Shown here piece after piece: positions 1 through 64,000 of a DNA stretch of 64,000 bases (positions are counted from its first letter, which is position 1; every line of letters begins with the position of its first letter). A model generated the notes under the pieces. That model saw only the letters and a list, made by a program, of their open reading frames with translations, did no database searches and was not told the origin of the DNA. Where the stretch lies: assembly GCA_950097015.1 (NCBI GenBank), contig CATNEN010000031.1, forward strand, positions 2,418,001-2,482,000. Direction: 5' to 3'. The DNA is from Macrostomum hystrix (Eukaryota; Animalia; Platyhelminthes). A program made the translations under genes and the position numbers.

Positions 1-428
1 CTAGTTCACCCACAGCCTCATCTTCTTAACCTGCTAGTTCACCCACAGCCTCATCTTCTTAACCTGCTAGTTCACCCACAGCCTCATCTTCTTAACCTGC
101 TAGTTCACCCACAGCCTCATCTTCTTAACCTGCTAGTTCACCCACAGCCTCATCTTCTTAACCTGCTAGTTCACCCACAGCCTCATCTTCTTAACCTGCT
201 AGTTCACCCACAACCTCATCTTCTTAACCTGCTAGTTCACCCACAGCCTCATCTTCTTAACCTGCTAGTTCACCCACAGCCTCATCTTCTTAACCTGCTA
301 GTTCACCCACAGCCTCATCTTCTTAACCTGCTAGTTCACCCACAGCCTCATCTTCTTAACCTGCTAGTTCACCCACAGCCTCATCTTCTTAACCTGCTAG
401 TTCACCCACAGCCTCATCTTCTTAACCA
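1..428. repeat. 33-bp minisatellite (CTAGTTCACCCACAGCCTCATCTTCTTAACCTG)n, about 13 copies, truncated by the window start
   Basis: Near-identical unit recurs every 33 bp. Confidence 0.97.
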
Positions 429-900
429 GCTGGTGCACGTACAACCTCTTATATTGTTATGAAAATTGACTGTTTCTAATAATTTGCAGCTTGTATAACT
501 CGTATATACCTTGACAAGAACATCAGCTCTTGTACTTTTAATATGTTTTGATTGGCTATTCTAGAATTACTGTTTTATCTCCCCTTACGAGAGATATAAT
601 AATATTATAATACAGATAATACTTTGACTTGAATAATCTCAAACTGATGCCGGCATCTATAAGCACACACATTCCCACTGTCTGTTAGATTTTCGTTAAT
701 GCCAATATCATTTTTGTTTTGTTTTTCTTAATTGAGTGTTGTCCTGTAGAAGTTGCTTTTCGTTGACATTTATTTAATGAAAAGTTGCCAGGTTTTTTCG
801 TAGCCAACGAGTCTGTGTCACAATTGATAGAAGTGTAATACTATAATCTACACTTGAGTCTACACATTAATACTTAGAAATGTATGTGTATACGTGTATG

Positions 901-1204
901 TGTATATGAGAGAAGGAATGAGAGCGCGATCTCCGGCTGGAAGGCGGCAATCAAGCAGAAGTATGCCATTCATCCTCATCGGTTGCACTGGATAAGAATG
1001 TAATGGTGTAATGGTCATAACTATGTTATTCAGCGAATCGGCACAGCTTGTCAAACCTAAATTGCACGAGAGTTCTTCTGGCGCGGGCCTCTGCGGTCAG
1101 GTTGATGAAACTATCCGCATTGGCAGCGACCTCCTGCTTCATTGCCGCCTTCCAGCCGGAGATCGCGCTCTCAATCGCGCTCTCATTCCTTCTCTCATAT
1201 ATAC
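901..1204. mobile_element. MITE-like foldback element with about 60-70 bp inverted arms
   Basis: 901-958 (TGTATATGAGAGAAGGAATGAGAGCGCGATCTCCGGCTGGAAGGCGGCAATCAAGCAG) is the reverse complement of about 1134-1204, apart from one mismatch, a short internal duplication and an extra TA in the right arm; both ends lie in TA-rich sequence, so the TSD is ambiguous. Confidence 0.6.
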
Positions 1205-1357
1205 AACTTCATTGCAGAAATGACAAATTTGAGTGCAAAAAGGTGTATTAGCTTGTACAATGAGCAATGAAATTATTCAGCTTGTATCGCTATTACTTAA
1301 CTTCGTCTGTCAATACAGTCGATTGAATAGTTATAGCCAACGTACTGACTATTGAAT

Positions 1358-3640
1358 TGGGGCAATAAAAGCAAATGCACTCTGATGGATTGGGGTAATA
1401 ACAGCAAATGCACTGCTGATGGATTGGGAGTAATAACAGCAAATGCACTGCTGATGGGTTGGTCTAATAACAGCAAATGCACTGCTGATGGATTGGGATT
1501 AATAACAGCAAATGCACTGCTGATGGATTGGGGTAATAACAGCAAATGCACTGCTGATGGATTGGGATTAATAACAGCAAATGCACTGCTGATGGATTGG
1601 GGTAATAACAGCAAATGCACTGCTGATGGATTGGGGTAATAACAGCAAATGCACTGCTGATGGATTGGGAGTAATAACAGCAAATGCACTGCTGATGGAT
1701 TGGGATTAATAACAGCAAATACACTGCTGATGGATTGGGGTAATAACAGCAAATGCACTGCTGATGGATTGGGAGTAATAACAGCAAATGCACTGCTGAT
1801 GGATTGGGGTAATAACAGCAAATGCACTGCTGATGGATTGGGAGTAATAACAGCAAATGCACTGCTGATGGGTTGGTGTAAAAACAGCAAATGCACTGCT
1901 AATGGATTGGTGTAATAACAGCAAATGCACTGCTGATGGGTTGGTCTAATAACAGCAAATGCACTGCTGATGGGTTGGTGTAATAACAGCAAATGCACTG
2001 CTGATGGGTTGGTCTAATAACAGCGAATGCACTGCTGATGGATTGGGAGTAATAACAGCAAATGCACTGCTGATGGATTGGGAGTAATAACAGCAAATGC
2101 ACTGCTGATGGATTGGTCTAATAACAGCGAATGCACTGCTGATGGGTTGGTGTAATAACAGCAAATGCACTGCTGATGGGTTGGTCTAATAACAGCAAAT
2201 GCACTGCTGATGGGTTGGTGTAATAACAGCAAATGCACTGCTGATGGGTTGGTCTAATAACAGCGAATGCACTGCTGATGGATTGGGAGTAATAACAGCA
2301 AATGCACTGCTGATGGATTGGGAGTAATAACAGCAAATGCACTGCTGATGGATTGGTCTAATAACAGCGAATGCACTGCTGATGGGTTGGTGTAATAACA
2401 GCAAATGCACTGCTGATGGGTTGGTCTAATAACAGCAAATGCACTGCTGATGGGTTGGTGTAATAACAGCAAATGCACTGCTGATGGGTTGGTCTAATAA
2501 CAGCGAATGCACTGCTGATGGATTGGGAGTAATAACAGCAAATGCACTGCTGATGGATTGGGAGTAATAACAGCAAATGCACTGCTGATGGGTTGGTGTA
2601 ATAACAGCAAATGCACTGCTGATGGATTGGTGTAATAACAGCAAATGCACTGCTGATGGGTTGGTGTAATAACAGCAAATGCACTGCTGATGGGTTGGTG
2701 TAATAACAGCAAATGCACTGCTGATGGGTTGGTCTAATAACAGCAAATGCACTGCTGATGGGTTGGTGTAATAACAGCAAATGCACTGCTGATGGGTTGG
2801 TGTAATAACAGCAAATGCACTGCTGATGGGTTGGTCTAATAACAGCAAATGCACTGCTGATGGGTTGGGAGTAATAACAGCAAATGCACTGCTGATGGAT
2901 TGGTGAAATAACAGCAAATGCACTGCTGATGGGTTGGTGTAATAACAGCAAATGCACTGCTGATGGGTTGGTGTAATAACAGCAAATGCACTGCTGATGG
3001 GTTGGTCTAATAACAGCAAATGCACTGCTGATGGGTTGGTGTAATAACAGCAAATGCACTGCTGATGGGTTGGTCTAATAACAGCGAATGCACTGCTGAT
3101 GGATTGGGAGTAATAACAGCAAATGCACTGCTGATGGATTGGGAGTAATAACAGCAAATGCACTGCTGATGGGTTGGTGTAATAACAGCAAATGCACTGC
3201 TGATGGATTGGTGTAATAACAGCAAATGCACTGCTGATGGGTTGGTGTAATAACAGCAAATGCACTGCTGATGGGTTGGTGTAATAACAGCAAATGCACT
3301 GCTGATGGATTGGTGTAATAACAGCAAATGCACTGCTGATGGGTTGGTGTAATAACAGCAAATGCACTGCTGATGGGTTGGTGTAATAACAGCAAATGCA
3401 CTGCTGATGGGTTGTTGTAATAACAGCAAATGCACTGCTGATGGGTTGGTGTAATAACAGCAAATGCACTGCTGATGGGTTGGTGTAATAACAGCAAATG
3501 CACTGCTGATGGGTTGGTGTAATAACAGCAAATGCACTGCTGATGGGTTGTTGTAATAACAGCAAATGCACTGCTGATGGATTGGGGTAATAACAGCAAA
3601 TGCACTGCTGATGGATTGGGAGTAATAACAGCAAATGCAT
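1358..3640. repeat. 34/35-bp minisatellite (AATAACAGCAAATGCACTGCTGATGGGTTGGTGT)n with a local 240-bp higher-order repeat
   Basis: Direct tandem periodicity; lines at 1981/2221/2461 and at 2041/2281/2521 are identical (7-monomer, 240-bp HOR). Confidence 0.97.
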
Positions 3641-4910
3641 GAGACCATGTTACAAAAAATTCTATACAGTCTAACAAAAGTTATTGTACGGTTGCTTCTG
3701 TTACCTCTAGTATCCATAATTTCCATCCGTGGTGAAAATAACAAGCGGTGAAAGTAAAACAATAACTATTGCTTAGTTTTTCTCCTCTCTTGGCCATAGA
3801 GAAATAAATAGACCAATGAAGCTGTCAACTTACATAGAATTGTAGATTTACGCACTAGGAAGCCTAGCATAAGTGCATTGATTTATGACCAAGTGTGTGT
3901 GCGCAAGACCAGCTCCTTCGGCCCATAGACAATACCCGTCTGGGATTTACTGCATAGTATCTCAGAAGAGGGATGGCACGGAGATCAAGTGGGGCAAGAT
4001 TTACCGCACAGTTGCGGAATTTACTGCACACTTCAATCTGTTTCTTTGATGGCCTTTGGGCCATAAACTATACACGAGCTTGAGACGTTTACGCACACTT
4101 GGTTATATGTCAATGCATTGAATGGCCATATTAAGTAAAGCACAGATTATATATATCCGAGGTCTTTTGCCATAGATACCAAAAGGACACTACCCTTTCA
4201 TGGGCACAGCTGTCCAAGGTTACACTTTAATACACTACTTGAAATTCTTTAAGCCGATTAGGAGCACGTGTGTAACTTGCTAAGGCTCCTGCTATTTCAA
4301 ATACTTCACAAATTTGGATTCTTCCCTTTCGCTCACATTTTTGACTTGTCACGATCACTTTTTAACTCATCAATAGCATCGTTGAATTTCAGCACGTATG
4401 CAAGATGTATGCGAAAATGTATTGACAAAAATAATTGCGAACTTCGATTATAAATCGATTGACTTTATCATCTGTAACAGGGAAAGCCTAGGCTTCTTAT
4501 AAAAAAGCTTACCTTCTTTCGGCGTAATTCGCGATGAATTCAAATAAAACAATCAAGTTTTTTTATATAAAAAGCAGTGAATGTAAGCATGCCTACTGTA
4601 AGTAGAATATTTTGCGTGTCTGTAAAATTCATGCTACCCCCCAAAAGTGGTATGGACTTATCGATCGGGGGGTATGTGATCGGTTGGTCAATGCGCACTC
4701 GCTATTGAAATTAGCTCTTAGCCAACCCCCTTCCCTGTGCAGTCTATTTCATACCCACAGCACAAGCATTGCTTGAGTTAGATTTACACACTAGGCCCTA
4801 GGCTCCTAGCCTAACGTTCGCAGTTCAAGGGACTTAGCAGCAATTTTCATTCAGAGTTTTCATTGCTGCTATTATAGCATGATATGCTATCGAACACTTG
4901 ACTCGATGTA

Positions 4911-7900
4911 ATGAAAGAAGAGACGTGCTACTTGTGGATTAGCCAGTTGCCGCCTAATGTTACTCAGCAATCTTTGACGGATCTGTTTTCAAGGTAAACA
5001 ACGCTTTTTACTTAGTTTTCCTCAGACCTCAGAAAGTTTTTTAAAACAATATAGTCAAGCTTAAAATAATTAAAGTAATTATCAGAAGCTTGTCTTGCCT
5101 AGTCAACGACTGATGACTAAGCCATGACAAATAACATGTCCCACGTATATATTTTTATACTGCGCACCTTGCAGCATTATTTCGACACTTGATTCTGGAG
5201 CTTTAAAAAAGTTAGAATTCGAGCTGACAAAGAATCTCTTAATAGTGTTAACAGCGGCATCCGGTTATAACACTGTTGAGTTTTAAAATGATTCGAATAG
5301 CATACCCACTTCAGTACCACATTCAATTTCCCTCGATGCTATCGACGTGGCACTTGACTTCTCCCCTTCCTAGTCACTATGGCGGTCGGCTCGGTGGGAG
5401 GCATTGTTTCTTTCTCTTACAACTGTAAAGTAGAACTTAGTCCTACTTAATGTTGGTAAACAATATTCGTCTTACTCTTAGATCTTTACTATGACATTAC
5501 ATTTTGTTTTCACCGACTTGCTTTAGCATTTCCGTAACCAAATCAACATTGAGTAGGCGGCAGGCCTATCCTAATCCTACCATAACTTACAATCAAGCGT
5601 GTCGAAGATAGTGTCTATGGCTATTTTCGTATTCCTTAACATCAGGCATCGAATGAGATTCCTTGGCTTTAGGCTTATCTCAGTAGGAAAGTTATCAAAT
5701 CAGTTTTCAGAATTCTTCAGGGCAAGAAAAGGAAGAGCAACTTTGTATTCGTGTAGAGCTTAGTAACGCTATTCATATCACTACTTTAGTTATTTATAAT
5801 CATCACTCATTCGATTTTTTCGTTCCTGATCCTGATTAACACATTATTACTATCTATCTCTAGAGTGGCATCAAATTTGTTTGTTTGATTGATCTTTTTT
5901 CGGTAGGCCTAGCGGCTTTTTGAAAACAAATTGACTTGTTCAGTGCAATTTTGTTTGTTCTGAACGTATAACAATTTGTTCTTCCTTTGTTTCAGCTTTC
6001 ACTCAGAAACTTGTCTTGTCTGCGACTGATGACTAAGCCATGACAAATTGAAAGTCCATTCTCTTTCTTGTGACTTTGTTATTCGGTTTGCGTTTTGTGT
6101 AGTGAATTTAGAGATAGCATCGGTTAAAAAGCATGCTACACTAACATTGTAGCTACGGCTGCGTCTTGGCTACTAAGATACACGAGGCTGGCAATTTGCG
6201 AGGCGCAGTGCTGTCATTCCCTGACGCAAAAGCGGCTGCCAAAGCCTGCGCGGCTAGGCATCATTTGAACGGTCACTCGTTGATTTCCGAACACTGTGAT
6301 CAGTTTGGAGAACCTGGGCTACAACGGTTGAAAGATTTAGCTGGCAGCGAGTTTTCTCAAAAGTAAGCGCATTGCATCCATACCAAATTATGAATGTATA
6401 TATTATTTTGTTACTTTCACATTCCTCTTCTTTATTTACATAAACCTCTTTATCCCATGCAGAAATTCGATAGAGAATGGATCGACAAGCGTCAATAACA
6501 ACAACAGCCCCCCGATCAGGTAAATGCCAAATAACATTAGGTATAACTTTCTATGAGAACTAATAGCAGGCAACCTTGTGTTTGAGTCACTAATACTGCC
6601 CGCGCTAGCTATGGTCGGGGCAGTTCATATTGTGCGCTTGTTGTTTGTTAATCGCTTTGCTAATGCTGTCCAAGCGTGCGTCTGCCAGCACTCGGCTATT
6701 CAGTATTCATTCATTCACCACTTCAATTCTTTTTTTCGTTCTTCTGCAGCGCCGCTAGCTAGCGACTGACTGAGCCAGAAACACTTGCAGTGGCACGATT
6801 TGCTCTTGCCCCGCTGCGGCAATTTAGCCCCAACCCCCCAACCTTAGCCCTTTGGCCCTAAAGCCCTCCTCTCCCTTTCCCCTGCGTGAGCCGTGTGAGC
6901 TGGCTGCTAGCAGCGGAGCTTGGCTATCTTGGAGCTTACTCACTCTCCCCTTGTCTTGCTAGCTAGCCCCTCTCCTTTCTTTCTCTCCCATCTCGCCACA
7001 GCTCTTAACCGTGCGTACATTGAAACCCTGGCGGAGCGGGGGTTGTGCATATAGACCCGAGCGCTAGTAATGAACGCGCCCGGCGAGGAGAGAAAGAGAG
7101 CCGAGGTTTTAGTGTTAGCGCAGGCTTGAATTGGGCGGGTTATGCCCAGGCTTTACTGTGTAGTGTGGAGGTTGGGGAGCTGGGTAAGAGAGAAAAGCGG
7201 AAGGGCTTGGCTTCATACAAGGAACGGATAGCAGAAGTGGTGACCTGAAATCATTCTTGCCTATTACCCAGCCCAGGCCCAGCCCAATGCAGCTCTCTCT
7301 CTCCTCTGTACGGGAAAGCCTTTCGTTTGCCTAGTCAGCAAAAGCTTGTGCTTCTTCCTTGTGCAAGTCTCGTCTCGACCCTGAAGGTACACTTACACAG
7401 TCGCTTGCGTATCGCTGCACTGCTTTGCTTACTAAGCACACAAGGCAACCCCCTACTGGATCGATTCCGGCATAGGCATTCGCGATGTGGCTCGACGGAT
7501 CTTATTTCATCTTGCATAACTGATTAGCCGCTTTAGATTGTCCCATACACACATGGGCATATACTTTTATTTGAAGAGAAGAACATGATTTAAGGCTCAG
7601 CCTTTTTGAAGTCACTAGCGCACCCTTTGGAGATTAGTTGGCACCTGTATTAATCTTCAATTAACTAGTCTTCTGCCTAGTATTGCAGTTTTTCTGTTGA
7701 TAAAGATTGCTGTAGCAATTCAATGTAAATGTACTGATATGCTCCCAATCCGAATCGCTAAGTCCCCTTGTAATTTTTTGTCTGTAGCTATGTAGCAGCT
7801 TTGGTGTGCGTGAGCAATGGGGCCGATCTGGTTCCTCTGCACGTAGGGGGAATTTAGGGTTGAGAGTAAAAATATTGATTTTCACCATGGACTGTCCTCT

Positions 7901-10900
7901 TCCCATTTCGCTGTGCTCCAGCGACGGGTTGAGAGTGCGCCTGGCGTGTGTTCAGTGACGAGGAAGCTGGGGAGGAAAGGGGCTGGCGCTTTTCTGGAGG
8001 GGAGAGGCGCGGGGGAGTGAGCCAGGGACAAGAGACGAAGGGGAGTCGGAGAGCGGAGACTGCTTTCTGGCATAGGCATAGCCAGTTATCTACAGGCTTG
8101 GCTGGAGACTGTATGGGACAGGCAAATCGGAGGCAGGGTTTTCTACTCTGCTTTTTCTTCCCACAGGACTCAAGCGGGCAAGCTGGAAGGCAACGGCAAA
8201 CTGAAAGTGCTTAAAGTCTGGAATTTTCCTGATCGGTCTTCTGGTAAGTGAAATGCCTTTCTGGCTTTAAACGAAAAAAAATATTGTTTTTTTGCTTTAG
8301 ATCAACGTCAATTTGATATTGTCTGCTCGATTTTACGAAATCGGAGTTGTTTAATAAAAACGAAGGAAGGCCTTAACTAAAGATAACACTTTGCATAGAC
8401 GAAAATTCTGTCGAAACAAAGCTAAGCGATAAAAGTAAAAATAGCGGCTTTGGAGGGATCAAATTATTGCTTTTATGCTTTGTTGTTTTAGGACTTAGGA
8501 GTTATGGAAGTAAACTTTTACGAGTATATCTGTAAGAGATTTTCAGATTACCAAAAGTGAGCAGTCAAAAATAATTCGTTATTCTTACCTTGGATTTAGG
8601 ACACCTCAAAAGAGTCAAAGTGCTCTTTGTACCCCTAATGATGTTCAGTTTGTTTGTAGTTTGTTTGTTTGACAAACAAAAAAACGCAATTTAAAATTAC
8701 TGTCCCGACTCTAGTGCTTTTTATTCAGGCTTAAATTTATAATCGTTAGCATTTAAAGTGAATTTCATCGCAACCTTTGTCACATGTAAGTTAAGGGTTT
8801 TAATGTACATTTCTGAACCACTATAAATGAAATATTTGCAACAACCAAATATCTTGCTAAATAAATATTCAATCTCTGAATTATTTATTTTCGTCCCTGC
8901 AGACAATAGCATACAAAACGGCCTGTTGCACGAGTACAGAAAGGTTGGCAAAGTGTCCAGTGTTCACGTGCGCGGAGAGCGAGACGATAGACATGCTCTG
9001 ATTATCTTCAAGCGAGCCGAAGACGCCGAGTCTGCGTACGAGCTGACAAAAAGCGGCAAGAGCTTCTTTGGCATGACGCTTAACGTTGAACGATTAGAAG
9101 CAGCCGAACAAGACGCTGAGCAAGTTTTTGATGAGTTTCACGCGCGAGCCTCAAGGACTTTGCTTGTGACTAACATTGACGCCAGCGTCCGAGAAGCCGA
9201 CCTGCGCGACAAACTTGCCGCCTACGGAACTATTTTGGTGAGGATAGAAAGACCACATTCAATAGTATTTGGCGATGCCCTAGTGATGGGACAAATGTTT
9301 GCGATGACCTAATGATGGGACAGAGGTAAGCGATGACCTAATGATGGGACAGAGGTAAGCGATGACCCAATGATGGGACAGATGTTAGCGATGACCTAAT
9401 GATGGGACAGATGTTAGCGATGACCTAATGATGGGACAGATGTTAGCGATGACCTAATGATGGGACAGATGTTAGCGATGACCTAATGATGGGACAGATG
9501 TTAGCGATGAACCACTGATGGTACACTGACGCAGATCAATCAATAAATTATCCCCTTGTTTTTGCTTTTTATCCCCCTTCAAGCTTAGTCGAAATTAAAG
9601 AAATTAATTTTTAGAATCATCATCCCTTGTTACGACTGAACTTTTTGTCAATCTAGGACGTGGAGCTAAAGCCCTCTTCTGACGGTCCAGCTCAGGCGAT
9701 TGTTCAGTTCTCAGACGTTCGAGGCGCCGCTGCAGCCCACCGACATCCCGACGGCGTCATCGTCTGCGGTCAGCGTATCCGGCTCAGCTATCACCGCTCC
9801 CAGCCAACGGAATGCGTGTGGTTAGCCAACCTGGCTGCCTCGGTGACCGAGTCGCTGCTTGGCAAAACATTCGCACGCTACGGCCGACTCAGGGACGTCT
9901 GCGTTAATTCGCACCGCCACTGCGCCTTAGTCTTCTTTAACGAAGTCGATGGGGCACGACGCGCTGTCGAAGCTATGAAATGCGGCAGCCTGGCTGGTCA
10001 ACGGCTCCTAGTTGACTTTGCTAGCCAGCCGTGTCAGAAGCATTTCGTTGACGAGTTAGTCACCTCCGGCCAGTGCAACGACTACAAGTAAGTGATTGGG
10101 AAATCAGGAATTAGTAGTGATGTTTTTTAATGTAGCTAATTAGTTTTTATTATCTTTATATTGTCAGCCAATGATTCAGAGTGATTCAGTTACTACGAAG
10201 ACTCACTATTTGCATGCAAATATTCTCTGCAGGCTGTTTGATCAGCTTCTGGCGCCGGAGCTGCATCGCGGCATCATTCCCAGTCCGAAGGCGGCCGCCC
10301 GCTATCGCGAACTAATGCTGGAATATGTCAAGACTAGAGGATTGCGCAAGTTTCGCGAATGCCGGTGAGTTTTAAGTTAAAAACTCTTTTAGATCAGAAA
10401 AAATAGTACGCTAGCAATGAATAACTTATTTGCTGCTGGTTTTTTGTGTCAAACAGACCGGACGATGCGCGCCAAGGTCCCGAATCTATCCCTAACGATC
10501 CCATCGAGTTGCGAGCCTACATCGAATCCCTACGTCGACCTGGCGTTGTCCGAAGAAAATCTGGTCACAGTTCAGACGGCGAAGTTTCGGCCAATGACGA
10601 GCAGGACCGCGAACAGCGACTTTTGACTCGCCTGTCCGGCCTTGAAGATGTGCGCAGCGAGTACAGTGATGCGGACACTAGCGGGTGAGTTCGTATTTGT
10701 TTGTATCGTGACTAGCTCATAAAGTTACTTGATTGTCTAACTAAATGCGTTTCTTTATCGCAAATCAATATCAAATACTAAATTCCTATATCAAAACAGA
10801 TCAACAGCCGAGCATTCCGGCACAGTGTCGGACAATGACCGGCTAGCCGTTCCAAAAAAGTCCCAGTCGCCGGCACTGGCATCCCGCTCGCCTGCTTCAA

Positions 10901-13900
10901 CTCGACGCGGTCTAGTTTTGCGGGCTCTGGCTGCCGGATCGTCAATGTCAGAGCAGGACAGCCGCTTCCTGGAGCGGGCCGTGTCCGCTTACGAGGCTGC
11001 CTTTAACACTAGGAGTAGTTCAGCGGCGCAGCCACTTGGTGGCCTGTTCGACTGTCCATCTCCTGCTGGCAACTGCGCAGGGGCGGCTCCGACATCAACA
11101 ATAGTCGAAGAGGAGGTGCGCAGCAGCTCCACAATGCCTACGCCACCAGAGACTCCCGTGTCACCGACACCGCCTCTGGCCTCCATTAGCCGAACCACTG
11201 CTGCTGTTGTTAAGCGGCGGCATCAGTCAGATTCGGAAGATGACACCGCCAATTCGTACGTTGGCGGCAAATCGGGAAGGCGCCACATCATCGGAGGATC
11301 AATCATTAAGCGTGAAGTGGAAGAGAATCACCCTGATTTGTCCGTGTTCGACGCGGCCGCCTGGGAACAGCCCTACGAGTCCATGTACGACAAGATCAAG
11401 CGCCGACAGGCATCCAGAACCGCCTCAGCATCGGACGGCGTCCGACTAGGCCGCTCCATCGACAACAGGCGACCGGACGATAATAAGAGAAAACGGCCGA
11501 GGCCGCGCCCCTCTGCCAGTAGACAGCAAAGTGTCGCCGGTACTTTGGCAAGCGACACAGACGATGAGCCGATGACCGAGGAAGCTGACGTCTCACCAAC
11601 GCAAGCGCCCCAGAGAACAAAGAAGCAGCACCAGCAGAGCGGTGTCAGTTCCTCGAGATTCCGCAATCGAAAGTCTACGACCACTAACAGTGAAATTGGC
11701 AGCGGTGCCGGCGGCGGCGATAAGCGTCGCCGCGACTCCTCGATTGCCGCGAAGGCGCCAGCTTCTAAGCGACGGCACCGATCTTCAAAATCTGGCAAGT
11801 CCAATCGTGGCAAAATGTCCGTGGACAGCGTGTTCGGCAGCTCCTCTGACTCTGAGGAAATCGCGGCGCCTTCCACTCCCAGCACTATAGCGATGACAGA
11901 TTCTAGCCGCGCCGAGTCGGTTGTAGATCCCGGTAGTCCGCCACCAGGTGGCCGGCGCCTTACTGAGCTATTCGCCGAGGCCAAAGCCCAGCTTGATCCG
12001 CATGCTGTGACTGAGAAGTCGCTGTTTGTCTTCTCCGACGACGAGACGTTCGAACCGGCGCCGGACCTGCCTACCATCGAGCGTTTCCAGCCGGACGCAA
12101 CCGCTCCTAGCCCAGATCGAGGCGAAGACGTTGAGCCGCCCAAGTTAGCAGCCGCGCATGCTGATCTAGAAACTACGGTGGCGCACGCCTTAGCCCAGAT
12201 GAGTCAACGGCCGGCAGCAATTACATTGCAGCCGCAGTTTCGGGTACCGGAACTTACACTGCGTCCATTGATTCCAGCTCCTCCGCCTCCGCCTTTGCCT
12301 CCGGCGCCGCAGTCGCAGCCGCAGTCACAAGCGCCGCGCTCCACCGCTGCCGAGCCATCCCTGATGCTGCATACAGTGGGACCACAAGCCCAACCGACCA
12401 GACCGCCAATGCAGCCAGCGGCACAACAGGATTTGGAACAGTTTGTACAGGATGTCATCCGCAAAGTCCAGGCGGCTCCTCCCAATCAGCCCGCCTGCTG
12501 GGACCCGCGCCAGCAACCGACCAGCGATGCTCCAACAATCAGTGCGGCACCCACTAGCTCCGCTGCCTGCATCAGTGTCAGCACAGACGCGACGCCGACC
12601 CAGCCTACAATAAGCCTGACTGGCGGCTTGGCGCAGCGTCCAATCAAGAAGTCGCAGCCCGCTATGGAGGCTTTAACACTTCAACACATGGATGACGTCA
12701 TCCGAGACGTTGTCGAGGGCAACATAGACCTCTCGCCCTACATGGAGCGCGGCCGACTTCGCTACGCGTCCGGTGATAGGCTTGCTACAACACCTGTGCC
12801 GTCAGCGGCTACTCCAGTGCGTCCACCGTCTGGCGCTCAACCGACCCTGCCATTGCAGCCAGCTCCCGTAGTCCATCCTTCGCTGTCTGTTCCTGTGACT
12901 ACAGCCACTGGGACTGAACTACGCCTGCAGCAGTTCTCCATCTGCCCTGTTAGCACCAGCGCAGTCACTGACACCTCTGCTGCACCACTGCCGCAGTCAG
13001 TAGCTCAGTTGATGCCGCCGCAATCCCTCGCAGTTACTGCGCTGCCTACCAACTCCGCAGCTGTCGAGTCCGCCAACAATGCCACTTATGCGCAGCGGAT
13101 GCAGCATCACCAGCAACAGCAGCAGCAACAAACTCAGCAGCAGCAGGTCCAACTTCAGGCTCTCTATATGCAGCTACTTGCAAGCGGGCGCTATCCTCAG
13201 GACCTGCTTTATAGTCCCTATGTGTCTCAGCTGCAGCTCTTCCAGCCCACACCTGCAACAGCGCCTGCGCCTGCTCCTCCTCCGCCACCACCACCTCCGC
13301 CCCAGCCTGTCAGTCAGGCGCAACAGCAGCTTCCTCCGCAGCCACCTTCGCAACCGCTTCCACCACCACCTCCGCCACCGCCACCACCACCGCAGCAATT
13401 GCCACCACAGCCGCAACTAACTCAGCAACAACAGCAGCAGCAACTGCCCCTTCAGCAGTCGCAGCCTCCGGCACAATCCGGGCAGCTGGACGCTTTGCTG
13501 CGCAAATATCCAGTTAAGTGGCAGGGACGCTTGGCGTTAAAGAACGACGAAGCCGGCGTTCAGATGCACTTCGTTCGTGGCAGCGACACACTGGCCAAGG
13601 CGGCTTTGGAGTTAGCTGCACCTGACGCGGCACGGTTGCTGAAGGTGGCACAGCGAATGCGCCTGGAGCCGGCCCAGCTGGAGGGCGTCCAGCGCAAGAT
13701 GTTCGACGAAGCCGAGTATTGCGTCCTGCTGGCCGTTGCCTGCGGGGTCAACGCTCAAGACTACAGGAGCCAAACACACAACCTTCGCGAGGCCTTCATC
13801 AAGTATCTGCAGGAGAAGCAGGCTGCTGGCATTGTGAATGTCAACTATCCTGGCCAGGACATGCCAGCTTACGTTGTTCACATCTTTCCTCCTGGTCAAT

Positions 13901-14007
13901 TTGCCACATCCAAGCTGCAGCAGTACGCTAGTGACCTGTACGCTAATTTATTTCCGCAACCTAGTTCCGAGACGCCGCACCTGCTTGTGGTCGTCACAAC
14001 TGTGTGA
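4911..14007 (+). CDS. SPEN: SPEN/split ends (SHARP/MINT) ortholog: 4 RRMs, low-complexity middle, C-terminal SPOC domain; about 1586 aa
   Basis: Exons 4911-4993, 6153-6362, 6463-6519, 8167-8243, 8903-9237, 9657-10087, 10233-10364, 10457-10684, 10800-14007, all GT-AG with consistent phases (4761 nt). N-terminus MKEETCYLWISQLPPNV..SYG matches SPEN RRM1 (MVRETRHLWVGNLPENV..RYG); RRM2-4 match; SPOC LLRKYPVKWQGRLALKND..AQRMRLE..YLQEKQAAGIVNV. Confidence 0.93.
9275..9510. repeat. 29-bp minisatellite in SPEN intron 5 (GCGATGACCTAATGATGGGACAGATGTTA)n
   Basis: About 8 tandem copies. Confidence 0.93.
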
Positions 14008-14276
14008 CTCGCCTAGCGACCCGATCCCGTCCCATGTTACCTTTGTTCTCTGTTCTTAAAATTGTGTTTGTGTTTGTACCGACATCGTATATCCACCTTT
14101 TTCCTTCCGTTCTTCTATCTCCTATCTCTATTCTTTTTCTGTGTATCTGTCTCCTATTCTCACTCCGATCTCCCCGCGACCCACCCTGGCAGCCAGTTAG
14201 ATGCGGAATTACCGTTCATTCTTTAGATTTCTGCGCGACCAGTTTTTTGTTCTCTTCTTGTTCAGCTTTGTGATTT

Positions 14277-14282
14277 AATAAA
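14277..14282 (+). terminator. Probable SPEN polyadenylation signal AATAAA
   Basis: Canonical hexamer 270 nt after the stop codon, following a pyrimidine-rich 3'UTR. Confidence 0.55.
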
Positions 14283-15996
14283 ATTGCACCTGTTCTTGTA
14301 CATACCTTAGGATTTGATTGTTCTCCTTTTTGTACAACTAATTAACTATCCAGGCCATGTCAGCTGTACATTTCTCAAAGGTGAATAACAAAAGCGCAAA
14401 TACAAACTCTCATCCTGCAAAATCTGTCTTCTTTGGATTGAAAACCTGCGTGGCTTGAGTTTGCTCGGATTATCCTTTTTGTCCTCTCGTGCTTAGAGCT
14501 GTAGTACAGTTTCGGAATTCCAGGTGGATTAGCATGAGCAGTAGAATTACTCAAGTTAACGCGGCCACGCCCTGTTTTATTATATAATCAATATTTGCCG
14601 GATGTGCAGCTAAGCTTCAGATGATAATCCGCAGTGTATCCTGCGAAATGCTTCGGTTTACAGTGATATTTTGTTCTTTGTACTTGTGAATGTGCTCACT
14701 ACTAATACGTATACAACTTCAAAGGAGATTATGCTCACAATTGAAGATCGGTGTTAAAAGAAGATCAGCTTGTAAAAAAGTATTAAAAACAAAGTTTTAA
14801 GAAAAGCCATGTTCATGTTGGTGGTTTAAAGACGTTGGGGTCGTGCTATAAGGCTTTGGCATAAAAAGTTTGCAATCTTTAGCTCCTAACTCGGCAGTGT
14901 ACATTTCATCCCCTTTGTTTAAAACTAAGGGAATCGCAACGCTAGCTTTATGTATTGGCTATTCGTTAATTCGTAAATTCGCGAATCTACATCACAAGTT
15001 TGCCTTAGTTCAAAGTATCCCATTAAAACAGCGTGTTCAATATGGAACGTAAGTATTCTTCGATTTCTTAAAGGAAAGGCGAGAAAATTATAGTAGTTGT
15101 CGTTCGCTCTTTTTTCGGATGCTGAATAACTATATACTTTCATTTTACATGACAAACTTTAGCATTGCTAGTTGAGAGTATCGCATTAGGATTTTAGTAT
15201 TTGTGGTCCTTAACTCACCCTGTCTTTACCGTCTTTTTCCGACCGGAATTTAACAGGACAGTGACGCACACAAACTTCAGACAATAGAATGGCTGTACAA
15301 TTACCTAAAATACAATGCTCGTTTTAAATGATACTTTAGTAATGAAAGCATCTCAATAGCACTCGACAGGCATTCTAAAAAGGATGTCAATATAATCAGT
15401 AAATGGCATGAAGCCATCTTAAAATAGTTTCTAACATTGAAACTAATTATTCCGCATTTTTTTACCAGCAGCAGTAAAACTAACTCTCTAAGTAGGGCAA
15501 AAGCCTAAGCATTAGAAAGAAGTTAACTTATGTGCTACGAAACCAGCTAACGGTAGAGTAGCCTTTTACATATTTTTTTAATTTTTTTATGACTTAGAAT
15601 TGTTAAATAGTCACGACAGTTTTAAAATACTTGTAGAGTTGCACACCAAGTTGACTGTACGTTAATTCGATAATTTGCTTTAAATGTTATATGGATTAAT
15701 CAAAAGCATTCTACAGAACAGTACACGTTATCATAGTTTTTATTTTTGCTAAATTGTTGAAGACTAATCAATCTTAAAGTGTGGTTTTGAGATAAAGGCT
15801 ATTTTACTAATACTCTACTAATTAGTTATTCATTCCATGGTCTTTATTTCTCTTATTTAGAGTTTCGCTATCCGTGAGATTTCTGGTAGTAGGTTCTTAA
15901 GAACATAATTTGCCAGCTAATCTGTTGTTTTTAATGCACCGTAGCCTAATCCCATAAAATTTAATAAAATAAATCATTAATAAGTTCTCGTTCTCT

Positions 15997-18900
15997 ATGA
16001 CTTCTACAGATCAGCCCACAGAGAACTATACATACAATTCAGTTGTAAATGCAATAGGAGCCTTGTATAATGCGGGCGACTATGGTCAACTTACAAGCGA
16101 AAGTGCTTCACAGTGGCTAGATGGCTTTCAGAAGTCTGTAAGTTCCTAATAATAGCTTAACAGTCAAGCATTTATTTCCTTTAATTTTATTGACAATTTA
16201 GATTGGCATGCATTACTATACTGTATACTAATACTAAATCATTGCATTATAATTAAGTTTTTGTATGTTACCTAAAGTATTACTTATTTCTTTAGGGAAC
16301 TCAATCAGTAACAAAGAATTATTTACTTTTACTTTTAAGGGATTACACATTTTACGCTGACACTTTAGATTTGGAAGATTTGCCAAAACAAAACATTTCC
16401 ATTGCAAAATGTACAAGAGAATATTCCAGCATAGGACACCTTCCTGAATATGGTAAATAAAAAAGGTATATATATGTATTTAGTTTATATAGAATTTGTT
16501 TATTACACTGACAATTTCCTAGCCAAATATTCAAAGATATATATTATATCAGCTTCAAACAGGATCAATGTCCTGAGAATCAGCTGTATAGATATCATAC
16601 ATGCGCAACACCCGGCCGACCTGGCCCGAACTGGCTGGGTGAAACAAGGGCCAAGCAAGGTAAGTCACAAAAACCAATTCGACCAAGTGCAAAAAAATCA
16701 AAGGGGGACCAAGGGAGAAAAAAGGAAGGCGTGAAGAAAAGGAAAAGGGGGAGAGAAAAAGAGAGCAAATGAGAGCAAACTAAGTCATAAATAGAGCAAT
16801 GAAACGAACTAAGTCGCAAATAAGAGCAAAAACTAAGTCGCACGGCCAGCTAAGATTTTGGAGGTTGCGCATGTATGATAGATATCCTAGACATTATTAG
16901 CACAGAACTATGGATAATATCAAAATTATCTGAGGATAAACAGTGCCTATAGTTTAACAGAAACATATCAGGGTATATTAAAGATTGCAAAGCAAGTTTA
17001 AGTATAACCATTTTTTGGTTAAGACCATTGAAATTTATTCTCTGTTTATTTATAACATATTATAATTGCCACAGATTATAAGACAAAAACTAAATGTGAT
17101 AGTATATTAACTAGTCAATATATATATAAAGTTTTCAGGAGTTTATATTATCCTATGCTTCTGATTTTACACTTTTTAACTAGCACTTTATATCCCTTTC
17201 CATGGAGCTAGATGCTTTATATATTGTCATTAATATACTAAAGTTTAAGTATTATTAACCAAACTTACTTATTTATAATAAAAACAAAAAGCACTATCAG
17301 TATATGCTAATAACAAATTAAAATTAATGATTTGTTGGTAATGAATAATTTCAAAAGAAACCTTTTATTATGTTAAATTTCGTACAATAAAAATATATGA
17401 TGTCACAAAAAGCAAAGCAAAATGAAACTGTGCTTGATTTCTACTTTACTATTTATTTAAATGTTAAATCTACATGTTATACTTATAAGATGCTGATACT
17501 TAAAAGTTCTCTTTTTATTTTACTTTATTAAGTATTGATTTTGCTCTTTTATTTTCCCAATAACTTTTTTGCTATTGATTTTAGTGCAATTAAAACATTT
17601 TGAATTAAGGTAATTAACACTATTTGCCAAGGTTCTCTAAGAATATTGTATGAATAGTAATTTACTCATTATTGATATACATATTATTAGATTCTAGATG
17701 CTTAGTAAATGTGCTATGTTGTTTAAACAGTTTAAAAATATATAAGATATGCTAGGTGTCTGACTCATATGTATCATTGTTTTTATGCTTGATAGCACCA
17801 GTGCACATAGTATAATTTTTTACATCACCCAGATTTCTCATATACTGTTACTAGTATCTGATGCTTGTGATTTTTATTGTCCTTTTGTGATAGCTATAAG
17901 AGAGAAGGTTTTTGTTGTTACTTAAGTTTTTAAATAAATTCTCACAAAACATTTTACTTAATAAAATCAAATATCAGTAAAGTTCTGCATTATCATTAAT
18001 TTTAGATTTACTCCTGGCAGATTTGCAATGACATCCTGCAGCATAGCACCGATTTGAATTGTTGCTACTTCGCTGCTCAGACTATGCGCTCTAAGGTTCT
18101 TGAAACTGGCTTTGATATTTTTTTGCAAAATTAAGTGTGCCTTAGTGGCTTCAATAATATAAGATAAAAATATCTTTACAATTCCAGATTAAACACCAAT
18201 TTCATGAGCTGCCTCCTAATACACATCATGTAAGCAGCGCTTGATAGAACATTTGGTAGTTAATATAATTACTAACTGTCGTCTAGTGTTATATAGCAAA
18301 CTCCCAGTAAAGTAAAACAAGGGATTTACGTTTTTTATAGATATAGAACATACGAAAAATATACTGTGTTTAAGAGCTCTGCAAAGGTAACGAAATTAGA
18401 AAAAAATTAATATTAACCAAGCCGCATCTTCTACTAGCCAGTAGTATGTCACAACACAAGCAACTCTTTCATCAACCCGCAGGACCTGAAGGCGTCACTG
18501 TTTGGCCATCTGAACAATCGCAGCCGCGCCGCGCCCCAAGTGGTCACGCAGCTCTGCCTGGCCATAGCCGACCTGGCACTGCAGATGGTGCAGTGGCGCA
18601 ATTCGCTGCAGGAGATCATTGTCACACTGTCCAGGGACAGTCAGCTAATGGAGAATCTGCTAGAGATTCTGTTTGTCATGCCGGAGGAGATTAATAATAA
18701 GTCCCTGCGGCTCGGTCAGAACAGGCGCCAAGAACTGACTGGCGAGTGGGATCAGCAGCGAATCGAACTGTTGGACTTCTTTGTAAATAATTTTCTTGTC
18801 TTTTTCTACATTTAAACTCTAGATTTACAAATCTACTTAGTCGTTGACCATTGAGTGTGTACTGAATTATATACAAAAAATAATCTTTTTCATGCCAGTT

Positions 18901-21900
18901 TACGGCTGTTCAGTGCATGGACTGGGAGGACTTCAAAACCTACCCTGAATTACCTTAGCGAATGCTGAGTACCCATTGAACCCAACATGAGGTCACAGTT
19001 GGGTGACCTGAAGCAATGCAGAGTTGAGGGTCTTGCTAGGGGACACAAATTGTTCTACTGGAGTCTGGAATCGAACCCCCGACCTTCAAGTCGTGAGTCC
19101 GTCGCTCTAACCCCTAGGCTACAACCCCCTCTAAAACTGAGGAGGCCGCAAACTGAAACCCATTGGGCTTAAATTTGAACTCCTGGCCTATCAGTCAGGG
19201 AGGTCCGAAGCTCTAACTACAAGCTTCCTCATGGCAAATCCCAAACCAGGCCACCTGCCTTAGCCAATACGAGTCGGCTGGCAACTGGAAGCTGGTTGGC
19301 AAAGTCCTGGGCGCATTCGGTCAATGGTGGTCTGTTGGCCTCTTCGCCGACGCCGATTTTGTTGAACAGCGCCGAAAGGATCTGCTGTTGGCGCCATTTC
19401 GCTTCATCGCCAACCGGAGCGGCCAGTCCGAGTCTGACGCCGAGGCCACCCATACTGCCGCAGCCGAGTGCCTTTGCTCCGCCTTCTACGCTACTGAAGC
19501 GGTGGACTTATTTCCCACTGTGGTGCCGGCCTTGGTTGAGGCGGCGATGCACCTGGAGCCGGTCTACCAGGCTAGCGTAGCCGCCCAAGATGCGTCCAGG
19601 TGAGAGACGAGCTGTACCCGTTGAATGCGCGAGCAGTTTTACCTATATGATAATGGGCTGACTACTAAGATAAGAGATCCAGTTATAGGTAGGCAGACTG
19701 AGGAGGGAATTGAACAGGTAGGCAGACTGAGCAGGGAATTGAACAGGTAGGCAGACTGAGCAGGGAATTGAACAGGTAGGCAGACTGAGCAGGGAATTGA
19801 ACAGGTAGGCAGACTGAGCAGGGAATTGAACAGGTAGGCAGACTGAGCAGGGAATTGAACAGTTAGGCAGACTGAGCAGGGAATTGAACAGTTAGGCAGA
19901 CTGAGCAGGGAATTGAACAGTTAGGCAGACTGAGCAGGGAATTGAACAGTTAGGCAGACTGAGCAGGGAATTGAACAGTTAGGCAGACTGAGCAGGGAGT
20001 TGAACAGTTAGGCAGACTGAGCAGGGAATTGAAAAAAAGTAGTCTGTGGTAAAGAAGGCGGTGTAGTTTGATATCGCCACATTTATCATTCTGTTTATAA
20101 ATTTATAAAGTGCATGTTACAGATAGAAGCAATTTCGTGCTGCTCTAGGTGCATCAGCATCTGCCGAGTGTGGTCCGACATGGCCCAGTCTCTAATTCCG
20201 AAGCTAACACAGGAGCCGGATATCGGCCTAGGCTCGCTACGGTCCGTTGATCTCCTTCTAACAGTTGTGGGCCATCCGTCTCGCGAGCTGGCGGAGTACA
20301 CCCTGTCATTCTGGTACTCGTTCGCCTTGGCCGTGTCAACCAGCAAATCCAAGGAGTTGTTCAAGCCCTACATGGAACGTGTCGTAGTCGCACTAGTCAA
20401 GCACTGCCAGTGGGCTTCGCCGGACTCATCCAGCGAGGATCCAGACCGGGATACTAGCGGATTTCACGAGTTTCGCGATCGGGTCACGGAGCTACTGGAG
20501 GATGTGCTCTACTTGGTGGAGCCGGAGCGACTGCTGTGCACTGTGAGTTTCTCATTTGATATTTAGACATTCAAAACGACTAGGGCATGTTGAACATCAC
20601 CAGGCAGTGTTTACACTCACGAACCTAGACCCATGCCATTGCGCCAGTGACTTTTCCAATATTCTGTTATCTTAAGTGGCCAAGTGTACTTTCCAGAGCG
20701 AGATTGGAGAAATTCGCAACCCAGTGTGTATAGAGTGCTGGTGTCGCCCGTTGAAGGTCCCGAAGCTCTGCCTTGGTGCCAATGTCGAGATGATGCAGAC
20801 ACACTTCGCCAAAAATGCTATTAAAATTAAATTGCTTGGCGAAGCTGTGCATGAATGCATTAGGGCTTTTGAGAGTATTCGAAATTCTTGAATTTCATGT
20901 TGTTTCGTTAGGGACATTGTAGACAATAAAAAGAACGCGTCGTTATTTCAAATACCCACATCTTCTTCCATATCCCAAAATTTAAACCAATCGCCATGAA
21001 AATCCAAAACACGGGTTAAAATTTTTATTTATGTTACCGTGTCGGCTATAAACCGTTGGCCATATATTATACAGAGAACGTTAGTTGTCCACATCACATC
21101 TAAAATAAAAATCAACACATCCATTGCATACCTACCGCTACCAGATGTTTCATCTGTTAAAAGAATTCGAAGGCTGCGCCTCGGCAGACTGGCGCCTGAC
21201 GGAATCTGTACTATTCCTGCTGTGCATAATTATTAGCGAAGTGTCCACGTGAGCAACAGTAACCTTATTTTTTTAATTTGTCCTTGGTTTCTTTAGTTCC
21301 TTGGATTCGAGCCACGACTTCAAATCATGCTTCACTTTCGCAGGCAAGAGAATCAGGTCACGCCGCAGCTGCTGCAAGCCGTCCTGTCGCTGCCGCCAGA
21401 CTCTACCCCGACTCCTCTGCAGCTGACCGGGCTTAGCTTCTTGGGCAAGATGGCCGTGTGGGTCAACTGTCATCAGGAGTTCCTAGGCGCCGTGTTTCCC
21501 GTGCTGCTCAATGCGCTTAGCAACCCGGCTCTAGCCAGCACGTCAGCCTCGGCGCTGGGCCAGTACTGCACCTTCTGCAAGGCTCAGATGCAGAGCCAGT
21601 TCGTAGGTCTGCTGCAGGTGGCCGAGACCTTGCCTAACACGGCCGGATTGAAGCCGGATGCCGCTCAGGTAAGTTTGTCATTGTGAGTTTGAGTTCTGCT
21701 CAAATAATCTTTGTCCAAGGTCTACCAGGCTCTTTTGTAGCATTTCGCTCTAGCAACTTCATCATGCCCCTAAATTCAAGCTGGCTCTCTCTCAGATCCT
21801 CACATTCACACTGGCTCTCTCAGATCCTCACATTCACACTGGCTCTCTCAGATCCTCACATTCACACTGGCTCTCTCAGATCCTCACATTCACACTGGCT

Positions 21901-24023
21901 CTCTCAGATCCTCACATTCACACTGGCTCTCTCTCAGATCCTCACATTCACACTGGCTCTCTCTCAGATCCTCACATTCACACTGGCTCTCTTTCAGATC
22001 CCCACATTCACACTGGCTCTCTCCCAGATCCTCACATTCACACTGGCTCTCTCTCAGATCCTCACATTCACACTGGCTCTCTCTCAGATCCTCACATTCA
22101 CACTGGCTCTCTCTCAGATCCTCACATTCACACTGGCTCTCTCTCAGATCCTCACATTCAAGCTGGCTCTCTCTCAGATCCTCACATTCACACTGGCTCT
22201 CTCTCAGATCCTCACATTCACACTGGCTCTCTCTCAGATCCTCACATTCACACTGGCTCTCTCTCAGATCCTCACGTTCACACTGGCTCTCTCTCAGATT
22301 CTCACATTCACACTGGCTCTCTCTCAGATCCTCACATTCACACTGGCTCTCTCTCAGATCCTCACATTCACACTGGCTCTCTCTCAGATCCTCACATTCA
22401 CACTGGCTCTCTCCCAGATCCTCACATTCACACTGGCTCTCTCCCAGATCCTCACATTCACACTGGCTCTCTCCCAGATCCTCACATTCAAGCTCGCTCT
22501 CTCCCAGATCCTCACATTCAAGCTGGCTCTCTCCCAGATCCTCACATTCAAGCTGGCTCTCTCCCAGATCCTCACATTCAAGCTCGCTCTCTCCCAGATC
22601 CTCATATTCAAGCTGGCTCTCTCCCAGCTCCTCACAGTCGAGCTGACTAGCTCCCCAGATTTCTCAGATCCATGATTTTCCAATTACCAGATCTCGAAGC
22701 TCCTTATTTCTTAAATCCAAGATCTAAAAACATATTTGATCTACTAGATCCTAAAGTTAAACGATGGCTTTATACCCCACCTATGCAGGAGCTGCTGCGC
22801 GGCATCACCCAGGTGCTAAGCAGACTGTCCAGCGACCAGGAGATGACAGCCGGCCTTCAGAGACTCTGCAATGTTCAGGTGGCCGGATTGGAAGCTGCAT
22901 TGGCTGCGCGCTCCTCAGCTGGTAACCGCGGCGGCGGCTGCAGCGGTGGCAACTGCTGCGGACCCGCGGCCGGCAAAGCCAACCCGGTGCCCTGGCTAGA
23001 CTGCCTGGCCACGCTATTCAAGGAGTTTCATCCGTATTCGCCAGATTCGCCGGACCAGCACCCGGGCCTGCCAGTGATGCGAGAAGTCTGGCCATCGCTT
23101 GAACGCACCCTGGCCGCATTTCCTAACTGTATGCGCGTGGTGGAGCACACTTGTCGGGTAATTCGCTATCAAGTAAGTAAATTTCTATAGATTAACTACG
23201 CTTGTGCTTATTCACTTGTGTTCTGGCTTCTAGTTGAGCATTAAAAAACATCAACACCCAACCCGCCCAGGTGCGCTGCCTGCGTCGATCGTGCGCTCCC
23301 CTCCTGCCCCAGCTGGCCGATCGCATCATGCTCAGCTACGCTGCCTGCCCGCACTCCTGCTTCCTCTACCTAGCCGGCATTCTAACCGACGAATTCGGCG
23401 AAGATCCCGTCTGCCAAGTCGGCCTACTGCAGCTCCTGGAGGCCATGATGGGTCCCACTCTGGCCACCCTGGAGAGCGGCCGCGGCCTGGCCCAGAATCC
23501 GGACATGGCCGAGGATCTGTTCCGCCTTTGCACAAGATTCTTGCAGCGCTGTCCCGGCCAGCTGCTGGCCTCCCGCGCCCTGCCCACCATCTGGCAGCTG
23601 GCTCTTGGCAGCCTGGCCGCCGAGCATCGTGACGCTGTAGCCTCAGTCACCAAGTTCCTTCAGGAGCTGCTGCAGCTTGGCCAGCACGATCAGCACAGGG
23701 AGCCGGTGCTGGCCCTGCTATCCGATGCTGAGCAGGGCGGCGCCACCCTCACCAGGGTGCTGGTGCACGCCAGCGTCCTGCAGTTGAGCAGCTATTCTCT
23801 GCCTGACGCTGCTGAAGTGCTTCAGAGCCTTCTGCTACTGGACCAGCGCACCGTAGCCGACTGGATCGGAGCCGCCCTGCATCAGCTGCCCGCAACCCGG
23901 CCAGACGGCCTGGTGCAGGCCACGCCGGAACAGATTCAACACTTTCACCAGACACTCGCCAGCTGTGGCAACGTCAGCGACCTCAGCCGGCAGCTTCAAC
24001 AGCTGGCCCGACTGTTTAAGTAG
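15997..24023 (+). CDS. TNPO3: Transportin-3 (transportin-SR, importin-beta family), about 960 aa
   Basis: Exons 15997-16137, 18006-18095, 18188-18229, 18483-18782, 19250-19599, 20149-20542, 21145-21248, 21344-21668, 22789-23172, 23271-24023 (2883 nt, frame intact). Motifs CYFAAQTM, VTQLCLAIADLALQM, HSCFLYLAGIL, NPDMAEDLFRL, LARLFK match TNPO3. The start codon is the least certain part. Confidence 0.92.
16596..16877. mobile_element. Non-autonomous hAT-type MITE (282 bp) in TNPO3 intron 1
   Basis: Perfect 14-bp TIRs CATACATGCGCAAC / GTTGCGCATGTATG flanked by an identical 8-bp TSD ATAGATAT (16588-16595 and 16878-16885); 8-bp TSDs are typical of hAT. Confidence 0.85.
18895..19131 (-). mobile_element. 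tRNA-derived SINE, 3'-truncated copy in TNPO3 intron 4
   Basis: Reverse complement aligns with the copy at 45905-46233 (TAGCCTAG..GGACTCACGACTTGAAGGTCGGGGGTTCGATTCC..TAGCAAGAC..AATGGGTAC..CCCAGTCCATG). Confidence 0.85.
19687..20033. repeat. 29-bp minisatellite in TNPO3 intron 5 (AGGTAGGCAGACTGAGCAGGGAATTGAAC)n
   Basis: About 12 tandem copies. Confidence 0.95.
21780..22632. repeat. 28-30-bp minisatellite in TNPO3 intron 8 (CACTGGCTCTCTCTCAGATCCTCACATTCA)n
   Basis: About 28 copies; source of the spurious TLALSQILTF ORF. Confidence 0.96.
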
Positions 24024-25008
24024 AATATTTAACCAGTTTAACTGACAGTGCTTCATCAATTGTGTTGCGTCGATTTGCTTTAGAATTAGCCGCGCTAATT
24101 CTTATTTGATCAAAGTAAAATCATCAGTTTTGTTTCAATCTAATTGCTTCATTGATGGCTAATCGTCTTCCATCAGTTTAGCCTAGTTACTAAATCTAAG
24201 TAGTAGTTGCTAACAGTTAGCTTTGACTCAATGCTTCTCAATGATTTCCTAACTCTCACTAATGTAAAATTGCATGCTTGCTGTTGTCCATTTATTTTAT
24301 TAACCTCTCCAATCGCCACCCAGCCTTGCCGTCTCGGCCATTGAGTTAGCTTGTTTTGGTTTTGTCTCACTAATATTTAATCTGCAAATTGAAATTAATT
24401 CGTCAACTATGGTTAGTTTTACATTCAATTTTCTGCTTCCTTGCATGTTTTAGTAATGCCTGATGTTAATTGTGGCTCCTGTGTTGTAATTTGCATATCC
24501 TCATTCATAATTTGCAGCGAGAAAACTTTCCCAGTGATTTACGTAACTAGTTCAAAAACGGATTTAGATAACCGGACTACTTTTCTTCTCTGGCCCCCAT
24601 ACCTTGTACTTTTGTCCCTACTTGCTCTATCTAAATCTGCATTTTCGTTTCCATAACGGCCTGTCTGTCTGCCTGTCAGTCCGACCCTCTATCGTGAATG
24701 GCGCACGCGTCAGTCTCAATCGTTCGTCAACTAATTTCTGTTTAGTTTTTAGTTTCCTTTTGTCACCTTTTGCTACTTACGAGCAACTAATTTACTGACT
24801 GACTAACTGGCTGTAAAATTATAATTCTGCGCGTATTTCAAGCCTGCTGTTCTAAAACAAATCCGAGTGAATATTGAATTTGGCACGAAATAAATCAATT
24901 GATTAAATCGATATTTTAAAGTTGAAGGCCATATCAGATCCTTGACTTAGTCTAATCTGTTCTATCATTTTGTTTAAGTTTTTGAATTTTAGGCACAGGC
25001 TTTTAGGC

Positions 25009-25335
25009 TCACTGCAATCCTAGGTGTCAGCAGTATCTCACTGCAATCCTATGTGTCAGCAGTATCTCACTGCAATCCTATGAGGTGTCAGCAGTGTCTC
25101 ACTGCAATCCTATGAGGTGTCAGCAGTGTCTCTCTGCAATCCTATGAGGTGTCAGCAGTGTCTCACTGCAATCCTATGAGGTGTCAGCAGTGTCTCTCTG
25201 CAATCCTATGAGGTGTCAGCAGTGTCTCACTGCAATCCTAGGAGGTGTCAGCAGTGTTTCACTGCAATCCTATGAGGTGTCAGCAGTGTCTCACTGCAAT
25301 CCTATAAGGTGTCAGCAGTGTCACTACAATCCTAT
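25009..25335. repeat. 32-bp minisatellite (CTGCAATCCTATGAGGTGTCAGCAGTGTCTCA)n
   Basis: About 10 copies between TNPO3 and PLK. Confidence 0.94.
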
Positions 25336-25551
25336 ATGCTGTTAGTACCATTATCAGTTGTATTTCTATTCCAATTTGTACTAATCATTAGTGGGATTGA
25401 ACATAACGGATTTTTTAAGTGAAACATGTAGCTGAGAAGTTCAGTAGACAATGCAGTTTTCCTAGAACAGTGTGCCTTCTATGATTTGCAGCGACAGGCA
25501 GCCGGCAGTAGGGCTAAGCGCCATCAGCGGCCGTCAGCGGTCAATGCAGCC

Positions 25552-28500
25552 ATGGTGGCGGCGCCAGCAGCTCCTGGGGCAACGAAGCCTGCAACTGACA
25601 TGATCTGCCCCAGCCGTCTGGTGGAGCCGTCCAGCGGCCGTCTTCTTCTTTGGCGCCAGCTACTCGGCCGTGGCGGCTTTGCCACCTGTCACAAATTTGT
25701 CCGCGAAGAATCGCCCAGCGATGACAAATCGGCGCTGGCCGTGAAGGTCATCACCAAGGCCAGCATTCACACCCCGTTCCTGGCCGAACGACTGCGCCAG
25801 GAGTTGGAGATTCACGCCAGCCTCAGCCATCCGAACATTGTCCGCCTGCTGTGGCACCAGTCCGATGCTGAGCGGCACTACCTGGTGCTGGAGCTCTGCA
25901 GGTATCACTCGCTGTCGGCGATGCTGCGAAGGAGACGACTGCTGACACTGCCGGAGGCCCAACATCTTTGTCAGCGAGTGGCCGAGGCCTGCTGCTACTT
26001 GCATGGCCTGGGCGTGGTGAGTGGTGTCAGTCAGTCAGTCAGTCAGTCAGTCAGTCAGTCAGTCAGTCAGTCAGTCAGTCAGTTAGTCAGTCAGTCAGTC
26101 AGTCAGTCAGTCAGTCAGGCCATCAGTATATTCTCGCACAGGTGCACCGGGACATCAAGCTAGAGAACATCCTGCTAGGCGAGGGCATGGTGGTCAAGCT
26201 CACAGACTTTGGCTTGGCGGCTCGCATTATTTCAACAGCGGCGGGCGGCAACACGGTGGATTCTCGTCGCCGCACCCGCTGCGGCACAGTGCAATACATG
26301 GCGCCGGAGGTGCTGGATAGAAAGGCGGCCGGGCACAGCTTCGGCGCCGACGTCTGGAGCCTCGGCTGCGTGCTGGCAGTTCTGCTGACTGGCAAGCCGC
26401 CTGTTCGGGCAACCTCCATGGAGGCGGCGCTGCGCTCCATCTGGGAGTCGCCCTGGTCGCCGCCGGCTGCGCTGTGCCCGGTGACGCGAGCCTTCCTAAA
26501 CCGGCTGCTCCACCGGGAGCCGGACAAGAGGCCCAGCATGGCCGAGGTGCTGCGCGACCCGTTCTTTAAGCTGGAACCCCGGCTGCCCACACTGCCAGTG
26601 TCCTGCCTCAGCCAGCAGCCCAGGTAACTCTTTCAAACTTGAATGCTGTACAAATGTGCCTCATAAATCATTCTATGCACTGCTTACTTGTCTGCAGGCT
26701 AGATAGACTCATGCCAAAGCAGCAGCAGCAGCAGCCAATCAGGCGGCCCTTAAAACAGATCCAAGCGCCTGCTGTTGCTAGCAAAAAAACTCAACTCAAG
26801 CCGCAGCCGCCAAACAAAAATTTAATTTCTCGCACACCAGCTACTGTTAGTAGCATAGAATTAGCCAGGGCTGGCCAGGATGACGATCGGACCTTAGTCG
26901 AATCGACAGTTAGGAACGAACAGGCCGCCGCCGCAGGCTGTGAGCCGTTGCTAATTGCTCCCGGAGATCACAGCCGCTATCTGGTGTTGCCGCACTCGGC
27001 AGAAGCAGCTAGAACAGCCGCCGCAGCTCTAGTGCGAGCTGCTCTGACTGCCAACACTGACAATGACGCCGACTTAGTTGAATCCCCTGACCTGGCCACG
27101 CCGCTGTGGGTGGCCCGCTGGATGGACTGCACTGAGCAAGGCCTCGGCTTTGGCTACGAGCTCAGCGACGGTTCCATTGGCGTTAGATTCAACGATCAGT
27201 GCAGCCTGTTGCGTACCGCCGATGCCGCCGCAGTCGCTTCATCCGGCTGCCTGCAGTTCTACGCGGCCAACGGTTTGTACATCAACTTCTTTGTAAAAGG
27301 GGATATCTGTGTTGAGGCAGTTAGTTAGCCACATCCCAGGCAATGTCCCATCCAGTCATTTCGCAGTTATCACATGCCTTAAAAGCTGGGATTTCACTAA
27401 ACAAATCCTAAATCACCAGGTGAGGAGCAACTGCTGGGCCCGGCTGATCGTCATGCGGACGGAATGAACAAGCGGCTTCGCCTGCTGGAGGGTTTCGCCA
27501 ATTACATGCGGCACGAGCTGCAGCTGGCCGGCCCGACTGTCTCAGCTGAGACCGCCGCCGCCTCCGCCGCCGCTGCTCGGGTGCCCGCAGTCACGCACTT
27601 CAGACACCGACCTGGAGCCCACGGAGCCAGCCTGCTTTGCCTGTCGAATGGCCTCGTACAGGTGAGCTCGGTAACAGCTCTCCGACTGACCCTCTTCACT
27701 GTCTGACCCATCACCATTCACACTGATCCCTTCACTCTGTGACACATCACCATTTTCATTGATCCCTTCACTCTGGGACACATCACCATTCTCACTGATC
27801 CCTTCACTCTGGGACACATCACCATTCTCATTGATCCCTTCACTGTGTGACACATCACCATTCTCATTGATCCCTTCACTGTGTGACACATCACCATTCA
27901 CACTGATCCCTTCACTCTGTGACACATCACCATTCTCACTGATCCCTTCACTCTGGGACACATCACCATTCTCACTGATCCCTTCACTCTGGGACACATC
28001 ACCATTCTCACTGATCCCTTCACTCTGGGACACATCACCATTCTCACTGATCCCTTCACTCTGGGACACATCACCATTCTCACTGATCCCTTCACTCTGG
28101 GACACATCACCATTCTCACTGATCCCTTCACTCTGGGACACATCACCATTCTCACTGATCCCTTCACTCTGGGACACATCACCATTCTCACTGATCCCTT
28201 CACTCTGGGACACATCACCATTCTCACTGATCCCTTCACTCTGGGACACATCACCATTCTCACTGATCCCTTCACTCTGGGACACATCAACATTCTCACT
28301 GATCCCTTCACTCTGGGACACATCACCATTCTCACTGATCCCTTCACTCTGGGACACATCACCATTCTCACTGATCCCTTCACTCTGGGACACATCACCA
28401 TTCACACTGATCCCTTCACTGTGTGACCTATCACCATTCTGATCCCTTCACTGTGTGACACATCACCATTCTCACTGATCCCTTCACTCTGGGACACATC

Positions 28501-29327
28501 AACATTCTCACTGATCCCTTCACTCTGGGACACATCACCATTCTCACTGATCCCTTCACTCTGGGACACATCAACATTCTCACTGATCCCTTCACTCTGG
28601 GACACATCACCATTCTCACTGATCCCTTCACTCTGGGACACATCAACATTCTCACTGATCCCTTCACTCTGGGACACATCACCATTCTCACTGATCCCTT
28701 CACTGTGTGACACATCACCATTCTCACTGATCCCTTCACTCTGGGACACATCAACATTCTCACAGATCCCTTCACTCTGGGACACATCACCATTCTCATT
28801 GATCCCTTCACTGTGTGACACATCACCATTCTCACTGATCCCTTCACTCTGGGACACATCAACATTCTCACTGATCCCTTCACTCTGGGACACATCACCA
28901 TTCTCACTGATCCCTTCACTCTGGGACACATCAACATTCTCACTGATCCCTTCACTCTGTGACACATCAACATTCTCACAGATCCCTTCACTCTGGGACA
29001 CATCAACATTCTCACAGATCCCTTCACTCTGGGACACATCAACATTCTCACTGATCCCTTCAGTGTGTGACAATCGCAATGATCGAACGCTATCTGTGAT
29101 TGCCTAACAAACGCCAGGTGAACTGTCCAGACCACCTGAAGCTGGTGCTGTGTCCGATCAGCGCTTCGGTCACGCTGATACCGCCCACCGGATCCAACGA
29201 GAGGCTTCGAGCGTTCTCGCTGGCTGACAACGTTGCGCCGCCGTCCGAGCTTCGTGATCGGCTGCATCGATGCCTGACCATGCTGGCGCCAAGCAATGAG
29301 GACTGCAGCGAGGACTGCTGTTGGTGA
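25552..29327 (+). CDS. PLK: Divergent Polo-like kinase (kinase domain plus two polo boxes), about 657 aa
   Basis: Exons 25552-26016, 26142-26623, 26698-27272, 27420-27661, 29118-29327 (1974 nt). Kinase motifs LGRGGFA, LAVK, HRDIKLEN, DFG, APE; D-box-like RRPL; PB1 WVARWMD..GFGYELSDGSIGVRFND; PB2 NGLVQVN..DHLKLVLCP. A longer N-terminus from the acceptor at 25491 is possible. Confidence 0.9.
26026..26117. repeat. (GTCA)23 microsatellite filling most of the 125-nt PLK intron 1
   Basis: Direct reading; one GTTA variant unit. Confidence 0.97.
27706..29070. repeat. 36-bp minisatellite in PLK intron 4 (CTCACTGATCCCTTCACTCTGGGACACATCACCATT)n
   Basis: About 38 copies; source of the LIPSLWDTSPFS and SQSEGISENGDV ORFs. 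Confidence 0.96.
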
Positions 29328-30087
29328 AACTGATTTCTTAGACAAGTTTAGACAACAGAATTCCATTGGAAATGGCAGCTTAATTGCACATTTTTGTAGA
29401 CTCGTTTCAGTATTTGTGTGCTATTTGTCCGTGAAAAAAACTTCCCTCTGCTGTAGAATCCTAATTAAAAACCTTTTAGTTCGGGAAGTCGTTTTGTAGC
29501 ATTGTGTAATCATTCTATATTTATTTACATGTTTTTCTAGATTTCTTTAATTGTCAACGCATTTTCAGTTGCGACCCAATCAGCTTTTATTGTCCTTCAA
29601 ATATGATTGCCTGTGCCGTATACTTTTTTCTTAATTCACTGAGATTTCTTTTCTAAAATAGTAGCTTTCATTACACTTTTTAGATTCTTAACTCGTGTGA
29701 TATGGAAGTTTTTTGATTGCCATCAACTTTAATTAGCAAATAAAGCACTGATTTATATCCATGTCCAATTTGTGACGTCAATTAAACAGTTATAAGACTG
29801 ATATTGTGTTCAAATAACTTCTTTTTTCTTTCAAAAAAATCGCAATCTACGTTTTATGTTTTCACAAGCGCACAACTTCTCTAGCAACCTCCAAGTGCAT
29901 CCCAAATGTCCTTCATTCAAGTCAGCTGACTTCTTCCAGTGCAGGACTTATACTTTTTTAAGGCCTAACAAAACGGCCCTGTCCTTTTTCTGTCAGGTCT
30001 GTCTGTCTATGTGGACAGTTCGGTCTAGTTTTTCCATTCCACTATAGAAGTACAGGCACACTGTGTGCTGGCCACAGAACTTGCATT

Positions 30088-31307
30088 CCCCAACATCTGC
30101 AGTCCCACAGTTCAGCAATCTGCTGTCCCCAACATCTGAAACTCTGCAGTCCCACAGTTCAGCAATCTGCTGTCCCCAACAACTGAAACTCTGCAGTCCC
30201 ACAGTTCAGCAATCTGCTGTCCCCAACAACTGAAACTCTGCAGTCCCACAGTTCAGCAATCTGCTGTCCCCAACATCTGAAACTCTGCAGTCCCACAGTT
30301 CAGCAATCTGCTGTCCCCAACAACTGAAACTCTGCAGTCCCACAGTTCAGCAATCTGCTGTCCCCAACAACTGAAACTCTGCAGTCCCACAGTTCAGCAA
30401 TCTGCTGTCCCCAACATCTGAAACTCTGCAGTCCCACAGTTCAGCAATCTGCTGTCCCCAACAACTGAAACTCTGCAGTCCCACAGTTCAGCAATCTGCT
30501 GTCCCCAACATCTGAAACTCTGCAGTCCCACAGTTCAGCAATCTGCTGTCCCCAACAACTGAAACTCTGCAGTCCCACAGTTCAGCAATCTGCTGTCCCC
30601 AACATCTGAAACTCTGCAGTCCCACAGTTCAGCAATCTGCTGTCCCCAACAACTGAAACTCTGCAGTCCCACAGTTCAGCAATCTGCTGTCCCCAACATC
30701 TGAAACTCTGCAGTCCCACAGTTCAGCACTCTGCTGTCCCCAACAACTGAAACTCTGCAGTCCCACAGTTCAGCACTCTGCTGTCCCCAACATCTGAAAC
30801 TCTGCAGTCCCACAGTTCAGCACTCTGCTTTCCCCAACATCTGAAACTCTGCAGTCCCACAGTTCAGCACTCTGCTGTCCCCAACATCTGAAACTCTGCA
30901 GTCCCACAGTTCAGCAATCTGCTGTCCCCAACAACTGAAACTCTGCAGTCCCACAGTTCAGCAATCTGCTTTACCCAACATCTGAAACTCTGCAGTCCCA
31001 CAGTTCAGCAATCTGCTGTCCCCAACATCTGAAACTCTGCAGTCCCACAGTTCAGCAATCTGCTTTACCCAACATCTGAAACTCTGCAGTCCCACAGTTC
31101 AGCAATCTGCTTTACCCAACATCTGAAACTCTGCAGTCCCACAGTTCAGCAATCTGCTGTCCCCAACATCTGAAACTCTGCAGTCCCACAGTTCAGCACT
31201 CGGTTTCTTCAGCAACTGAAACTCTGCAGTCCCACAGTTCAGCACTCGGTTTCTTCAGCAACTGAAACTCTGCAGTCCCACAGTTCAGCACTCGGTTTCT
31301 TCAGCAT
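30088..31307. repeat. 47-bp minisatellite (CTGAAACTCTGCAGTCCCACAGTTCAGCAATCTGCTGTCCCCAACAA)n
   Basis: About 26 copies with 47-bp period. Confidence 0.96.
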
Positions 31308-32955
31308 CCAAAACTTTGAATACGAGCGTATCGTACGTATCGTCTCGTACATACTGAAGTATTATAGTAGATTAAAGTTTTTAGTAACTGGGCATTTTTA
31401 TATAAGCAGGTTCAGTAGGATTTGTCAATCGCATAGCTAGTATAAACACACCGGTGCGTCACGCACAATGGACTTCGAATGCGCCGCTGGACTTTGGATT
31501 TCCCTGGCCTGGACTATTTAGTATATACTCGTAGCACGGCTCCTTATCCTTCGTTATCAAATTAGCCATGCCTCTCTCTGACTCAAGTGTCATATTTATT
31601 TATACCAAGGGCTCTGTTATAGTGTCTTACGGCCGTTTTAAAGTTTACTGTCATATAGATCCTGTTTGAACCGGTTACAACAAGCCGATTGTGTTGCGAG
31701 CCTCTCAGAATATCAGAATAAGAAGGACAAGTTGTACTTTAGAGACATGCTGGATCTTTGTATGTAACTTTTTTTAATTTTTTTAATTGGTACTTCAAAT
31801 AAATCTGCACTTACAACTGGTCCGCGCACTGTCAATTTGTACCTTCCACCTGCACTACGCTCGTATGTTAGAGTGAGTGCCCAATTGTCACATTCAGCCG
31901 TCAGCATTTATAAAAACTTGACAGCAAATTATTTGATTAACCCTAGTCTCTTGCGCTTTAGTTGCAATAGCAATTATTTAATTTTCTTATTTTCCTTATT
32001 CCTTCAACAGGATCACACAGCCAGTGCGGAGTCATAAAAGTGCACGGCTGTGGGGTGAGGGACAGTGCGATTGTAGTTGAATAAACAACGCGGTATGGTG
32101 CGAGTGCCACACCCCTGTGTGAAATGCGAAATGAGAGGGGCCGAAGACCTAATACGACCACAGAGGTCGGGTGGGTCTTCGAGTGTGTTGGCTGGGGCAA
32201 ACGTACAGCCAACGAAGCCATTGCTTGTTATGCAAATTATGCTAGCTTACCCTCGACTCGAGCGCTTTGTAATTAACGGAAAAACCCATGACTCAATTGC
32301 AGTTAGAAAACTCAGATTGGGGGTGGTTAGCAATATTTTCATGAGAAATAAATGCGCATTTTTTTATCTCAAAGATAATCAGAGACTCTTTGTAATTCAA
32401 AATCTTTCGATTGGATTTTGTTGATTTCGCTTTGTCTGTTTAGAGAAATATTTCTTACGACTTATTAAAACGGTGTTTTGGACGCTATAGAGGACAGGAG
32501 ACATTTTCTCTTGAACCACCCTCTGCGCTAGAAGTAGTTGAAGATAAGGTTGTCAAAACAAGTCTGATGTACATCAATGCAAAGTGCAAGCGCTTGTCCA
32601 GCAGTAAAATGGCCCAAACGGTGAAATTCTGCTGCAGGAGTGGAGTGCTGGCTGGGTTTGAGTTAAGAAAAGAACTTTGGTTTTTCTTTGGGGTGAAATA
32701 GTGTGACAGAATACAGATAGAACGGAGGGGCGTGGCTGGGGTTGGCTGGGCCGGAGGGGGGGAGGACGGAGAGAACCGGTCCGCCCCGGTTTTTTACAGC
32801 CCATTCTTGTGTGTGCCTCTGTCAATTGGAGTGTTGGTTGCCTGTGGAGAAGAGAACAGGCCATATCGTTTGGAATAGACTGTTGGGGTTGTTACAGCCT
32901 TCCCGACCTTTGGACCCAGACCCTGTCCACATCCAGTCCAGCATTCTACCCCGGT

Positions 32956-33040
32956 GGGGCGGGGGTTGGGCGCGGTGTACACTGGCGCCCAATTATTCAA
33001 TGTACGCACCCGACCCGGGCCACCACCACCTTATAAAAAT
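32956..33040 (+). promoter_or_regulatory. Candidate core promoter of the UCP gene: GC box, CCAAT box, TATA box
   Basis: GGGGCGGGGG near 32956, CCAAT at 32989, TATAAAAA at 33032, about 220 nt upstream of the ATG in classical order. Confidence 0.45.
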
Positions 33041-33258
33041 GGCCGGCCGATCGGGCCGATCCGCTCTCTACTGCGTATTCTCTACAGTAGCCATAGAAGT
33101 CGAATGCTGGCCGAGTTGTCTCGGCGTCAAGCCAACAACTCCCATCCCCCAGATCCCCCTCTTTAGTAGTAGTAATTTATTAACGTTTAGTTTAGTAGTA
33201 AAACTACGCGCCTAAATAGCAGCAAGTAACGTATTACAAGTAACAGACCAGAAGCAAC

Positions 33259-34188
33259 ATGGCAGAACCCGGACCAGTCTCCAAGCTCCTCCTTGCCGGC
33301 AGCTGTGCCTGCGTGGCCGATGCCCTGACCTTTCCCATGGACACGGTCAAGGTGCGCATGCAGATGGCCGCAGGCGGCGCTGCCGCGGCCAGCTCCTCCA
33401 TCATTGGCACCTTCCGTAGCATCGTCGCTAACGAGGGCGCTGCGCGACTGTACGGCGGCCTCAACGCCGGCCTGCAGCGCCAGTTCGCCTTCGCCTCGAT
33501 CCGCATCGGTTTCTACGAGCCGGTGAAGCAGCTCTACATGGACAAGATGGGCGTCAATTCTGCCGTCTGCGGCCCGGCCACCCTCATGGCCATCCGCCTG
33601 CTGGCCGGCATCACCACCGGCGCCATGGCCGTGTGTGCCGCCCAGCCAACCGACGTGGTCAAGGTGCGCATGCAGGGCTCCGCCGGCCGCTATCCGAGCT
33701 GCGGGGCCGCCTATTCCACCATCTGGCGCACCGAGGGCCTCGGCGGCCTGTGGAAGGGCACCGGGCCCAGCGTGGCCCGCAATGCCATTGTGAACTGCGC
33801 CGAGGTTGTGTCCTACGACACCATCAAGACCTACCTCGTGGCGCGGCTGGGCATGCCCAACACCATCGGCACGCACTTCCTGGCCGGCCTGTGCAGCGGC
33901 TTCATCGCCACCCTGGTCGCCTCACCTGTCGACGTGGTGAAGACTCGCCTGATGAGCGCCAGGCCTGAGGAGCGCGCCGGTATCGTCAGCGTGACCCGCG
34001 GCCTGTACAGACAGAGCGGTCTGAGCGGCTTCTACAAAGGCTTCGTGCCCAGCTTCGCCCGCATCGCCGGCTGGAACATCCTCATGTTCGTGCTGTACGA
34101 GAAGGCCAAGTCCAACTACGGCCTGCTGGCGGAGGCCGCCGCCGCGCTGCCCAGGCCCCGCATGACCAAGGAGCAGCACGTGCTCTGA
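33259..34188 (+). CDS. UCP: Mitochondrial uncoupling protein, UCP1/2/3-type (SLC25 carrier), intronless, 309 aa
   Basis: Three PxDxxKxR carrier motifs; UCP-type strings AGLQRQFAFASIRIGFYE, NAIVNCAEVVSYD, FYKGFVPSFARIAGWN. Confidence 0.92.
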   Translation: MAEPGPVSKLLLAGSCACVADALTFPMDTVKVRMQMAAGGAAAASSSIIGTFRSIVANEGAARLYGGLNAGLQRQFAFASIRIGFYEPVKQLYMDKMGVNSAVCGPATLMAIRLLAGITTGAMAVCAAQPTDVVKVRMQGSAGRYPSCGAAYSTIWRTEGLGGLWKGTGPSVARNAIVNCAEVVSYDTIKTYLVARLGMPNTIGTHFLAGLCSGFIATLVASPVDVVKTRLMSARPEERAGIVSVTRGLYRQSGLSGFYKGFVPSFARIAGWNILMFVLYEKAKSNYGLLAEAAAALPRPRMTKEQHVL

Positions 34189-35225
34189 ACAGCTCGACGC
34201 CTCTCCAAAGTCACACCGCGGAGACACTGCCCGACAACAAGGAATAAATAATGGAGCCTCGAACGCTATCAATGTCCCCACGCCCCACCCCGGTCTGTCT
34301 GTCAAAATCTGATCATCCACGTTAATAACCAGTAGACTCGCTGCTGCTGCTTTATTTCGTTTTAAATAGGACGCATTTACTACGGAAAAAAAAAAACAGA
34401 GTAACTCTATCACTGTCTAATAGCTACGAATTTAATCACCGCACTTAATTAACATTTCTGCAACTGAGTGCCGCGATCCTTCCACAGGCGAATGTTCAAC
34501 ATCCACCGATGCTAATTAAATAAATCAGAAAATAGATTGAACTAATATCATCTGCTGCGGAATCGATTCCAACTATTAGTAAAGCAAATTTTTGTTTCCT
34601 TTGTGCGATATTAATATTATTTCCAACTCAACAACTATTCTACGCGCGTGTGTGCAAGGTGATTAAGAGATCAAAACTTTGCACTTCCACATGTACCTGT
34701 AACCTGTACTTAAAAAATTTAGATGTCGAAATTCTAGGAGTGCCTCCTCCTAGCTGTAGTTGTTAAAAAATTAAATAGTTTTTCTAAAATATTAATTCAG
34801 CCGTAACAGCGATTTGCAGTCTTTGTCCGTTACGGATGCATGTTTATAAAGAACATCTTGGGAGATTTAGAAACGGGAAAATGACCTTTAAAATAGAATT
34901 TTCTCTTGCATTTTGCGTAATTGTAAAAATACTTTAATGGCGAATATTTCTAATTTACGCGACTGCTTTCTAAAATTATAAACTAACATTAGCACTGTGC
35001 CTACTATAAGTAGCAATAATCGATTTTCTGTCTGAATAGGCTATAGGCATTATAGGCATTGTCTACTCATCACAGATTCTAGCTGTGACTACTGTGGCTG
35101 AGGATAATTTGCCATGGAGGATCACAGGCCTAGATTCAACCTGATCAACCTTTTCAGCTGTTAAATGTCCCCAGCCAGATCCAGCTTTTCAGAGGGCCTA
35201 TTTTATTGCCCAACCTGAACTCGCC

Positions 35226-35684
35226 CAGCTCTTTAGGCCTCTGCCTGTTTTATTCCCAAATCCCCAACCAAAGTCAACCAGCTCTTCAGGCCTCTGCCTG
35301 TTTTATTCCCAAATCCCCAACCAAAGTCAACCAGCTCTTCAGGCCTCTGCCTGTTTTATTCCCAAATCCCCAACCAAAGTCAACCAGCTCTTCAGGCCTC
35401 TGCCTGTTATATTACCCTCCTGAAGTCAACCAGCTCTGCCTGTTTTATTCCCCTCCTGAAGTCAACCAGCTCTGCCTGTTATATTCCCCTCCTGAAGTCA
35501 ACCAGCTCTGCCTGTTATATTCCCCTCCTGAAGTCAACCAGCTCTGCCTGTTATATTCCCCTCCTGAAGTCAACCAGCTCTGCCTGTTATATTCCCCTCC
35601 TGAAGTCAACCAGCTCTGCCTGTTATATTCCCCTCCTGAAGTCAACCAGCTCTTCAGGCCTCTGCCTGTTATATTCCCCTCCTG
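35226..35684. repeat. Compound minisatellite: about 3 copies of a 53-bp unit, then about 7 copies of a related 36-bp unit (CCTCCTGAAGTCAACCAGCTCTGCCTGTTATATTCC)
   Basis: Both units share GTCAACCAGCTC and CTCTGCCTGTT. Confidence 0.92.
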
Positions 35685-36054
35685 AATTGAACTAGCGCTC
35701 AGGTGATGCCAAAGCGCCAGACGTCGATAAAGGGATGGACTTGTTTGCCCTGCGTGGCCCCTTAAAAAGCACAATCTGTTACTACCCACATTTTTCTATT
35801 TTCAGCACTTTGCTATTGTTTTTGTGGTCCTTGCGAGATCCAATGCGTAAAGAAACAAGCACAGCCTCAGGACACGATAAAAAAGTTACAAGTTTTTTTA
35901 TTCCAGGTTGGGCCAGACTAGGCCGAAACAAACAGACCAAACTATTTTATTTCTCAATTAGTTTTGCCCGCAAAAACTCTTCAAAGCTTTCGCATTAAGC
36001 GCCACAAGCTGAATTGGGGAAAGGCGACAGTCAGACTTAGAAGCCAATCAGGTT

Positions 36055-36447
36055 CTAAAAGAAGTAGCCCAGAATCTTGCCGCCAAGATGCTTCCGCCTG
36101 GCCTCCTCATGGTCCATGATGCCGCCGGAGGTGGTGAGCACAATGAAACCGAACTGACGCGACGGCAGAATGGCGGAGATCCACTTCTCCATGTCCTTCA
36201 TGTGGATGTCGTATCGGGGCGACACCACGCTGCACTTGTTCAGCCGCCCATTCAATTCTACGACAATCTTGCCGGATCTGTGGTCGTCAATGACTTCAAA
36301 GTCGCCGATGTAGTTCTTGCGCTGCATCACCTGCAGGAAGCGGATGATCACCTTTGAAGAGGGCCGCAGCAAAACCTGCCGTTTGCCCTTTTTCTCGGCG
36401 TGCACAATCCGATTAAGGGCGTCTGCCAGCACTGACATGCAAACCAT
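36055..36447 (-). CDS. RPS15A: 40S ribosomal protein S15a (uS8), intronless, 130 aa, divergent
   Basis: [61 protein letters not shown]; true start is the second ATG of the listed ORF. Confidence 0.93.
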
Positions 36448-37226
36448 GGCGCTGCAAGTGGCATTGGAAGTCATTTATTTTTTATCTATACCCTGTACGC
36501 CAAGATTAATGGTTTTTTGAACAACATTTGAAGTATTTCAAATCAATTAAAACGAAATGAATAGTTACTGAAAGCCTAGTAGCAGTGTTGCTACTACTTA
36601 ATTAATAAAGATTTCCCCAGCTGCCAAAAAAGTTACATACTACAAGGTTTACAAGGCTTTCAGACAATAAAGTGTCCAGGAACTGATGCGAATGTGGAGG
36701 CTCAAATATTGTTCTAATCAAACTTTAGAATTTACATATAATCGAAGAATCACAATAATGACAATATCAATGATAGTCATACTCATACAGAGACCATTCC
36801 AAATTTTGATCATTCCAGCTCTGAATCCTCTGTTGCCGGGTCTCACAAGGAAATGAGCATGAGGCATGAGACTTCAGAATCACTTCTGTTATTTATGTTA
36901 GTCCCTATGAACCATAATCATGAAAACCATGTTAGCTATGCCTGTGCTTATGCAACAAAAATGTGAAAAAGATGACAAGGACTTTGAACTTTAGATAGCT
37001 TTTATTTATCAATAATATTATTAATTACATTTTAGGGTCATCAATGGGATGAAATATTTTTTCTACCATAGTTTCATGCTCAAATTGTTTAAAACAGATT
37101 AATCAACCTTTTCTAAGCAGTATTTTATGATAGTACCCTTGCATGAGTTTCAATGTGCCACAGGATATTATAAGAATTTAATCTAGTTGTCACTTTCTAT
37201 TAAGAAAATAGTCATAAATTAAAAAG

Positions 37227-37385
37227 TATTATAATTAATTAATACTAATTAATTAATAATTAATACTAATTAATTAATAATTAATACTAATTAATTAATA
37301 ATTAATACTAATTAATTAATAATTAATACTAATTAATTAATAATTAATACTAATTAATTAGTATTATTAATTAATAATTAATACT
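37227..37385. repeat. AT-rich 21-bp tandem repeat (TAATTAATTAATAATTAATAC)n
   Basis: About 6 copies plus a partly inverted terminal copy. Confidence 0.9.
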
Positions 37386-40300
37386 TTAATTATAGTCTTA
37401 TAATCCACTATATTTATATTTATCATATTTAAAAATTTCAACACTTGACTTCCTTTTTTAAGTGTTTTAAACAAAAATTTGTTATAAAAATTTTCAAGAG
37501 AGTTGTAAATTGTACTTTTTTGCTAATATATGTCTATAAGCCTATATTTAGGTATATTTGATCTTGACTGTATCATAAGTTTATAAACATGCTAAAAGAG
37601 CTTCAAAACTAACAAAAAAGAATAATTTCTAAGGTGAAATTTTCACAAAACTGAAGCACAAAGGGGTGTTCCATAAGTCAATGCACATTTATAATTTCAG
37701 GCATTTCTGGCTGAACAGAAATATTCTGAATGTGGCAATTTAAAAGGAAAATTAACTGCCCATGAAAATTACTTGCTTTTTATTCATATAATAGCATTCT
37801 TAATATACTTTACTGCTGGTGCCCCACCCCCTGTACTACTGTTTTGGACTCTTATTGTCAAGATGAGCTCAGTGCACAGCATTGAGAGTCAACACAGCCA
37901 GATTGCTGACCATTTTCAAGAGCAAAATGGAGACAATGGTCCTAATCTGAGGACCATGTATGGCAAAATTGAACAATTCAAGACTGGCTAGCTAACAGTC
38001 TGTGACCAGCAGTCATGTTTGGGTAAGAAAGGGATCCTAGCATCCAAGACACTCATGATGAGGATGTTGTTTGATTGATCTGGCCCACTCACAATTGGGT
38101 TCTTGGAAAAAAGGCTGATGATCAAGACTGACCACTATGTGCTACAGTATAGAAATGCAAGGTGGACATCTAAAACAAACATCAGTCAAGTGAGAAGCTA
38201 TAACTCCCCACTAAGACAATGCCTGCCCCTACATGGCCAGGAAGACAGTGGAGATTTTGAGCAGGCCTACTTCAAGCTGTTCTCACACCCACCTTATTCA
38301 TCACCAACTGAATTTGCCATCTTTCTAAAAATTGAAAAACTTCTGTGCAGAGGAATCTTTGCTTCTCGGCACTTTGACTTGCCAAGTTTTCATTTGTGAG
38401 ATGACAAACTTAGATTTTGCTAATGCTATTGATGCACACTTGATGGCAGAAGTGTGTTAAGTGTGTTGGCAACTGTGTAAAGATGTCTCAGTCTTAGGAC
38501 AATGTTTGTTGAATATTTTTTTCTGTTCTTTATCTACTTCAAAGCATTACAGACACTTTGTTGATGTAAATGTCAGATTTTAAGCTGTTGTCTATGGCAC
38601 TTTGTATAAGTTAACAGGGGGGCACAAGAATTAAAATAACTTGAGAATTCCAATAGATATATAAATAAACAGCAAGCCATTTTCAAAATTATTATTTTCC
38701 TTTTAAACTGCCACATTTAGAATATTTCTTATCAGCCAGAAATAGCTGAAATGTAAAAGTGCTTTGACATTCTGGATACCTTTTGTATTATAATTTACAA
38801 AATTCAGTCTCATTATTTTGTAAACCTGACATGACAACAAGATTAATTGATTAATTAAGAAGGCAAATGCTTTCTGTGATACCAATGCAACTGAAATGAA
38901 AAAATCATCAGTTAAAATATGTAATCACAAATGGTGGACATGGTGGTGATAGTAACTTATGTGAATTTGTTGGGGAGAATAAGAATAATATTTAAGTTGA
39001 TTTTGTTAATCAATAACAAGAGCAGGTGCATGGACATTCAGCCATCCTTGGCTACACTTAGAAAATTATTATAAACTGAAGTCTATTATGTCTGATGCCA
39101 ATGCCATATTTGTCTGCTAGCTGAGCAATCGAAATGAGCGATAGGCTATAGAGTGATATTTGCTACATGTCTATAGGATCTGCAATTGTTTTCAAATAGG
39201 TCATGCCAAACCAAAAAAGCCAAACCTAAATAGAAATAACTATTGCAAAAAACATGTAGGCACTTTGAAAGAGAAATAATGGGTATAAGGTGCCTACCAC
39301 CAGAAAAAGGAAAAATTGGAAGCAAAAAACAGTGCTTCTGGCTCAAAGCCAGGTTGCACTTTAGGCCTAGTGAGCCCACTAGTTGAGTGCTGCTTTTGAA
39401 GCTAAGCTCAATGTGCAAAAAGTTCTGGAATGAAGCAAGAAACTTTTTGTGCATTTGAACAAGTAAGTTTAATTAATATTAAGCTTTAATTTGGACATCT
39501 TATTTTGCATTTTCATTTGTTAGTTGTAACATATTTTACACTTTGTGCTTTATGTTGGTATTTGTATATTCAGCAATTGTCACTTTCATGCTTCTATTTT
39601 AATCTGGCAATAGTGCACTTTCATTCGCGAAATTATTTTTTGTTTAAATTTAAAACTTTGAAACCAGAAAACAATAACAATAAAAATGGATGCTTTGAAC
39701 AATTCTAACGATTGTGCCAGAGCACAGTGTCTCTTTTTAGCTCTTTGGTTGCTGAACTTACCAACTCGTCATTGTGTTCTAGTGGCGGACACAGAGCTTG
39801 TCACTGGCAGCTGGCAGCACTTCATTCGGCAGAATTATCCACGAGGGTCTTGGCGGTTGTCCAGCCATGATACAATATGTTGTCCAAAAGAAAAAGCAGA
39901 TATTAGCAGCTTCTCAGCTAAAGGGATACAGTATATGCCCCCCACTTGAGCCCCTTTCCAATTTTTTAAACTATTTTTTCCAGATTTTTTCCACTTGCGT
40001 TTCAAGTAGGCCTAGCATTTGAGCGTGGCACAAAAAAGGGATGGCACAGATTTAATGAAAAAATAATAATAGAGCATCCCACATGCATGCTTAAAGATTT
40101 CGACCATAGACTAAGACTAAAGCGTATATTAGCATATATTCTGGAATCTGGTTTATTCGTATAATGTTAAGCGTATATTCTGGTTTTGAACTTTCAAATT
40201 TAAACTGAAAAATAATTTTGCAAATTAAAGTGCAGGCGATTTTCCTCTTTCGTTCGTTAAATTATTTTTTCGACAGAAACAAGTTGTGACTACTGAGTAA

Positions 40301-41577
40301 TGTCAGAAAACGACAGTAATGGGATGCTGGGACTTAAATTTTTCTCGGAAAGTTGGATGGAGTTGTTTAACTAAAGACAAACGGTAATGGTAAACGACAT
40401 GTATGTAGAACGTATGTATGCACCTAAAACGAATGTAGGTGCCACTGGGCGCCCAGCCATGTTGCAGTTCGAGTAAAATTTAATAAAATTTAACCGAGTA
40501 GGTGAGTAGTGCCATAGACATGTGTCAGCAGCAACCCCATGTCCTTTCCACTACTGCCACATCATTTTTTCAATAGGCACAATTTCAAATGCTGCCACGT
40601 CACTTTTTCGCGTCTACGCACCGATTCAAATCGAAAAAATAATTTAACGAACGAAAGAGGAAAATCGCCAAAGTGCACTATTGCCTTTAATCTTTATGTA
40701 ATTACATATAGGCCTAATCTTTGCAGCTTGTACAAAATAAAAATGCAGTTGGAAGTTTGAACTAATTATGTGACTGAAATGTGTCAGCATGTTACCAAAA
40801 TGTACCTTTCTTGTTACCAAAATGTCTGTTACTAAACTGTCCTGTCCCCTGCACCCAAAGCAGTTTATACAATTTGCCATCAGTCTAATTAAGATGTTGC
40901 CATGAACATGAGAATTCGAAAAGGTACAAGGTACAGCTTGCATTGCTAATCAACAAATATATATTTCTACAATATTTATCTATCATACATTGATTGTAAA
41001 AACCAGAGGCCTATTCTACAATTAAGATGACATAAGTGTTATATGTTGGGTATTATGTAATCCACACGAAAAATCCCGAATGAATACTAAACCATTCAAT
41101 TCGGCATTCGCATTCATAGCTTAATAAAAATATCTTTAGAACAGCGGTGTGTCTAGTGTGCGGGCCGATGATTATGTATACGTACACTGTCGTCAGTGTG
41201 ATTTTCAGGACTGCATATTCTACAGAAGCAAAAAAAAAGAAATTAAATTGAGAACGTGTTTGTTTTATATTTATTGTTTGCATCGCATATGCTAGCAATG
41301 CCAAGTCAACTATTTGACTACATAAATAAAATAATAAACAAGGTATTTGCACACAATTAACTATGACAAAATCAGCGGAATAACTTTTTGAAACAGTGCG
41401 TTTAAGTTATATAGTAAAACACACAAATGTAAAAAATCGCAACATTTAATAATATTCATTCGTTTTACCATTTTATCTTTGATATCATTCAATTAAAACT
41501 GTATCATGCTTTATTTTTTTGAGAATTCTTCGCATCTAATGTCGATTTTTGAAATGTTGAAAAATAATCTTCACTAA

Positions 41578-42700
41578 ATGACTCCAAGAAATAAAAATAG
41601 CATGCTTCTTTACCAACTGGACGACTTTGCCACCCACTTTTTCCGCCTGCAACATCAGCTACGTTGCATTCGGCGCCTCAAGCACACTCTCGTGCCGGGT
41701 CATCTAGTCTTGTACGTAGACTTTTCCGATAACTATGGCGCTAAATACCACAAAGAAGTCCAGGCGACATACTTTGGCGAGCAGAATCAGATTGTCGTCC
41801 ACTAGGGCGTTGCCTATCGGGGCGATCATCCGCCGTTTTCCTTTGTTTCTGTGTCGGCAGACCGGAAAAAAGACAGCTGATGGGATAGCCGCACACCTGA
41901 AGCCGGTGATAAGCCACTTTCTTAGTTGTACAAGGAAGAAGGCAGTGCATTGACGAAGGTTACAATGATATCGGATTCGGATTCGCCTTCGAGTCAGTAT
42001 CGGAGCCGGAAGATGATTTGCGTCTTTCAGCGTCTCATGCTGCGCTTTTTTATTTCAGACTGGTAATGGATTTATACTGTGGCTGGTCACGGCAAGGGTG
42101 CGGCAGATGGCGTTGGTGCAGCTGTGAATCGGAGATGCGACGCGGTGGTGGCTGCAAAGCGAGATGTTGTGACGCCGGAGGGCGTTCTGGGGGCTGTCAA
42201 AGGGGATGATGCTCTGCGTGTTTTTACATGTTGGTTAACTCGACAGATATCAAGGAATTTATACTGACCTGTTCTTATTGGTGAACCTCAATGATATGCC
42301 GGGCGCCGCTAAGATGCACCACGTGACGAGGTCTTCGGGGCATGGCATTATATATCTCGACCTTTGCTGTATCTGTACGGGAGCATCGGTGAATTGTACT
42401 TGCTTTAATGCACGCACTTGGAGCCCTTGGAAGTTGCCTAGTCGGAGGGGCAGTGATTTAACTGTTGCTGGCGTCACCACTAACGCTGATGCTGGCTCCA
42501 GCAGTGATCACAGTCGAGGTCGTGGCCGAGGGCGCGGACGAGGACGCGGACAAGGGCGCAGAGGACAAGGGCGTAGATATCATGAAGTAGTGCACACGGT
42601 TTCTGCTGCTTATCGGTGTCCTCTGCCAAGTGCAGCAAACGTGCAGGGAGTACAATGCGAAGGCTGCCCTCGATGGTTTCAATTTGACAACCAGTCTTAA
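41578..42700 (+). pseudogene. Decayed DDD-type DNA transposase, most like Sola2, with a C-terminal Cys cluster and PHD-like remnant
   Basis: Ordered motifs VDFSDNY..EVQATYF..H*GVAY; ISDSDSPSSQYRSRK; W*WIYTVAGHGKGAADGVGAAVNR; CCIC..CTC; VQCEGCPRWF. Stops at 41803 and about 42064, frameshift in the A-run near 41866. Family assignment is from recalled motifs only. Confidence 0.62.
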
Positions 42701-44036
42701 CCAGTCTTTTATTATAAACATCCTAAGCATCTTATAAAAACCTAATATCATGTATTTCTGCAATTTTTGTATCAGTTAGTCCGGACAAAAAAACAAACAA
42801 ATTCGTATTTGGAAGACATATTCGTCGATGTGGTGCTTTAAGTATATTTTGAAGATACAATGCCAGTAATAAACCATTTAGGTAAAAAAACTATCGCTCC
42901 CTTAACCAGTTTTTTTATTTCATAAATTTTCGTCTAAGCTTTGAGACTTTTTTCCTTAAGTTGTTAGAATCGAGCCTATCATGTCGTACGCATTTTTTCG
43001 CCTAGCGCAAAGGTGACGAAAATTTATATTTTATTCCCACGAAGTATAAATCAAGGACTGCAAAGTTTTAGTTAACAGGGACTGCTAAATACCAGAGTAT
43101 AGTAGTCCTTGGTAGTAAAAGTAAAGTAAAGCTTAACTACTTTATAAGTAAAGGTAACTACTAATATATTGTGTATCCCATTTACATATATCTCAAAATG
43201 TAATCCGGGACCTCTTTTAGGGCGGCATGATTCTAATATATCCGCATTGTGTTTTATCGTGCGTGCAGTTTTGGTTTGTTGTTGAAAAATGAGATGGTCG
43301 CCTTTTAAAGATCGTTTTATTAGCAAACTAGGGGCGGCCGTAAATATAGTTCTATCCAGGCCTATTTTCCAGCACATGCCCTCCTGCTTGAACTCTAACC
43401 GTCTCAAAACTTTTTTATCTCTCATATGTAATTTCTCCTGTCTTTTATCTCTCAATCGCATGTTTTAACAAATTCTCTATCGTCGCTGAGCAATATTTCG
43501 TCGCTAATTACTATTGCGTTGACATCCATGGAGATGTTCCACTCTGTTGATGGAGCCTTTCAGTGCCAACTGGACTACGCCAGCTCGTTTAGTTTCGTTC
43601 AATTTTGTCTGCGCACAGAGGCTATAGTTAAATAGCCTCCTCATGTTCATAACTGTTTGAATTTGCTAAAGCCCCATTGAATTTCCCAGCACTTCAGCAT
43701 TCAAATTCAGTATACTGTTGTGTATTGAACACGTGCCAGTGAATAAAATGCTGAGTCATTTTTTATAACTAAGGCGAGGAAAAAAAAATACTAAAAAGTT
43801 GGTGCCTTCCAGTTCCTGACGAACGTGACCTAATCAGTGTGGGTCATACGGCTGGGCTCTCACAAGAACCCGCTTGAGTATGCTCGCCCACATAGCCCAG
43901 AAAGCAGTCTTGGCTCTCCCTATAGCACAATCGTTTATGACGAAAAAGGCTTATAAAACTACGAGGCGAGTCTCAGAAGTGCGGTGGATTCGTTTTTCGA
44001 GATTTTTCCAGCCGCAAAGCGTTAAACAAATCAGAC

Positions 44037-47000
44037 ATGCGGCTGCTCTCGGCTCTGGCGCTGCTGCTACTGGCGGTTTTCCTGACCGCCGACGCCAAGC
44101 TGCTCAGTCGGCAGCGAAGGCGCATCGACCAGCTGGGTCACATGATCACGGCCACCACCGGGCACCACTATGCCGCCTATATTGGCTACGGAAATTACTG
44201 CGGACCGGGCGGCTCTGGCGTGCCAGTTGACAATCTGGACGCGTGAGTTGTCAATCAAGGACCACTAGGAGTAAACAAGAACAACTGGGAGTAGACAAGG
44301 ACTACTAGGAGTAGACAGGGACCACTAGGAGTAGACATGGACCGCTTGGAGTAGACAAGGACTACTGGGAGTAGACAATTCAAGGACTGTTAGGAGTAGA
44401 CAAGGACTGTTAGGAGTAGACAAGGACTGTTAGGAGTAGACAAGGACCACTGGGAGTAGACAAGGACTACTAGGAGTAGACAAGGACTACTAGGAGTAGA
44501 CAAGGACTACTAGGAGTAGACAAGGACTACTAGGAGTAGACAAGGACTACTAGGAGTAGACAAGGACTACTAGGAGTAGACAAGGACCACTGGGAGTAGA
44601 CAAGGACTACTAGGAGTAGACAAGGACTACTAGGAGTAGACAAGGACCGCTAGGATTAGACGAGGATCACTGGGAGTAGACAAGGACCACTAGGAGTAGA
44701 CAAGGACCACTGGGAGTAGACAAGGACTACTAGGAGTAGACAGGGACCACTAGGAGTAGACATGGACCGCTAGGATTAGACGAGGATCACTGGGAGTAGA
44801 CAAGGACCACTAGGAGTAGACAAGGACCACTGTGAGTAGACAAGGACTACTAGGAGTAGACAGGGACCACTAGGAGTAGACATGGACCGCTAGGAGTAGA
44901 CAAGGACTACTGGGAGTAGACAATTCAAGGACTGTTAGGAGTAGACAAGGACCACTGGGAGTAGACAAGGACCACTGGGAGTAGACAAGGACCACTGGGA
45001 GTAGACAAGGACTACTAGGAGTAGACAAGGACCGCTAGGATTAGACGAGGATCACAGGGAGTAGACAAGGACCGCTAGGAGTAGACAAGGACCGCTAGGA
45101 GTAGACAAGGACCGCTAGGAGTAGACAAGGACCGCAAGGAGTAGACAAGGACCGCTAGGAGTAGACAAGGACCGCTAGGAGTAGACAAGGACCGCTAGGA
45201 GTAGACAAGGACCGCTAGGAGTAGACAAGGACCGCTAGGAGTAGACAAGGACCACGAGGTGTAGAGGAATGGGAAACTAAATTTGTTAGAAATCGTTTAA
45301 GCAGCAGTTTTTCGCTGAAAAATACACTGAGGAGATTGGAAGCTTACATTTAATTATCACACAAAATGATGATAGTTTTGTACGAGTATAACAGGAAGCA
45401 CATTGAGGCTCTTTTTTGATAAAACTTACCGGTCATGTTGCTCTCACGAATTTTACAAAGCTTTATATACCGTTTTCTTTACTAGGCCTATATTAACATT
45501 AACAGCTGAGTCTGAGCACACAATAGTAAATAAATCATAAAACTAGAGTCTGGAGAGTAGTTTTAGAGTGTATATGGATCAATAAACTACAAGTGTAATT
45601 TGATCACTGCTCAGAGAATCGAGAGAGCAAAGAAAACTATTTTTTTCAGAGTGGTTTGGTTGTTTCAGGAGCTTAATGCATTTTTAGGCACAGGGGCATT
45701 GTAGACAAGAAGAAAAACAAAATATTAAATCTATGATTTTTAACTTTTCACAAAGAAGCCTGACCGAAATCTATTAAGCTATAAATAAGGAAACTATGAG
45801 TAGTATCAAACGATGAGTCTTTGATCTCATCAAACACAGTCACTAGATTTGTGCAGAAATGCAGTGTAGGACCAGCCTCCTAAACTGTTTCTAAGAAAAA
45901 GGAGAAGGAGGTTTTAGCCTAGTTGTTAGGGCGTCGGACTCACGACTTGAAGGTCGGGGGTTCGATTCCCGACTCCACTGAAACAGTTTGTAGCCTTTAG
46001 CAAGACACTTAACTCTGCAGTGCTTCAGTTCACCCAGCTGTTAAATGGGTACCAGCATTAGCTGGGATAATTGAAGGTGGGTGTGGCGTCCCCCCAGTCC
46101 ATGGACTGAACAGCTGTACGCAGTCTTCAGATGCGCTGCGCAATAGCTGCGGCTGTGCTGTCGGCTGCACATCGGGCCCGATTGGGGCAGGTGTAATCAA
46201 TTATCATTATTATAATTATTATTATTATTATTACTGTCCTTCTACTCCTAGTGGTCCTTGGTGTCAATTTGCTAGGCTTAACTGGCTTGTCTAAAAATTG
46301 TTCACTTTGTTCACGGCTAACCGTTTCACGCAGCTGCTGCGAGGTGCACGACCACTGCTACGCCAGAATGAAGCAGAAGAAGAACGAGGGCCAGTGCGGC
46401 CCGCGCGACGGTCCCGTGTTCAGCCCCTACCTGTCCAAGTTCAGCTATAAGGAGACTGGAAATGGCCAATTGCAGTGCGGTAAGAACTCATGGAAAGGTT
46501 CGGCAGGGAAAGTTTACTTGCACTTGGTGACAATGTCCGTTAAGTCCGAAAGACAACGAGGGGTATTTCAAGTGACCACTGCCCACTTCACTGCTGCTCC
46601 CAAACCGAATGACCGATTTTCGTGAAAGTCCACCATATGGATCAAACTTCTCCACCCATTACATTACAATGAATGAACTTTCAAAGCCGTGCGACGTCAG
46701 CGTCGTCGAGATAATTCAGCGATTCTTGTCAAAGACCCTGGTGACAAAGACAACTAACATTGTTCTGTATAACCATCTATAGTGACTCTCTATATTGATC
46801 AATGCTATAATGATTGACGGTAGAAAAAATGTGCATTTTTGGTGGTTTTCGCCACCAGACACCTCGTCGAGAATCATTGAATATCTCGACGGTCCAAATG
46901 TTTTGTGATTGTTGAAGTTTTTTCATCGAATAGAGCGGAACATTTTAGACCATGCAATAAAATTGTATGGCGATTGGTAGAATATTTTGGGAGATACAGA

Positions 47001-47380
47001 AAAAAGTAAAAAAGTTGGTATTTGAAATATTGCTTTGATTTTACTACTTTTGAAGAAATTTATCTACGATTCCACTATAAATGAGTCCACATTAATTTGG
47101 GTCAGCCTGAAAACTCTATATGCCTGAAGATGAAGTCGCTTCTTTCTATACTTAACCTTTTGCAGTTGACGACCGCAGCAGTGACTACCTGAACTGCCTG
47201 TACGAGCTGTGCCAGTGTGACAAGGTGTTCGCCGACTGTCTGCGCCCCATCAAAGACGAGTACAAGGTTGAGCACCTGAAGGACAGCCAGAAGTACCTGC
47301 GCAGTCTGGTGCTGCTCATCGAGACTGCTCCCAGCGTCGCTGATTGGGTTTGGCGCATTGTCGAGTCCCTGCTGGCCTGA
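44037..47380 (+). CDS. Secreted phospholipase A2 (group I/II/X-like), 188 aa, with signal peptide and basic propeptide
   Basis: Exons 44037-44242, 46334-46479, 47166-47380; Ca-loop YGNYCGPGGSGVPVDNLDACC, catalytic VHDHCY, C-terminal LCQCDK; signal peptide followed by RQRRR. Confidence 0.9.
44256..45255. repeat. 20-bp minisatellite in PLA2 intron 1 (CAAGGACYACTAGGAGTAGA)n
   Basis: About 50 copies with variant blocks; 44641-44760 is nearly repeated at 44761-44880. Confidence 0.96.
45905..46233 (+). mobile_element. tRNA-derived SINE, apparently full length, with (ATT)n tail
   Basis: A-box-like TAGCCTAGTTGTTAGG, B-box GGTTCGATTCC, central GCAAGACACTTAAC..CACCCAGCTGTTAAATGGGTACC block resembling conserved SINE central domains, (ATT)n 3' tail; second copy at 18895-19131. 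Confidence 0.87.
46670..46930. mobile_element. Decayed foldback/MITE-like palindrome in PLA2 intron 2
   Basis: 46705-46727 CGTCGAGATAATTCAGCGATTCT pairs with about 46870-46891; weaker pairing continues inward to a centre near 46785. Confidence 0.45.
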
Positions 47381-47644
47381 AAACATCTGCTCCGCTGCAC
47401 CGAATTTCGGCGCTCGATTTATTTTTTGGGTGTTTCGCAAATAAACACAATTGCCAAACAGTTAGCTAGAAATTAGCCAAATATAGCTGGCTTTACATTA
47501 GCGCTAATGAGGTGCTCTGTAGCACTGCTCAGTTTGAGTTGCTCGCGATTTTTATATCAAGATTTTGATTATCTTGGGTGTCTTATGATGTCCGAGGAAC
47601 ACCCAATGAGGAGTTTATAATGATCTCCATCTATACGGGACTTC

Positions 47645-48270
47645 AGAGCTGGCATCATCACCCAGTCCACTGAGCTTGCATCACCCAGTCCACTGAGCTG
47701 GCATCACCCAGTCCACTGAGCTGGCATCACCCAGTCCACTGAGCTGGCATCATCACCCAGTCCGCTGAGCTGGCATCATCACCCAGTCCACTGAGCTGGC
47801 ATCACCCAGTCCACTGAGCTGGCATCATCACCCAGTCCACTGAGCTGGCATCATCACCCAGTCCACTGAGCTGGCATCATCACCCAGTCCACTGAGCTGG
47901 CATCATCACCCAGTCCACTGAGCTGGCATCACCCAGTCCACTGAGCTGGCATCATCACCCAGTCCACTGAGCTGGCATCATCACCCAGTCCACTGAGCTG
48001 GCATCATCACCCAGTCCACTGAGCTGGCATCACCCAGTCCACTGAGCTGGCATCATCACCCAGTCCACTGAGCTGGCATCACCCAGTCCACTGAGCTGGC
48101 ATCATCACCCAGTCCACTGAGCTGGCATCATCACCCAGTCCACTGAGCTGGCATCATCACCCAGTCCACTGAGCTGGCATCACCCAGTCCACTGAGCTGG
48201 CATCATCACCCAGTCCACTGAGCTGGCATCACCCAGTCCACTGAGCTGGCATCACCCAGTCCACTGAGCA
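47645..48270. repeat. 23/26-bp minisatellite (CCAGTCCACTGAGCTGGCATC[ATC]AC)n
   Basis: About 25 copies; two length variants differ by one ATC. Confidence 0.96.
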
Positions 48271-50069
48271 GGCATTTTAGTCTTTTAGGGAATTAGTTAT
48301 CTGTGAATGAAGCCGAATTTCTTTAACTGACAACAGATGAAGAATCCCTCTGCCAGAATGTTGCACATAATCAGCTTCTGTGTATTTCAGACCGACAAAA
48401 ACAGAGGAAAGGTGACCTAGAAAAACGGTAAACATAATTTAGTAACTTAAACTGGCTTATAGAATTTCAAAATTTGGTGCAACTGCATTAACTCATGAAT
48501 CTATAACTAGCCTATGCACAAAGCGCAATTAAAACCGCGTTTATCGTTGTGTTGAAAGAAACTTATTGAAAAGAAGAGAAAAAGTGTCCATTACTGACAG
48601 AAAAATAAGTAACGAGCAGTTAAGAAAAATATCGCAACTGTATCATACTTTATACTAAAATAAATAGAGGCAGGTTGAGAAAAAATATATGGAAATGTAT
48701 AAATAAACAATAGAGAGGCAAAAAGTAGTGAAAACTGCAAAATAAATTCGTTGAGAATTGTCTTCTTGAGGATAGTGGGTCTAAATCTATATTTCGCTGC
48801 TTGCTGGTTCAATGCAAAATCTACATAAAACACAACGCCCAACCTTCAAAGTTTGATTGGTCAATGACTAAGTGTGTTGCTATTCTTAGAATAGCACGTG
48901 ACTTGAGCTCAGCCAATAGCATTTCAAAGGCTAAGACTTCACTATATATATTACAGTTTTTGGTAATGTCCCTGAAGTTGTCATTGAAAAAACTATCTAA
49001 AACTACTTTAACTACAACGATGAACAGACTTATACCACAATGACTCACTAACTTCAGTTTCAGGTAAATTATACTTAGGAATTCCTTGCCAAGCAATCAC
49101 AAAGCGATTGTAACATAACGAGTGAGTTTTGGTACCGTCACAATGAATTGATGTTATAAAAATATGGAAATAATTAGGTACAGAAGCATTCTCAGCTGCA
49201 AAAATAGCAATCAACCAATTGCAATGTACCTTCAAAAACCTTACGCCCAATACTAGCTTTATAGATAAAAATCTATATTGAAGGCAGCTCAGGAAAAGCA
49301 TAAAAATTCATGGCTGTTAAAAAGCTTATCCGAGCATCAAAGCCATAAAACCGATTGCTTATTTATGGTCGTCAGGCAACTAAGCCCCTTCAATTCTGCC
49401 CGAAAGCAGGAGTTATAAGAAAAAACGTTGACGAAATGATTTTTTTTGGGATTAGAATTCGTGTAATGAAATATGCAGTAAAAATGTTGGAACAAGAAAG
49501 CAATGGAAGAAATAAGTACATTGGGCAGACGACCTGAAGCCGTTAATGTCAAGAGAAAAACCTAATTTTTAGACGAGATTGAGAGAAAGGGAGGTTGGTG
49601 GGCGAGTAGCCAATGAGGAGAAAATGAGGGAATGTGTGAAGCAGCCAATCATGAGAAAATGAGGTCAAGGGTGAAGCAGCCAAAGGAGAGATAATGAGGT
49701 GGTGGGCGATGCAGCCAAACGAACGAACTAAAACGAACTAAACAGAATAGAACGGTAATGTAGTACATGAAATTGGAACAGATTTCCGGGAGCTGAGTGC
49801 ACCAATGCGGCTAAAACAATATAATCAACGGATTATGCGTGCGTTCGATGCGGAAAGATGAGACTGGATTATCGGCATCATCAATGGACGAATATTAAAG
49901 CAAAACGAGTCGCCAAATGGAACAGCAAACCAGCCAACTAGCTAACTGGCCAACACTCAGTCTTTCTCAAACGGAAAACACCAAACAAGACTCTGTGACA
50001 AATGAAGCATTGTTAGCTTGTACCCACCCCAAATATGGAGTCACGTCACGTGATCCATTCGCGCGCCGC

Positions 50070-51296
50070 TTACGACTTCTCTGGCATCTCCTGCAGCGTG
50101 TGCCACTGGGCGATGGGCCGCCTGGGATTGGCCAGCATGTCCGACCAATGGCGCAGCTCGGCCTGCGTGGCTGTGCAGCCCAGCACAATGCGACCAATGG
50201 GCTCGCTGGTACCGATGCGATCGTAGTCAACCACCGTGACAATCAGCGTGACCTTCTGGATCTGCTCAAACGGAACCTCGAAAGTGAACGATTCGTTGTA
50301 GTACGGGTTCAGAGTGCATTTCTTGATGGTAGTCTTCTTCTTCTTCAGCCGCTTGCCGTTCATCATCAGCGACAGCTTCACGTACGGATCCGACAGACCG
50401 CCAACGTCCATCTTCTTGAGGTTCTTGGCCTCCAGGATCACGATGGTCAGCTTGCCTGCTGTTGGCACGTAGCGCAGCGAGAAGCATATGTCGCCCAGCT
50501 TGTTGCTCTTGTCGTCCTCGCTCTCCGGCGGATCCACGTCCTTCCACTCCTCGATGACGCGGGCCAGATCCATGCAGCCCAGCGGCAGCTTGATCAGGCC
50601 GATCTGGTCGTGTTTGGAGAATCGGTCAAAGTCGTAGATGGCAAACACCAGCGTCTTCGAGGGCACGTCAGCGTACGGCACCTTGAAGATGAAGGTCTCG
50701 TTGAACACTGGGTTGAGCGTCTTGCGGTGCACCTTGGTCTCGAACTTCTTCTTCTTGTCTGGCAGGATGTAGACCTTCACGTAGGGGTCCGAGGTGCCGC
50801 CCATGTCCATGGCGGGCAGGTCGGAGGCTTGGATGACACCAACGGACAGCTCGCCCTTCTGGAAGTCGTAATCCAACGAATATTGCAGCTTGCCGAGTTT
50901 CTCGACCTCCTTCTCCTCGGCGCCCTCGTTGTCCTCCATGGCGTCGGCGAGCTCCTCCATGTCCGGCTGCACTTTCTCCTTGCCCAGCTCGCCACCGAGC
51001 AGCTGCACGTTCTTCATGTCCACCGCGCCCTTGCCCTTCTTGCCGTCCTTGCCGCCCTTCTTCTTGCTCTTGCAGATGCAGTGGCGGCAGACGCAGAACA
51101 GAATCAGCAGCACCAGCAGGGCGGCGCCAACCAGGATTGCGATGACCGCAGCCTTGGGCACGTGCATCTTCTCGGACAGGAAGTCGAGCGCGACGTCGGC
51201 CTTCTTCAGCGCCTTCTCCCTGGCGCTCTCCTCCGTGGTGCCGGGCGTGCCCTCAGCGCCGCCGCCGCTGCTCGACGTGGTGGCATCGTCGGTCAT
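50070..51296 (-). CDS. SYT1: Synaptotagmin-1, intronless CDS, 408 aa
   Basis: Single TM helix with Cys cluster; C2A ([23 protein letters not shown]); C2B ([30 protein letters not shown]); terminal WHTL. Confidence 0.96.
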
Positions 51297-52397
51297 CTCG
51301 CTGGCTTTTGTTTAAATTGTACAGTTAAGCTTTGCCTGGCGAAAGGCCAATAGTTATCTTGTTTCTGTTCTACTGAGTCCCGCGCAGGCTACGCAAAGGC
51401 TGAGGAATGGGATCAGGAAGCAGATGGGATCTGGCGGCGAGAGTTTGGGAGAGGGCCAATATTTAAAAAAAATCCAATCCCAACCCCTACCAGTCCGTCC
51501 GCCCGGACGTTGGTGGTCACCGCGAGACCTCACTCCGTTGGCTGATCGATTCCCGACTCTTCCCCTCCCATCTGCGACCCTCCGCCTCTGCCACCAGCGC
51601 CTCATTCACTGCTCTCAGTTGCCAACGGTAACCGGAGTCCTAACAGTCGATCGATATAAAGCGAAGGCCCGCGGCCAAGGCCTGCAGGCAGAAAAACTCC
51701 CACAGGAGGGGAGGGGGATGAGAGAAACAAGCTGGCCCTGCCTCTCCCCTGTCTGAGCGACCAGTCCGCAGCTCCACCAACCCCCCCAGCCAAAGAGGGG
51801 CTTAAAAAAGGGGGGCGGCCGGAGCTGCTAAAACTGGGCTTCTCATCCGGCACTAAAGGCTAGCCATGCATATTTTTTAGCAAAGAGTGGGATTTGCGAG
51901 GCTTTGGGAGAATAGGAAATGGTGAAACGGAGAGAGAGAGGGGGAAGGAGAACTGTGTTGGAAGAGAATGAGCAGATGCGCGCTGAGCCCATATGCATTT
52001 TTCTGGCAGGGGTCGATGTCCAGCCGTTGTGAGCAGGGGTCGGCTGGGGATGGGCTAATTTTAGACTTTTGGCATGCACCAAAAACCGGCCGCCAGAAAA
52101 CTCATGCCGCGCTGCCAACTAAAGTGTCTTCAAACTCCCAATGGTCTAACAGCCAGTCTCAATTTTGGCTCTTCCAGATCCAGAATACATCAAGTCCCTT
52201 GTGGAGCCTGTCCGCTCCATGTGAAACTGCCATGACTTCAACAGAAGTCCAAATTCTGCTTTACTTTAATGCAACAGATGAAAACCGCCGAGATTCAATA
52301 GAATGTTTGGCGACGCTTTTGACAAATGACTGGTCATAATGGTAGCTTCAGTTAAAGCCATTTACACAGCTAATGAACAGCGTGTGAAAATTAGACA

Positions 52398-54426
52398 ACA
52401 GCGTGTGACAGTTTATAACTGAATGTGACAGTTAGATAAAAGGGTGTGACAGTTGGATAACAGGATGTGACAGTTGGATAACAGGATGTGACAGTTGGAT
52501 AACAGGATGTGACAGTTGGATAACAGGATGTGACAGTTGGATAAAATGGTGTGACAGTTGGATAACAGGATGTGACAGTTGGATAACAGGATGTGACAGT
52601 TTAATAACTGAATGTGACAGTTAGATAACAGGGTGTGACAGTTGGATAACAGGATATTAAGGTTGAATAACAGGATGTGACAGTTAAATAACAGGTTGAA
52701 TAACAGGATGTGACAGAATAATAATTGGATGTCACAGTTGACTAATAGGGTGTGACAGTTGGATAGTAGAAAGTGACAGTTGAATAACAGGGTGTGACAG
52801 TTGAAAAACAGGGTGTGACAGCAGAATAAAAGGGTGTGACAATTGAATAACAGGGTGTGACAATTGAATAACAGGGTGTGACAGCAGAATAAAAGGGTGT
52901 GACAGCAGAATAACAGGGTGTGACAATTGAATAACAGGGTGTGACAATTGAATAACAGGGTGTGACAGTTGGATAACAGGGTATGACACTTATATAACAG
53001 AGTGTGACAGTTGAATAACAGGGTGTGACAGCAGAATAACATGGTGTGACAGCAGAATAACATGGTGTGACAGCAGAATAACATGGTGTGACAGCAGAAT
53101 AACATGGTGTGACAGCAGAATAACATGGTGGGACTGTTGGATAACAGGGTGTGACAGTTGAATAACAGGGTGTGACAGCAGAATAAAAGGGTCTGACAGT
53201 TATATAACAGGATGTGACAGTTGAAAAACAGGATGTGACAGTTTAATAACAGGGTGTGACAGCAGAATAAAAGGGTCTGACAGTTATATAACAGGGTGTG
53301 ACAGCAGAATAACAGGGTGTGACAATTGAATAACAGGGTGTGACAGTTCGATAACAGGATGTGACAGTTGAATAACAGGATATTAATGTTGAATAACAGG
53401 ATGTGACAGAATAATAATTGGATGTGACAGTTGACTAATAGGGTGTGACAGTTGGATAACAGGGTGTGACAGTTGAATAATAGAAAGTGACAGTTGAATA
53501 CCAGTTTGTGACAGTTGGATAACAGGGTGTGACAATTGAATAACATGGTGTAACAGCAGAATAACAGGATGTGACAGTAGAATAACATGGTGTGACAGCA
53601 GAATAACAGGGTGTGACAGATGAATAACATGGTGTGACAGCAGAATAACAGGGTGTGACAATTGAATAACAGGGTGTGACAATTGAATAACAGGGTGTGA
53701 CAACAGAATAACAGGGTGTGACAGCAGAATAACAGGGTGTGACAGTTGAATAACGGGATGTGACAGCAGAATAACAGGGTGTGACAGCAGAACAACAGGG
53801 TGTGACAGTTGAATAACGGGATGTGACAGCAGAATAACAGGGTGTGACAGCAGAATAACAGGGTGTGACAGTTGAATAACGGGATGTGACAGCAGAATAA
53901 CAGGGTGTGACAGCAGAATAAAAGGGTCTGACAGTTATATAACAGGGTGTGACAGTTGAATAACAGGGTGTGACAGCAGAATAACAGGGTGTGACAGCAG
54001 AATAACAGGGTGTGACAGCAGAATAACAGGGTGTGATAGCAGAATAACAGGGTGTGACAGCAGAATAACAGGGTGTGACAGCAGAACAACAGGGTGTGAC
54101 AGTTGAATAACGGGATGTGACAGCAGAATAACAGGGTGTGACAGCAGAATAACAGGGTGTGACAGTTGAATAACGGGATGTGACAGCAGAATAACAGGGT
54201 GTGACAGTTATATAACAGGATGTGACAGTTATATAACAGGATGTGACAGTTATATAACAGGGTGTGACAGCAGAATAACAGGGTGTGACAGCAGAATAAC
54301 AGGGTGTGACAGCAGAATAACAGGGTGTGATAGCAGAATAACAGGGTGTGACAGCAGAATAACAGGGTGTGACAGCAGAATAACAGGGTGTGACAGCAGA
54401 ATAACAGAGTGGGACTGTTGGATAAC
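52398..54426. repeat. 21-bp minisatellite (GGGTGTGACAGCAGAATAACA)n with a variant gradient
   Basis: About 95 copies; source of the spurious 671-aa CHTLLFC ORF; block about 52650-52780 is re-used near 53370-53480. Confidence 0.96.
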
Positions 54427-54972
54427 ATCTCATAAATAGGTCAATAAAATCTAAAGCGAAACTTTCATTAGAAATCGGCAGGCCAAGACACAAAAAATTT
54501 CACACCAAAAGTACAGGATCCTTCGAAGATAGTCGATTGCTTCAGAATAATCAGTCTCTTGATTCCATGAAGTTCACTGGGAATCCTTAATGAGCATCGA
54601 AGGCGGGTTTGAGCTAGAATCTCAAACTGGGCCCCGAATCATCAATCATCAATCGAGCTATTGCGACTGAATGATTTGAGAGGGCCAGTGGGGTAGAGCA
54701 GGGGTAGAGCCTGAATTTGGAGGCATTCACGGATAACTGTGAAATGTGAATCATTACTATCACATAGTATGGTATAATATGGCAATAACTATTATACGAT
54801 GACCCACTTGTCTGCGCTGGCTAGGAAGCACGAGCGGAACCAGTCACATTTAGTCTCCAATAATGGCTCATCAATATTTTCTAAATCTATTTTTAGCAAC
54901 AAGCTTTTTGCTAAAATCCAAGCAGGCCTGATTGATCGCATGTCTATTTTGTATTTATCTTTTATTTGAAAA

Positions 54973-56605
54973 AGTAGGGTTAACAACTGGCAATGCACCA
55001 AATGATTATGTACTCACTGTTGACAGTGAGTCAAGGATAGCAACCTGGTAATCCACTGAATGAGTAGGGTTAACAACTGGCAATGCACCAAATGATTATG
55101 TACTCACTGTTGACAGTGAGTCAAGGATAGCAACCTGGTAATCCACTGAATGAGTAGGGTTAACAACTGATAATCCACTGAATGAGTAGGGATAGCAACT
55201 GATAATCCACCGAATGAGTAGGGTTAACAACTGATAATCCACTGAATGAGTATGGATAACAACTGATAATCCACTGAATGAGTAGGCATAACAACTGATA
55301 ATCCACTGAATGAGTAGGGATAGCAACTGATAATCCGCTGAATGAGTAGGGAATGCAACTGATAATCCGCTGAATGAGTAGGGATAGCAACTGATAATCC
55401 ACTGAATGAGTAGGGATAGCAACTGATAATCCGCTGAATGAGTAGGGAATGCAACTGATAATCCGCTGAATGAGTAGGGATAGCAACTGATAATCCACTG
55501 AATGAGTAGGGATAACAACTGAAAATCGACTCAATGAGTATGGTTAACAACTGATAATCCACTGAATGAGTAGGGATAACAACTGATAATCCACTGAATG
55601 AGTAGGCATAACAACTGATAATCCACTGAATGAGTAGGGATAGCAACTGATAATCCACTGAATGAGTAGGGATAACAACTGATAATCCACTGAATGAGTA
55701 GGGATAACAACTGATAATCCACTGAATGAGTAGGGATAGCAACTGATAATCCACTGAATGAGTAGGCATAACAACTGATAATCCACTGAATGAGTATGGT
55801 TAACAACTGATAATCCACTGAATGAGTAGGGATAACAACTGATAATCCACTGAATGAGTAGGCATAACAACTGATAATCCACTGAATGAGTAGGGATAGC
55901 AACTGATAATCCACTGAATGAGTAGGGATAACAACTGATAATCCACTGAATGAGTAGGGATAACAACTGATAATCCACTGAATGAGTAGGGATAGCAACT
56001 GATAATCCACTGAATGAGTAGGCATAACAACTGATAATCCACTGAATGAGTAGGGATAGCAACTGATAATCCACTGAATGAGTAGGGATAACAACTGATA
56101 ATCCACTGAATGAGTAAGCATAACAACTGATAATCCACTGAATGAGTAGGGATAACAACTGATAATCCACTGAATGAGTAGGGATAGCAACTGATAATCC
56201 ACTGAATGAGTAGGGATAGCAACTGATAATCCACTGAATGAGTAGGGATAACAACTGATAATCCACTGAATGAGTAAGCATAACAACTGATAATCCACTG
56301 AATGAGTAGGGATAACAACTGATAATCCACTGAATGAGTAGGGATAGCAACTGATAATCCACTGAATGAGTAGGCATAACAACTGATAATCCACTGAATG
56401 AGTAGGGATAACAACTGATAATCCACTGAATGAGTAAGCATAACAACTGATAATCCACTGAATGAGTAGGGATAACAACTGATAATCCACTGAATGAGTA
56501 GGGATAGCAACTGATAATCCACTGAATGAGTAGGGATAACAACTGATAATCCACTGAATGAGTAGGGATAACAACTGATAAAATACTGAATGAGTGGGGA
56601 TAACA
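54973..56605. repeat. 32-bp minisatellite (GATAATCCACTGAATGAGTAGGGATAACAACT)n preceded by a 90-bp tandem duplication
   Basis: About 46 copies; 54973-55062 is repeated at 55063-55152. Confidence 0.96.
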
Positions 56606-57060
56606 ACTGAAATAACATATAACAACAAAGTCAGACATAAGAAATAACTATGAAAACGGACCTGCAATCGGATGTTTCGCCAAGAAGAGACGAAGTGAGC
56701 ACACAGTGGAGCATGAGCACATACACAAACACGCACTTCACTGTATTTCCCCCAGGGCAGAGGAGGGCAGGAACACGGATGGCAAAAGCTAATGCAGAAG
56801 CAGAACCTGAATTGACTTGGCATTCTTATCTCGAGGAGCAGCGGCAGGCCGAGACGGGGGGCTCCGGAGGGACTGAGACGAGGTGGTTGCTAAGAGACTG
56901 AACAGCGACTTCATTAGAATAACAAGACGAGTGGAGAAGACGCGGCTGAGAATTTTATCATGCGAAAATGAACTTTATTAGTCATTCATTAAGTATGCTG
57001 AGAGGCTGGCAAACAGAGAGAGTGAATGCGGTGGGTGGCATCAACAGTGATGTCTATGTC

Positions 57061-57745
57061 ATCGGTGGTGTGGCGGTATATATCAAAGGATCGGTGGTGT
57101 GGCGGTATATATCAAAGGATCGGTGGTGTGGCGGTATATATTAAAGGATCAGTGGTGTGGCGGTATATATCAAAGGATCGGTGGTGTGGCGGTATATATT
57201 AAAGGATCGGTGGTGTGGCGGTATATATTAAAGGATCAGTGGTGTGGCGGTATATATCATAGGATCGGTGGTGTGGCGGTATATATCAAAGGATCGGTGG
57301 TGTGGCGGTATATATTAAAGGATCGATGGTGTGGCGGTATATATCAAAGGATCGGTTGTGTGGCGGTATATATTAAAGGATCAGTGGTGTGGCGGTATAT
57401 ATCATAGGATCGGTGGTGTGGCGGTATATATCAAAGGATCGGTTGTGTGGCGGTATATATTAAAGGATCGAAGGTGTGGCGGTATATATCAAAGGATCGG
57501 TTGTGTGGCGGTATATATTAAAGGATCGGTGGTGTGGCGGTATATATCATAGGATCGGTGGTGTGGCGGTATATATTAAAGGATCAAAGGTGTGGCGGTA
57601 TATATCAAAGGATCGGTGGTGTGGCGGTATATATTAAAGGATCGGTGGTGTGGCGGTATATATCAAAGGATCGGTGGTGTGGCGGTATATATCAAAGGAT
57701 CGAATGTGTGGCGGTATATAACAAAGGATCGGTGGTGTGGCGGTA
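57061..57745. repeat. 29-bp minisatellite (ATCGGTGGTGTGGCGGTATATATCAAAGG)n
   Basis: About 23 copies, degenerating at the right end. Confidence 0.95.
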
Positions 57746-57896
57746 CATCAAAGGAGCAGATGTTGGCGGTGCATCAAAAGAACAGATGATGGCGGGTCAT
57801 CAAAGGAACAGATTGAACAAAATAAGTATGCAGCGCCATCTTTAGGCAAACAGGTAATAAAGTATTTACACCATACTAGTCTCAATCTAGTGAACC

Positions 57897-58109
57897 CTAA
57901 TCCACCAGATCCTGCAGCTTCCGTTTCAGGCCTCGCCTCGAAGGCCCAGCAGCCGTGTTTCGGATGGCGCAGCAGGAGAGGCTGGCCAGGCAGGTGAGGG
58001 CGGGGAACAGAAGCGGCAGGCTGAGCAGTCCAGTGCCTGGCGGTGAATCGGCCAGCCACACAGCGCCGAAGCAGAGCAGGAAGATCCACAGCTTGTCAGA
58101 GACTCTCAT
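57897..58109 (-). CDS. Putative small secreted/membrane protein or first coding exon (70 aa, MRVSDKLWIFLLCFGAVWLA...)
   Basis: 53 of 70 codons end in G/C in a GC island; signal-peptide-like N-terminus; no recognised homology. Confidence 0.35.
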   Translation of the reverse strand: MRVSDKLWIFLLCFGAVWLADSPPGTGLLSLPLLFPALTCLASLSCCAIRNTAAGPSRRGLKRKLQDLVD

Positions 58110-58599
58110 TTGGGCAGGTCTGCTAGCATAATTAGCAAGCGTGTGTGAGAGAGCAGCTTGTAAATTATATGCTGTCGGCTGAAGCAGAAAACTGCATTTT
58201 CGATTTATTTCCGCTGTTGCCTGGATTTGATTTTCTCTAAATTTGAACTGGGGCAAATATTTTATGCAGATAGTGGCCTAAAGAGTATCGTTGAAGGTAC
58301 TGTTATGTATTCAGCCAGTGTTAATTCTCTGGTACTTTGTGCATAATTATGCGCATTAGATAGCTCGTGATCCTACAACAAAACAACCAGAGCAATGCGC
58401 AGACAAAGCATGAGCTGATTTCTATAACTGCGGTGCTCAGGTCCGCCCATTCTTTAAAAGTGCATTGTTTAATCGTCCATTTCTTCCTTTTTATGTTCGT
58501 TCATCTACCGCAATAGTTTGTAATTGAATCTTTTTTAATGCAGAATCTGATAATTCAAAGCATTATAAATCAACATTTTTACTTTTTAACGTCCTGAAC

Positions 58600-59030
58600 T
58601 CTGACCAGGTCCGACAGACACCCTCCCAGATCCCCAGGCTGATCAGACACCCTCCCAGATGCCCAGGCTGATCAGACACCCTCCCAGATGCCCAGGCTGA
58701 TCAGACACCCTCCCAGATGCCCAGGCTGATCAGACACCCTCCCAGATGCCCAGGCTGATCAGACACCCTCCCAGATACCCAGGCTGATCAGACACCCTCC
58801 CAGATGCCCAGGCTGATCAGACACCCTCCCAGATCCCCAGGCTGATCAGACACCCTCCCAGATTCCCAGGTCCGACAGACACCCTCCCAGATCCCTAAGT
58901 TGATCAGACACCCTCCCAGATTCCCAGGTCCGACAGACACCCTCCCAGATCCCAAAGTTGATCAGACACCCTCCCAGATTCCCAGGTCCGACAGACACCC
59001 TCCCAGATCCCCAGGCTGATCAGACACCCT
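58600..59030. repeat. 29-bp minisatellite (CAGACACCCTCCCAGATGCCCAGGCTGAT)n
   Basis: About 15 copies. Confidence 0.94.
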
Positions 59031-59481
59031 ATCAGTGAATAAATCTTCAAATGCATTACAAACATACTAAATTAAGCACGTTCAATAGGCTTATGACAAA
59101 GAATCTAAACAAGAATACTGAGAATCTCCTGTTTATTTTTCAAGTCAACGCAAACTTCAACGATAAAATTTTATTTTACTGCACAGAGTAAAAACGAGTA
59201 CTTCTACTTGCGGTAGTATTAAATGAAAGCAAAATTATAATTTTTAACATCCGAAAAACCCGAAAACTTAGCAAAAAGGGAATTTAATTAAATGCAGATA
59301 TTAATAAATTTAAGAAAATATATATATCTGTTTCCTAGTCAATAATTGCCACATGTTCTTAGAAATTAGAAACCATTTTCTAAGAAACAAACCTTAAGTT
59401 GCGTGTTTTTTCTAGAGCCTAGTTTTTCAAGATCTAGACCCATTCACAGTCACAGCCACAGTCTGGCAAAGTCTACCGAAG

Positions 59482-60616
59482 TCACTCGCCGACGCCAGCC
59501 TCGCCCTGCGCCGCATGGAAGGTGCGCAGTCGAAGCAGCCAGGCGGACCAGGCCGGCAGCAGCTGGTCCAGCCCGAGCCGGAGGCAGGCGGCCGGCGAGC
59601 CGTCTGGATAGGCGTAAACAAGCATAGCCGAGGTCAACAACGGCTGCTGCTGCTGCTCATTTTCTTGGCAACGTCGCATCTGATTCAACGCGCCCAGATA
59701 GGAGGCCAGTTGCAGAGGCGCGTCGTAAGCGTCGCGCAGGCCAACAATGCGACGCTCGTGCGCTGTCTTCCACTCGATCAGCAACTCCGTGCCCGCCGGA
59801 CCTTCACTACCACCGTCGGCGGCGTCAGCAACAGAAGCGGGCCGCAGTCGGGCTAGACAATCGAGGCGACCCTTGTAGCGCAATGGTCGATGTATAACCT
59901 GAGCCTCCTGGGCCTGCACCGACTCCAGGGTGCGAAGGATCTGGAGAGAGGAAAATGCTCTTCTTTCTTCTCTGGATGGATCTGGGTGGTGCAAACTCAT
60001 CATCGAGTTCTAGATGTTGCAACCTGATCATCGGGATCTGGATGGTGTAACCTGATCATCGGGTTCTCAATGGTGCAACCTATTCATCGGGATCTGGATC
60101 GTGCAACCTGATCATCGGGATCTGGATAGTGCGACCTGATCATCGGGATCTGCATGGTGCAACCTGATCATCGGGTTCGGGGTTTACGCCAAGGCAGGCA
60201 CAACTGACCGGTAGCACGGACTGGAAGAAGCCGGTAATTTCGGCCTCGGGCTGAGCGTCACCAGTCTCCAGATAGTCCCAGATGCTGCGATGCAGCCTGG
60301 CGCCGGAGGTTAGCAGGCCGGATTTGTACTTGGCGAACGCATCCGGCCCCAGGGCCAGTTGTTTTTTGCGCAGCCAGCGAGCCAGAGCGGCTGCGCTCTC
60401 AGGCGGCCTGGTTCGGTCCAGCACGGTGGTCACGCTGGGCAGCTGAGTCTCGACTCCTGGCCTCTCAGTCAAGACCACCTGCGCTGACGGCGAAATGCCT
60501 AAGAATGGATAATCATCTGAAGCGAATGCGGCGGCTGCAGAGGTTGACACAGCCGAGCACAAACGCTGGCGCCCAGAGCTGCTTCGGCGGAGGAAGCCGA
60601 AGAGATGTGATACAAG
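59482..60616 (-). CDS. MGME1: Mitochondrial genome maintenance exonuclease 1 (PD-(D/E)XK nuclease), no genomic ATG seen
   Basis: Exons 60616-60209 and 59940-59482 (phase 0, GTCAGT..CAG intron). LPSVTTVL, ARW..LGPDAF, GARLH, E..V.H..L.YKGRLDC, IEWKT, DAPLQLASYLGALN, YAYPDGSPA, WLLRL match MGME1. Confidence 0.9.
59975..60178. repeat. About 28-29-bp degenerate minisatellite in the MGME1 intron
   Basis: About 7 copies of CCTGATCATCGGGATCTGGATGGTGCAA variants. Confidence 0.85.
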
Positions 60617-62017
60617 CTGCGGTATTTGTGGCTATTTTTGTACACCGTTTGAATACAGATTTGCACTTTAAAATTTGAGACTAAGAATAACCAAATCTAG
60701 GGTTATTATGTAAAGCCATACAAGTATAGTAAACACTATAGTATTGTTTTAGCACTGTGCCCATTGGCAAATTATGCAGTAAAGATCCCGAATACAGCAC
60801 TCTAGCTTGTAAAACAGTCCAACATGGCCCTGTCCCATATATAATCTCTTCTTTGTCTTGTCCTTTCTGTCTAATCTTGGAAAAGTCTAATTTGTTACAT
60901 TTATCTACAACATTGCAACTGTTGTCTGTAACTGTAAGTTCTAATTCTGATGTGTGCGTATAATAATTGATACATTGAGGTATAGTTGACATATGTAGTC
61001 ATTAAAACTAATAGTCCCATGCATATCAGCAAGTGCATAATATGGTTAAAGGTGTACAACTGAAAGCAAGTTATTTATTTCTATATATGTATGAGCTACA
61101 TTAATATAGCCTATTTTATTATTATTATATAGTTACTATATACCTAGTTGGTGCTTAAAAATATATCTCAGTAGCTAGACCTAATTAGTTGAAAAAGTTA
61201 AACACATGTAATGTAACAAAAAAACAAACAAAAAACATATGTGCTAATGCTAATGTGTAAGGAATCTAACAAGTAACCTATGTGGCTATGTAGAATACAA
61301 CCCATTTCAAAAGAATAGTGTTAGGCAGTTAATAGCCACTGTACTAATAGATCATACCTATGTTATAGTGATCATGATATAATTTTCAAATATTTTTGCA
61401 ACAAATAGGTCATTAATTAGCATTATATAATGTTATCATTTCCTGACATAAAAGATAAAAATATTTGTTTGTAAAAAGAAACCAGATTGGAAAAAATAGC
61501 AATGCTAGCTAGGCCTGTGTTTAAATTTGTTGAACCTAAACTATTTGCATACACTTTTTTCTACCTAAACATTATCCATCCTGAGTAGACTAAGTAGATA
61601 ACCAAGTCTAGAGATTGGCATACAAAATAGAAAGAAAAGAAACAACAATTATTGAATAAGTGTTATCAGCTATTACAGTGGCTATTGCTATCTGCTTAAG
61701 TGGAATGTTACCTTTCCATAGATCTAATTTTTTCTTTACTTTACCCGAATTTGACTTATTTATAACCAAGTATTTATTGTGATACTAGGCTACATAGCCC
61801 CACTCCAACCCTAAACAAAAAATGCGAATTTTCTTATCTTAAATTAAAAAGTACTTTAGTAGCTACATAATATTTCCAGAACAATAATGCTTTTAAGTAT
61901 TGCAAGGCAACTTAGTTTTCCTAAGCATTTTATACTAGGGTATATTAGTATATAGACCTAACTCAGCGCCTAAGTACAACAGTTAGCCAAGTAAGCTTAT
62001 GTAACGTGTAGGGTACC

Positions 62018-64000
62018 ATGTGGAAACATCAAACACACCATAGTCTACACTCAAGACTGCTAAAAGCGTACGCATCTAAACGGCCAAAGGGCCAAGGCCG
62101 CCGCAACGTGCCCGTCAATGCCGCCATCCGGCCGCTGTTCATCAGCACCGATGATGCCAGGAGCCGACCGGCCGCCGAGACTGTCAGCGCCAGGTGCACG
62201 AGCGCCAATGAGGCTGCACCCTCCCTGGACGCTGGCAGTGAGCCACAGCAGCAGCAGCAGCAAACTGACTTGAAGCAGATGGTGAGCATGCTGTTGCCCC
62301 TGTTCACCCGCTCTCTGACCCAGGTGATTGTGCGGGCCCTGTCCAGACCGCCTGGTGAGCTCCTCACGGTAGAATCGACCAGTAAAATGGTTGAGGACAT
62401 TGTGCGGGCTGTCCTCCAGGACGTGTCTGGCATGGCCTCCGCCGCCACCGGGGTCGTGGGCCCAGGCAGCTAAACCAGAAAACTGGAAATTCCTTAATTT
62501 AAATGGGAACCCCATTACCCAGACAACGGGTCTGAAAATTATGCACCTCAACTGCAGAGGGTTTCACCCGAAAAGCAGAGAACTCACCCAATGGGTCATT
62601 AGTCAAGAGATAGACATTGCTCTCTTCTCTGAAACCATTCTCAAGAGTTCGCACACGGTCCAGATCCCTGGCTACTCCATCATCCGATACGACACTCCGC
62701 ATGTCAGACGCGGCTTGCTCCTTGCTCACTCACCGCGCGTCAAACTCACCAATGTTCGCTTGCACTACGACAACGTGAACCATGAAGCCATCTCCTGCAC
62801 CGTCAGCCTGTCTGACAACTCTCACGGTGCCGACTTTAATCTGGCTCTGGTGTACAGGTCTCCGGCACCTTACCACCTGAACCTGAACCTACTCAAGAGC
62901 CTGGTCTCGCGCAGACGCAGTGTTCTCCTTGGCGACCTCAATGCCAGACACCGCTTCCTTGGCGGTGACAGCAGCAACAACAAGGCTGGCCATGAGCTGT
63001 ACGACTGGCTCTCTGAAGGTCCGACCTCGCCCACCATCCTCAATCAAGTTGGCCAGTTCACCAGAATCGCCACCAAGAATGGCGTCACTTCCAGGAATGT
63101 CTTGGACCTCGGCCTGGCCACGGAGGACTTTCTGCCCTTTGTGCAGGACTTTGCAGTCGGTCCTGACCTGGACAGCGACCACCTGCCAATCATCCTCACC
63201 CTCAACATTCAGTCGGCAAAGTGGGCAGGTCCCGCTAAGCCGAAAAACTTTTCCAAAACCGACTGGGATCAGTTCAGGCTGAGAATTAGTGAAGCCCTTC
63301 TTCCTGACCAGCCGACTCGCCTATCGAGTGCTCAGCAAATCGACGCCGAGGTCGAGCTCATCACAAAAGCCATCCACACGGTCATTGAGTCGACTGTGCC
63401 AGACTGTGGTGGCCGAAATGCTCTGCCCAAGCACATCCTTGAGCTGATCAAAGAGCGCCGACGACTCAGACGCCTCTTCAACAGCACCGGGGATGAAAAC
63501 TTTAAAAGGCTGGCCAACCAAATGGCCAACAGGATCAAAAGGGAAATCACTTCCTTCCAGAGCGGCAAGCTCACCAAGCTGTGTGAGAATGTTGTCGAGA
63601 ACAGCAAGAACAGCAAGGTCAAGAACTTCTGGCATGACACCAGGAAGCTGATGGGCAAGTTCAAGCCCAGCTCCATTCCAACCCTCACTTCGGGTCAAAC
63701 CAGTGCGCACACTGATCTGGAGAAAGCGAACCTTCTCGCTGCCACTCAGGACTCAAAGATGCGCCCAGTCCCATCAACTTGTGACCAGCTCAAACAGGAG
63801 GTGGCCGAAGTGGCCAAGTTCATCGCTTTCTATCCGATTCCGGCCGACATCAATGGCATAGCCACTCACCCGCTTGAAGCCGCATTCACTGTAGCCGACA
63901 CAGTGTGGGAGCTTGAGCACCTCAAGCCTGATGGAGCACCCGGGCTGGATAAGATTCCCAATCGAGTGCTCAAACTCGGCCTTGAAAGCGTGGCGATCAC
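62018..64000 (+). mobile_element. Non-LTR retrotransposon (LINE, I/Jockey-like): ORF1 C-terminal remnant plus open ORF2 (APE endonuclease leading into RT), truncated by the window end
   Basis: ORF2 is open from 62373 (ATG at 62541) to 64000 by hand translation: LKIMHLNCRG, DIALFSET, VYRSP, LLGDLNARH, LDL, DSDHLPI, KNFW, EKANLL, APGLDKIPN. ORF1 remnant at 62018-62473. Confidence 0.9.

What the first reader, a model, noticed from the sequence alone, without database searches (positions are those of the whole stretch)
60500..60660. MGME1 appears to lack its own start codon; the spliced-leader AUG may supply it
Seen: the MGME1 frame is open back to a stop near 60632 with no in-frame ATG. The first in-frame Met lies after the catalytic DC..EWK motifs, and the first downstream ATG (near 60517) is out of frame. 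A CAG acceptor at 60619-60617 is followed in phase 0 by LVSHLFGFLRRSSSGRQRLCSAVS, an Arg/Ser/Leu-rich acid-free peptide resembling a mitochondrial presequence. Established: flatworm spliced leaders end in AUG, which can act as the initiator (shown in Schistosoma). Inference: trans-splicing creates MLVSHLFGFLRR..., so mitochondrial targeting of this mtDNA nuclease would depend on the SL.
Basis: partly seen in the sequence, partly recalled or inferred. Interest (0 to 1): 0.75.

Follow-up and report, generated by a model that had tools for sequence, protein, structure and literature searches.

The report
MGME1 start codon supplied by spliced leader
In this Macrostomum flatworm the mitochondrial DNA nuclease gene MGME1 has no start codon of its own, and RNA assemblies show the trans-spliced leader, which ends in AUG, joined exactly and in frame at its first exon; this habit is already known in flatworms, here confirmed for one more gene.

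Summary
A two-exon MGME1 homologue lies on the minus strand. Its frame is closed by TAG at 60634-60632 and has no in-frame ATG until after the catalytic D...EWK motif.

The genome carries many exact copies of the 35-nt Macrostomum spliced leader (SL), which ends ...TTGCATG|GTAAG. Contigs from three runs of one study skip the GT..AG intron. They stop matching the genome at the CAG acceptor (60619-60617) and continue into the SL. The mRNA therefore reads ...TTGCATG|CTTGTA..., which gives MLVSHLFGFLRR...

Two checks support the architecture:
- The gene is single-copy in this genome.
- One M. lignano orthologue has the same build: an in-frame stop, a TTGCAG acceptor in phase 0, no ATG, and a database annotation of "partial".

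A second M. lignano copy carries a genomic ATG at exactly that codon.

Three things are inferred, not shown: that translation starts at the SL AUG, that the N-terminus targets the protein to mitochondria, and that no minor 5' isoform exists.

SL-AUG initiation has been known in flatworms since 2006. This scan has already noted the same pattern for other mitochondrial genes elsewhere in this genome. I file it as a new member of a known kind, of modest interest.

The parts
60632..60634 (-). In-frame TAG that closes the MGME1 frame five codons upstream of exon 1
60617..60619 (-). CAG trans-splice acceptor. The context CCGCAG only partly fits the M. lignano trans-acceptor motif [T/C]TNCAG.
   Evidence: Contigs of X3, X4 and X5 leave the genome here and continue into the SL. 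The motif is from PMC8629364.
60209..60616 (-). Exon 1, 136 codons in phase 0 from its first base, with no in-frame ATG. Holds the N-terminal part of the MGME1 core (LPSVTTVL...GARLH).
60518..60616 (-). Presequence-like stretch: with the SL Met, 34 acid-free residues MLVSHLFGFLRRSSSGRQRLCSAVSTSAAAAFAS (4 Arg, 9 Ser/Thr)
   Evidence: Composition only; no targeting predictor was run.
60514..60516 (-). First genomic ATG of the mRNA. It is out of frame (+1) and opens MIIHS*.
59941..60208 (-). Cis intron of 268 nt, GT..AG, holding a 28-nt tandem repeat (59978-60175)
   Evidence: Joint 59940/60209 in contigs of X3, X4 and X5; repeat
59485..59940 (-). Coding part of exon 2, 152 codons, with the PD-(D/E)XK catalytic motif (LDC...IEWK)
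59482..59484 (-). TGA stop codon
59328..59481 (-). 3' UTR as far as the longest contig reaches
   Evidence: X4 contig runs 59328-59940

Best explanation
The MGME1 pre-mRNA is transcribed from somewhere in the AT-rich 1.4 kb upstream. Its outron is removed, and the 35-nt Macrostomum spliced leader is trans-spliced to the CAG acceptor at 60619-60617. The SL's last three bases, AUG, then sit directly before codon CTT (60616-60614) in phase 0. That AUG is the only AUG in the SL and the first one in the mRNA. It serves as initiator for a protein of about 289 residues, MLVSHLFGFLRR..., whose acid-free, Arg/Ser/Leu-rich N-terminus most likely acts as a mitochondrial matrix-targeting presequence for this mtDNA nuclease.

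Shown here:
- the gene structure
- the lack of a genomic in-frame ATG
- an SL ending in ATG|GT in this genome
- the SL joined in frame at the predicted base in RNA-derived contigs
- the same architecture in an M. lignano orthologue

Inferred:
- initiation at the SL AUG
- mitochondrial import and cleavage of the presequence
For: Junction and intron:
- The SL junction appears in contigs of three runs. The loose end behind 60617 is ATGCAATAAATTGAGTCTTCGCA on the + strand, 23 nt in X3 and X5 and 9 nt in X4. It is the reverse complement of the SL's 3' part.
- All three contigs carry the GT..AG intron joint 59940/60209.
- No SL-like sequence exists in the window itself, so the leader comes from elsewhere.

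The SL in this genome:
- 149 matches in all at up to 3 mismatches, 23 of them exact, to the published 35-nt SL against 0 for the reversed control.
- One gene copy reads ...TTGCATG|GTAAGA.
- The SL holds one ATG only, at its end.

Frame and need for the SL AUG:
- Frame and absence of other starts.
- The gene is single-copy, so no second copy with its own start can stand in.

M. lignano comparison:
- PAA70184.1 (68% identical, annotated 'partial') has in-frame TAA, TTGCAG, then ILSRLIRAVRLSSSRRLLC... with no ATG.
- The second copy has a genomic ATG at exactly that codon. This marks that codon as the start of the protein.

Literature:
- All reported flatworm SLs end in AUG.
- In S. mansoni the AUG is in frame in 28% of trans-spliced transcripts, and more than 40 cDNAs need it (Cheng et al. 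2006, as cited in PMC12582326 and PMC9851317).
- PMC10468722 notes the terminal ATG for M. hystrix and M. cliftonense.
Against: - The runs are not on record as RNA; that is inferred from intron removal and the attached SL.
- All three runs belong to one study.
- Contigs drop rare variants, so a minor isoform with a cis 5' exon cannot be excluded.
- Translation start was not measured.
- The AUG context (U at -3, C at +4) would be weak by vertebrate rules.
- The helical hydrophobic moment of the N-terminus is not above shuffles (524 of 2000 reach it).
- No targeting predictor was available.
- The acceptor context CCGCAG fits the published trans-acceptor motif only partly.
Confidence: 0.85

Rival explanations
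1. A cis-spliced upstream exon, or an unspliced longer 5' end, supplies a genomic in-frame ATG. The SL form would then be only one isoform or a by-product.
For: Contigs cannot show absence. The 1.4 kb upstream was not covered by any contig, which is also what a rare isoform would give. Flatworm acceptors are often shared between cis- and trans-splicing (PMC12582326).
Against: An unspliced 5' end is closed by the in-frame TAG at 60634-60632. All three assemblies end in the SL at this acceptor, and none lies on 60618-61391. The M. lignano orthologue has the same stop-plus-acceptor build, and its database model is also start-less.
Confidence: 0.05
2. Translation starts at a near-cognate codon inside exon 1 (for example in-frame TTG 60562-60560), and the SL AUG is bypassed.
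For: An in-frame TTG exists. Non-AUG initiation is documented in many organisms (PMC9851317).
Against: A scanning ribosome meets the SL AUG first, and it is in frame. The residues between it and the TTG are presequence-like in both Macrostomum species despite sequence divergence. One M. lignano copy places a genomic ATG at the SL-AUG position, not further down.
Confidence: 0.03
3. The SL AUG does start the protein, but the N-terminus is not a cleavable mitochondrial presequence. It could instead be a disordered tail, or target the protein elsewhere or to two places.
For: Amphipathicity is not significant against shuffles. No predictor was run. The N-terminal region does not align with that of other MGME1 proteins.
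Against: Both Macrostomum N-termini keep an acid-free, Arg/Ser/Leu-rich make-up (net +4 and +5 before the first acidic residue) while their sequences diverge. That is how presequences evolve. MGME1 is a mitochondrial matrix enzyme in human; this rests on my own knowledge and on the name of the PDB entries. Homologues with their own Met also begin with basic, acid-poor stretches.
Confidence: 0.1

Closest known systems
Schistosoma mansoni trans-spliced mRNAs that use the SL 3'-terminal AUG as initiator (Cheng, Cohen, Ndegwa & Davis 2006, J Biol Chem 281:733; cited in PMC12582326, PMC9851317, PMC5832876)
   Same: The SL ends in AUG, is joined in frame to an ORF that has no start of its own, and so supplies Met1.
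   Different: The host is a free-living macrostomid, not a parasite, and the gene is MGME1. No paper in the searched library holds both 'MGME1' and 'spliced leader'. Initiation at the AUG was shown experimentally in Schistosoma and is only inferred here.
Human MGME1 (PDB 5zyt, 5zyu, 8xa9), a PD-(D/E)XK mitochondrial DNA exonuclease
   Same: The core is conserved in both exons, including LPSVT, the His of G-x-R-x-H, LDC and (D/E)WK.
   Different: The region N-terminal to the core is much shorter: about 57 residues, against about 105 or more in the crystallised human chain numbering. There is an insert of about 16 residues before EWK. The start codon is not encoded by the gene.
Alternative trans-splicing that sets mitochondrial targeting in Trypanosoma brucei (isoleucyl-tRNA synthetase, PMC3273800; SL trapping, PMC2916883)
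   Same: The site of SL addition decides whether an N-terminal mitochondrial presequence is translated.
   Different: In trypanosomes the AUGs are genomic, and the SL only includes or excludes them. Here the SL itself carries the AUG, and only one acceptor was seen.
Other start-less mitochondrial genes noted by this scan in the same genome (TOP3A, cardiolipin synthase, D2HGDH; also TFAM-like, MRM2 and ATP5S notes not yet followed up)
   Same: The same build: a presequence-like first exon that begins at an acceptor in phase 0, with no ATG.
   Different: They are different genes on other contigs. Those notes are unchecked by me.

Membership tests
MGME1 / PD-(D/E)XK nuclease | Significant sequence similarity to characterised MGME1 | tested here: met
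   Exon 2 has E 8.5e-11 and exon 1 has E 3.8e-6 to human MGME1 chains. Named MGME1 proteins of Lamellibrachia and Notodromas are among the hits.
MGME1 / PD-(D/E)XK nuclease | Catalytic D ... (D/E)-X-K motif present | tested here: met
   LDC...IEWK aligns with human LDC...IDWK.
MGME1 / PD-(D/E)XK nuclease | Pfam PF12705 (PDDEXK_1) match | tested here: inconclusive
Exons were searched apart and gave no Pfam hit. Homologues P0051, P0053 and P0054 carry PF12705.
MGME1 / PD-(D/E)XK nuclease | Mitochondrial localisation and ssDNA exonuclease activity | not testable with these tools
   Needs experiments.
Flatworm mRNAs that start at the SL 3'-terminal AUG | The host SL ends in AUG followed by a GU donor | tested here: met
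   Exact SL copies in the genome. Gene copy L005 reads TTGCATG|GTAAGA.
Flatworm mRNAs that start at the SL 3'-terminal AUG | SL seen joined to this mRNA at an AG acceptor | tested here: met
   Loose ends at 60617 in X3, X4 and X5 equal the SL's 3' part.
Flatworm mRNAs that start at the SL 3'-terminal AUG | SL AUG in frame with the main ORF, and no other in-frame AUG before essential residues | tested here: met
Flatworm mRNAs that start at the SL 3'-terminal AUG | Initiation at the SL AUG demonstrated | not testable with these tools
   Needs ribosome profiling or a reporter. Indirect support: the M. lignano copy g3 has a genomic ATG at the same codon.
Mitochondrial matrix-targeting presequence | N-terminal 20-40 residues free of acidic residues, rich in Arg, Ser, Leu and Ala, with net positive charge | tested here: met
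   34 residues, 4 Arg, 0 Asp/Glu. The M. lignano orthologue has 24 residues and 5 Arg.
Mitochondrial matrix-targeting presequence | Amphipathic helix; predictor score; MPP cleavage site | tested here: inconclusive
   Maximum 11-residue hydrophobic moment is 0.62, reached by 524 of 2000 shuffles. Arg at position 19 could serve as an R-2/R-3 site. No TargetP or MitoFates was available.

The most novel reading that the evidence does not exclude
Taking Met1 from the SL may not be scattered at random in Macrostomum but favoured among nuclear genes for mitochondrial proteins. Their presequence exons would begin directly at a trans-splice acceptor, which would tie synthesis of the mitochondrial proteome to SL supply. 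The SL genes sit in the rDNA repeats, according to earlier notes of this scan. The state would be evolutionarily labile: one M. lignano MGME1 homeologue has swapped the CAG acceptor for a genomic ATG at the very same codon.
Probability: 0.15. Interest if true: 0.6.

Novelty: new member of a known kind. Interest (0 to 1): 0.3.

Why it matters
- **Annotation.** MGME1 and similar genes look truncated in flatworm gene sets. Both M. lignano models are filed as 'partial'. Pipelines that trim the SL or demand a genomic ATG will mis-call them.
- **Biology.** Production of an mtDNA-maintenance nuclease would depend wholly on trans-splicing.
- **The M. lignano pair.** One copy has an acceptor and the other an ATG at the same codon. 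This gives a natural experiment on how genes move between SL-supplied and self-encoded starts.
- **Limits.** The mechanism itself has been known since 2006, so the gain is one confirmed case plus a lead, not a new principle.

Tried and rejected
- **Pfam on the single exons:** nothing useful.
- **Phytochelatin synthase of S. mansoni (PMC3101182):** it came up as a possible precedent for an SL-supplied mitochondrial start. The paper says its transcripts are not trans-spliced, so I dropped it.
- **Cheng et al. 2006:** the paper is not held. I cite it only through papers that cite it.
- **Logan-derived full-length proteins of other Macrostomum species (query P0001):** the search found only the two M. 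lignano copies, so there is no cross-species RNA evidence.
- **DNA alignment of the 5' ends of the window gene and M. lignano:** too diverged upstream of DDYPFLG to be informative.
- **Pfam on neighbouring ORFs:** nothing.
- **Run X1 (organism A):** gave only a 177-nt piece inside exon 1, with no junction.
- **Hydrophobic-moment test:** not significant.
- **Operon hypothesis (MGME1 as a downstream gene):** not supported. The nearest upstream coding-looking stretch begins 1.4 kb away, its longest ORF is on the opposite strand, and M. lignano operon spacing is taken as under 1 kb. Not excluded.

Full report
**1. What is in the sequence**

A GC-rich (about 60-65%), two-exon gene lies on the minus strand inside AT-rich (about 28%) surroundings.

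- **Exon 1.** Read from TAG at 60634-60632, the frame gives *PQIPQ then LVSHLFGFLRRSSSGRQRLCSAVSTSAAAAFASDDYPFLG.... The Q just before LVSH is the CAG at 60619-60617, so a splice after that AG starts the exon at 60616 in phase 0.
- **No start in exon 1.** Exon 1 runs 60616-60209 (136 codons) and has no in-frame ATG. Its two ATGs (60516 and 60342) are in frame +1 and open 5- and 10-codon ORFs.
- **Exon 2.** It runs 59940-59485, with TGA at 59484-59482. It carries LDC...IEWK, and its first Met comes only afterwards.
- **Identity.** Both exons match human MGME1 structures (E 8.5e-11 and 3.8e-6), with LDC/IEWK aligned to LDC/IDWK.
- **Copy number.** The gene is single-copy in the 220-Mb assembly.

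**2. The host and its spliced leader**

Earlier notes of this scan name the genome a Macrostomum flatworm; one note says M. hystrix, which I did not verify. I tested the point that matters.

- The 35-nt SL published for M. lignano (PMC8629364) occurs in exact copies on many contigs, often about 11.6 kb apart. The reversed-pattern control gave none.
- One copy reads ...CGGTCTCTTACTGCGAAGACTCAATTTATTGCATG|GTAAGACACC. That is an SL exon ending in ATG, followed by a donor.
- The SL has no other ATG.
- The M. lignano orthologue is only 68% identical, so the window is from another species of the genus.

**3. RNA evidence**

Four runs of one study held 61-68% of the sampled words of 59480-60700. That share fits a spliced transcript lacking the intron and upstream DNA. 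I laid three of them (X3, X4, X5) on 59200-62700, together with X1 of a second study. Each of X3, X4 and X5 has one contig of 915-1031 nt with these features:

- It covers 59328/59381/59458 to 59940.
- It skips 268 nt (CT..AC on the + strand, which is GT..AG on the gene strand).
- It resumes at 60209 and matches up to 60617.
- It then continues with letters that lie on nothing in the stretch: ATGCAATAAATTGAGTCTTCGCA (23 nt in X3 and X5, the first 9 in X4).

The reverse complement of those loose letters is TGCGAAGACTCAATTTATTGCAT. Together with the G at 60617 this is the last 24 nt of the SL. The G of the CAG acceptor and the last G of the SL coincide, which is why the aligner ran to 60617. The mRNA reads ...TTGCATG|CTTGTATCA whichever way the junction is drawn.

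The window holds no SL-like sequence, so the leader is added in trans.

Caveats:
- The runs are not on record as RNA. Intron removal and the SL show that they derive from RNA.
- They come from one study.
- Contigs show presence, not absence. No contig lies on 60618-61391, but a rare alternative 5' exon cannot be excluded.

**4. Consequence for the protein**

The SL AUG is the first AUG of the mRNA and is in frame, giving M + 136 + 152 = 289 residues. If it were skipped, the next AUG opens MIIHS*. The next in-frame AUG lies beyond the catalytic motif. So the whole enzyme depends on the SL, not only its targeting.

Initiation at the AUG is inferred here. Its experimental precedent is S. mansoni: the SL AUG is in frame in 28% of trans-spliced transcripts, and more than 40 cDNAs need it (Cheng et al. 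2006, as reported in PMC9851317; see also PMC12582326 and PMC5832876).

**5. The N-terminus**

- MLVSHLFGFLRRSSSGRQRLCSAVSTSAAAAFAS is 34 residues without Asp or Glu, with 4 Arg and 9 Ser/Thr.
- The helical hydrophobic moment is unremarkable: 524 of 2000 shuffles reach it.
- No targeting predictor was at hand, so "presequence" rests on composition, on MGME1's known mitochondrial role, and on comparison.
- The M. lignano orthologue begins (M)ILSRLIRAVRLSSSRRLLCSTGT (24 acid-free residues, 5 Arg, moment 0.77) before the shared EDYPFLG/DDYPFLG.
- Composition is kept while sequence and length drift, and the frame from the acceptor onwards is kept. That is the usual behaviour of a translated presequence.

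**6. Comparison with M. lignano**

- **Copy g1.** PAA70184.1 (Mlig003194g1, 'partial') lies on L008. There the frame reads TAA TTG CAG | ATT CTC TCT CGG... with a TTGCAG acceptor that fits the published [T/C]TNCAG trans-acceptor motif. Exon 1 again has no ATG.
- **Copy g3.** A second copy (Mlig003194g3, also 'partial') is 97% identical in this region. It differs in three adjacent columns exactly at the acceptor: TTGCAG has become TTCATG. That removes the AG and puts a genomic ATG in frame at the very codon where the SL AUG would sit, giving MILSRLIRAVC...
- **Reading.** If real, this is independent support that the protein starts at that codon. It also shows that SL-supplied and self-encoded starts can replace one another.

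**7. Rivals**

- An upstream cis exon, a near-cognate start, or a non-mitochondrial N-terminus are each possible but poorly supported (see the Rival explanations section).
- An operon reading is unlikely. The nearest coding-looking region upstream starts 1.4 kb away, and its longest ORF is on the other strand.

**8. Novelty**

- The mechanism has been known since 2006.
- No paper in the searched library holds both 'MGME1' and 'spliced leader'.
- This scan has already noted the same build for TOP3A, cardiolipin synthase and D2HGDH on other contigs of this genome, with TFAM-like, MRM2, ATP5S and TPMT-like genes as leads not yet followed up.
- It is therefore a new member of a known kind.
- The open question is whether mitochondrial genes are over-represented among SL-AUG users. 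That needs a genome-wide test and was not done here.

Noticed in passing
L009:380-385 versus L008:2980-2985 (M. lignano, NIVC01001979.1 and NIVC01001259.1): The two M. lignano MGME1 copies are 97% identical here but differ in three adjacent bases at the acceptor. Copy g1 has TTGCAG (SL acceptor) and copy g3 has TTCATG, a genomic in-frame ATG at the codon where the SL AUG would sit, with the AG lost. Both are annotated 'partial'. This may be a real swap of start-codon source or an assembly error.
   Followed up: partly
P0001 versus P0050 (M. lignano proteins): The model PAA70184.1 goes out of frame after LGALNQM. Its C-terminus matches the +1 frame of the window's exon 2. Copy g3 keeps the MGME1 C-terminus. 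The cause may be a frameshift in the assembly, or a decaying homeologue.
   Followed up: no
window:59978-60175 and window:58615-59030: A 28-nt tandem repeat (7 copies) fills most of the MGME1 intron, and a 29-nt repeat (14 copies) lies about 300 nt beyond the 3' end of the gene. One low-depth 167-nt contig of X3 lies on the intron repeat; it may be unspliced RNA or a copy from elsewhere.
   Followed up: no
window:56950-57850 (+): Long tandem array whose overlapping ORFs repeat GGVAVYIKGSVVWRYI(L/S)KD(R/Q)WCGGIY, with strong GC skew (0.5-0.6). Probably a satellite rather than a gene.
   Followed up: no
window:61947-62473 (+): Divergent neighbour starting about 1.4 kb upstream of MGME1. It has an ATG ORF of 151 aa with a poly-Gln run, no Pfam match, and low-depth contigs on 61947-62119. 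Other contigs match 62091-62455 at about 97% and run on into unrelated sequence, which suggests a paralogue elsewhere.
   Followed up: partly
G000:C15, C17, C42: Exact SL copies recur about 11.6-11.7 kb apart on three contigs. This fits the earlier scan notes that the SL RNA gene sits in the rDNA repeat. Many diverged SL copies ending ...GCATA or with a TCTCTTTTTT variant form other arrays, for example a 927-nt period on C39.
   Followed up: no
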